Assembly: GCA_903916765.1 (NCBI GenBank)
Contig: CAIWXV010000106.1
Span: 1 to 43,743, forward strand
Direction of reading: 5' to 3'
DNA: 43,743 nt
From: an uncultured Dehalococcoidia bacterium
GTDB taxonomy: Bacteria > Chloroflexota > Dehalococcoidia > Dehalococcoidales > Fen-1064
How positions within the stretch are numbered: the first letter of the stretch is position 1; every line of letters begins with the position of its first letter. The notes beneath the pieces are model-generated. The model was not told the DNA's origin. It ran no database searches and saw only the letters and a program-made list of their open reading frames with translations. Of this stretch, positions 1 to 43,743 are shown piece after piece. The position numbers and the translations under genes were made by a program.

Positions 1-293
1 AATTTGGGGAAGATAGATTCGGTGACTGGTCTGCCTGTCCAAAGGGAATCCCCCATATCGCCTTGAAACAGGTCTGCTATCCAGATACCGTACTGGACAT
101 AAATCGGCTTGTCAAGCCCCAATTTTTCCTCAATGTCCTCTCTGGAGAGGACATTCTGGGAGACCATCTGGTTGGCTAGTATTTCATCAACAACACTACC
201 GGGGATAAGGCGGGCTAAGAAGAAGATAATCAATGATACCAGGAACAGGGTAGGAATCATCAATAATAATCTACGGATAATGTAAGCTCGCAC
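1..293 (-). CDS. ABC peptide/nickel transporter permease, N-terminal part (OppB/DppB-like); gene runs off the window
   Basis: Manual translation of the minus strand from GTG at 293 gives VRAYIIRRLLLMIPTLFLVSLIIFFLARLIPGSVVDEILANQ..., the typical N-terminus of OppB/DppB-type permeases. It lies directly downstream of the family-5 binding-protein gene. Confidence 0.8.
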   Translation of the reverse strand, partial: MRAYIIRRLLLMIPTLFLVSLIIFFLARLIPGSVVDEILANQMVSQNVLSREDIEEKLGLDKPIYVQYGIWIADLFQGDMGDSLWTGRPVTESIFPK

Positions 294-340
294 TCTATTA
301 TTCTGCCTTTCTTATTATTTTGTAAGGATTGCTTACTATA

Positions 341-380
341 GTTAATGGGGGCAGGCATACCCTTGCCTGCCCCCATTAAC
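341..380 (-). promoter_or_regulatory. Intercistronic perfect hairpin (17-bp stem, 6-nt loop) between binding-protein and permease genes
   Basis: GTTAATGGGGGCAGGCA-taccct-TGCCTGCCCCCATTAAC. There is no U-run on either strand, so it is more likely an mRNA-stabilising or processing hairpin than a terminator. Confidence 0.5.
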
Positions 381-418
381 CAAGGGAGGCATGAAAAGGA
401 GAAAACTAGGTAAATAAG

Positions 419-2215
419 TTAATATCCCATAGATTTCTTCATCTTCTGGTCGATCCAGAGACGGGAGTAAACTTGGGCTTGTCCTCTACCATCTCCCAGA
501 CTTATCTCACCATGGTAATGTTTCACCCACGGTTGCCAGTATATGTAACAGTCCTGTCCTGGGAATGTAAAAAATCCGGCACTTCTGTATAACATTAACA
601 CGGCTTGTTTGGTGAGAGATATTTGTTCATCAGGGTCAGTAGTCTTCATCAGTTTTGCAATCAGGGCATCATATTCGGGATTAAAATAATTGCCTAAATC
701 CCACACGTGTGTTGACGTAAACCACTGCATCGTAACGAGAGGTAAAGCTATGCCAGCCGTTAATGTAGCTATGCCTGTGTATGACCTGGTAAATAGCTTG
801 GTGATAGTAGACCCGGGATCCAGCGTGACGAGCGTGGCTCTAACACCAATCGACTTCCAGTAGTTTGCCAGTATCAAACATCGGTCATCCATACCAGGGA
901 AGGATTGAATCTCGGTATCAAAGCCGGTGGGATAACCGGCGGCAGTCAGAAGTTCTTTTGCCTTGGTGACATTATAAGAGTAAAGTTCCTGGACATCTGC
1001 CGGCATCTCTTCCAGCGGCGTATAAGCAGCCCCGTAAGTTGGCAGTACCGGGAAGATTAACGGTATGCCTTCTCCTCCGAGGTAGTTTTTGATAATTCCC
1101 TGGAAGTCGATTGACATCAACAGCGCCTGCCGCACTCTTAAGTCGTTGAACGGAGCCTTATCCAGTCTCATGATAACCAGTGGGTAAGCTCCGGGTTGTA
1201 GAACGGCTTTGTATTGCAACTGGGGACTTGTCTCTTGTAACGCTTTATGTGAATCCCGTGATATGTTAGTTTGAAAGTCGATTTTGCCGGTCCTCAGTGC
1301 GGCAAGTTGAGTATTTGTATCGATGATTATCAATACTGTGACTGCATCTGTGTAAGGCAAAGGATTCCCCGGAATGATTTCGTCAGTACACCAGTAGTTG
1401 GAGTTTTTTACAAACCGTGCGCTGGAGCCAGCAACATAATCTGCCCATATGAAAGGACCTGTGCCGACCCAGTTATGCCAATCCTTCAGATTCCCGTAGG
1501 TGGCTATAGCCTCGGGAGGATATACCAGGGCAGTGCCAAAAACAATATCCTCTATGCTATTAACGTAAGGCTGTTTGAACTTGACGACGACCGTCCATTT
1601 GTCCGTGGTAGCGATGGATGCAAGATATGGCTTCACATCCCAGGGTGATGTTGCGCTGTTCCAGTATCGCTGATAGCAATAGCGCACATCTTCGGCAGTG
1701 AGCTCTCTTCCATTCGCGGGAGCTTTATTCTGGAAATGGATTCCTTGGCGGATATGAACGGTAAGTGTTGTCGGGTCGGGCATTTCCCAGCTTTCCGCTA
1801 GAGAACCTATACCACATTTGGTAAAATCGGGGCTGAAGTTTTCGTATGAAACTTCACCGGTGCCCGAGCCGCCCATAGCCCAGTCGCCTATGCCCAGTGT
1901 CTCAAATACAAAACCCATATAACCACCTGAGTTAGCCGTGCCTGAGTCACCTGGGTCCAGACTAGCCGGGTCACCTGAGAATGGGGTTACGAGTGTGCCG
2001 CCATACTGAGGCTTTTCCACCAGTTTTCCTTGAAAGTCTTTCACCGTATCTGTTGCTGTTGTGGTTGTTGTTGCTGCCGTAGTGACTGCTGTGGTAGCTG
2101 TGGTTGTTGTGGTCGTAGTGGTAGTTGTGGTGGCTGGCGTTGTCTTACAGGATGACAGCAACATAGCGGCTATCATCAAGCAACTCAAACCCAACCATAG
2201 AACCCCTTTTTTCAT
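419..2215 (-). CDS. ABC transporter substrate-binding lipoprotein, family 5 (peptide/nickel type)
   Basis: 598-aa ORF with signal peptide and lipobox LLSSC, a Thr/Ala-rich linker, then a family-5 SBP-like body. SD AAGGAG lies 6 nt upstream of the ATG, and a permease gene follows. Confidence 0.9.
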   Translation of the reverse strand: MKKGVLWLGLSCLMIAAMLLSSCKTTPATTTTTTTTTTTATTAVTTAATTTTTATDTVKDFQGKLVEKPQYGGTLVTPFSGDPASLDPGDSGTANSGGYMGFVFETLGIGDWAMGGSGTGEVSYENFSPDFTKCGIGSLAESWEMPDPTTLTVHIRQGIHFQNKAPANGRELTAEDVRYCYQRYWNSATSPWDVKPYLASIATTDKWTVVVKFKQPYVNSIEDIVFGTALVYPPEAIATYGNLKDWHNWVGTGPFIWADYVAGSSARFVKNSNYWCTDEIIPGNPLPYTDAVTVLIIIDTNTQLAALRTGKIDFQTNISRDSHKALQETSPQLQYKAVLQPGAYPLVIMRLDKAPFNDLRVRQALLMSIDFQGIIKNYLGGEGIPLIFPVLPTYGAAYTPLEEMPADVQELYSYNVTKAKELLTAAGYPTGFDTEIQSFPGMDDRCLILANYWKSIGVRATLVTLDPGSTITKLFTRSYTGIATLTAGIALPLVTMQWFTSTHVWDLGNYFNPEYDALIAKLMKTTDPDEQISLTKQAVLMLYRSAGFFTFPGQDCYIYWQPWVKHYHGEISLGDGRGQAQVYSRLWIDQKMKKSMGY

Positions 2216-2306
2216 TTACTTCTCCTTTTGGATTATGTTCCGTTTAGACCGTAACAAATCAAGACTTGCCTTTATACAACCTGTGTATTACAATACTAGC
2301 AATACT

Positions 2307-2340
2307 CTATACAGACAATCTATATAGATTATCTGTATAG
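2307..2340. promoter_or_regulatory. 34-bp near-perfect palindrome, candidate MarR operator in the divergent intergenic region
   Basis: CTATACAGACAATCTATATAGATTATCTGTATAG has one mismatch. It lies between the divergently transcribed SBP gene and the MarR gene and overlaps a possible -35 (TTGTCT) for the minus-strand operon. Confidence 0.45.
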
Positions 2341-2363
2341 GATTGTAGACGGTTTTCTTAATC

Positions 2364-2392
2364 TTGTCAAGTATTTAAAAGTCAGTTAGTAT
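2364..2392 (+). promoter_or_regulatory. Putative sigma70-type promoter of the MarR gene
   Basis: TTGTCA (2364-2369), 17-nt spacer, TAGTAT (2387-2392), about 19 nt upstream of the ATG at 2411. Confidence 0.4.
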
Positions 2393-2410
2393 TTTGTAAT
2401 GAGGGGAAAT

Positions 2411-2929
2411 ATGAAAAACACAAAAACAACAAAGGTTACGATAGATTCTTCAATAAAGGCAGACTATTATGACCTGTGGGGATTGTTGTCTCTGACACAC
2501 CGGGCAATTAACAAAGCACGTGAAAGAGAATTAATGAAATGCGGGGTTACAGTAGAGCAGGCTTCTATTTTACACATAATATTCGTTCTCGACCACAAAC
2601 CGACGGCTACCGAACTATCCCGTTACCTCATTCGAGAGCCTCACTCAGTTTGTCAAACAGCGAATAAAATGGTAACACTCGGCTTGTTAAAGAAAATAAG
2701 AGATTCAAAACGGAGGAATATTTACAGATTTAGTCTATCGGACAAAGGACTGGCATCATTCCGTTGTTCACGTAACAGAGAATCGATTGAATCGATAATA
2801 TCAGAATTGTCCAAGAAAGATAGTCAGGAATTAATTTCATATTTACATACATTATTGGACGCTGCAACCGAAAGAATAGGAATAGACAGACTACCTTTAC
2901 CATCGGCACAATTAGAAGGCGAGTTATAA
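2411..2929 (+). CDS. MarR family transcriptional regulator
   Basis: The ORF has a winged-HTH MarR-like core (TVEQASILHIIFVLDHKPTATELSRYLIREPHSVCQTANKMVTLGLLKK). The ATG at 2411 is preferred over 2399 because GAGGGG lies just upstream. Confidence 0.85.
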   Translation: MKNTKTTKVTIDSSIKADYYDLWGLLSLTHRAINKARERELMKCGVTVEQASILHIIFVLDHKPTATELSRYLIREPHSVCQTANKMVTLGLLKKIRDSKRRNIYRFSLSDKGLASFRCSRNRESIESIISELSKKDSQELISYLHTLLDAATERIGIDRLPLPSAQLEGEL

Positions 2930-2958
2930 ACTATAATTGATTAATCAGGGGGGATGAA

Positions 2959-3776
2959 ATGACTACAGCAAAAGTCAATGTAATCAATATCTATTATGAA
3001 ATTCATGGGAAAGGGGGAGCCGTTGTTTTTGATTAACGGCTACGGCTCGAACTCGACATTCTGGTTCCAGGAAGTTCCGGATTTCTCTAAAGAATTTCAG
3101 GTGATTATTTTCGATAATAGGGGAACAGGTCGGAGCGATAAACCCGATGTGCCATACACTATTAAGACGAATGGTAGATGATGTGGCAGGGTTACTTAAT
3201 GCCATCGGCATTAGGAAAGCCCATATCATGGGTCTTTCTATGGGAGGCGCGATTGCCTTGGAATTTGCCATTAACTATCCGGAGAAAACTGTCAGCCTCG
3301 TTCTAGGATGTACCAGTTGTGGTGGTCCCCACGCTAAAGAAATAGACCCCGCAGTAATGACAATGCTTGGCAACATGGGGAAGTTGACACCAGAAGAGTC
3401 GGCTAGAGCATTAATGCCTATCCGTTTTACCGAAGAGTTTATTGAGAAACATAAGGATATTATAGATGAAATCATAAAGGAGGGACTAGAATATCCTACT
3501 CCACCTCACGGTTATGCATGTCAGATGCAGGCAGTTCGGGGACATGATACATACGACCGTCTCCCACAAATCAAAGCTCCTACTCTAGTAATCGCTGGGT
3601 CTGTCGATAAACTAGGACCTGTTGAGAATGCCAAAATTCTTGCCTCCAGAATACCCAACGCTGAACTTGTTATCCTAGAAAACATGAGGCATGGTTTCAG
3701 GATTGAGGCGGCAGAAAAAACCAATGGCGTTATTCTCGAGTTCCTTAATCGGCACCGCCGTGTTGCAAAAGTCTAG
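2959..3776 (+). pseudogene. Alpha/beta-fold hydrolase interrupted by two +1 frameshifts
   Basis: Three consecutive frames together give a complete alpha/beta hydrolase. They read MTTAKVNVINIYYEIHGKG (frame 1), EPLFLINGYGSNSTFWFQEVPDFSKEFQVIIFDNRGTGRSDKPDVPYTIKT (frame 2) and MVDDVAGLLNAIGIRKAHIMGLSMGG... (frame 3, nucleophile elbow GLSMGG). The shifts sit at a G5 run (3013-3017) and an AA (3170-3171). Confidence 0.65.
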
Positions 3777-3863
3777 CCGATTTCCAGCCAAAGGTAAGAG
3801 TCTGAATAGTATTTAAATGCAATAATGAAAGATAAAACAGTCCAATGCAAAAAGAGAAAAATT

Positions 3864-5078
3864 ATGGCTGGTCCGTTTCAAGGAATTAAAATCGTAGAAT
3901 TAGGGCACTGGGTAGCAATACCCAGTGCTTGTGCTATTTTTGCCGATTGGGGCGCAGATGTAGTTAAGATAGAAGACCCCGGGCGTGGCGATGCCATACG
4001 GGGAGTGAGGTCCCTTGAAGGCACAGCGACTTCAGAACGGGGTGTTCAATGCTTATTCGAATTTTTGAATCGTAACAAGAGAAGCATCGCTATAGACCTG
4101 AGGAACAAACAGAGCAGCCAAATCGTACACAAACTGGTTCAGGGAGCAGATATTTTTGCCACTAATTTTCAGACAGGTGTACTGAAAAAACTCGGCATGG
4201 ACTATGCATCATTGAAAAAAACGAACCCACGAATCATCTATGCCAGCCTCACGGGTTATGGACGCGTGGGGAAAGATAAAGAGAGGCCGGGATTCGATTA
4301 CTCCGCTTTCTGGGCAAGGAGCGGTATCCAGTCTAAACTGGCATGGCGCGGACAAACGCCGGTACCAGCCCGACCAGGAATAGGTGACAACATAACTTCT
4401 ATGATGATAACCGGTGGAATTTCGGCAGCGCTCTTCGCTCGAGAGAAAACAGGGATAGGGCAAGAGGTTTCATTCTCTTTATACCGAACCGGAGTTTGGG
4501 CTTTAGGTTTAGACAATCAGATGTCACTTTTCCGCAATGTTGAAATACCCAATTATGCCAGAGAATCCATGGCAAATCCGCTATGGAATGTTTACAAGGT
4601 TAAAGACGGCGATTGGATTCAACTTGTTATGGTACAATCGGACCCATTCTGGCCGGCGTTCTGTAAAGCAATGGGCATAGAACACTTGGAAAAAGACCCC
4701 TTATACGAAAGCAGCCTGCAGAGAGAAAAGAACAGTAAACCTCTTATCGTTCTTATCAGCGATATTTTCCTCACAAAAAGCTTGAATGAATGGGAAAAAA
4801 TATTCGATGAAAACAGTTTGATTTGCGGCAGGGTTCTATCACCTATGAATGTAGCTCACGACCCACAGGCATATGAGAACAACTTCTTTACCGAGATTAA
4901 CCATCCGGTTTGCGGCCCAATGAAGTATATTGCCAGCCCGGTTGATTTCAGTGATACCCCGGCATCAATAAAGGCGCCTGCACCGGAAGTCGGTCAGCAC
5001 ACCGAGGAAATTCTCCTGGAACTGGGATACCAATGGGAAGATATCGCCAATTTCAAAGAGCAGGGTGCTATCGGCTAA
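3864..5078 (+). CDS. Family III CoA-transferase (CaiB/BaiF-like)
   Basis: N-terminus MAGPFQGIKIVELGHWVAIPSACAIFADWGADVVKIEDPGRGD is typical of family III CoA-transferases. The ORF could alternatively begin at 3825. Confidence 0.85.
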   Translation: MAGPFQGIKIVELGHWVAIPSACAIFADWGADVVKIEDPGRGDAIRGVRSLEGTATSERGVQCLFEFLNRNKRSIAIDLRNKQSSQIVHKLVQGADIFATNFQTGVLKKLGMDYASLKKTNPRIIYASLTGYGRVGKDKERPGFDYSAFWARSGIQSKLAWRGQTPVPARPGIGDNITSMMITGGISAALFAREKTGIGQEVSFSLYRTGVWALGLDNQMSLFRNVEIPNYARESMANPLWNVYKVKDGDWIQLVMVQSDPFWPAFCKAMGIEHLEKDPLYESSLQREKNSKPLIVLISDIFLTKSLNEWEKIFDENSLICGRVLSPMNVAHDPQAYENNFFTEINHPVCGPMKYIASPVDFSDTPASIKAPAPEVGQHTEEILLELGYQWEDIANFKEQGAIG

Positions 5079-5098
5079 TAAACTGATAATACGACTGG

Positions 5099-5974
5099 CT
5101 ATTTCATTACAAAATGAACGATAAGCAAGCCGATAAGAGATAAGAAAGAAATCGGTGGAAGGGCAGGCATAGGCTTGCCCTTCAGTAATAAACGCTGAAT
5201 CACAAAGGCACTGATGAGCCCTGCCAGAGAAAAAATTGCCACAACTATAGAGCTGACAAATCCGTAGGCGGCAAATACAGAAACCATCAACATCAACGGG
5301 AAGCCGATGTCTCCTCCACCCAAAATAGAATATTCTCTTTCTGCCGCCTCGCCTTCCATTAAAGTCTGAGAGCCGCTTGTTCTAACACTGTGGTTCCAAT
5401 TGGACTGTGTTTTGGGAATAACAAAAGCCGGCAGAGCATCGGATTGCGATAATTTCTTCGCCATCCACATCATATAGCCAAAACGGACGGCAAGAAAATC
5501 ATAGATTGAAATCACCAGCAATAAGCCCATCATTGGCCAAGGGTTAATTAATATGCCGAACACCGAGGCAACACCTGCCAGAGCTACCAGCATTAGCAGA
5601 TTATGTAGCCAGACTCTGGGAACGAAAAGCCAGGTCAAGCCCCCGGCAACTGCAAGGATTGCTACTACAACCAAAGACGGTATTATTAACGCCAGAACAA
5701 CAAATATCCCCCACGCATATAAAATAACGAACAGGATTCTGAATACCCATTTTAATTTGGAAAGAGGAATGAGAAAAAGAACTATCCCGATAACAGCTAC
5801 CGCACAGAAGAAATAAATCAGAGGGAATTGAGGTGATACCTCCGGAATAAGGATTTGGGGATTGGCTTCCAGAAATACGATTTCACGGGAGGCAACATAA
5901 GAGGCAATAGCAGCACCTATAACGAATGCCAGACTACTCCAGAGTATTACACTCAATATACCTGTTTTCTTCAT
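5099..5974 (-). CDS. Presenilin/signal-peptide-peptidase-like intramembrane aspartyl protease (A22 family-like)
   Basis: Polytopic membrane protein with the three signature motifs in the correct order: YD (SIYDFLAV), GxGD (LGGGDIGFPL) and PAL (MPALPPIS). The start is taken at MKKTGILS; an upstream TTG at 6037 is less likely. Confidence 0.7.
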   Translation of the reverse strand: MKKTGILSVILWSSLAFVIGAAIASYVASREIVFLEANPQILIPEVSPQFPLIYFFCAVAVIGIVLFLIPLSKLKWVFRILFVILYAWGIFVVLALIIPSLVVVAILAVAGGLTWLFVPRVWLHNLLMLVALAGVASVFGILINPWPMMGLLLVISIYDFLAVRFGYMMWMAKKLSQSDALPAFVIPKTQSNWNHSVRTSGSQTLMEGEAAEREYSILGGGDIGFPLMLMVSVFAAYGFVSSIVVAIFSLAGLISAFVIQRLLLKGKPMPALPPISFLSLIGLLIVHFVMK

Positions 5975-6112
5975 AAACTGCTGCCAAAAGTAAAAACGGA
6001 TAGAATGATTATAAGGCTTGTGTGTCAGATTGAGCAAATTATTGAGTGGTAACTTGCCCGTCTAATATGAATCAGGTAAACTCTGCAAAGAGAAACAAGG
6101 AGATATCCATCG

Positions 6113-6481
6113 ATGATTAACAGTATTCTATTGTATATAGGCTCCTCATTAATCACTGTCTGGGGAATCGCCAATTTGATACCGACAAGGGCTATCGTAC
6201 GCGGTTTCGGAGCGATATCAGAAGATAACAAGAAGATAATCACGATGGAATCGATTGCCGAGGGTATCACTCTTTGCTTTATCGGAGTGCTGGTAATTCT
6301 CGTTACAAGTCTATCCGTGTTTCCAGACAAGATTGCTATTATTGTTTATCTGGCATGTGCCATAATGCTTTTTGTGATGGCAATTCTGAACACATTAACC
6401 GGAGCCAGAACTTCTATTTTGCCTTATAAGATTTGCCCCTTCGGAAAACAGTGGGATGTTCTAGTATTATCTAACGATTAG
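6113..6481 (+). CDS. Small integral membrane protein, unknown function
   Basis: 122-aa ORF with about 4 hydrophobic segments. SD AAGGAG lies upstream and a terminator hairpin overlaps the stop codon. Confidence 0.6.
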   Translation: MINSILLYIGSSLITVWGIANLIPTRAIVRGFGAISEDNKKIITMESIAEGITLCFIGVLVILVTSLSVFPDKIAIIVYLACAIMLFVMAILNTLTGARTSILPYKICPFGKQWDVLVLSND

Positions 6482-6510
6482 CTTGGCTTTTTGCCAAGCT
6501 AATATCTTTT
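6478..6510 (+). terminator. Rho-independent terminator
   Basis: TTAGCTTGGC-ttttt-GCCAAGCTAA followed by TATCTTTT. The stem includes the stop codon of the 122-aa ORF. Confidence 0.7.
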
Positions 6511-6628
6511 CAGACCTATTCAAAGATATCACCGCCTTAATAAAGCCTTAACATTTAGATGCTACGATGGTTTTAAACCAAAAATAGGAGGAATAAATGC
6601 ATAAACCAATTGAGAGGAGGTATTGAGG

Positions 6629-7945
6629 ATGGGTATAGTTATTCGCTCATTGCGTAATGTCATCCGCAATCCACTCCGTACTTCGTTGATAACAATCATA
6701 TTAACTGTAAGTATCGGACTTGCTTTGACAATGGCAACAGTCAACGGCGCCACTCGTAATCAATTAGCTTCGATAGGCGAGAATATCGGCACAGAAATTC
6801 AGGTGAGACCAGCCGGAGAATTCGGCATGATGGGTGGGGGTAACTCCTTAGATGAGGCTGAAGTAGACAAACTCTCCACCATAACTCACGTAGTTTCGGT
6901 ACAGACAAGCACACAAACAATGTATACCGGCGACAATCTTGAGACCGCCGCCCCATCAGGAACTGTGGGGGCACTACCGTATTCTTCTTCCGGAAGTACA
7001 ATGGTTGCTCCCCCCTCAGGTCTCGACAATCAGCGCAATTTTCGTATGTCTATAATCGTCATGGGATTCGACCCCTCTATTACGAACCCGACACTGATGG
7101 GTAATGCCACCCTGGAAATAGCAGAGGGGCGCTACTTTACGACCGCTGAAAGCGATGCCAATGTCGCTGTATTCGGACAGAATTTAGCCGAAGCGAACAA
7201 CCTGACTGTAGGCTCAACAATCGATATAGAAGGCACAACCGTGGAGGTTATCGGCATATTTTCCACCGGTCAGCGTTTCGGTGATAATATGTTCGTTATG
7301 CCCATCGGTACATTCCAGCGCTTATTCAACATTACAGGAGTGACTTCCGTAACAGTTACAGCAGATGACGTCAGCAACGTCGATGGAGTAGTCAGTGCCA
7401 TTCGTGAAATCTTCGATGCGAACACTGCTGATATCATCACGGCTCAGAGTACGTACGAACAAATAGGCGGGTCAGTAACAAACGCCAGTAAAGCCAGTCA
7501 GGTTGGGATGCTTGCGGCTTTCGGCGTTGCCGCAGTCGTCATCCTCTTCTCTGTAGCCTTAATGGTGAGACAACGAGTTAAGGAAATAGGTATTTTAAAA
7601 GCCATTGGTGCCTCCAGTTGGCATATAGGTATTCAATTCAGCATCGAAACTCTGGTTATGAGCCTGACAGCCAGCATTATTGGAGCTCTTATTACCTTCC
7701 CCTTAGCCAATAGTGTTGCCAAATTACTAAGTGGCTCGACTAGTACCGTGATATCTGGCGGAGCTCGCGTCGGGGGATTTTTCGGGGGTGGTATCACCAG
7801 AATCGCAGGAATTAACGTAGCAGTTTCCCCCGAAATCTTCCTCTATGCGCTGGCAACAGCCATAGTACTATCAATCATCGCCAGTATAATTCCCGCCTGG
7901 TATATAGGACGTGTGAAGCCTGCGGAGGTATTTCGCTATGAATAA
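6629..7945 (+). CDS. ABC transporter permease, FtsX/MacB-type
   Basis: N-terminal TM helix, large extracytoplasmic domain, then three C-terminal TM helices of FtsX type. SD GAGAGGAGG lies upstream of the ATG at 6629, and the gene overlaps the ATPase gene by 8 nt. Confidence 0.85.
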   Translation: MGIVIRSLRNVIRNPLRTSLITIILTVSIGLALTMATVNGATRNQLASIGENIGTEIQVRPAGEFGMMGGGNSLDEAEVDKLSTITHVVSVQTSTQTMYTGDNLETAAPSGTVGALPYSSSGSTMVAPPSGLDNQRNFRMSIIVMGFDPSITNPTLMGNATLEIAEGRYFTTAESDANVAVFGQNLAEANNLTVGSTIDIEGTTVEVIGIFSTGQRFGDNMFVMPIGTFQRLFNITGVTSVTVTADDVSNVDGVVSAIREIFDANTADIITAQSTYEQIGGSVTNASKASQVGMLAAFGVAAVVILFSVALMVRQRVKEIGILKAIGASSWHIGIQFSIETLVMSLTASIIGALITFPLANSVAKLLSGSTSTVISGGARVGGFFGGGITRIAGINVAVSPEIFLYALATAIVLSIIASIIPAWYIGRVKPAEVFRYE

Positions 7946-8642
7946 CGACAATAATGTAATTGTAGTTAATGAACTGGTAAAGCGTTTCAAATTGGGCGCT
8001 ACCATAATATCGGCAGTAGATGGAGTAAGTTTTAGCTTGCCCAAAGGACAGACAGTGGCAATAAAAGGACCTAGTGGTTGCGGTAAGACAACTCTACTCA
8101 GTTTGCTAGGAGCACTGGATAAACCCACATCCGGCAGCATCATAGTCGATGGGATAAAAATATCGGAACTACATGGTGGTAAGGAGGTGCAATATAGAAG
8201 ACAAAAAGTAGGTTTTGTTTTTCAAAGTTACTACCTCATTCTCAACCTGACAGCGATGGAAAATGTCATGCTGCCTATGGACCTTCTGGGCATAAAGAGG
8301 CTAGACCAGAAAACTAAGGCATGTCAATTACTGGAAAGGGTGGGGATCAGCTCAAAACTGCACTCCCGCTACCCCACCCGACTTTCCGGAGGTGAACAAC
8401 AACGTGTAGCAATTGCCCGTGCTCTGGCTAATGACCCGTCCGTCATTCTGGCAGATGAACCTACCGGCAATCTAGATTCTAAAACCGGGAACGTGATTGT
8501 GAACCTACTCCATAGCCTCAGTAAGGAAGGGAGGACACTGGTAATCGCCACGCATGATGCTGGCATAGCCGCCAAATCCAACATTGTCATAGAAATGCAG
8601 GACGGGAAGATAGCCAATACATCGATTCAATCCGACAATTAA
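7938..8642 (+). CDS. ABC transporter ATP-binding protein (MacB/LolD-like)
   Basis: Walker A GPSGCGKTT, signature LSGGEQQRVAIARAL, Walker B ILADEPTGNLD. Confidence 0.92.
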   Translation: MNNDNNVIVVNELVKRFKLGATIISAVDGVSFSLPKGQTVAIKGPSGCGKTTLLSLLGALDKPTSGSIIVDGIKISELHGGKEVQYRRQKVGFVFQSYYLILNLTAMENVMLPMDLLGIKRLDQKTKACQLLERVGISSKLHSRYPTRLSGGEQQRVAIARALANDPSVILADEPTGNLDSKTGNVIVNLLHSLSKEGRTLVIATHDAGIAAKSNIVIEMQDGKIANTSIQSDN

Positions 8643-8665
8643 AAAGTGGCTTGCCTGTAAAAGCA

Positions 8666-8703
8666 AAAACACCCCCAATTACGATTGGGGGTGTTTTATT
8701 TGT
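8666..8703 (+). terminator. Rho-independent terminator
   Basis: AACACCCCCAAT-tacg-ATTGGGGGTGTT followed by TTATTT. Confidence 0.8.
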
Positions 8704-8804
8704 AAATAAAAATTTTTCTACAAAAACAATTGTCCCGGCAAAGATAAAGAGTTAAACTTAAATAAGTAAAAAATTCCAAGCTAGGTTTTTAAGGTAACTA
8801 GGTA

Positions 8805-11465
8805 ATGACAAATAACCGGAATATAAAAAGATTATCTGGCGATACCAACCTGATAAATAACGACGAGGTTTTATCTCTGCCTTCGGATGAGCTACTGAAT
8901 CGGCTGGGTACTTCTTTATACGGTCTCAGTACTGAAGAAGCAGAAAGCCGTTTGGAAACCTACGGCTCCAATGAGGTTAGTAAGAAAAAACAAGCCTCGA
9001 TTGTCATCGAATTTTTCTCACATTTTAAAAGTCCGCTGGTTATTATCCTGATAATAGCGGCAATAGTGTCCGCTGTTTTAAACGAGGTGGTAAATGCTTC
9101 GATTATACTCTCTATCATCTTGATAAGTGTGATTCTTGATTTCACACAGGAACACCGGGCGGAGAAAGCTGCAGAGGCATTGAAAAAAAGGGTGGCTACC
9201 ACAGCAACCGTTTTCAGAGGTGGGGCAAAGCAAGATATCGAGGTTTTTTCACTGGTTCCCGGTGATGTCATTACTCTTTCCGCCGGAGACATTGTCCCGG
9301 CAGATTCCAGGATAATCAGTGCCAGAGACTTCTTTATCGACCAGTCTGCCTTGACAGGAGAATCCTTTCCCGTAGAAAAAACTGCCGACCTTATTACTGA
9401 TAAAGTCGACAACACTAAGTGGAATAACTACCTGTTTATGGGGACATCAGTAACCAACGGTACCGCTACAGCCGTCATTGTTAAAACGGGAAGTGCTACT
9501 CAATACGGACAAATTGCCGGAAAAATCTTGGAGAAGAAGCCTGAAACCGATTTCGAAGGGGGTCTCCGAAGATTCGGGCTCCTGATTATGCAGGTAACCT
9601 TTGTCCTGGTTATTCTGGTATTTTTCATTAACGCCAGTTTCAAGCGCGGTGTCTTGGAATCCTTGCTATTTGCAGTCGCTCTGGCCGTAGGATTAACACC
9701 TGAGTTGTTACCAATGATTCTCTCTATTAACCTCGCCCGTGGGGCTGCTGCCATGTCCAAGAAAGGTGTCATTGTAAAACGGTTGGTATCGATACAGAAC
9801 TTCGGCAGTATGGACGTTCTCTGTGCCGACAAGACCGGAACACTAACGGAGAATAAGGTCTCCGTCATACTTCATGTGGATATGGAAGGGAAGGAATCGG
9901 ATAAGGTATTCCTGCACTCTCTTCTGAACAGCCGCTACCAAACCGGACTACGCAGCCCGCTCGACGAAGCGATATTGAAACACAAAGAGATCAATACGGA
10001 CATCTACCAGAAAATTGATGAAATCCCATTTGATTTTATTCGCAAACGAGTTTCTATTGTAGTTAATGAGAACCAGAATAATCTTCTGATTACCAAGGGA
10101 GCACCTGAGGAAATTTCAAAAGTTATCAAACATTACGAAATTAACGACCAGGTATTCGACCTGACAGATGAAACTAAAGGCAAAATCGATCGGGAGTATC
10201 GTGATTTAAGCTCTCAGGGATACCGTGTCCTCGGCGTATGCTATCGAAAAATAACAGAAACTAAAAAGATCTTTTCCGTAGCCGAAGAAAAAGACATGGT
10301 CTTCCTGGGATTCATTGCTTTTGTGGACCCGCTCAAGGAAACTGCCGGCGAATCGCTGGAACTACTGAGACAATCCGGCGTGAAACTTAAAATCCTTACT
10401 GGCGATAATGAAATCGTCACGGGGCAGATATGTCAACAATTGGGTTTTCAGGTATACCAGTACCGACGCGGCAGGAAATACGATGATTCCGTCGGGCGTA
10501 TTACCCGCACCGTCACTGCCGAACCGATGAATATCATGCGTAGCAGTGAAATCGAAGATATGAACGATGATGTCCTGGCAACAGTTGTTGAGAAAGTGGA
10601 TATCTTCACGCGTGTCAACCCTGCCCAGAAAAACCGTATTATGAATGCACTCAAAGCCAAGGGGCATGTCGTCGGTTACATTGGTGATGGTATTAACGAC
10701 ACCCCTTCGATGAAAGTAGCTGATGTCAGTATCTCGGTTACCAATGCGGTGGACATAGCCAAGGAATCGGCTGACATTATACTTTTGAAAAATGACCTTA
10801 GAGTCATCAGCGATGGTGTAGTCGAAGGCAGGAAAACCTTCGGTAACACCATGAAGTATATTCAAATGTCAATCAGCTCTAATTTCGGCAACATGTTCAG
10901 TGCGGCCGGAGCTTCGTTATTTTTAACGTTCCTGCCGATGTTACCTATCCAAATACTCCTGAACAATCTCCTTTATGACTTTTCTCAACTGACCATTCCG
11001 ACTGACAATGTCGATGAGGAATATGTTAAACGGCCACAAAGACTGGGCGCAAACTACATCAGGAAATTTATGCTGGCATTTGGCCCCATCAGCTCAATCT
11101 TTGACTTTCTAACCTTTTTTGTGATGATATTCGTTTTCAAAGCATCCGAACCGCTATTCCAGACAGCTTGGTTTATCGAATCGTTGTTTACTCAGACCCT
11201 GGTGATTTTCGCGATAAGAACCAATATGGTACCATTCTGGAAGAGTAGGCCGAGTAAGGCATTAATAATAAACATTGCGGTTGTTCTAGCCGTAGCTTTG
11301 GCGTTGCCTTTTACGTTTCTCCGTAAATACTTTAAATTCGCACCCTTGCCGCCGAAGTTCTTAATTATCTTAGGAGTATTCATTGTAGTTTATATAGGGC
11401 TGGTAGAACTTGTGAAGCTATGGTTCTACCGAAAAGATAAGGATGCAATTGAGTCTGATAAGTAA
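8805..11465 (+). CDS. mgtA: Magnesium-translocating P-type ATPase
   Basis: DKTGTLT phosphorylation motif, TGDN, GDGINDTPS, and the MgtA-typical segment LLNNLLYDFSQLTIPTDNVDEEY. 886 aa. Confidence 0.9.
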   Translation: MTNNRNIKRLSGDTNLINNDEVLSLPSDELLNRLGTSLYGLSTEEAESRLETYGSNEVSKKKQASIVIEFFSHFKSPLVIILIIAAIVSAVLNEVVNASIILSIILISVILDFTQEHRAEKAAEALKKRVATTATVFRGGAKQDIEVFSLVPGDVITLSAGDIVPADSRIISARDFFIDQSALTGESFPVEKTADLITDKVDNTKWNNYLFMGTSVTNGTATAVIVKTGSATQYGQIAGKILEKKPETDFEGGLRRFGLLIMQVTFVLVILVFFINASFKRGVLESLLFAVALAVGLTPELLPMILSINLARGAAAMSKKGVIVKRLVSIQNFGSMDVLCADKTGTLTENKVSVILHVDMEGKESDKVFLHSLLNSRYQTGLRSPLDEAILKHKEINTDIYQKIDEIPFDFIRKRVSIVVNENQNNLLITKGAPEEISKVIKHYEINDQVFDLTDETKGKIDREYRDLSSQGYRVLGVCYRKITETKKIFSVAEEKDMVFLGFIAFVDPLKETAGESLELLRQSGVKLKILTGDNEIVTGQICQQLGFQVYQYRRGRKYDDSVGRITRTVTAEPMNIMRSSEIEDMNDDVLATVVEKVDIFTRVNPAQKNRIMNALKAKGHVVGYIGDGINDTPSMKVADVSISVTNAVDIAKESADIILLKNDLRVISDGVVEGRKTFGNTMKYIQMSISSNFGNMFSAAGASLFLTFLPMLPIQILLNNLLYDFSQLTIPTDNVDEEYVKRPQRLGANYIRKFMLAFGPISSIFDFLTFFVMIFVFKASEPLFQTAWFIESLFTQTLVIFAIRTNMVPFWKSRPSKALIINIAVVLAVALALPFTFLRKYFKFAPLPPKFLIILGVFIVVYIGLVELVKLWFYRKDKDAIESDK

Positions 11466-11519
11466 AAATATGACTCTATGATACCGGAGAAACTAAGAGA
11501 GTAGCCGAGTAAGCTTATA

Positions 11520-12476
11520 TTAAATTAAATGTCTGCGGCGCAGGAAATACAGCACCGCTCCTGTAATCACAATAACGATTGCCAGTAATACGAAGAAAAG
11601 ATAAGGGCTGGTTTGATTAGTACCTCCGTAGAACAACGAGTATGCTCCATAAAGTCCTAATATAATCAGGAAAGGCAATATTAAGGCAAGCATAACCACC
11701 TGAGCACGAATACCGCGATTGGCTCGATAACTGCTTAAGAGATAATCCGCATCTTTAAATACTTCGATAATATCCGTAACTTCATCCAGAGTTTCACATA
11801 TCTTGTTCATATGATCCATAAGGTCACTGAAATAGAGAGCCAAATCTATTTTACTAAATCGCTTCAGCTTCTTTTCCAGCTCCACCAGTAGGGTACGCGT
11901 CGGGAACATAACCCGCCGTTGAGTAATAATATCCCTTCTTAAGACACTCAGTTCCTCAGCTTCCTCGACTCTTTCGCTGAAGACGTTGTCTTCGATATCA
12001 TCCGTCAGGCTCATTATTTTATCGAGGACAGGGAAATAAGCGTCCAGAGTTCCGTCAAGTATTTGGTATAACAGATAGCCGGATCCCTGGCTAAAATGCT
12101 CTTTTCGCACTTCTTCACTAATCTCACACTCATGAAACAGTTCATCCAGTGGTTCAAAAACACCGGGACGAAGTGTAACGAGGAACTTATCACCTAAAAA
12201 TACCGACCACTGTTTCCGAATACTCACCCGCCTTACTTTGTCATATATCGGTAAGTGGAAGATAACAAACAGATACTGCGGGTATTCTTCAATTTTGGAG
12301 AGCTGCCTAAGACTAAGCGAATCCTCGATATCCATCGGATGGAAATTGAAGGTCTCAATTAAATACTTCGTCACCTCTTCTGTCGGCTGTATGATATCCA
12401 CCCACGTTAAATCTCCCCAAGTGATTGTCTTCATATTCAAGGGCTTCTTTCCCGGATTCTTCTCATTTGTAACCAT
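11520..12476 (-). CDS. CorA-like divalent cation transporter family protein with a degenerate signature motif
   Basis: 318 aa with a CorA-like soluble N-domain and two C-terminal TM helices. The position of the canonical YGMNF motif reads YGAYS (codons at 11637-11657). SD GGAG lies 8 nt upstream. Confidence 0.75.
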   Translation of the reverse strand: MVTNEKNPGKKPLNMKTITWGDLTWVDIIQPTEEVTKYLIETFNFHPMDIEDSLSLRQLSKIEEYPQYLFVIFHLPIYDKVRRVSIRKQWSVFLGDKFLVTLRPGVFEPLDELFHECEISEEVRKEHFSQGSGYLLYQILDGTLDAYFPVLDKIMSLTDDIEDNVFSERVEEAEELSVLRRDIITQRRVMFPTRTLLVELEKKLKRFSKIDLALYFSDLMDHMNKICETLDEVTDIIEVFKDADYLLSSYRANRGIRAQVVMLALILPFLIILGLYGAYSLFYGGTNQTSPYLFFVLLAIVIVITGAVLYFLRRRHLI

Positions 12477-12613
12477 GCGGATTCTCCTGACAGCTCAACA
12501 AACTACCAAATATTCTATCACAAATAACATATAAAACCATCAACCATCTTCCCAACGGTATTTGCGTTTCTTTTGGCGTAGCTTATCAAGATTGCTTTTT
12601 AGTATAGTCCGTT

Positions 12614-12771
12614 ATGACAAAATATTACCCCACCACATGCCGGGCATTCATACGAACTTTTGTGAAGGATATAAGAGTAAAGGATGGTAGAGTGGAACTT
12701 ATGTATACGATACCTCTGCCTCCAAAAGATAAGGTTTCTAGTGAATCAGAGGTTCTGTCTATTGTACAATT

Positions 12772-12793
<22 letters not shown>
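12614..12793 (+). pseudogene. C-terminal remnant of a recombinase-like (large serine recombinase-type) gene abutting the tRNA
   Basis: A 59-codon ORF reads MTKYYPTTCRAFIRTFVKDIRVKDGRVELMYTIPLPPKDKVSSESEVLSIVQFGSGGWI. The xFIxxFVKxIxV...Y.IPLP pattern resembles recombinase C-termini as I recall them. The last 22 nt overlap the 3' end of the tRNA on the opposite strand, and no catalytic domain is present upstream. Confidence 0.4.
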
Positions 12794-12846
<53 letters not shown>

Positions 12847-12862
12847 TCTTACTAACTATTCA

Positions 12863-12892
12863 AATATACACCAATCAGAGGTCTGAATTCAA
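12863..12892 (-). promoter_or_regulatory. Putative promoter of the tRNA-fMet gene
   Basis: On the minus strand: TTGAAT, 18 nt, TATATT, ending 16 nt upstream of the mature tRNA 5' end. Confidence 0.4.
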
Positions 12893-12948
12893 GGAAAGCT
12901 GAGAGAGCGGCATATAACCTATATCTAGCACACCCGTTAGAAATTTTT

Positions 12949-12977
12949 TTGACAATCACGCATGGATATGCTATAAT
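12949..12977 (+). promoter_or_regulatory. Perfect consensus sigma70 promoter with an upstream A/T tract
   Basis: TTGACA (12949-12954), exactly 17 nt, TATAAT (12972-12977), preceded by AAATTTTTT. It sits 360 nt upstream of the coaX ATG. Confidence 0.6.
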
Positions 12978-13337
12978 TCGACTCTAATATGAAATTGAGT
13001 CTTCTTGCAGACAATAATAAATACTTCACCTGGGACCAGTGGGTACAAAAAAGTCTTAAACGAAATTGGAAAGAATTCCGGCAAAAGACTTCGTAAAAGT
13101 CGGGGTTTCAGCTCGTTTAATTCTGATACTTGACACACTTCCCGCAAAACGATAGCACCGTTTATCGATAGTAATTCTTGCGCTTTCATTCCCCTATCAA
13201 TACCACACCATCTGTCGCCTCCGCAACGCAAAATATTTGACCGTAAGTTTTTACCCTGATACACTTGGGATAAGAGATTCGATTAGTGAAATAGTTAAAG
13301 ACAGCAAAGAAATAGTCTCTACCATAAGGAGGGAACG

Positions 13338-14105
13338 ATGTTCTTAGCGATCGATATCGGCAACACCAATGTAACCATAGGCGTATTCGAAGGTGAAAAA
13401 CTACTCCACACCTGGCGTCTGGAAACAGATATTCGTAAGATGCCCGACGAGTACGCTACAACGCTCATCAACATCATGCAATTTCAGAAGATAGAAATAG
13501 CCGACATCAAAGAAATTGCACTGTGCAGTACCGTAGCACCACTCATTTCCACTTTTGGCGAATTCCTGCAAGATTATTTCAAGGTCAGTCCGTTGGTAGT
13601 CGGCCCGGGTGTCAAAACAGGCGTCCGTATCCGCCTCGATAACCCGAAGGAAGCAGGTTCCGACCGAATTGTGAATACAGTCGCCGGTTTCCGATTATAT
13701 GGGGGACCGTCGATTGTCGTCGACCTCGGAACCGCAACAACATTTGATGTTATTTCGAAAGAGGGTGATTATCTGGGCGGAGCGATTGCACCGGGATTGA
13801 TCATTTCCGCCGAAGCACTTTTCTCAAGAACTGCCGCACTACCACGCATTCAGCTTACCCACCCGCAGAAAGCCATCGGCACCGCCACTATCTCAGCCAT
13901 GCAATCCGGTTTGATGTTCGGTTATGCGGGTCTGGTGGAAGGCATTGTAGCACATATCGAAAAGGAATTGGGCGAAAAAGCAAAGGTAATCGCTACCGGC
14001 GGTTACTGTACCGTTATCGCTAAAGAAACAAGCGTGATTAATGTGGTTAACCCTGATTTAACACTCATCGGTCTGAGAATGATTTATCAGATGAATAAGG
14101 TGTAG
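13338..14105 (+). CDS. coaX: Type III pantothenate kinase
   Basis: N-terminus MFLAIDIGNTNVTIGVF with ASKHA-fold motifs. 255 aa, SD AAGGAGGG. Confidence 0.92.
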   Translation: MFLAIDIGNTNVTIGVFEGEKLLHTWRLETDIRKMPDEYATTLINIMQFQKIEIADIKEIALCSTVAPLISTFGEFLQDYFKVSPLVVGPGVKTGVRIRLDNPKEAGSDRIVNTVAGFRLYGGPSIVVDLGTATTFDVISKEGDYLGGAIAPGLIISAEALFSRTAALPRIQLTHPQKAIGTATISAMQSGLMFGYAGLVEGIVAHIEKELGEKAKVIATGGYCTVIAKETSVINVVNPDLTLIGLRMIYQMNKV

Positions 14106-14127
14106 TAACAAAGGAGAGGGTGGTAAA

Positions 14128-15321
14128 ATGTTAACCAACAAAACAATCGTACTCGGTATTACCGGCGGGATTGCCGCCTATAAAGCAGTGGACATTGCCA
14201 GCAAGCTGACTCAGGCAGGAGCTAACGTCAGAGTAATTATGACTAAGTCAGCTCTGGAATTCATCACTCCTTTGACTTTTGAAAGCATCACCGGTAATGC
14301 TGTTGTTACGGATATGTTCCAGACTAATGCCGAACATCGAATCAACCATGTCGCCCTCTCTGAGATTGCAGACGTAATCGTTATTGCACCGGCAACGGCT
14401 AATATCATTGCCCGAATTGCCTGCGGTATGGCGGACGATATGCTCGCCTGCACTGTGCTGGCAACCAAAGCCCCGGTCATTATCTCGCCATCGATGCACA
14501 CTAATATGTATGAGAACAGCATCACACAGGAAAATATCGCCAAGCTTAAAGAGCGAGGATTTACAATTATTGAACCGTCGGCAGGACGGCTTGCCTCCGG
14601 TGGTTATGGAATCGGACGACTTCCCGATACGGAAGTAATTATCGGCGCTATCCAACAGACACTCGGCAAGAGTGGCAACCTGAAAGGCAAAAGGATTGTG
14701 GTAACAGCCGGTGGGACACAGGAAGATATCGACCCGGTGCGTTATATCGGCAATCGCTCTTCCGGTAAGATGGGCTATGCCATCGCTGAAGCTGCACGGG
14801 ATAGAGGCGCCAATGTAACACTCATTACCACCCCCACCGCACTTGCCATCCCGGAAGGGATTAAAACAGTAACAGTCCGAAGTGCCCTACAGATGAAAGA
14901 CGTGGTGGTCAAAGCAACTGCTAAGGCTGATGTTCTTTTAATGGCCGCCGCAGTAGCTGACTATACGCCCAAAACCACTGCAAAACAGAAGATTAAGAAA
15001 GGCGCCGGCGGCTTGACATTGGAGTTGGTGAAAACACCGGATATCATCTCCGAAGTCAAAGGCAAGTTCCTGAAAATCGGTTTTGCCGCTGAGACACAGA
15101 ATTTACTCGCCAATGCCAAAAAGAAGCTAGCCAGCAAAGGCTTAGATATGATTGTCGCCAATGACGTTACTTCAAAGGGAAGCGGCTTCGGCACAGACAC
15201 AAATAAGGTCACACTTATTAGTAAAGACGGTAAACAGGAGAGCCTCCCACTGATGAGCAAAAGAGAAGTCGCAGAGAAGCTTATGGATAGAGTGGGAAAG
15301 ATGATTGGGAAGAAAAGGTAG
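14128..15321 (+). CDS. coaBC: Bifunctional phosphopantothenoylcysteine decarboxylase / phosphopantothenate-cysteine ligase
   Basis: N-terminal flavoprotein domain (GITGGIAAYKAVD) and C-terminal DFP/CoaB domain. 397 aa, adjacent to coaX. Confidence 0.93.
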   Translation: MLTNKTIVLGITGGIAAYKAVDIASKLTQAGANVRVIMTKSALEFITPLTFESITGNAVVTDMFQTNAEHRINHVALSEIADVIVIAPATANIIARIACGMADDMLACTVLATKAPVIISPSMHTNMYENSITQENIAKLKERGFTIIEPSAGRLASGGYGIGRLPDTEVIIGAIQQTLGKSGNLKGKRIVVTAGGTQEDIDPVRYIGNRSSGKMGYAIAEAARDRGANVTLITTPTALAIPEGIKTVTVRSALQMKDVVVKATAKADVLLMAAAVADYTPKTTAKQKIKKGAGGLTLELVKTPDIISEVKGKFLKIGFAAETQNLLANAKKKLASKGLDMIVANDVTSKGSGFGTDTNKVTLISKDGKQESLPLMSKREVAEKLMDRVGKMIGKKR

Positions 15322-15341
15322 GGAGATGTCATCGCTTGTGA

Positions 15342-15371
15342 TTGACACTCACCCCTATACTGTGTTATTTT
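15342..15371 (+). promoter_or_regulatory. Promoter of the valS leader
   Basis: TTGACA (15342-15347), 18-nt spacer, extended -10 TGtTATTTT (15363-15371). Confidence 0.5.
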
Positions 15372-15379
15372 TACCAGTA

Positions 15380-15412
15380 ATGACCATTAACCCAGTCGTC
15401 GTCGTTATGTAG
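15380..15412 (+). CDS. Candidate valS leader peptide MTINPVVVVM (four consecutive Val codons)
   Basis: ATG ACC ATT AAC CCA GTC GTC GTC GTT ATG TAG. The ATG lies 9 nt after the -10 hexamer, so the transcript would be near-leaderless. The regulatory helices start 4 nt downstream of the stop. Confidence 0.5.
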   Translation: MTINPVVVVM

Positions 15413-15415
15413 TGA

Positions 15416-15472
15416 AGCCGGCATGTGGGACTTATCCTAGTTGAAACCCAGAGCCGTCCCACAAGGACGGCT
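15416..15472 (+). promoter_or_regulatory. Candidate antiterminator (two-part helix) competing with the valS leader terminator
   Basis: AGCCG (15416-15420) pairs with CGGCT (15468-15472), and TGTGGGAC (15424-15431) pairs with GTCCCACA (15456-15463). Together they occupy both arms of the terminator. Confidence 0.5.
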
Positions 15473-15480
15473 TTTTTGTT
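15452..15480 (+). terminator. Intrinsic terminator in the valS leader (attenuator)
   Basis: AGCCGTCC-cacaa-GGACGGCT followed by TTTTTTGTT, 41 nt upstream of the valS start. Confidence 0.75.
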
Positions 15481-15520
15481 AATAGTAGAAAAATATGGAT
15501 GCTCCTGAGGGAGAATGAAT

Positions 15521-18199
15521 ATGTCAGACACACCTTTAACCGAACAGGAAATGCCGAAAGCCTACGATCCCAAAAACGTCGAGGGTAAATGGTATAAATT
15601 CTGGCTGGAGCGGGAATATTTCAAACCTGTCATAAATCCTAAGAAGAAACCTTTTACTATCATTATGCCCCCGCCGAATGTGACCGGCGAATTACATATG
15701 GGTCACGCTCTGACCGCCGCCCTGGAAGACATTATGATACGGTGGCACAGAATGAAAGGCGACCCTTCTTTATGGTTGCCGGGTGTCGACCATGCCAGCA
15801 TTGCTGCTCAGGTAGTCGTCGAAAGAATGCTTGCCAAAGAAGGCACGAACCGTTATCAGATTGGACGCGAAAAGTTTCTGGAACGAATGTGGCAATGGAC
15901 AGATGAATGCCGCAGTAGAATCGGACAACAACACCGCCGACTGGGAACTTCCTGCGACTGGGCACGCGAGAAATTCACTTTAGACCCCGGTCCTTCGCTG
16001 GCAGTCCGCACTACCTTCGTCAATCTCTACAATAAAAAACTCATTTACCGAGGCGAACGCATCACCAACTGGTGTCCGCGTTGCGCTACCGCCCTTTCCG
16101 ACCTCGAAGTCGACCATAAGGATTTGAACGGGCACCTGTGGCACATCAAATATCCCCTGGCTGACAGCGATAGTTATCTCATTGTCGCCACAACACGACC
16201 GGAAACAATGCTCGGCGATACCGCCGTCGCTGTTAATCCCGAAGATGAACGCTATACTGCCATAGTGGGTAAAGAAGTGATGTTGCCCATTATGAACCGG
16301 CTTATTCCCGTCGTTGCCGATGCCATCGTGGATAAAGCCTTCGGCACCGGCGCCGTCAAAGTCACACCGGCACACGACCCGGTGGACTTCGAGATTGCCC
16401 AACGACACAAGTTGGCACTCATCAATATCCTGAACAAAGACGCCACGATGAATGAAAATGCCGGGCAATGTAAAGGTATGGACCGATTCGCCTGCCGTAA
16501 ATGGGTAGTGGAAGAACTACAAAGGCTGGGATTATTAATCAAAATCGAGGATTACAGCCATGCGGTAGGTCATTGTCAACGTTGCGCTACCGTCATTGAG
16601 CCGATGGCAAGCACACAGTGGTTTGTCCATATGGAGCCGCTGGCAAAACCGGCAATCAAAGTGGTCAAAAACGGCCACATCAAGATTATGCCGGAGCACT
16701 TCACCAAGGTTTACCTAAACTGGATGGAAAATATCCGTGATTGGTGCATTTCCCGCCAATTATGGTGGGGACACCGCATTCCGGCATGGTATTGCAAAGA
16801 CTGCGGCGAGACGATTGTTGCTGTCGAAACACCGCAAAAATGTCCCAAATGCCATTCGGTAAAGCTGGAGCAGGACCCTGATGTTCTGGATACATGGTTT
16901 TCATCCGGTCTCTGGCCCCATTCCACGCTCGGCTGGCCTCATGATACGGAAGATATGCGCTACTTCTACCCTACCAACGTGATGGAGACAGCTTACGATA
17001 TCCTGTTCTTCTGGGTCGCCCGAATGATTATGATGGGCATCGAGAACACCGGTGAAATCCCCTTCAAATACATTTATTTACACGGGCTTATCCGCGACGA
17101 AAAAGGCGATAAGATGAGCAAGACGAAAGGGAATGTCACCGACCCTCTGAAAGTCATCGAGCAAATCGGCGCCGATGCTCTGCGCTATGCAGTCATTATC
17201 GGCAATGCCCCAGGTAATGATAGTAAAATGTCGCCTGTGAAGTTGGAGGCGGGTAGGAACTTCGCCAACAAGCTCTGGAATGCCACGCGCTTTGTAATCA
17301 GAAGTATCCCTGAAGATAAGGTTAATCTTAAAATTCAGCGGGACTCCCTTCCGGCGGAGGACCAATGGATACTGAGTCGGCTTAACCGCACCATCGAGAG
17401 CGTCAATAAAGCAATGACAAACTTCCAATTCGGGGATGCATTAAGCACGATTTATGACTTCCTCTGGAACGAATACTGCGACTGGTACATCGAACTGGCA
17501 AAAATACGCCTTAATTCAGAATCTAAAGACACTGTATCACCTCTGCCGGTGCTGGTCTATGTCCTGGAGACAGCATTACGATTGCTCCATCCTTACATGC
17601 CATTCGTCACAGAAGAATTATGGCAGAACCTCAAACACCGTCTGCCAGATAAATGGCAGAAAACAGACTCGATTATGGTTGCCAAATATCCTAAAACCGA
17701 TAAAAAAGCGATTGATGCCAAAGCAGAAAGAGTTATCGAGGCAATGATCGATATGACCCGCGCCATCCGCAATATCCGTGCAGAGAATAAGGTGGAGGTA
17801 AACAAGTGGATTGCCGTCGACGTTTATACAGGGCAACTGACTTCAGCACTGATTCCCTATTCTTCTGCCATCCAGACGTTGGCAAAAATAAAACCGCTCG
17901 ATTTCAAGAACAGTCGCTTATCCGGTACAATGAACGAGAAATTTGCAGTGGCAGTTCTCAGGGATTCGGATGTAGTTGTGCCGATGGCAAGTATGATTGA
18001 CCTCGCCGTCGAAAAAGAAAGAATCCAGAAAGAGCTGGTACAGATGGAAGCCGATATAAACCGTCTAGAGGCACGCCTTAAAGACGAGGCTTTCCTGAGT
18101 AAAGCTCCCCAGGCAGTAGTCGCCAAAGAAAAAGAACGGCTGGTAGAAAGAAAAAAACACATTGCCCGGTTGAAACAACAGATTGGGGAAAGAGGCTAG
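15521..18199 (+). CDS. valS: Valine--tRNA ligase
   Basis: HIGH-type motif PNVTGELHMGHAL, KMSKT motif, CP1 editing domain and C-terminal coiled coil. The ATG at 15521 is preferred (SD GAGGGAG 7 nt upstream); the ATG at 15515 is an alternative. Confidence 0.95.
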   Translation: MSDTPLTEQEMPKAYDPKNVEGKWYKFWLEREYFKPVINPKKKPFTIIMPPPNVTGELHMGHALTAALEDIMIRWHRMKGDPSLWLPGVDHASIAAQVVVERMLAKEGTNRYQIGREKFLERMWQWTDECRSRIGQQHRRLGTSCDWAREKFTLDPGPSLAVRTTFVNLYNKKLIYRGERITNWCPRCATALSDLEVDHKDLNGHLWHIKYPLADSDSYLIVATTRPETMLGDTAVAVNPEDERYTAIVGKEVMLPIMNRLIPVVADAIVDKAFGTGAVKVTPAHDPVDFEIAQRHKLALINILNKDATMNENAGQCKGMDRFACRKWVVEELQRLGLLIKIEDYSHAVGHCQRCATVIEPMASTQWFVHMEPLAKPAIKVVKNGHIKIMPEHFTKVYLNWMENIRDWCISRQLWWGHRIPAWYCKDCGETIVAVETPQKCPKCHSVKLEQDPDVLDTWFSSGLWPHSTLGWPHDTEDMRYFYPTNVMETAYDILFFWVARMIMMGIENTGEIPFKYIYLHGLIRDEKGDKMSKTKGNVTDPLKVIEQIGADALRYAVIIGNAPGNDSKMSPVKLEAGRNFANKLWNATRFVIRSIPEDKVNLKIQRDSLPAEDQWILSRLNRTIESVNKAMTNFQFGDALSTIYDFLWNEYCDWYIELAKIRLNSESKDTVSPLPVLVYVLETALRLLHPYMPFVTEELWQNLKHRLPDKWQKTDSIMVAKYPKTDKKAIDAKAERVIEAMIDMTRAIRNIRAENKVEVNKWIAVDVYTGQLTSALIPYSSAIQTLAKIKPLDFKNSRLSGTMNEKFAVAVLRDSDVVVPMASMIDLAVEKERIQKELVQMEADINRLEARLKDEAFLSKAPQAVVAKEKERLVERKKHIARLKQQIGERG

Positions 18200-18211
18200 A
18201 TAAAAGGAAAG

Positions 18212-18946
18212 CTATTTCTTTCTCTCAGTGATTGTCTTGGTGATAATAATACTGTCCGGATAACCACAACGATTCAACCAGTCGAGGGCTTTCTTGGTAT
18301 CGCTGGCAACCCGTGATTTGTCGCAATTCTGGACGCGGTATTTGAAAAGCCAATAAGTAAATTCTTTCAATTCACTGAGGCTGATGGATTTGAGACGGCG
18401 GTAATGTTTTTCTCTGCGGAACTTCTCCAGTAACTCCGGTTGAGTCGCATCGTAAATCCGCTGAAAAGCCTCGGCAGTAGTATCCTCTTCTTTCATCAAT
18501 CCCGCAGTCAGACGTTCTTTGCGCACTTCTTCTTTCACCGACAGTAAAAGAGCCTCTTCCACGGTTATGCCGTAAAAGTAATTCAAGTACTGACGGTACT
18601 TTGTAGAGCCGAGCAACGCCTGGAACTTTTCTTTTGTTATATCAAGCGGCGGCTTGCCCTTCAGCAGAAAATCCGATTTTTCTTTCTCAGGAAGTAAGCT
18701 ATCAACTGCCTCGCAAAGTCGCTCCGCCACTAACTGCCAGTCGAAAGCAGAGCCAGCGATCAGATATGTATAATGGCGACTCTGGTAGGTTTCCTCGGGA
18801 GAACCCCATTTGCCGACAGCTTCCAATAAAGACAGATACCAGTGTTTGCCTGAAGCAATCGAACCCCGGAGATGGCGGATGGCTTCATCATCCAGAGAGG
18901 TCAATTGCGAAGATATTTCTTTATCATGAGCATGGGGTTTGCCCAT
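18212..18946 (-). CDS. Hypothetical protein (244 aa), no family recognised
   Basis: Long ORF with SD GGAGAG. It overlaps the upstream HhH gene by 23 nt and is the last gene of the prs-secA transcription unit. Confidence 0.65.
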   Translation of the reverse strand: MGKPHAHDKEISSQLTSLDDEAIRHLRGSIASGKHWYLSLLEAVGKWGSPEETYQSRHYTYLIAGSAFDWQLVAERLCEAVDSLLPEKEKSDFLLKGKPPLDITKEKFQALLGSTKYRQYLNYFYGITVEEALLLSVKEEVRKERLTAGLMKEEDTTAEAFQRIYDATQPELLEKFRREKHYRRLKSISLSELKEFTYWLFKYRVQNCDKSRVASDTKKALDWLNRCGYPDSIIITKTITERKK

Positions 18947-19217
18947 TTGTAGTCTCTCCGATTTCCACTTTCAATTTTTCGTAGAACTGGAGCCTCCCGG
19001 TATCGAGCATCTCGTTAATTTTCTTTTCTATGGCATCTCCGACACCGGAGATTTCTCTCAATCTGCCTTCAGATGCAAGTTGAGATAGCTCCACGGGAAA
19101 TTTCTCGATTTCATCCGCCACTTTCCGGTATGCCCGAATCTTGAACCAGCTTTCTTTCTTCTTTTCCAGCAAGCGGGCAATATCACGGAATATTGCAGCG
19201 ATTTGCTGATTGGTCAT
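18924..19217 (-). CDS. Stand-alone helix-hairpin-helix protein resembling the N-terminal 8-kDa domain of family X DNA polymerases
   Basis: MTNQQIAAIFRDIARLLEKKKESWFKIRAYRKVADEIEKFPVELSQLASEGRLREISGVGDAIEKKINEMLDTGRLQFYEKL matches the PolX N-terminal pattern. The start lies 4 nt after the secA stop. Confidence 0.7.
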   Translation of the reverse strand: MTNQQIAAIFRDIARLLEKKKESWFKIRAYRKVADEIEKFPVELSQLASEGRLREISGVGDAIEKKINEMLDTGRLQFYEKLKVEIGETTNGQTPCS

Positions 19218-19220
19218 AAA

Positions 19221-22103
19221 CTATTTTCCGCAGCAGTGCTTATACTTTTTGCCACTGCCGCAAGGACAAGGGTCGTTCCTGCCTACTTTCTTACCCTCTA
19301 CCTTCTCCGTCGGTTTCACGCTATCACCGGCACGACTGGCATTGGCAACCTGCGCCATCGGGGAAGCGGTCTGTTTGGGAGGCGGTCCTTTGGTGATATT
19401 GAGATTGAAGATATTATGCACCAGGTCATGGCGAATACCCACCATCATTCCCTCAAAAAGTTCATGCCCTTTACGTTTGTAAAGGGGCAGCGGGTCTTGA
19501 CCTATTGCTTGCAAACCTATTCCCTGCCGCATATTGTCCATACTCGTCAAATGGTCAACCCAATAATTATCAGTGACGCGCAACATCAAGAGGCGTTCCA
19601 GCATCCTTGTGCTATCGGCACCAAGTTCGCTTTCTCTTTTCTCGTAGAGAGACTCGGCTTGTTCCAACAACCGGTCTTCGATTTCATTAGGTTTCAGCTC
19701 TGCCAGAGATTCCTCACTGAACTCTTTTGGCAGAGGCATAATTGTTTTAACGTCAGTAACGAATTGGCTCAAATTACTATCGCCGGATTCCCCGGTATGA
19801 GATGCGATGATATCTGCCATCTCTTCTTTAATCATTGAAAAGATGTTTGCCCTGAGGTCAGCGCCGCTCAAGATTTTACGTCGTTCACCGTAAATGATTT
19901 CCCGCTGGTTATTAACTACATCATCATAATCAACCAGATGTTTACGAACGTCAAAGTGATAACCTTCGACTCTAATCTGAGCGCCCTCGATTGCCTTATT
20001 GACTATAGAGTTCTCAATCGGAACATCTTCGCCGATGCCAGCCCATTCCATAAACTTTCCGACACGGTCGCCGCCAAAACGTCGCATAATATCATCTTCC
20101 AGCGAAACATAGAATCGGGTACTGCCTGGATCGCCCTGACGCCCTGCCCTACCTCTCAACTGGTTATCGATACGCCGCGCCTCATGCCGTTCTGTGCCGA
20201 TGATATGCAAGCCGCCTTTGGCGATAACCTCATTGTGCTCTTGCTGCCATTCTTCGGGATTCCTACCGTCAGGCTTACCCCCTAGGACGATATCCACACC
20301 TCTGCCTGCCATATTGGTCGCTACTGTCACAACACCTATTCTACCTGCTTGAGCAACAATATTAGCTTCCTTCTCTTGCTGTGCTTGCTTCGCATTCAAT
20401 ACCTGATGAGGAATACCTTTCCGCTTCATCCTTTCGCTCAAATCTTCAGACTTTTCCACCGAGACCGTACCGATCAAAATCGGACGACCTTCTTTATGAA
20501 GTTCCTCGACCTCATTGACCACCTGATTGAATTTTGCATCCTCGTTCTTATATATTTTATCGGTGAAATCTTGACGCGCTGTCGGCTGATTAGTAGGAAT
20601 AATCACTACCTCAAGCTTATAAATCTTGTGGAACTCTTCCGCCTCTGTAACGGCCGTGCCCGTCATGCCTGCCAGCTTCTGGTACATACGGAAATAGTTC
20701 TGGAAAGTGACGGTAGCATATGTTCTGGATTCTTCTTCAATATGCACCCGCTCCCCATTTGCCACCTCTTTGGCTTCGATGGCTTGATGTAAACCATCGG
20801 AATACCGCCGACCATGCATCATCCGTCCGGTAAATTCATCGACAATGACTACCTTGCCATTGTTAACGACATATTCCTTATTCTTCTTAAAAAGGTTATG
20901 AGCGGTAATTGCCTGTCGGATATAGTGTTCCCACTTCGATTGGAATTCGTGCAGGCTCTCAATATTGAGTTTGTTTTGAGCTTTATCCACTCCTTCAGCT
21001 GTTAGCATGACGGAATGATTTTTGTCGTTGATTAAATAATCCAATCCTTCTTCCAGGTCAATACCTTTCTGCTTTGCCTCACTTTCTTCGAGGTCAGTAA
21101 CAATTTTACCCGTCAGTTGTCGGGCAACTTTATCGACAATACTGTATTTCTTCAGAGCGCCTTCTTCCGCAGGTCCACTAATGATAAGCGGTGTGCGCGC
21201 CTCATCGATGAGGATATTATCCACTTCATCCACGATGGCATAATTCAAATCACGCTGAACACACTGGTTTAGGTCGATGACCATATTATCCCGCAGATAG
21301 TCGAAGCCAAACTCATTATTGGTGCCGTAGGTGATATCTGCCTGATAGGCTTCTTTGCGCGCGACAGGTCTGAAGTGACGCCACGGATCGTCTTCCTTAC
21401 CGCTATCATAACCGGGGTCATAGATGAAGGAAACCCCACTCTGTGCGCCAGTGGTTTGCTGACCCTGGATACTCGATACGCTCGCACCTAAAGCATGATA
21501 GATAGGGCCCATCCAGTAAGGGTCACGCTTGGAGAGATAATCATTGACCGTAACCAGATGCACACCTTTGCCGGTCAGTGAATTCAGATAAAGAGGAAGC
21601 GTTGCTACCAGCGTCTTACCTTCACCGGTCTTCATTTCGGCAATTCTCCCTTGATGAAGAACGATGCCGCCCATCAGCTGGACATCGAAGTGACGCTGTT
21701 TAATAGTGCGTTTTGCCGCCTCACGAACCGCCGCAAAAACTTCCGGGAGAAGTTCATTCAAAGCTTCATTTTGTGCTTTTTGTAGTTCTTTCTCAAACTG
21801 CTCCAACTTCTCTTGCAATTGCTTATTGGTTGCAGTCTCATTTTCCTTCGTGTACTCATCCGGTGCTGATGCTAACCGTGTTCTGGCTTCTTGCAACTCC
21901 TGCCGAGTTGTGTCCACTTCCCGTTGAATATCAACCGCAGCTTTAGTTAATCTATCTTTAAACTCTTCTGTTTTGGCTTTTAGTTGCTCGTCGGAGAGCT
22001 TTTCAAATTCAGGTTCAAGAGAGGTTATCCTATCTACGGTAGGTCGAACTTTTTTCAGTTGTTTTTCATTGGAATCGACTAAATTACCAAGCCATTTAAT
22101 CAT
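19221..22103 (-). CDS. secA: Preprotein translocase ATPase SecA
   Basis: Walker A MKTGEGKTL, DEVDNILIDEARTPLIISG, C-terminal zinc-binding tail CPCGSGKKYKHCCGK. 960 aa. Confidence 0.97.
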   Translation of the reverse strand: MIKWLGNLVDSNEKQLKKVRPTVDRITSLEPEFEKLSDEQLKAKTEEFKDRLTKAAVDIQREVDTTRQELQEARTRLASAPDEYTKENETATNKQLQEKLEQFEKELQKAQNEALNELLPEVFAAVREAAKRTIKQRHFDVQLMGGIVLHQGRIAEMKTGEGKTLVATLPLYLNSLTGKGVHLVTVNDYLSKRDPYWMGPIYHALGASVSSIQGQQTTGAQSGVSFIYDPGYDSGKEDDPWRHFRPVARKEAYQADITYGTNNEFGFDYLRDNMVIDLNQCVQRDLNYAIVDEVDNILIDEARTPLIISGPAEEGALKKYSIVDKVARQLTGKIVTDLEESEAKQKGIDLEEGLDYLINDKNHSVMLTAEGVDKAQNKLNIESLHEFQSKWEHYIRQAITAHNLFKKNKEYVVNNGKVVIVDEFTGRMMHGRRYSDGLHQAIEAKEVANGERVHIEEESRTYATVTFQNYFRMYQKLAGMTGTAVTEAEEFHKIYKLEVVIIPTNQPTARQDFTDKIYKNEDAKFNQVVNEVEELHKEGRPILIGTVSVEKSEDLSERMKRKGIPHQVLNAKQAQQEKEANIVAQAGRIGVVTVATNMAGRGVDIVLGGKPDGRNPEEWQQEHNEVIAKGGLHIIGTERHEARRIDNQLRGRAGRQGDPGSTRFYVSLEDDIMRRFGGDRVGKFMEWAGIGEDVPIENSIVNKAIEGAQIRVEGYHFDVRKHLVDYDDVVNNQREIIYGERRKILSGADLRANIFSMIKEEMADIIASHTGESGDSNLSQFVTDVKTIMPLPKEFSEESLAELKPNEIEDRLLEQAESLYEKRESELGADSTRMLERLLMLRVTDNYWVDHLTSMDNMRQGIGLQAIGQDPLPLYKRKGHELFEGMMVGIRHDLVHNIFNLNITKGPPPKQTASPMAQVANASRAGDSVKPTEKVEGKKVGRNDPCPCGSGKKYKHCCGK

Positions 22104-22326
22104 GATTTTTCCCTCGAATTAACTCTCGTGCTTCTTCGGCGTCCTTCTCCCAGACCATAACCTTCACTTCACCCATACCATCCACCGTGAAGACATAAAC
22201 AGAAGGAGATGACGATGGTTTCAGTAAACAGGAGATGCCGTTGCTTTCCAGTAAACCTTTGATGATTTGTGCTTCGGTTTCCCCTCTTGCAACATAGACT
22301 GCTACCAGTTTATTACTCTGGCTCAA
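22096..22326 (-). CDS. Small protein, DUF2007-like (putative signal-transducing fold)
   Basis: 76 aa with a TTG start preceded by AGGAG at 6 nt. It overlaps the prs stop and the secA start, and its sequence pattern (VAVYVARGETEAQIIKGLLESNGI...) resembles DUF2007 proteins. Confidence 0.55.
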   Translation of the reverse strand: MSQSNKLVAVYVARGETEAQIIKGLLESNGISCLLKPSSSPSVYVFTVDGMGEVKVMVWEKDAEEARELIRGKNHD

Positions 22327-23257
22327 ACATCGCTCCTATGGACAATCCGGTATGAATGCGGTGGATTGCTTCACCCAATAGCGGGGCCGTCGGTAAAACT
22401 ATAATTTTATTCAGTTTCTTTTCAGGCAGAACAGGGATAGTATCCGCCACCACCACCTGTTTCACCGGGCATATGTCGATGCGTTCAATTGCTTTATTAG
22501 AAAAAACAGGATGCACAGCACAGGAATACACTTCCTTCGCACCGTGTGCTATTATGGTGTTAACCGTATTCACCAGAGAGCCTGCGGTATCGATTTCATC
22601 ATCGAAGGTGATGGCGGTTTTACCCCTAACATCACCGATGACATTCAATACCTCACTGTTACCATCATTACTAAGACGTCTTTTTTCCATAATCGCCAGC
22701 GGAGCATTAAGCCTTGCCGCAAAGTCACGCGCCCGTTTGGAAATACCGATATCGGTAGCAACCACGACTAAATCTTCTATCTTCTTCTGCTTGAAATAGT
22801 CACTCAGCAGATAAAGTGCTGTCAGCTCATCTACCGGAATATTGAAAAACCCCTGAATCTGGGCGGCATGAAAGTCGACTGCCAGCAAACGATTGGCACC
22901 CGCTACCGTTAACAGGTCGGCAATCAAGCGGGCAGTGATAGGCACGCGGGGCTGGTCTTTTTTATCCGTACGTCCGTACGCATAGTAAGGGATGACGGCC
23001 GTAATTCTCTTGGCGGAAGCCCGTTTCAGAGCATCGAGCATAATAAGTAATTCAACCAGACTTTTGTTAACCGGATGCGAGATTGGCTGAACCACGAAAA
23101 CATCCCTCTCGCGAACGTTTTCCATAATACGAACAAAGATGTTTTCATTACTAAAATCAAACACTTCTGCACGCCCCAGAGGAATATCAAGATAATCAGC
23201 AATTTCTTTTGCCAGAGCAGGATGAGCATTGCCCGTAAATATCTTCAGATCGTCCAT
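22313..23257 (-). CDS. prs: Ribose-phosphate pyrophosphokinase
   Basis: DFHAAQIQGFF, PRPP-binding loop VDDEIDTAGS-like (FDDEIDTAGSL). 314 aa. Confidence 0.95.
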   Translation of the reverse strand: MDDLKIFTGNAHPALAKEIADYLDIPLGRAEVFDFSNENIFVRIMENVRERDVFVVQPISHPVNKSLVELLIMLDALKRASAKRITAVIPYYAYGRTDKKDQPRVPITARLIADLLTVAGANRLLAVDFHAAQIQGFFNIPVDELTALYLLSDYFKQKKIEDLVVVATDIGISKRARDFAARLNAPLAIMEKRRLSNDGNSEVLNVIGDVRGKTAITFDDEIDTAGSLVNTVNTIIAHGAKEVYSCAVHPVFSNKAIERIDICPVKQVVVADTIPVLPEKKLNKIIVLPTAPLLGEAIHRIHTGLSIGAMFEPE

Positions 23258-23330
23258 AATACTCCTTCAATCAGCGCTATCCCAAGCTATTACATTATAC
23301 CACCACCACAAAACAACCTCATCTCCATAC

Positions 23331-23367
23331 ACAATAAAAACTGGCCGGTGTAAACACCAGCCAGTTT
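23331..23367 (-). terminator. Rho-independent terminator downstream of glyA
   Basis: Minus strand: ACTGGCTGGTG-ttta-CACCGGCCAGT (one G-U pair) followed by TTTTTATTGT. Confidence 0.75.
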
Positions 23368-23397
23368 AATTATCCCACGATGCTATTAATGAAATCG

Positions 23398-24642
23398 TTA
23401 ATCATCTATACCGGGAATAGGGAACTTGTGACACCATTGACTGACTTCGCCCTGCGCCTGGTCCTCGACAACTTTATCACCAAGGTGAGTAAGCACCTTG
23501 AAAATCAAATTCGCACATAGTTTCATCTCTGTTGCGGTAAAGCCACGAGTAGTCATCGCCGGTGTGCCAAGTCTGACACCACTGGTTATCCAATTAGAAC
23601 GAAGGTCAAAGGGAATAGAATTCCTGTTAACCACAATACCTACACGTTCCAGAGCTTCCTGTGCCTCTTTACCGGTAACCTTGATTGGCGTCAGGTCAAC
23701 CAGAACGATGTGATTATCCGTTCCTCCCGTAACCAGCCGCAGACCGAGTCTTTGGAGTTCTGCTGCCAACGCCTGTGCATTAGCCAATATATTACGCTGG
23801 TAATCCAAGAAAGACGGCTGCAATGCCTCATGAAAAGAGACTGCCCGGGCAGCGATGGCATGTACCAAGGGACCACCCTGCATCCGGGGGAAAACAGCCG
23901 AATCAATCGCCTGTGAGTACTCCTGACGGCATAAAATAAAAGCACCCCTGGGTCCTCTCAAAGTCTTATGCGTGGTCGAAGTAACGATATCAGCATAAGG
24001 CACCGGTGTAGGATGCAAACCCACTGCAATCAAACCGGCAATATGTGCCATATCAACCATCAGTTTTGCACCGACCATATCGGCAATCTGACGGAAACGT
24101 TCAAAGTCAATTATTCTGGGATAAGAACTGGCACCAACTACAATCAGCTTGGGTTTATGTTCCAGAGCTAATCTCTCTACTTCCTGATAGTCGATACGCT
24201 CCGTTTCTTTATCCACGCCGTACTGTACAACATTATATGTCCTACCCGAGAAACTGATTTTATCGCCATGGGTCATATGTCCGCCGTGCGCCAGTTTCAT
24301 ACCCATAATCGTATCGCCATACTGCAACATAGCTAAATAGACCGCCATGTTTGCCGGAGCGCCGGCGTGGGGTTGCACATTAGCATGATCAGCATGAAAA
24401 AGTTGTTTCACACGATCGATGGCCAGGGTCTCAATCACATCGACATTTTCACAACCACCATAATGCCGATGATGCGGATAACCCTCGGCATATTTATCTG
24501 TAAGAAATGAACCCAAAGCCTCCAGCACAGCACGGCTGGTATAATTCTCTGAGGCAATCAAATTGATAGTCGATTGCTGGCGTTTTCTCTCTAGCTCAAT
24601 AGCACGGTAAATTTCAGGGTCAACCTGACGCAAAGAACTCAT
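23398..24642 (-). CDS. glyA: Serine hydroxymethyltransferase
   Basis: PLP-lysine motif [11 protein letters not shown] with full-length similarity to GlyA. 414 aa. Confidence 0.97.
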
Positions 24643-24808
24643 CTTTTACCCCCTATCTAATGAAAGTCTAGCAGAGTAAGGGGAGTATGGTCAATTAAGT
24701 TAATTGGTTCAGTAGATCCCGTACACTTTCTCATTTATTAGATAATTGAATCCTGCTGAGCAATCATGGCAAAACACCAATATTTAATATCTAAAATGGC
24801 TCCTGTAA

Positions 24809-24837
24809 TTGACTTGATTTCACTGTCGTGTTATCAT
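24809..24837 (+). promoter_or_regulatory. Putative promoter of the uracil-DNA glycosylase gene
   Basis: TTGACT (24809-24814), 17 nt, TATCAT (24832-24837). Confidence 0.45.
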
Positions 24838-24884
24838 AATCAAGAATCGATTTCAAAATTTTGAATACAGGTCGCCAAGACAAG

Positions 24885-25499
24885 ATGTCAGCATTGACTG
24901 ACCTTTATCAAGAAATTTCTCTCTGCCGACAGTGCGAAATTGCTAAAACCCGAACCAGAGTAGTTCCCGGTGAGGGTGCAGAGAATGCTGATATATTGTT
25001 CATCGGAGAAGCTCCAGGCTGGCATGAAGACCAGCAGGGACGTCCTTTCGTCGGTCCGTCAGGTCAATTTCTGGACAGTTTGTTATCTTCGATAAACCTC
25101 AAACGACCGCAGGTTTATATTGCCAATGTCATTAAATGTCGGCCGCCGGGGAACCGGGACCCTCTGCCTATTGAAATCACCAATTGCCAGAAGTGGCTCG
25201 ATCGTCAAATTGCAATACTTTCCCCCAAAATAATCGTTACTCTGGGGCGTTATTCGATGGCAAAATTCTTCCCGGGTAAAAGTATCAGTAAAATACACGG
25301 GACTGCTCAAACGCAAAACGGTATTACCTATTTTGCAATGTATCATCCTGCAGCAGCACTCCATCAAGGTAATTTACGTCAAGTTATCGAGCAAGATATG
25401 CTTAAACTCCCCCCATTACTGACACAGGCAAAGGCAAAGATGATAAAGGAACCCGAACCAAAATCAGAACCTCAACCAGAACAACTGGGCATGTTTTAA
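24885..25499 (+). CDS. Uracil-DNA glycosylase, family 4
   Basis: GEAPG motif ([19 protein letters not shown]), HPAAAL motif and conserved Cys residues (CRQCEI...). The ATG at 24885 is preferred over the TTG at 24861. Confidence 0.85.
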
Positions 25500-25523
25500 T
25501 AACCCCAAAAATAGGAGACTGGA

Positions 25524-25790
25524 ATGCCCGATAGAGAACTAATTTCTCTCGACCAAGTCCAGATGGCGGCAGAACGTTTTCTGGAAGAGCGATTGAAAGG
25601 CATAAAAAAAATTTCCGTAGATAAGGTAAAACTTGCTTCCATCGAAGGTATTCTCATCTATGATGTGGCAGGTTCCGCTACGATTGGAACGGGATTTATC
25701 AGCAAAAAGACCCGGTTACCATTCAAAATTCAAATATCGGCAATCGACGGAACAGTCGTCGGTTATGAAACGCAAACTATTGATTCATAG
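25524..25790 (+). CDS. Hypothetical small protein (88 aa)
   Basis: SD TAGGAG 6 nt upstream. It lies directly upstream of the RNase J gene, and no family was recognised. Confidence 0.55.
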   Translation: MPDRELISLDQVQMAAERFLEERLKGIKKISVDKVKLASIEGILIYDVAGSATIGTGFISKKTRLPFKIQISAIDGTVVGYETQTIDS

Positions 25791-25800
25791 GATACGAAAA

Positions 25801-27459
25801 ATGGCAAAATCTAAACTAAAAATTATTCCCCTCGGCGGGCTGGGTGAAATCGGCAAGAACATGATGGTCATGGAATACGAAAACGACATCATTATCATCG
25901 ATGTGGGTTTGATGTTCCCCGAGGAAGAAATGATGGGAATCGACCTCGTCATTCCCGATATCTCTTACTTGATGGATAAGAAAACCAAGATAAGAGGCAT
26001 CATCATCACGCACGGTCATGAAGACCACATCGGAGCACTACCCTATATCTTACCCCAGCTAAATGTTCCGGTTTATTCCACGAAATTAACCAACGGCTTG
26101 ATATCGGTCAAGTTAAAAGAGCAAAAATTGATGGCGTCAGCCGATCTCAGGATAGTACCTCCCGGCGGGAAGATTACACTGGGTACGTTCAAAGTAGAAT
26201 TCTTTCCCGTCTGTCACAGTATCCCGGATGCGGTCGGTTTCATCATTAACACACCTGCGGGAACAATCGTCCACAGCGGTGATTTCAAAGTTGATTACAC
26301 ACCGATAGGCAGTAAGCCTACCGACTTATCCCGTTTGGCACAAGCCGGTAAGCAAGGAGTCTTGCTACTACTATCCGATTCCACTTATGCAGAACTACCG
26401 GGATATACACCTTCGGAACGTATCGTCGGAGAAACCTTCGACCGTATTATGGCAGAAGCTACCGGCAGAGTGATTATCGCTACCTTCTCATCTTTGATTT
26501 CACGAATTCAACAGGTAATCGATGCGGCTGAAAAACATAACCGGCGCGTCTGTATCGTAGGACGCAATATGACGGAAATCGTCCGTATGGCGCTCGATTT
26601 GGGTTATCTGAAAACATCTCCAAAAACGCTGGTGAGCATCGAAGAAATAAAAGGGATACCACATGACCGCCTTGCTTTCGTCACCACCGGTACACAGGGA
26701 GAACCCACCTCTGCGCTGGTACGCATGGCCAACCAGGACCATCGCCAAATACGCATCATACCCGGAGATACCGTGGTAATATCAGCGACTCCAATACCGG
26801 GTAATGAAGCCGTGGTAGCACGCACCATAGATAATCTTTTCAAACAAGGTGCCCAGGTACTTTATAACAGTATTGCCCCGGTACATGTTCACGGACATGC
26901 CAGTCAGGAAGAGCTGAAACTTCTACTCAATATCGTAAAACCGAAGTTTTTCCTCCCGATTCATGGAGAATACCGACATCTCAGTCTGCATTCCAAATTA
27001 GCACAATCAGTCGGGATTCCCAAGAATAATATCTTCGTAATGGAAGACGGTAATGTGCTGGAACTCGATAGTGATAACGCAAAAATTACCGGACGCCTTC
27101 CATCGAGCAACGTCTATGTCGATGGGCTCAGTGTGGGCGGTATCGATAATGTCGTATTGCGTGACCGTCAAATGCTATCTCGTGACGGCATTGTGATAGT
27201 GATCATCGCTATGAATCGGCAGACAGGGAAATTGGTAGGTAAACCGGATATCGTTTCACGCGGTTTCGTCGACCCTCAGGGATCCAACGAAATACTGGAA
27301 AAAAGCCGCGATCTGGTGATGCAAGTACTGGACCATAGCGGAGCGCACCCGGCAGAATGGAGTTTTGTCAACACTAAGGTAAGAGACACATTATATAAAT
27401 TCTACTACGAACAAACCAAGCGTCATCCGATGATTCTACCATTTATGGTAAAAGTATAG
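25801..27459 (+). CDS. rnj: Ribonuclease J
   Basis: Starts MAKSKLKIIPLGGLGEIGKNMM, with the metallo-beta-lactamase motif HGHEDHIGALPY and beta-CASP and C-terminal domains. The ORF-track N-terminal extension from 25633 overlaps the preceding gene and is not homologous. Confidence 0.92.
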   Translation: MAKSKLKIIPLGGLGEIGKNMMVMEYENDIIIIDVGLMFPEEEMMGIDLVIPDISYLMDKKTKIRGIIITHGHEDHIGALPYILPQLNVPVYSTKLTNGLISVKLKEQKLMASADLRIVPPGGKITLGTFKVEFFPVCHSIPDAVGFIINTPAGTIVHSGDFKVDYTPIGSKPTDLSRLAQAGKQGVLLLLSDSTYAELPGYTPSERIVGETFDRIMAEATGRVIIATFSSLISRIQQVIDAAEKHNRRVCIVGRNMTEIVRMALDLGYLKTSPKTLVSIEEIKGIPHDRLAFVTTGTQGEPTSALVRMANQDHRQIRIIPGDTVVISATPIPGNEAVVARTIDNLFKQGAQVLYNSIAPVHVHGHASQEELKLLLNIVKPKFFLPIHGEYRHLSLHSKLAQSVGIPKNNIFVMEDGNVLELDSDNAKITGRLPSSNVYVDGLSVGGIDNVVLRDRQMLSRDGIVIVIIAMNRQTGKLVGKPDIVSRGFVDPQGSNEILEKSRDLVMQVLDHSGAHPAEWSFVNTKVRDTLYKFYYEQTKRHPMILPFMVKV

Positions 27460-27482
27460 TATAGTACACTCAGGTAACAGAT

Positions 27483-29684
27483 ATGCCCAAAAAAGGTAAA
27501 AGCTCAACAGGGAAAGGTCAGGGAGTATCACGCTGGGACTGGTTATTTTATACCGTCCTGGGGATTCTGGTAATCCTAGCGCTCACTATCGTGCCATGGG
27601 TAGAAGTCGGTGACTGGTTTTCAAATATTTGGGCTGGCGTCTGGGATGTAATCGGCTGGGGTATTATCTTCATAGCACTGGCTTTATTGACACTCATCGT
27701 ATTGATTGCAATTAGAAAAGTTACGTCTCTTTTCAGACACTGGATGAAATGGCTGGGTGTTATTTCTCTCATCTTCGCTGCCTGGGGAATACTGACCTTT
27801 TTCGACCTCGGCGGTTCTTTTGGAATCGGTATTATCGGCGATCAGAATTTCCCGGGTGCAATGAGAATTTTTGCCCTCTTGCTGGCAAGCTTACTATTAA
27901 TGGCACCGCAATTACTCATTTACTTCGTGAAGTGGGTTACAAGAACGATTGCAAACGCACGTAACCGGAGGCGTCAGAAAGCGGCAATGAAACCCATCAC
28001 CTACAAAAAGATCTCTCTACCCCTTAAAGAAACTGCCTCTGTCACTAAACCAACCGAGCTGGAAACACCCGCTCCCAAAGAAAGTAAAGCTACCACAAAA
28101 GAGAAGGAAACTCCTGCCGCTCCGGCACAAAAAGGTTTGCGTCAGATAGCCCAGGATGTCTGGAAAAAATACGGGCAATCTTCCGCCGCCAAAGAAGTCG
28201 ACGGCTGGCGATTGCCGCCAATCGATATTCTGGATGACATCTCAGAGGTTGAGGTTGGGCAGGCTGACAATGTACAGAGGGCAAGACGAATCGAGGAAGC
28301 TCTTAAAAGCTATGGGGTAGAAGCAAAGGTCGTACAGATTAATGCCGGCCCGACTGTAACTCAGTTTGGCATCGAACCGGGCTGGGATATTAAGACAAGA
28401 GAAATCAAAGAGCGGGACAAAGACGGCTCTGTCCAGACCAGATTGGAAGAAGTCTCTCGCACTAGAGTTAAGGTAGATAGGATTACATCACTTGGTAATG
28501 ACCTTGCACTCGCCCTAGCAGCATCCAGCATCCGCATCGAAGCTCCTGTACCGGGTAAAGCAATCATCGGAATCGAGGTACCGAATACAGTATCCAGCGC
28601 TGTTAGCTTACGCGGCGTGATTGAAACCAGTGTTTTCCAGAAGCTGGCCGCAAAATCAAAATTATCCGTGGCTCTTGGTAAGGGAGCCGGTGGTGAAGCC
28701 GGTGCTGCCGACCTCGCGAAAATGCCTCATCTGCTTATCGCCGGGGCTACCGGCAGCGGCAAAACCGTCTGTCTCAATGCGATTATTGCCTGTCTTTTAA
28801 TGCAGAATACTCCTGATGAGATTCGTCTCATAATGATTGACCCCAAGAGGGTGGAACTGACACCTTACAATAGCATTCCTCAATTGGCCGTACCGGTCAT
28901 TGTCGACACCGAAAAAGCAATCGAAGCCCTGCGCTGGCTGAATCAAGAGATGGACAACCGTTATCAGCAACTTGCCAAAGTGGGGGTGCGAAATATCGAA
29001 GGCTACAATAAAACCCGAACGGGCAAAGATAAAATGCCCTATTTGATTCTCGTTATCGATGAATTAGCCGATCTGATGATGGCCGGTTTCGATGAAGTGG
29101 AACATATCCTCTGTCGTCTTGCCCAGCTTGCCCGCGCCATCGGTATTCATCTCATCGTCGCGACACAACGTCCCTCAGTAGATGTGGTAACCGGTCTGAT
29201 TAAAGCAAACTTCCCTACCCGTCTCAGTTTTGCAGTCACTTCACAGGTGGACTCACGTACTATCCTGGATTCTGTCGGCGCAGAAAAACTCCTCGGCAGA
29301 GGCGATATGCTTTATATGCCTACCGATGCCGCCAAACCGAAAAGACTGCAGGGATGCTTTGTTGCCGACGCAGAAATAGAAAGATTAGTGTATTTCTGGA
29401 GCAGTCAGAATGTAGAGGAAGTGGCGCCTCTGAAGATAGAAGCCTTACCGACTACTACCGGACATGGTGCTCACGAACCACCCAAAGACGTACTGATGGA
29501 AGAAGCAAAGAAGATAGCCCTGGAACATGGCGGGCAAATTTCTACATCATTCCTGCAGAGACGCTTACAAATAGGGTATCCCAGAGCCGCCCGTCTTAAA
29601 GAATTACTCGACGAGGAACTGGCAAAAGAAGGCCTCCGGACATCACCGCCTCCGCCGCCAGAGGAAGAACCTCCACTTCAATGA
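27483..29684 (+). CDS. ftsK: DNA translocase FtsK/SpoIIIE
   Basis: N-terminal TM helices, linker, motor domain with GATGSGKTV and DELADLM, and a C-terminal winged-helix gamma domain. Confidence 0.92.
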   Translation: MPKKGKSSTGKGQGVSRWDWLFYTVLGILVILALTIVPWVEVGDWFSNIWAGVWDVIGWGIIFIALALLTLIVLIAIRKVTSLFRHWMKWLGVISLIFAAWGILTFFDLGGSFGIGIIGDQNFPGAMRIFALLLASLLLMAPQLLIYFVKWVTRTIANARNRRRQKAAMKPITYKKISLPLKETASVTKPTELETPAPKESKATTKEKETPAAPAQKGLRQIAQDVWKKYGQSSAAKEVDGWRLPPIDILDDISEVEVGQADNVQRARRIEEALKSYGVEAKVVQINAGPTVTQFGIEPGWDIKTREIKERDKDGSVQTRLEEVSRTRVKVDRITSLGNDLALALAASSIRIEAPVPGKAIIGIEVPNTVSSAVSLRGVIETSVFQKLAAKSKLSVALGKGAGGEAGAADLAKMPHLLIAGATGSGKTVCLNAIIACLLMQNTPDEIRLIMIDPKRVELTPYNSIPQLAVPVIVDTEKAIEALRWLNQEMDNRYQQLAKVGVRNIEGYNKTRTGKDKMPYLILVIDELADLMMAGFDEVEHILCRLAQLARAIGIHLIVATQRPSVDVVTGLIKANFPTRLSFAVTSQVDSRTILDSVGAEKLLGRGDMLYMPTDAAKPKRLQGCFVADAEIERLVYFWSSQNVEEVAPLKIEALPTTTGHGAHEPPKDVLMEEAKKIALEHGGQISTSFLQRRLQIGYPRAARLKELLDEELAKEGLRTSPPPPPEEEPPLQ

Positions 29685-29726
29685 ACTGCTAATGTAGGGT
29701 CGGAGTAGAAACCTATCCCGACAAAT

Positions 29727-29762
29727 ACGAAAACAAAAGAGGAAGAGTTAAACTCTCCCTCT
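29727..29762 (-). terminator. Terminator downstream of etfA
   Basis: Minus strand: AGAGGGAGAGT-tta-ACTCTTCCTCT (one mismatch) followed by TTTGTTTTCG. Confidence 0.6.
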
Positions 29763-29787
29763 TTCTGAAATCCGGTCCAGAATAATT

Positions 29788-30786
29788 CTACTTGCCGAGT
29801 AATTCCTTTGCCTTCGCATGGAAAGCAGGAATAATCTTCTTCCAATCGCCGACAACACCAAAACGAGCCTCTTTGAAGATGTTAGCCTCCGGATCGCGAT
29901 TGATAGCAATGATATTCTTGGAACCGGAACAACCCGCAAGGTGCTGACTGGAACCGGAAAGAGCCACTGCAATATAGACATCCGGTGATACAATCTTGCC
30001 GGTCAAACCAATCTGGATGGTATCAGACACCCAGCCATTATCGCAAGGCGGTCGGCTGGCGCCCACTGCACCCTTAAGCAGTTTAGCTAATTCTTCCAAT
30101 TGCTTGAAGCCGTCTGCGCCACCGATACCCCTACCGCCTGACACAATAACAGGAGCATCTTCCAACTTGACACCCTCGACTTCCTGCACAACTTTCTGCA
30201 AGAGGTTTGTCTTGATAGCGGCGGCATCCAATCCGGCAGCAACGGTAACAACTTCACCTTTTCTGGCATTATCCGGAACCAGAGCAGACATCGCTTTGGC
30301 CCTGACCGTTGCCATCTGCGGCGAGGTCTCCATGGTAAAAATTGCCTGGGCATTTCCGCCATAAACCGGTTTGGTCTGCAAGAGTAATTTCGAAGATGTG
30401 TCTATTTCCAGAGCGACACAGTCCAATGTCACTGCGGTGCCTAATCTGAAAGCAGCACGCGGTGCCAGGTCGCGCCCGATAGTAGTCTGACCCAGTAACA
30501 AAATCCGCGGGTTCGCTTGCTTAGCAACCTTCTCGACAACCGCAACATAAGCATCGGTCCTATAATCTTTCAGAAGCGCATCATCAACGACGTAAACCTT
30601 ATCGGCACCGAAGGCAATGGCTTCAGCTGCAAAACTCGCCACACCACTGCCCACCAGAAGAGCACTTAACTCTTCTTTAAGCTCATCAGCCAGTTTCCTG
30701 CCGCAGCCTAACAATTCTTTGGCAATAGGAGCTAATTTACCCTCGACCACTTCCGTAAAAATCATAACGCCTTTATTATCAGCCAT
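29788..30786 (-). CDS. etfA: Electron transfer flavoprotein subunit alpha
   Basis: 332 aa with the FAD-binding C-terminal domain (GISGAIQH-like VALSGSSQHLAG), adjacent to etfB. Confidence 0.9.
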   Translation of the reverse strand: MADNKGVMIFTEVVEGKLAPIAKELLGCGRKLADELKEELSALLVGSGVASFAAEAIAFGADKVYVVDDALLKDYRTDAYVAVVEKVAKQANPRILLLGQTTIGRDLAPRAAFRLGTAVTLDCVALEIDTSSKLLLQTKPVYGGNAQAIFTMETSPQMATVRAKAMSALVPDNARKGEVVTVAAGLDAAAIKTNLLQKVVQEVEGVKLEDAPVIVSGGRGIGGADGFKQLEELAKLLKGAVGASRPPCDNGWVSDTIQIGLTGKIVSPDVYIAVALSGSSQHLAGCSGSKNIIAINRDPEANIFKEARFGVVGDWKKIIPAFHAKAKELLGK

Positions 30787-30832
30787 TGTTTTTCTCCTTA
30801 ATTCAAACTACCCGTCAGTCACCGGAGGGACT

Positions 30833-31633
30833 TCAGAGCAGTTTTACCTCCATGAGTTTTTTGGCGAGATTAGCCGCGGCATCCTCTTCATTTTCACCGG
30901 TAACAATTTCGCATTTACCCTCACGGACAGGCTGGAAGAGTTTGTGCATTTTGGTACGACGGCCGGCAACTCCGATTTTAGCGGTATCGGCACCGATATC
31001 AGCCGGTTTCCAGATAATCAGCTCCTTGCGCTTCGCCGCCATAATGCCCTTAATAGTAGCGTAACGTGCCGCCCCAAGCTCATTACTGACTGTAATCAGT
31101 GCCGGCATGGTAGCCTCGATAACCTCATAGCCGTCAGCAGTTACTTTTTCCACCTTGACCTTGTTATCAACAACCTCTACCTTCTTGGCAACGGTAATCT
31201 GGGGTAATCCCAGTATTTCGGCGATACAAGAACCCACCTGACCGGAATCCCAGTCAGCTGCTTGACGTCCACAGAAGATCAGGTCGAACTGACCGATTTT
31301 CTTAATCGCTATCGCCAGCGCATAAGCCGTCGACCAGCTATCGCCATCGACAAAAGCGGGGTCTTCCAACAAAACAAGCTCATCGGCACCCATAGACAAA
31401 GGTTTCTTCACGACATCTCTCAACAGATTCGCACCCAAACTGATAATGGTAACTTTACCGCCTTTAGCATCCTTAATCCTCAGTGCTGCTTCAACAGCCT
31501 GTTCGTCAAAGGGGCTGATAACCGGCGGGATATTCGTCTGAGGCGCTACTTTATTGGTTGTCGAATCGATTTTAAAACTAGCAGGGGGAGCTTCAGGGTC
31601 AGGAACCTGCTTCACGCAAACAATGATATTCAT
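30833..31633 (-). CDS. etfB: Electron transfer flavoprotein subunit beta
   Basis: N-terminus MNIIVCVKQVPDPEAPP is typical of EtfB/FixA. 266 aa. Confidence 0.9.
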   Translation of the reverse strand: MNIIVCVKQVPDPEAPPASFKIDSTTNKVAPQTNIPPVISPFDEQAVEAALRIKDAKGGKVTIISLGANLLRDVVKKPLSMGADELVLLEDPAFVDGDSWSTAYALAIAIKKIGQFDLIFCGRQAADWDSGQVGSCIAEILGLPQITVAKKVEVVDNKVKVEKVTADGYEVIEATMPALITVSNELGAARYATIKGIMAAKRKELIIWKPADIGADTAKIGVAGRRTKMHKLFQPVREGKCEIVTGENEEDAAANLAKKLMEVKLL

Positions 31634-31766
31634 CTTGTACTATCTCCTCTAGGCCATGAACTCAAAACAAAATTTAAAAACTCTAGATAAATTTAGCATC
31701 AAACCGAGTCCAGCGTCAAGTCGGTCATTCGGCGTACGGGAAGATACTACCCATCGCATTTTTCTA

Positions 31767-32609
31767 CTATCGAGGCAATGTTAGACAAACAACTCGCTTA
31801 ATGCCGCTTAAGTCAGTGATGACTTCGATATACGCTGACGGGAAGATACTACGGAGAAGATTCGTAACTGCTTCGCTTTGCCCCATTCCTATCTCCATCA
31901 ACAGACAGCCGAGTGGCTTTATTTTCTCACGTACTTGAAAACAAAGACGTCGTATCATATCCAGACCATCAATACCGCCATCGAGTGCTAAAGGCGGCTC
32001 AAAACCGATTGTATTAACTCGAGGTAAATCGGCAGTCCTGACATAAGGGAGATTAGTAACGATGATATCGGCAGGTTCGGAGAGGGGTTCAAGCATATTC
32101 CCGATGAGGAAACGGACTCTATTCTGAACACTGTGTTTCCGACAATTACGTTTTGCGACGGCTACTGCCGCCTCAGAAATATCGACGGCATCGATATGGG
32201 CATCGGGTAAACTGAGCGCCAGACTGATCGCAATAGCACCACATCCGGTACCGATATCTGCAATAAGCGGAGCGGAATATTTTCTACTACGGGTAATCGC
32301 TTGTTCCACCAGTAGTTCTGTTTCAGGGCGGGGAATCAAAACATTATTATCGACCAAAAAATCCAGACCAAAAAATTCACGGTGCCCGGTGATATAAGCA
32401 CTCGGCTCACCTTTCAAACGGCGCTCGATACACTGCCGATAAGATTCTTCCTGTTGTGGAGTTAATTCACGGTCGAATTCAGTATAAAGCAGAGTACGGT
32501 CAATCCTGAGGATATGTCTTAAAAGTAATTCGGCTTCCAGAGAAGCGGATTCAATATTGTTAGCAACCAGCAGCTCTCTAGCCCGACTGAGAGCCTGTCG
32601 CCTCGTCAT
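31767..32609 (-). CDS. prmC: Peptide chain release factor N5-glutamine methyltransferase
   Basis: SAM motif DIGTGCGAIAISLA and catalytic motif reading NLPY. It overlaps prfA by 4 nt (ATGA). Confidence 0.88.
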   Translation of the reverse strand: MTRRQALSRARELLVANNIESASLEAELLLRHILRIDRTLLYTEFDRELTPQQEESYRQCIERRLKGEPSAYITGHREFFGLDFLVDNNVLIPRPETELLVEQAITRSRKYSAPLIADIGTGCGAIAISLALSLPDAHIDAVDISEAAVAVAKRNCRKHSVQNRVRFLIGNMLEPLSEPADIIVTNLPYVRTADLPRVNTIGFEPPLALDGGIDGLDMIRRLCFQVREKIKPLGCLLMEIGMGQSEAVTNLLRSIFPSAYIEVITDLSGIKRVVCLTLPR

Positions 32610-33676
32610 TCCATCTGTTCCTGCAGTTGTTTTGCCTGTTCCTCAGTTGACAGAGCATCGATAAGCGGGTCTAACTCGCCCTCCATAATTCGAGGCAGGT
32701 TATGAAGTGTTAAGCCAATCCGGTGGTCGGAAAGGCGGTCTTGCGGGAAATTATAAGTACGGATTTTCTCGCTGCGTTCACCGGTACCCACCTGAGAACG
32801 GCGCAGGGAACTCATTTCCTGCTCCTGTTTGGTACGCTCCATATCGAGCAGACGTGAGCGCAGGACTGCCATCGCTTTCTGGCGATTTCTTAGTTGAGAA
32901 CGCTCGTCCTGACAAATCACCACCATACCGGTAGGGAAATGGGTAAGGCGCACCGCCGTTGCCACTTTATTCACATTCTGTCCGCCGGCACCGCCACTGT
33001 GGAAAATATCGACTCTAAGGTCACTGGGGTCAATGGATAAATCCACTTCCTCAGCTTCGGGCAATACTGCCACGGTAGCCGTGGAAGTGTGAATTCTACC
33101 GGAGGACTCGGTTACAGGAACCCTCTGGACACGGTGCACGCCTCTCTCATATTTAAGCCGGCTGAAGACCCCTTTACCACTAATTTCAAGGACGATTTCC
33201 TTAATACCACCGCCGATACTTTCGCTGGTGCTGATGATTTCCACATTCCATCTTTTTAACTGAGCGTAGCGGCTATACATCCGGAAAAGTTCGGCGGCAA
33301 AGATTGAAGCCTCATCGCCACCCGCCCCTGCCCGAATTTCCATAATACTGTCCCTTTCATCGTTCGGGTCTTTAGGTATCAGCGCAACCTTCAATTCTTC
33401 CTGAAGACGATTTTGCTTCTCTTCAAGCTGATGAAGTTCTTCTTTGACCATCGAGAGCATTTCCGCGTCGAGCTTGTCGCTTTGCATGGTCCGCGTCTCT
33501 TCGATCAACTTCGCAGTGACTTTGTAGTCCTGATAAAGCCCCACGATATTATCGAGCGAAGCTTTCTCTTGAGCCAGCTTCGTCACTTGCTTGTGGTCAG
33601 CAGCTATTTCAGGGCTTCCCATCTGATTGACAAGCTCTTCGTATCTTTTATTGATTTGTTCCAGTTTATCCCACAT
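32606..33676 (-). CDS. prfA: Peptide chain release factor 1
   Basis: GGQ motif (SGGAGGQNVNKV) and RF1-type PxT tripeptide (PVT). The start is taken at MWDKLEQI; the ORF track extends 6 codons further. Confidence 0.95.
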   Translation of the reverse strand: MWDKLEQINKRYEELVNQMGSPEIAADHKQVTKLAQEKASLDNIVGLYQDYKVTAKLIEETRTMQSDKLDAEMLSMVKEELHQLEEKQNRLQEELKVALIPKDPNDERDSIMEIRAGAGGDEASIFAAELFRMYSRYAQLKRWNVEIISTSESIGGGIKEIVLEISGKGVFSRLKYERGVHRVQRVPVTESSGRIHTSTATVAVLPEAEEVDLSIDPSDLRVDIFHSGGAGGQNVNKVATAVRLTHFPTGMVVICQDERSQLRNRQKAMAVLRSRLLDMERTKQEQEMSSLRRSQVGTGERSEKIRTYNFPQDRLSDHRIGLTLHNLPRIMEGELDPLIDALSTEEQAKQLQEQME

Positions 33677-33739
33677 CGTAATAACCCAACACAAAAATTA
33701 TAACATAGGGATAGTGAGAGCGAGAAAAATTGAGGGTTG

Positions 33740-34837
33740 CTAGGTATTTCCGACAGTCTCGCCGGGCAAGACGCGAGCGCCCGGTTTGAGTTTGCAACCC
33801 GCATCGACTGTGACATGGTCGCCAAGCACTGCATCAACCAGATAGCTATCATCGCCGATGTCACAATTATCCGCTAATACAGAACTCTTGATAATGGCTC
33901 TCTGCTCGATAGCAACATCATGCCAGAGCACAGAGTCCGCAATTACCGCATTTTCCAGAATCGTACAATGGGGTCCAATGACCACCGGTCCTGTTAGCCT
34001 CACCCCATGCCCAACAACACAATTATCGCCGATAATCACCTTCCCACTGAACTGCACCGAGGGGTGAATATCGCACTTATCGCCGATGGTAACGTCTTTT
34101 TCAAATAAGCGGTTATCGCACTTACCGCTCAGAATGTCACGGTGTAACTGCAAATATTTCTCCGGCGTCCCCATATCCATCCAGTAGTTATCAAAGGAGT
34201 AAGCATAAACCGACTTGGTGTCTGCTAGCATTGGCGGGAAAACTTCGCGTTCAAAGCTATACTTGGTATCCGGCGGTATCCGCTGAAGAACTTCAGACTC
34301 AAGGACGTAGGTACCGGCATTTATCATATTGGTAGTAACTTCTTCCGGTTTCGGTTTCTCCGTAAAACGCTTCACTTTGCCGCGGGAATCAGTTTCGACG
34401 ACTCCGTAAATGGTCGGGTTTTCTACCGGTGTCAGCGCAATCGTGACTTGAGCCTTATGACGACGATGAAATTTAACCATACTCGTGAAATCACAATTAT
34501 GGAAGATATCGCCGTTGAGCACCAGAAAGGTGCCGTCAAGGTATTTCTCGACATTCTTCACAGCGCCGGCAGTACCTCTGGGGCTCTCTTCCATTACATA
34601 TCTCAATCTGACCCCAAACTTACTGCCGTCACCGAAGTAATCCTGCATAGACTCAGCAAGATAGTATTGTGCCAGTATAATCTCCGATATATTGTGCCCT
34701 CCGAGATTACGGATAACATGCTCCAGAAAGGGGACATTCACGGTGGGCACCATCGGTTTGGGCGTATTGTAGGTCAGGGGACGCAATCTGGTTCCGTGCC
34801 CGCCTACCAGGATAACCGCTTTCAATTTATCTTTCAC
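33740..34837 (-). CDS. NDP-sugar pyrophosphorylase (mannose-1-phosphate guanylyltransferase-like) with a C-terminal left-handed beta-helix
   Basis: N-terminal GGHGTRLRPLT nucleotidyltransferase motif and C-terminal hexapeptide-repeat region. The start is uncertain (GTG at 34837 or TTG four codons downstream). Confidence 0.85.
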   Translation of the reverse strand: MKDKLKAVILVGGHGTRLRPLTYNTPKPMVPTVNVPFLEHVIRNLGGHNISEIILAQYYLAESMQDYFGDGSKFGVRLRYVMEESPRGTAGAVKNVEKYLDGTFLVLNGDIFHNCDFTSMVKFHRRHKAQVTIALTPVENPTIYGVVETDSRGKVKRFTEKPKPEEVTTNMINAGTYVLESEVLQRIPPDTKYSFEREVFPPMLADTKSVYAYSFDNYWMDMGTPEKYLQLHRDILSGKCDNRLFEKDVTIGDKCDIHPSVQFSGKVIIGDNCVVGHGVRLTGPVVIGPHCTILENAVIADSVLWHDVAIEQRAIIKSSVLADNCDIGDDSYLVDAVLGDHVTVDAGCKLKPGARVLPGETVGNT

Positions 34838-34874
34838 TCCCTCGATACCTGATTCCGGCTACATTTTAACACAA

Positions 34875-35615
34875 TTAACTTCCGGCGCTTCTCTTCAGCG
34901 TAAACGCCGTGATGAGAGAGATACCCACTGCAAAAGCAACCAGTATCCCCAGGTCAAAACCGACTTCAATCAAGCTCTTGCCCTGCAGCATTATCTCTCT
35001 CAAGCCATCCACCGCATAAGTCAGCGGCAGGAACTTTGCCACCCATTGTAGAGCGGTGGACATTTGCTCTACGGGCCAGAGTACGCCGCAGAGAAAAACC
35101 TGCGGTAAAATAATGAGCGGGATGAACTGTACCATCTGAAATTCGTTGCGGGCGAAGGTAGAGATGAAAATGCCCAGATTGATAGCACATATCAATACTA
35201 ATATCTGAAAAACAAAGATTTGCCACAGGTCGCCGGTATAATGAACATCCAGAACATAGATTGTATAGAACAAAATAATCACCGTCTGCGCCAGGGCAAA
35301 AATAAAGAATCCGAATAGATACCCGAGAACAATATCCGACCGGGAAACCGGCGAAGCCATCAGGCGTTCCAGCGTTCCCTGAGAACGCTCTCTGAGGAAG
35401 CTGATGCCGGTGAGCAGGAAACCAAAGAAGATTGCCAGTGTTGCCAGAAGCGCCGGTGCAATGTAATCCAGCATTCCCATTTCTTTCGGGAAGCTCAGCC
35501 AGATAAGCGTCATCACGACAATCGGCACAATCATTATCAAGGCAAAGGTGCGGCGGTCGCGTACCACCTGATTGAAAATTCTGCCGGCAATAGTAAGAGC
35601 ATGGCTAGGCATCAT
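34875..35615 (-). CDS. ABC-2 type transporter permease
   Basis: Six hydrophobic segments and an ABC-2 type N-terminus (IFNQVVRDRRTFALIMIVPIV). The start at MMPSH overlaps the ATPase stop. Confidence 0.8.
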   Translation of the reverse strand: MMPSHALTIAGRIFNQVVRDRRTFALIMIVPIVVMTLIWLSFPKEMGMLDYIAPALLATLAIFFGFLLTGISFLRERSQGTLERLMASPVSRSDIVLGYLFGFFIFALAQTVIILFYTIYVLDVHYTGDLWQIFVFQILVLICAINLGIFISTFARNEFQMVQFIPLIILPQVFLCGVLWPVEQMSTALQWVAKFLPLTYAVDGLREIMLQGKSLIEVGFDLGILVAFAVGISLITAFTLKRSAGS

Positions 35616-36363
35616 TCTTCCCCTCACGCCGGACGAAATAAAGGAAAGCCTCTTCCAGCGTAGCATCGGGTTTACCGGTTGCTTGGCAGAGCTGCAGCGG
35701 TGTTCCCTCGGCGATGACCCTGCCACTGCGTAAAAATGCCAGCCGGTTACAGTGAGCGGCATCGTCCATCGTGTGACTGGAAACGATGATAGTAACACCA
35801 CGACTATTCAAATTTGCAAAGTGTTGCCAGAAATTAGCCCTCAATTCCGGGTCGAGACCAACCGTAGGCTCATCCAGAAAAAGTAACGGCGGATTATGGA
35901 CGATAGCACAGGCGAGACTGACCCTCTGTTTCATTCCCCCGCTCAACTTCATAATGCCATCGTTACGACGCTCCCAGAGGTTTACCAGACGGAGTACTTC
36001 TTCCACTCGCTTTGCCCGCTCCGTACGATTCTTCAAACGGTAGATTTTGGCAAAAAAGTCTACATTCTGCGCTACGGACAATTCATTGTAAAGAGAGTGC
36101 TGTTGCGGCATATAGCCGATGAGATGAGCCATTTGTCGGGTAGGATGCTGTCCCAGAAGTTGAATTCTACCTTCTTTTTGCTTCAGAAGCCCGACCAGCA
36201 AACGAATCAACGTTGTCTTGCCGGCGCCATTAGGACCCAGAACTCCGAAGCTGATACCTCGGGGAATTCGTAATGAAAGGTCAGAAAGTGCCTTCAGTTT
36301 TGCATAATTGAAGGACACCTTTTCTACTTCAATCGCCAGTTTATCCGACATCGCATCCAGCAT
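35605..36363 (-). CDS. ABC transporter ATP-binding protein (ABC-2/DrrA-like)
   Basis: Walker A GPNGAGKTT, signature LSGGMKQRVSLACAI, Walker B LFLDEPTVGLD. The start is uncertain (36363 or 36351). Confidence 0.88.
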   Translation of the reverse strand: MLDAMSDKLAIEVEKVSFNYAKLKALSDLSLRIPRGISFGVLGPNGAGKTTLIRLLVGLLKQKEGRIQLLGQHPTRQMAHLIGYMPQQHSLYNELSVAQNVDFFAKIYRLKNRTERAKRVEEVLRLVNLWERRNDGIMKLSGGMKQRVSLACAIVHNPPLLFLDEPTVGLDPELRANFWQHFANLNSRGVTIIVSSHTMDDAAHCNRLAFLRSGRVIAEGTPLQLCQATGKPDATLEEAFLYFVRREGKNDA

Positions 36364-36420
36364 AATTGTAGATAATGATACAAGGATGACAACGGGGAAA
36401 TCAACTATCGTCTCGGAGAT

Positions 36421-36509
36421 GTCATTGTGAGCATAGCGAAACAATCTTGGGGAGGTGGGGAATCCCTACCCTGAGATTGCCACGCCCGCCTTCGGCGGAC
36501 TCGCAATGG
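36421..36509. repeat. Complex imperfect palindromic element with an internal CUUCGG hairpin
   Basis: CATTGTGAG...CTCGCAATG termini, GCGAAACAATCT / AGATTGCCACGC sub-arms and a CCGCC-TTCG-GGCGG hairpin (36486-36498). GC-rich compared with its surroundings, it lies between the EF-G paralog and the ABC-2 operon. Confidence 0.5.
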
Positions 36510-36518
36510 TTCCCGTTC

Positions 36519-38591
36519 TTAAACCTTTTCTTTCTCTTTTTCAGCCTGTTTAGCCGCAATAATCTTCTGAATAACCAGCGGCGGAGCTTCCTGGTAATGA
36601 CTGAATTCCATCGAGTATGTGCCTTTACCCTGAGTGATTGATTTCAGATTAATAGCGTAACGCTGGACTTCTGCCAGCGGGATAATCGCTTCGATGGTAT
36701 TAGCCCCTTCCTCGGGAATCATACCGTGCACCTGACCACGTTTAGTATTCAGGTCGCTGATAATATCGCCGGTATATGAATCGGGAGCAGTTATTTTAAG
36801 TTTCACGATGGGTTCCAGAAGAACAGGTTTACCATCCGTCAGTCCCCTCTTGACAGCGCCGGCGCCGGCAATCTTGAAGCAGATTTCTGATGAATCGACA
36901 GGGTGGAAACTGCCATCGATAGCCGTGATTCTGATATCATCCACAGGGAAGCCTGCCAGGACGCCTTCCTGTACTCCTTCATGGACGCCTTTCTCTACGG
37001 CAGGAATGAAGTTCCTGGGGATAGAACCACCGACGATTTTTTCGGTAAACTCTCTACCTGACCCACGCGGTAACGGCACCAGTTCCAATACTACATGTCC
37101 ATACTGTCCATGACCGCCGGTTTGTTTCCTATGCTTATATTCCGCTTCGGTCTGGACGGTAATAGTCTCTTTATAAGGAATTTTGGGAGTCTGTAATTCG
37201 ACATTAACCCCGAATTTGCGTGCCATCTTCTCGGCGGCAACAGCAAGCTGAATTTCGCCGATTCCGGAAAGAATAGTCTCGCTGGTAGTAGCATCACGGT
37301 GCATTTTAAGAGTGTGATCTTCTTCCACTATTTTGACAAGTGACGGACCCAACTTATCCAGGTCCAATTTAGTCTTGGGATAAACGGCTTCGCTGTATCT
37401 TGGTTCAGGGAATGTAATACCGACAATTTTGACAGGTTTTTCTTTAACACCCAGGGTATCACCGGTAGCAGTTACCGTTAACTTGGCGACTGCTCCGATA
37501 TCGCCTGCCGCAATCTCATGTGCAGGCTCCTGGTTTTTACCACGCAAAACAAATAATTGTCCAATTCGCTCATGCTCGCCGCGAGTTGTATTCCACACTT
37601 GAGAGTTGCTACTAAAAACACCGTCATAAACACGGAAATAGGTCAGTCTACCCACATATGGGTCGGCACTCGTCTTGAATACCAGAGCGGCCAGAGGTCC
37701 GGCAGGATTCGCTGCCATTTTAACCGGTTTATTACCTTCTCCGATAACAAGAACTTCACCTTCTTTAGGAGCCGGGAGATAATTGTTAATCGCATCCATC
37801 AAAGGAATAACACCGATATTCTGTAAACCGGAACTCACCAGAATAGGCACCAACTTACCGTCGATTACGGCTTTACGCAAAGCTTTATGAAGGTCTTCCA
37901 GAGCGATTTCTTCACCGCTCAGATATTTTTCAATCAATTTATCATCTGTCTCGGCAATGGATTCAGCCAGCTTATCCCGCAGGGATTTAGCTTGACTCTG
38001 CAATTCCGACGGGACATCGCCTTCCTGTGCGGCTGTGCCGGTATAACTCTTCATTTTCAACAGGTCGATAACACCTTTAAAACTGGTGTGGTCACCAATC
38101 GGTATCTGGACAGGTAAACATTTGCGTCCGAATTTAGATTGAATCTGCTCCACTATTTTGGTGAAATCGGCATTCTCACGATCCATTCTATTGACGACAA
38201 TCAGGCGCGGCAGATTATTTCCATTGCAGTATGACCAGACCTGCTCTGTGCCCACCTCGACACCGGAGACGGCACAAACCACAACCACTGCTCCTTCACT
38301 GACCCTGATAGCCGACTTGACCTCCCCGATAAAATCGGGATAGCCGGGCGTATCCATCAGATTGATTTTGTTCCCTTGCCAAACGTAAGGGAGCATACTG
38401 AGACTGATACTCATACTCCGTTTTTGCTCGGTAGGGTCGTAATCGGAAGTGGTGCTTCCGTCACTGACTTTACCCAACCGATTGATTACCTTGGCATCAA
38501 ATAAGATGGCTTCCGCCAGCGAAGTCTTACCGGCACCATTGTGAGCGACTAAAGCAAGGTTACGGATGTTTTCTAAGCCGAATTGTGCCAT
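36519..38591 (-). CDS. Elongation factor G paralog (EF-G2-like translational GTPase)
   Basis: G1 AHNGAGKTS, G3 DTPGYPDF, and five-domain EF-G architecture. 690 aa, not in an rpsL-rpsG-fusA context. Confidence 0.9.
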   Translation of the reverse strand: MAQFGLENIRNLALVAHNGAGKTSLAEAILFDAKVINRLGKVSDGSTTSDYDPTEQKRSMSISLSMLPYVWQGNKINLMDTPGYPDFIGEVKSAIRVSEGAVVVVCAVSGVEVGTEQVWSYCNGNNLPRLIVVNRMDRENADFTKIVEQIQSKFGRKCLPVQIPIGDHTSFKGVIDLLKMKSYTGTAAQEGDVPSELQSQAKSLRDKLAESIAETDDKLIEKYLSGEEIALEDLHKALRKAVIDGKLVPILVSSGLQNIGVIPLMDAINNYLPAPKEGEVLVIGEGNKPVKMAANPAGPLAALVFKTSADPYVGRLTYFRVYDGVFSSNSQVWNTTRGEHERIGQLFVLRGKNQEPAHEIAAGDIGAVAKLTVTATGDTLGVKEKPVKIVGITFPEPRYSEAVYPKTKLDLDKLGPSLVKIVEEDHTLKMHRDATTSETILSGIGEIQLAVAAEKMARKFGVNVELQTPKIPYKETITVQTEAEYKHRKQTGGHGQYGHVVLELVPLPRGSGREFTEKIVGGSIPRNFIPAVEKGVHEGVQEGVLAGFPVDDIRITAIDGSFHPVDSSEICFKIAGAGAVKRGLTDGKPVLLEPIVKLKITAPDSYTGDIISDLNTKRGQVHGMIPEEGANTIEAIIPLAEVQRYAINLKSITQGKGTYSMEFSHYQEAPPLVIQKIIAAKQAEKEKEKV

Positions 38592-38626
38592 ATCACCAGT
38601 CCCCTTTATTGAAAATAGTACTAACC

Positions 38627-38655
38627 ATTATAATCGCCCTGAAAGAATACGGCAA
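38627..38655 (-). promoter_or_regulatory. Putative promoter of the EF-G paralog gene
   Basis: Minus strand: TTGCCG, 17 nt, TATAAT, about 35 nt upstream of the ATG, with SD AAAGGGGA in between. Confidence 0.45.
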
Positions 38656-38689
38656 CTTCGAGATTGTTCATCAAATAAACAAGGGGGGT

Positions 38690-39241
38690 TTACTGCACCC
38701 CGAATTTCTCATTGAAAACGATTTCGGCAAGTTCTTTCCGGGGCGGGGCTTTAGCTTCACCATCAGGATAACCCAATGGAGTCATCTCTACCACGCAAAA
38801 ACCTTCAGGCACTCCCAGAATACTCTCTGCTTTCTTATGGTCGAAGTTACCAACATGTACCGTTCCCAATCCCAGCGCATGAGCAGCAAGAGTCAGATTT
38901 CCCATTGCCAAACCAACATCGAACATAAACCAATCACCCAGAACAGTAGATGGCCCCCCTTCACGATAAAAACCTGCCTTTCTAAGTACCGCACAGGCAA
39001 CGATAACAATGGGGGCAGCTTTGATAGCATTGATGGAAGGATTGGTAGGAGTCAATGTACCGGCAAGTTCATTTTTGACATCATTATTGCGTACTATAAT
39101 GAACCGCCAGCATTGAGTATTTGCCCAGGAAGGCGACCAGCGAGCCGCTTCCAGTACCTGTTCCAGAATCTTGTCATCGATGGGGTCGGTTTTGTATCGG
39201 CGAATACTTCTTCTTGCTTTGATAGCTTCCGGAACGTCCAT
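38690..39241 (-). CDS. Nitroreductase family protein
   Basis: RRSIRRY motif and WRFIIV core. The start at MDVPEAIKARRSIRRY lies 4 nt after the pcm stop; the longer ORF-track version would overlap pcm. Confidence 0.85.
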   Translation of the reverse strand: MDVPEAIKARRSIRRYKTDPIDDKILEQVLEAARWSPSWANTQCWRFIIVRNNDVKNELAGTLTPTNPSINAIKAAPIVIVACAVLRKAGFYREGGPSTVLGDWFMFDVGLAMGNLTLAAHALGLGTVHVGNFDHKKAESILGVPEGFCVVEMTPLGYPDGEAKAPPRKELAEIVFNEKFGVQ

Positions 39242-39245
39242 CTTT

Positions 39246-39908
39246 CTACACTCCATTCTCTTCTTCTCCCCAGGCACCTTTGCCAACTAAGGAGACAAAA
39301 CGACAGGCTCCGAGCTTTATTACTTCATTGCCTTGCTTATGCCTGACGATTTTATACAAATCCTGATTATAACGTGAGCCCACGGGAATTATCATTCGAC
39401 CACCGACAGCCAATTGAGCTATGAGGTCAGAGGGCACTCTGGGGGCACCGGCAGTGGCAATAATCGCATCATAAGGGGCACCATTCTCCCAACCCAGGGT
39501 ATTTTCTGCCAGATGCATCTCGATATTTTTATAGCCAAATTTTTCCAGTACTACTCGGGCTCTTTCAATAAGTAAGGGGAGACGTTCTGTAGTAGTTACA
39601 AAATGCGCCAGCTCTGCAAGAATTGCTGTCTGATAGCCGCTACCTGTGCCTAATTCCAGCACCTTCTCATTACCGGTGAGTTCTAATTCGGAGGTCATCA
39701 GAGCAACGATGTAAGGTTGTGAAATTGTCTGTTCCAGTCCGATTGGTAACGGTCGGTCTTCATAAGCCAGATAAGCTAAATCGGGAGAGACAAACAATTC
39801 ACGGGGCACTTTAGCCATTGCCGATAGAACATGTTTGTCCTTAATCTCCGCCGCAAGATGCTCAATTAACCTGGCTCTGGCTATATCAAAGTCCATAATG
39901 AGGCTCAC
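39246..39908 (-). CDS. pcm: Protein-L-isoaspartate O-methyltransferase
   Basis: TISQPYIVALM and SAM motif VLELGTGSGYQTA. 220 aa. Confidence 0.92.
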   Translation of the reverse strand: MSLIMDFDIARARLIEHLAAEIKDKHVLSAMAKVPRELFVSPDLAYLAYEDRPLPIGLEQTISQPYIVALMTSELELTGNEKVLELGTGSGYQTAILAELAHFVTTTERLPLLIERARVVLEKFGYKNIEMHLAENTLGWENGAPYDAIIATAGAPRVPSDLIAQLAVGGRMIIPVGSRYNQDLYKIVRHKQGNEVIKLGACRFVSLVGKGAWGEEENGV

Positions 39909-39919
39909 GCCCGATAAGG

Positions 39920-40180
39920 TTAGTGAATGATAAAAGACAGGACAACGATGACAATCAAGATAACGGCGGCAAGAGCACCAGACATCTTAAGCTCCGTGCC
40001 GACGTACTTGAACTGGTCGGGGAGATACTGGGCACCGGCCTGTTTGCCCGAGGACACAGCAGTTTTAACCGATGCAGCTAAGGGTTTACTAACTGCCTGT
40101 CCTGCAGTCGGTGTCTGCAAAGTATTGGCTTTTTTGCTGGACGAGTACTTGAATTTCTTGTGGTTTGATTTTTTAGACAC
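39920..40180 (-). CDS. Small tail-anchored membrane protein, unknown function
   Basis: 86 aa with a basic low-complexity N-terminal region and one C-terminal TM helix (GALAAVILIVIVVLSFII). It sits tightly between xer and pcm on the same strand. Confidence 0.5.
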   Translation of the reverse strand: MSKKSNHKKFKYSSSKKANTLQTPTAGQAVSKPLAASVKTAVSSGKQAGAQYLPDQFKYVGTELKMSGALAAVILIVIVVLSFIIH

Positions 40181-40200
40181 TTGCAGCTCTCTTTCAAAAA

Positions 40201-41124
40201 TTATTTGGCTCTAGGATGCGCTTTTTCATAACTCCGTCGGACATGTTCCGTTGTAAGATGCGTATAAACCTGCGTTGTAGAAATATTAGCATGTCCCAGT
40301 AATTCCTGCACGGCCCTCAAGTCGGCTCCGCCGCTCAACATATGCGTCGCAAAGCTGTGTCTCAGCGTGTGAGGCGTTACGGAGACTGCCAAACCTGCTT
40401 TTTTGGCATATTGCTTGAGTATCTGCCAGAAACCCTGCCTGGTGAGCCGCTCACCGCGGCGATTCAAAAACAGGGCTTTTTGTTCCTTATTATTGTGTGC
40501 CAATTGAGGACGTTCATCTCTGACATATTCCTCAACTGCATTTGCCGCCTGCTGATGAATAGGAATAATGCGCTCCTTGTGTCCCTTACCGAAACAACGC
40601 ACTTCTCCGTCCACGATATTCACATCTTCCACATTTAAAGACATCAGTTCGCTGACCCGCATACCGGACGCATATAATAGCTGCAACATCGCTCCGTCTC
40701 TTTTGGCTTCAGGAGTAGTGGATTTTGTGGGTTGTTCCAATAATGCACGTACTTGATTAATGGAAATCGGCTTCGGTAATGACCTGCCTACATTCAGCGA
40801 CTCCATATTTTTTGCGGGGTCTTCTTTGAGGGTCCCTTCAGCTACCATAAACTTGAAGAAAGCTCTTGCCGCTGCCAGTTTACGTGCTCGCGTTGTAGCG
40901 GCATACCGCTTCTCACGCAGGTTAAGCAGATAGCGTATCATTGCCTGACGGTTAAAACCCAACCAGGAAGGAATATTCCCTGTTTTAGCAGCTTCTTCCT
41001 CGACAAAACCCGCCAGTTGATTCAGGTCATTCTGATAAGCGAAGGAAGTATTATCCGCCAGACCTCTCTCAGCCTTCAGATAAGCCAGGAATTTATTAAT
41101 ATCTTCTCTAACCACCTTCCTCAC
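40201..41124 (-). CDS. Site-specific tyrosine recombinase, XerC/XerD family
   Basis: N-terminal SAM-like domain (FLAYLKAERGLADNTSFAYQNDL) and catalytic HTLRHSFATH ... LGHANISTTQVYTH. Confidence 0.9.
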   Translation of the reverse strand: MRKVVREDINKFLAYLKAERGLADNTSFAYQNDLNQLAGFVEEEAAKTGNIPSWLGFNRQAMIRYLLNLREKRYAATTRARKLAAARAFFKFMVAEGTLKEDPAKNMESLNVGRSLPKPISINQVRALLEQPTKSTTPEAKRDGAMLQLLYASGMRVSELMSLNVEDVNIVDGEVRCFGKGHKERIIPIHQQAANAVEEYVRDERPQLAHNNKEQKALFLNRRGERLTRQGFWQILKQYAKKAGLAVSVTPHTLRHSFATHMLSGGADLRAVQELLGHANISTTQVYTHLTTEHVRRSYEKAHPRAK

Positions 41125-41382
41125 CCCCTGGGAATACTTATGTAATCTTCCATACCCGACTTTATTTTAACATAATTAAAAAATAAGCAAAAGTGCAGGA
41201 TAATTGTGGAAGACAGTGATTAAAAACCAAAAGGTCAGGTGTTACCTCTTTTCTACAAACCCACTTGCATTAAATGCTACAGCACTCAATGCCGGTGAGG
41301 ATATAAGAAGAACCCCGACCTCTTAGAATATCAATTTCCTAGACTGGTAAAACGGAAAAACGTCTAATTCTAAAAAGCTAGA

Positions 41383-41601
41383 CTAGCCGCCGCCGCTCAT
41401 TCTGCGATAGTGGACATTCCACTTCATGCACAAGTCATTGATATATTCTTTTACCTCTGGTTTTGCGCCCAGGTAAAGCTCTGCCAGGAAACCATGAAGC
41501 AATTCACCACCACTCATTCCGGGTGATGGCTCAGTTGGACCCGGTAAATTAATATAGACAATCTCGGTCATCTGTTTTTGGTATTCAATCGCCGAACCCA
41601 T
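41383..41601 (-). CDS. Hypothetical small protein (72 aa) ending in GGG
   Basis: Strong SD GAAGGAGG 7 nt upstream of the ATG and its own candidate promoter. No family was recognised. Confidence 0.6.
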   Translation of the reverse strand: MGSAIEYQKQMTEIVYINLPGPTEPSPGMSGGELLHGFLAELYLGAKPEVKEYINDLCMKWNVHYRRMSGGG

Positions 41602-41633
41602 GAAATTACCTCCTTCAACATCAGGTATACTTT

Positions 41634-41662
41634 ATTATATTAGTAAAGTTGCTTGAAAACAA
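41634..41662 (-). promoter_or_regulatory. Putative promoter of the 72-aa ORF
   Basis: Minus strand: TTGTTT, 17 nt, TATAAT. Confidence 0.45.
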
Positions 41663-41690
41663 GAGGGTAAATACTTATTTCAAAATAGTT

Positions 41691-42680
41691 TTATGTCATT
41701 ATCGGTTTTAGTATCAGCGTGAGCAGGTAACCAAGCACAAAACAAACCGGGAAGGTGATAATCCACGTCATCACAATTTGTGCGGTCGTATCCCACCTGA
41801 CAGCCGAGAGGCGTTTGGTAGCACCGACGCCTAAAATCGTGGCATTAATCGAATGAGTGGTGCTTAATGGAATGCCCATCGATGAAGCTACCAGAATAGC
41901 AATACTGGCGGAAGTCTCGGCGGCAAAACCCTGCACCGGTTCGAGCTTCGTCAGTCCAAAACCCATCGTTTTAATAATCCGCCAGCCGCCGACAGCAGTG
42001 CCTAATGCCATAATGACACCACACAGTAACATCACCCACCCTGGCACATAGAAAGCAGGTAATATACCACCGATATAGAGCGCCATAGCAAAGACACCCA
42101 TAAACTTTTGACCGTCATTACTACCGTGACTGAACGCCATAAAAGCCGCAGAAAGAATCTGCAGACGGCCAAAAACATTTCTTACACCGGAAGTATTTGC
42201 TCGACGGAAAATCCAGTAGATTACAAGCATCATGATATAACCAAGAATAAAACCGGCAATAGTAGATATACCCAAACCAAGTAGGACTTTTCGCCATCCG
42301 TCCCACAACAGTACCGACGTTCCGGCGGTTGCCAAACCAGCGCCTGCTAATCCTGCCACCATTTCATGGGTTTCGCTGGTGGGAATGCCGAACCGCCAGG
42401 CTACCCAACTCCAGATAATAATAGTCAGGAGCGCTGCCGCAACAGTATGTAATCCAATCGCTTCCGGCTTAATAATCCCTGTACCGATGGTAGTGGCTAC
42501 TGCTGTGCCCGTCACTAACACACCAACAAGATTAAGAACACCCGCCATCAGCACAGCACGTCCGGGAGACAAAACACGAGTAGCAACTACGGTAGCGATG
42601 GCATTAGCGGCGTCAGTGACACCATTGGTAAACTCAGCCGCCAGCGCCAGAAAGAGCACAATAATAAGAGGTATTGTCAT
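41691..42680 (-). CDS. Inorganic phosphate transporter, PiT family
   Basis: Both PiT signature repeats are present (FTNGVTDAANAIATVV and SHGSNDGQKFMG). 329 aa, polytopic. Confidence 0.9.
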   Translation of the reverse strand: MTIPLIIVLFLALAAEFTNGVTDAANAIATVVATRVLSPGRAVLMAGVLNLVGVLVTGTAVATTIGTGIIKPEAIGLHTVAAALLTIIIWSWVAWRFGIPTSETHEMVAGLAGAGLATAGTSVLLWDGWRKVLLGLGISTIAGFILGYIMMLVIYWIFRRANTSGVRNVFGRLQILSAAFMAFSHGSNDGQKFMGVFAMALYIGGILPAFYVPGWVMLLCGVIMALGTAVGGWRIIKTMGFGLTKLEPVQGFAAETSASIAILVASSMGIPLSTTHSINATILGVGATKRLSAVRWDTTAQIVMTWIITFPVCFVLGYLLTLILKPIMT

Positions 42681-42719
42681 TTTCTACTTACAATTATACC
42701 ATTACGAAACTCGAGCACA

Positions 42720-43715
42720 CTAGACTATTAGCTTTACTACAGAAAAAACAACTCCGCCAATGATGCCCGCTGCCGGTATCGTGAGAACCCAGGCTATCAC
42801 AATATTGAAAGTCATACCCCAGCGCACCGCAGATAACCGATTCGCCGACCCTACGCCCGAGATGGCTCCGGTGATAACATGGGTAGTAGATACCGGTATT
42901 CCCAGACTAGTTGCCAGAAAAATGCTCGATGCCGCCGCCGTCTCGGCACAGAAACCATCGATTGGAGTCAATCTGGTAATCTTCTGACCCATTGTCTTGA
43001 TAATACGCCAGCCGCCGCTGATTGTACCCAATGCAATAGAAGCATGAGCACTCAGTACCACCCATAAAGGTATTTTAAACTCCGGGATTAATCCCCCGGC
43101 AACAAGAAGACTGGCAATAATGCCCATAGTTTTTTGGGCATCATTACCACCATGCCCCAAACTATAAGCACCCGCGGAAAAAAGTTGTAATACCTTCGAC
43201 CACTTATTAACAGAAGCCAAATTCTGCTTACGCAGGAGCCACGCGATCATAATTCTTAATATATAGCCTAAAATTATCCCGATGATAGGCGCCAAGACAA
43301 TAAAGGCTAATATTTTGTACCAACCGCTGGCAATAATCACACCGAAACCGGCATTGGCGATAGCCGCGCCGGCATAACCACCAATCAGAGCATGGGAGGA
43401 GCTACTGGGCAATCCGAAGTACCAGGTAATCAGATTCCAACAGATAGCCCCGATAAGACCTGCGAAAATTACCGTAGGCGTCACTGTCTCAATCTTGATC
43501 ATCCCCGTACCGATTGTATGGGCAACGGTCGTACCAAAAATGAGGAAGGCGATAAAATTAAAAAATGCCGCCCAGATTACAGCTTGTCGGGGTGACAAAA
43601 CCCTGGTGGAAACAATAGTAGAAACGGAATTCGCCGCATCATGCATACCATTGGTATAGTCAAATACCAGAGCAATGACGATGATAATGATTATGAAAAA
43701 CAGACTCGAAGTCAC
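42720..43715 (-). CDS. Inorganic phosphate transporter, PiT family (tandem paralog)
   Basis: YTNGMHDAANSVSTIV and GHGGNDAQKTMG. 331 aa, with a GTG start preceded by GGAG. Confidence 0.9.
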   Translation of the reverse strand: MTSSLFFIIIIIVIALVFDYTNGMHDAANSVSTIVSTRVLSPRQAVIWAAFFNFIAFLIFGTTVAHTIGTGMIKIETVTPTVIFAGLIGAICWNLITWYFGLPSSSSHALIGGYAGAAIANAGFGVIIASGWYKILAFIVLAPIIGIILGYILRIMIAWLLRKQNLASVNKWSKVLQLFSAGAYSLGHGGNDAQKTMGIIASLLVAGGLIPEFKIPLWVVLSAHASIALGTISGGWRIIKTMGQKITRLTPIDGFCAETAAASSIFLATSLGIPVSTTHVITGAISGVGSANRLSAVRWGMTFNIVIAWVLTIPAAGIIGGVVFSVVKLIV

Positions 43716-43743
43716 TCTATAAATCTCCGATATCCATCATAAT

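Follow-up and report, generated by a model that had tools for sequence, protein, structure and literature searches.

A candidate valine-codon leader-peptide attenuator upstream of valS in the Dehalococcoidales

Introduction

The locus described here raises the question of whether a very short open reading frame (sORF) with a run of valine codons, lying just in front of the gene for valyl-tRNA synthetase (ValRS, encoded by valS), allows that gene to respond to the supply of charged tRNA-Val. Feedback from tRNA charging is classically illustrated by synthetase genes, and it can act through T-boxes (in Firmicutes and some others), leader peptides (as in pheST) or autoregulation by the protein (as in thrS). 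In the E. coli synthetase operon pheST, control is by attenuation at the pheM leader peptide, through ribosome stalling. The Dehalococcoidales are uncultured and slow-growing, and to our knowledge almost nothing has been established about their gene regulation. We analysed a stretch of 43,743 nt from an uncultured Dehalococcoidia bacterium (hereafter the window), in which an attenuator upstream of valS had been predicted from the sequence. The elements present in the sequence, the way they are conserved and linked to valS, the alternative RNA folds with their energies, and the dependence on ribosome position in a thermodynamic model lead us to conclude that the valS leader is probably a classical ribosome-mediated transcription attenuator following the logic of trpL and pheM. 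Its most likely effect is that more valyl-tRNA synthetase is made when charged valine tRNA runs short.

Organization of the valS leader

The elements of the leader and its neighbouring genes are listed below by position in the window.

14128-15321, plus strand: coaBC, the upstream gene (Pfam Flavoprotein and DFP), given for context only and outside the device
15342-15347, plus strand: -35 hexamer TTGACA of the leader promoter, from inspection and promoter scan
15363-15371, plus strand: extended -10 element TGtTATTTT (TATTTT at 15366-15371 with TG in front, 18-nt spacer)
15380-15412, plus strand: leader sORF, MTINPVVVVM plus TAG (ATG ACC ATT AAC CCA GTC GTC GTC GTT ATG TAG), near-leaderless
15391-15429, plus strand: possible 1:2 helix (anti-antiterminator), CCCA/UGGG and GUCG/CGGC, joining the Val-codon region to region 2
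15395-15406, plus strand: putative regulatory Val codons GTC GTC GTC GTT, read in frame
15416-15431, plus strand: antiterminator 5' strand (region 2), consisting of AGCCG, gca and UGUGGGAC
15450-15478, plus strand: intrinsic terminator, with a 10-bp GC-rich stem (15450-15474), loop CACAA, and T6/U tract to 15478
15456-15472, plus strand: antiterminator 3' strand, consisting of GUCCCACA, from the 5' arm and loop of the terminator, and CGGCU, from the end of its 3' arm
15507-15513, plus strand: valS Shine-Dalgarno sequence GAGGGAG, aligning with AAGGAG/GGAGA of relatives, 7 nt before their ATG
15521-18199, plus strand: valS, valine--tRNA ligase (Pfam tRNA-synt_1 at 4e-140, Anticodon_1 and Val_tRNA-synt_C; homologues are named likewise)

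The predicted promoter, TTGACA-18-TGtTATTTT, is present at 15342-15371, and with its extended -10 it scores 10/12, making it the top promoter-like site between 14000 and 16500 in a promoter scan. The TTGACA hexamer is unchanged in all 15 clade sequences and in the additional locus L019, and the -10 position in relatives reads TGTTATCTT, TGTTAATCT or TGCTAATTT. Between 15478 and valS the promoter scan returned 0 promoter-like sites, which agrees with the claim that this stretch is promoterless, and it likewise returned none downstream of the terminator in L081, L166 and L163. The gap from terminator to valS is 42 nt in the window and 18-25 nt in L161, L163, L165 and L168. One detail of the original prediction did not stand: valS had been taken to start at the first in-frame ATG, 15515, and judging from the sequence its true start is most likely the ATG at 15521, served by the Shine-Dalgarno sequence GAGGGAG at 15507-15513.

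The coaBC gene ends at 15321 and is not followed by a terminator ahead of the leader; the terminator scan found no other plus-strand terminator in 14000-16500. The hairpin might then be a plain terminator of the upstream coaX-coaBC operon, with the sORF and the antiterminator present by coincidence, a reading for which the lack of any other terminator between coaBC and 15450 speaks. A strong, conserved promoter nonetheless separates coaBC from the hairpin, and many Dehalococcoidales in which coaBC adjoins valS have no such hairpin. The gene upstream of the leader is coaBC in some relatives and, in others, a restriction enzyme, an ATP-grasp protein, a divergent cytidylate kinase or a hypothetical gene; the leader is the same where that neighbour is unrelated or on the opposite strand (L162, L166, L167 and L169), and the combination of sORF and terminator is about 400-fold enriched upstream of valS, as described below. 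We therefore consider it extremely improbable that the hairpin is simply the end of the coaBC operon; it may stop coaBC transcripts too, yet the rest of the arrangement would stay unexplained. Because the upstream gene differs among relatives, the leader device travels with valS.

Leader peptide and valine codons

The predicted 10-codon ORF with its run of valine codons ahead of valS was recovered base for base at 15380-15412, and TGA at 15413-15415 supplies a second in-frame stop after the TAG. In the window 8 nt separate the -10 element from the ATG of the sORF, and in six other loci (L171, L162, L169, L172, L173 and L019) the ATG lies 7-9 nt past the -10, in the same near-leaderless arrangement. 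The remaining relatives have a 5' UTR of about 20 nt bearing an SD-like AAGAGAG or ACAGAGT. Since the near-leaderless start recurs in these six loci, it is a feature of the leader and no accident, and its recurrence suggests that leaderless translation may be routine in this group. What follows presupposes that this uncultured lineage translates the leaderless sORF.

Each of the 16 homologous leaders contains 3-4 valine codons. At the first of these, GT is constant and the third position shows all four bases among relatives (GTC/GTG/GTT/GTA). The Val run of the window's clade uses no rare codons, GTC and GTT being frequent there. The leader ORFs have in common a start codon, the Val run and a stop located at region 2 or within it, and nothing else in them is conserved; their peptides are 10-17 aa long and their residues outside the Val run vary freely, as the peptides of relatives illustrate (MNTTAVVVTK, MKTTVVVVTI, MNKTVVVVTI, MLNLVVIVTSLSR, MLVRVVVVTNLSR, MLNLVVVVTNFSR, and further MQITVVVVTNLSR, MLHLVVVTKSSR, MNFVCLVVVVTK, MKNLLVVVVTYLSR, MKSIFISVVVTSTYLSR, MKSIIISVVVTSTYLSR and MNNITSVVVMSTYLSR). 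The distance from the last Val codon to AGCCG is 12 nt in 12 of 15 sequences, irrespective of where the stop codon lies.

Alternative RNA structures

Downstream of the sORF, the RNA can form two alternative structures that compete for the same nucleotides. The antiterminator pairs named in the prediction are present, AGCCG (15416-15420) with CGGCT (15468-15472) and TGTGGGAC (15424-15431) with GTCCCACA (15456-15463), and where the terminator AGCCGTCC/GGACGGCT plus T6 had been proposed, the terminator scan finds a 10-bp stem at 15450-15474. The terminator does overlap both 3' segments of the antiterminator, the shared bases being 15456-15472, and the AGCCG of the antiterminator repeats the five bases with which the 5' arm of the terminator begins. 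We computed the free energies of the two folds, as the prediction had proposed: the antiterminator has -20.6 kcal/mol with exactly the pairs first listed and -23.7 kcal/mol when optimised, against -14.6 to -15.9 kcal/mol for the terminator. The 1:2 helix is part of the minimum free energy (MFE) structure of 15380-15480 and amounts to -10.6 kcal/mol alone, and its prediction is inconsistent among relatives. Compared with shuffled sequences, the stability of the whole leader is not unusual (z = -1.88).

The region 2 motif AGCCGG-n2-3-GUGGG is kept in 15 of 15 clade sequences. We used a hand-built, N-padded alignment (A2), as MAFFT (A1) had misaligned the sequences near the C run; in A2 each of the 15 sequences is able to form the antiterminator (92.9% of cells pair), and 98% of cells pair in the terminator. 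The innermost helix of relatives (GUCUC/GAGGC) has shrunk to 2 bp in the window. Compensatory changes in the two helices had been hoped for and were not found, all five covariation measures lying within shuffle controls, because the helix columns are almost invariant. The changes seen in the helices are one-sided and pair-preserving (G-U/A-U, C-G/U-G); the exception, read by eye from the folds, is a C:G to G:C double change that distinguishes the L081 type from the L163 type in the innermost helix.

The leader shows no T-box signal: RF00230 gave no match at E <= 10 across 15200-15650. With the same settings, the Caldilineaceae valS locus L058 served as a positive control (63.4 bits, E 1.4e-13), and T-box motif matches occur in about 40 loci of the data set. 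Neither the window nor 8 loci that carry the leader gave a match at the gathering threshold to any Rfam amino-acid leader family (Phe, Leu, Thr, His and Trp); the sole hit, to Phe_leader, has 16.6 bits where the cutoff is 55, and it is confined to the terminator hairpin. An Rfam scan of the window and 13 loci at gathering thresholds returned tRNA-Met only.

A factor acting in trans could in principle set the switch with the sORF incidental, whether uncharged tRNA-Val on a degenerate T-box or ValRS itself in a thrS-like autoregulation. This would be in keeping with T-box control of valS in other Chloroflexota and Firmicutes and with the CAC in the terminator loop region, which is the anticodon of one tRNA-Val. 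We regard it as highly improbable: besides yielding no T-box match, the leader is only about 100 nt long and lacks Stem I, specifier and T-box sequence, the CAC is explained by its pairing with the GUG of region 2, and the in-frame Val run with its synonymous variation would be left unexplained. Two specific forms were tried and rejected. A thrS-type translational operator does not fit a hairpin whose loop is 3-6 nt and not the anticodon-like 7 nt, that is followed by a U tract and that ends 29 nt before the Shine-Dalgarno sequence; anticodon mimicry by the loop CAC suffers from the same wrong loop size and from the change to CGC in L162, L169 and L173.

Ribosome position and the proposed mechanism

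Base-pair probabilities were computed thermodynamically on ribosome-masked RNA; equilibrium MFE structures of masked RNA had given mixed results. In the window, the terminator has a probability of 0.03-0.04 when one of Val codons 1-3 occupies the ribosomal A site, rising to 0.88 for Val codon 4 and 1.00 for the stop codon, and thus the predicted difference between a ribosome stalled on the Val codons and one at the stop holds numerically. The switch is robust to the assumed 3' edge of the ribosome footprint from +9 to +15. The same position-dependent switch is seen in L171, L161, L172, L082 and L167, and partially in L081. For 9 of 16 relatives (L163, L165, L168, L170, L166, L162, L173, L169 and L019), the terminator is favoured at equilibrium at every ribosome position. 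Because the terminator wins at equilibrium in about half of the relatives, a kinetic, co-transcriptional argument is needed there, and in transcripts ending before the terminator 3' arm, region 2 folds onto region 3 in every clade sequence tested.

In the mechanism that we propose, where the site of transcription initiation, the translation and stalling of ribosomes on the sORF and the in vivo response are all inferred, the conserved sigma-70-type promoter would give an RNA that starts at the leader AUG or 1-3 nt upstream of it, and a ribosome would translate the 10 codons while RNA polymerase transcribes the leader. When charged tRNA-Val is scarce, the ribosome would stall with its A site on one of Val codons 1-3. 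The 3' edge of the stalled ribosome would fall short of AGCCG at 15416, so region 2 (AGCCG...UGUGGGAC) would be free to pair, with GUCCCACA as it emerges and with CGGCU later. The 5' arm and loop of the terminator would thereby be sequestered, polymerase would read through, and valS would be expressed. When Val-tRNA is plentiful, the ribosome would instead reach the last Val codon and the stop, covering region 2, and the terminator hairpin and U tract would form, ending the transcript near 15478. In a leader free of ribosomes, such as may occur on read-through transcripts from coaBC, where the sORF has no Shine-Dalgarno sequence, the Val-codon region could pair with region 2, probably leading to partial termination; the model predicts that about half of such ribosome-free leaders would terminate.

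Conservation and specificity

The prediction had called for conservation in related genomes, and we found the promoter, the sORF with its in-frame Val run, region 2 and the terminator before valS in 14 of the 14 fetched relatives that have a ValRS at least 74% identical to that of the window (range 74-88%). The clade sequences have one evolutionary origin and so are not independent confirmations. A covariance model of the leader (R1) also recovered the valS leader of L019, a locus outside its training set with 62% ValRS identity, at 34.8 bits (E 2.6e-7). L019 likewise retains the promoter, the in-frame Val run, region 2 and the terminator. Beyond valS leaders, R1 found no further copy in the window or in 173 loci (1.19 Mb).

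We also carried out a composite search, over 1.17 Mb and on both strands, for sORFs of 6-30 codons containing VVV or VV.V whose stop is followed within 70 nt by an intrinsic terminator. This returned 17 loci upstream of valS and 2 elsewhere, an enrichment of about 400-fold before valS, and by position and peptide the 2 matches away from valS look like the tails of longer ORFs. Among sORFs before terminators, VVV occurs 39 times and a run of any other residue at most 8 times, in counts that include overlapping starts and duplicate terminator calls and so overstate the number of loci. From its distribution across these sequences, we take the arrangement before valS not to be due to chance. Elsewhere in the window, the plus-strand terminator at 6477-6503 was considered as a second attenuator and rejected, as it merely follows a 122-aa membrane ORF.

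The distribution also bears on whether promoter, sORF and terminator might make up an independent small gene, for a micropeptide or an sRNA of about 100 nt, with valS expressed by constitutive leakage and no valine sensing involved. Against this, the unit stands directly before valS in every case, whatever genes surround it, and occurs at no other place in 1.19 Mb; valS would also be left without a promoter of its own, at a gap of only 18-42 nt. While short hydrophobic peptides can be functional, the length of this one (10-17 aa) and its residues outside the Val run are free to vary, and what is kept is the complementarity of region 2 to the terminator and the spacing from Val run to region 2, the latter independently of the stop position. 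The unit does have its own promoter and a strong terminator, which in 9 relatives prevails at equilibrium for all ribosome positions. On balance we find an independent small gene quite improbable, and an attenuator controlling valS remains the reading that we prefer.

Relation to known regulatory systems

The E. coli trpL and ilvBN (ivbL) leaders are four-region attenuators, and the valS leader resembles them in its 1:2 helix, 2:3 antiterminator and 3:4 terminator; ivbL likewise senses through runs of Val codons. Unlike the valS leader, they control biosynthetic operons and not a synthetase, and their sORFs are led by Shine-Dalgarno sequences. The precedent for leader-peptide attenuation of a synthetase is pheST (PMC1262725), which shares with the valS leader a short ORF of cognate codons, an alternative antiterminator and terminator, and a synthetase gene under control. 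The two differ in the amino acid sensed (Val versus Phe), in gene and phylum, in the near-leaderless sORF of the window and in the antiterminator, which in the window pairs with the 5' arm and loop of the terminator and with the end of its 3' arm; they have no sequence similarity.

In Streptomyces, classical attenuators of leuS and trpS2 have been predicted from comparative genomics alone (Seliverstov et al. 2005, PMC1262725), and that study reported nothing for valS. These too combine a leader peptide of cognate codons with antiterminator and terminator hairpins before a synthetase gene, in a lineage that does not generally rely on T-boxes, but they belong to leucyl- and tryptophanyl-tRNA synthetases of Actinobacteria and have no sequence relationship to the valS leader. 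Leaderless polycysteine sORFs of mycobacteria have been reported as attenuators (Canestrari et al., bioRxiv 10.1101/834739; Mol Microbiol 2020). As presented there, they resemble the sORF of the window in being leaderless, in carrying consecutive codons for the same amino acid and in forming an amino-acid-responsive attenuator at the 5' end of an operon, and they differ in sensing Cys, in controlling cysteine-related operons and in phylum. The valS T-box of Firmicutes and some Chloroflexota has the same gene, the same location in the 5' leader and the same outcome of read-through at low tRNA-Val charging; its sensor is uncharged tRNA on an RNA of about 200-300 nt, whereas the sensor proposed for the window is the translating ribosome.

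A search of the literature on valS in relation to leader peptides, attenuation and T-boxes, and to Chloroflexi or Dehalococcoid bacteria, returned no earlier description. The valS gene would thus join the list of synthetase genes with leader peptides, and the device is, as far as we found, the first for valS and for the Dehalococcoidales. Its conserved cassette of about 140 bp is a compact candidate for a valine-responsive switch, and the leader marks an unannotated, putatively translated sORF for genome annotation.

Valine leaders elsewhere in the Chloroflexota

A separate high-GC group of Chloroflexota (L025, L137 and L071) also has Val-run sORFs and a terminator before valS. The Val codons of this family are the rare GTA throughout, and rare-codon use is confined to it. 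No antiterminator emerged in the high-GC family, the probability of the terminator being about 1 at every ribosome position and inspection by hand giving alternatives of only 4-5 bp. Stalling might therefore couple to termination there outside the classical 2:3 helix, possible routes being ribosome-dependent melting of a clamp hairpin or lost coupling between ribosome and polymerase. It is conceivable, although we consider it rather unlikely, that leaderless leader peptides with Val codons have taken the place of the valS T-box on two or more occasions in the Chloroflexota, in the Dehalococcoidales and in this unrelated high-GC family. Since relatives within the phylum use a T-box at valS, the data set records turnover at this gene between two RNA devices that sense one and the same signal.

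Elements of the valS leader

The leader between coaBC (15321 is its last position) and valS carried every element that the original prediction had read from the sequence:

15342-15347 (+): -35 element TTGACA, read in the sequence, followed by an 18-nt spacer
15366-15371 (+): -10 element TATTTT with TG before it, read in the sequence
15380-15412 (+): leader ORF (sORF) ATG ACC ATT AAC CCA GTC GTC GTC GTT ATG TAG, with four Val codons among its ten and an in-frame TGA next
15416-15420 with 15468-15472 (+): outer antiterminator pairing AGCCG/CGGCT, read in the sequence
15424-15431 with 15456-15463 (+): inner antiterminator pairing TGTGGGAC/GTCCCACA, read in the sequence
15450-15474 (+): canonical intrinsic terminator, AGCCGTCC-cacaa-GGACGGCT then T6, read in the sequence and found by scan with a 10-bp stem

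A consensus scan placed the promoter (TTGACA-18-TGtTATTTT) at the same site, scored it 10/12 with an extended -10, and returned it and the terminator as the sole such forward-strand sites between coaBC and valS. Nothing promoter-like was detected in the window 3' of the terminator and before valS, as had been claimed. The valS product, ValRS, is an 894-aa ORF with Pfam matches to tRNA-synt_1 (4e-140), Anticodon_1 and Val_tRNA-synt_C. Of its in-frame ATGs at 15515 and 15521, the true start is probably 15521, not 15515, because of the spacing of the Shine-Dalgarno (SD) sequence GAGGGAG (15507-15513) and the aligned N-termini of relatives (MSDA.., MTDT..).

The cassette in related Dehalococcoidales

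In a ValRS search with one genome per species the top matches were Dehalococcoidales/Dehalococcoidia MAGs, none above 70% identity; a metagenome scan with ValRS gave two loci at 82-83%, and a protein search brought up a densely populated range of 74-88%, annotated as Dehalococcoidales valine--tRNA ligase, with DNA taken for twelve. All 14 loci with ValRS at least 74% identical carried the cassette upstream of valS, bearing out the expected conservation of Val run, reading frame, AGCCGG/GUGGG arm and terminator. Its parts in this clade are:

Promoter: TTGACA-17/18-TGnTAnnnT
sORF: ATG-started, 10-17 codons, with VVVV, VVV or VVIV
Antiterminator 5' strand: AGCCGG-n2-3-GUGGG(A)C
Terminator: GCCGUCC(C)-loop-(G)GGACGGC-U6

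The Val run was the sole common feature of the leader peptides (e.g., MNTTAVVVTK, MLVRVVVVTNLSR, MNFVCLVVVVTK, MKSIFISVVVTSTYLSR), and its first codon was GTC, GTG, GTT or GTA among relatives, a synonymous spread that, as read from the codons, is a coding signature. The sORF stop lay just 5' of AGCCGG in some leaders and just 3' of it (AGC CGG TAA) in others; despite this differing position, 12 of 15 sequences keep 12 nt between the last Val codon and AGCCG, which agrees with the 3' boundary of a stalled ribosome. An Ile codon interrupts the Val run in relative L161 (1392-1433, MLNLVVIVTSLSR), a hint that the run can accommodate one codon other than Val, or that the leader senses Ile as well.

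The ATG follows the -10 after 7 nt (L162, L169, L173), 8 nt (window, L171, L172) or 9 nt (L019, a more distant relative); the remaining relatives have about 20 nt and an SD-like AGAG motif. Given these 7-9 nt spacings, the near-leaderless arrangement is a recurrent state of this leader family, and leaderless amino-acid-sensing sORFs in mycobacteria offer a precedent (10.1101/834739).

The gene upstream is coaBC in the window, L161, L163-165, L170 and L172, and elsewhere a restriction enzyme/hypothetical gene, an ATP-grasp gene, a divergently transcribed cytidylate kinase or others; this ties the cassette to valS rather than to its 5' neighbour. The U tract is only 18-25 nt from the valS ATG in L161, L163, L165 and L168, and the scan found no promoter 3' of the terminator even in L081 and L166, with their ~130-nt insertion. 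The conserved internal promoter and varied upstream genes rule out a coaBC terminator as the sole explanation, though a further role of the hairpin may be to end read-through transcripts from coaBC, where the sORF has no SD. Reading the promoter, sORF and terminator as an independent small gene fits poorly: their linkage to valS is exclusive, valS has no promoter of its own, and the peptide varies freely except for the Val run.

Six relatives carry an insertion of ~70-130 nt, rich in CTGA/TCAG-type short repeats, between terminator and SD (L081 1866-2000; L166 1365-1495; L162 1380-1495; L169 1395-1495; L170 1425-1495; L172 1410-1495), and L165 and L170 have similar repeats 5' of their leader promoter. 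In L170 (1390-1433) the terminator stem is longer (CAGGGCCGUCCC/GGGACGGCCCUG) and the U tract poor (CCTGTTTGTT), possibly a weakened or altered attenuator variant.

Specificity and distribution

We searched the window and 169 loci (1.17 Mb, both strands) for sORFs of 6-30 codons with VVV or VV.V and a stop at most 70 nt before an intrinsic terminator: 17 loci had one upstream of valS, vs two places elsewhere. Val triplets led all residues, with 39 vs at most 8 raw matches (overlapping starts and duplicate terminator calls included). A covariance model (R1) built from the 15 clade sequences recovered these and L019, a Dehalococcoidales MAG locus outside the training set (ValRS 62%; 34.8 bits, E 2.6e-7), with no further matches in 1.19 Mb, the rest of the window included. 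The cassette was absent at loci with ValRS at 63-70% (e.g., L001-L004, L021, L083-L091), and is therefore confined to one clade and L019. At the Dehalococcoidales loci L007 (~2925-2995) and L008 (~2900-2990), where coaBC is directly 5' of valS, the spacer holds a GC-rich hairpin (GGGCGACCCCGAGGGGTCGC; GAAGGGGCATATGCCCCTTC) and no Val-rich sORF.

Another leader type was detected at L025 (2860-2957), L137 (1790-1912) and L071 (2829-2931), Chloroflexota loci with a GC content of 70-74% and ValRS ~50% identical. It has a -10 TACCAT with the ATG 6-9 nt after it (leaderless), the sORFs MHTPVVVVPGGG, MNTITAPAVAVVVA and MHERDVAVAAGG, a GC-rich hairpin beginning at the stop codon, and the terminator GCCCCGCUCCG(ac)GCGGGGC, also given as GCCCCGCUCCGGCGGGGC. 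These sORFs encode Val by GTA throughout, a codon that accounts for only 9-12% of the Val codons at the three loci. We found no antiterminator in the three leaders, and the modelled terminator probability was ~1 at every ribosome position. This family shows that more than one lineage has Val-codon sORFs ahead of valS.

Alternative structures and ribosome position

The free energies of the alternative folds came to -20.6 kcal/mol for the antiterminator pairs as originally drawn, -23.7 kcal/mol for an optimised antiterminator, and -14.6 to -15.9 kcal/mol for the terminator. A further hairpin (-10.6 kcal/mol) that the original prediction lacked, joining the Val-codon region (CCCA, GUCG) to the antiterminator 5' strand (CGGC, UGGG), completes the classical 1:2, 2:3, 3:4 layout. 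The unconstrained minimum shifts between the antiterminator (-28.1) and 1:2 plus terminator (-27.0 kcal/mol) with two 5' bases, and both states are therefore nearly isoenergetic; the whole leader is not unusually stable (z = -1.88).

We masked the leader from A-15 to A+12 for each A-site codon and took the mean pair probability of the terminator core as the readout. Terminator probability in the window was 0.58 with the ribosome absent, 0.03-0.04 with the A site on Val 1-3, 0.88 on Val 4, and 1.00 on the next codon and the stop, so this thermodynamic model reproduces the proposed switch between stalled and stop-codon ribosomes. Placing the 3' edge of the mask anywhere between +9 and +15 left the probability at or below 0.05 on two or more Val codons and at 1.00 on the stop.

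As the MAFFT alignment was out of register at the C run, clade leaders were hand-aligned in blocks. The antiterminator paired in 92.9% of 196 cells, vs 24-51% with its partner slid 1-3 columns, and the terminator in 98.0%. Compensatory changes in both helices, also anticipated originally, did not emerge: no covariation measure on this alignment exceeded shuffle controls, a consequence of the near-invariance of the columns. One-sided changes preserved pairing (G-U/A-U, column 37; C-G/U-G, columns 38 and 25; U-A/U-G, column 33), and the structures are thus supported by conservation and compatibility, not covariation. When transcripts were cut before the terminator 3' arm, all clade sequences tested paired the antiterminator 5' strand (region 2) with region 3. 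In most relatives a further inner helix (GUCUC/GAGGC, or CCUG/CAGG of the L163 type) overlies the terminator 5' arm at its base; in the window this helix has only 2 bp. In the full leader the two folds lie within ~3 kcal/mol in most sequences, and at equilibrium 9 of 16 relatives favour the terminator whatever the ribosome position; in these the switch would have to be kinetic, as in trp.

We suggest that the leader is probably a Val-tRNA-responsive, ribosome-mediated attenuator of valS, in support of the original interpretation; some doubt remains because the helices show no covariation, half of the relatives favour the terminator at equilibrium, and the evidence is all computational.

Comparison with known systems

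Other valS genes are preceded by a T-box, and a T-box match was what the original prediction had set against its own reading. The RF00230 scan gave only noise in 15200-15650, with no match at E <= 10, and a Phe_leader match to the terminator (16.6 bits) was likewise counted as noise. The same scan detected the positive control, the valS leader of Caldilineaceae MAG L058 (2600-2923; E 1.4e-13), at 63 bits, below the Rfam gathering score of 93. We therefore rejected a T-box as the window's device. T-box sequence motifs lie upstream of valS in ~40 other loci; a T-box precedes valS at L022, L024, L026, L076, L116, L150 and ~30 Firmicutes loci. With T-boxes at other Chloroflexota valS genes and the leader cassette here, the phylum would therefore use both RNA sensors at valS.

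The proposed mechanism is of the trpL/pheM type. Control by leader-peptide attenuation is established for the synthetase genes pheST, and Val-run leader peptides are known for ilvBN. For Streptomyces leuS and trpS2, leader-peptide attenuation has been predicted (PMC1262725). The full-text literature, with incomplete coverage, yielded no published leader peptide or attenuator for valS, nor any attenuator in Dehalococcoidia. Special to the window leader are the near-leaderless sORF and an antiterminator AGCCG that duplicates the beginning of the terminator 5' arm and is its competitor for CGGCU. The leader is a clean, testable and apparently undescribed case in which a classical mechanism, rather than a new principle, is at work.

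Neighbouring genes

By Pfam, the genes before the leader are:

13338-14105: type III pantothenate kinase (coaX)
14128-15321: coaBC

A tRNA-Met gene (anticodon CAT; 12772-12846, -) between a corA-like gene and coaX was the sole Rfam or ARAGORN match in the window. On the opposite strand, 3' of valS, lie a 244-aa ORF without a Pfam match (18212-18946, -), a 97-aa ORF (18924-19217, -) and secA (19221-22103, -). L162-L164, L170, L171 and L173 have a 232-244-aa protein without a Pfam match and an 81-97-aa HHH_8 protein in window-like order, with secA in that same order in those with a secA call on record.
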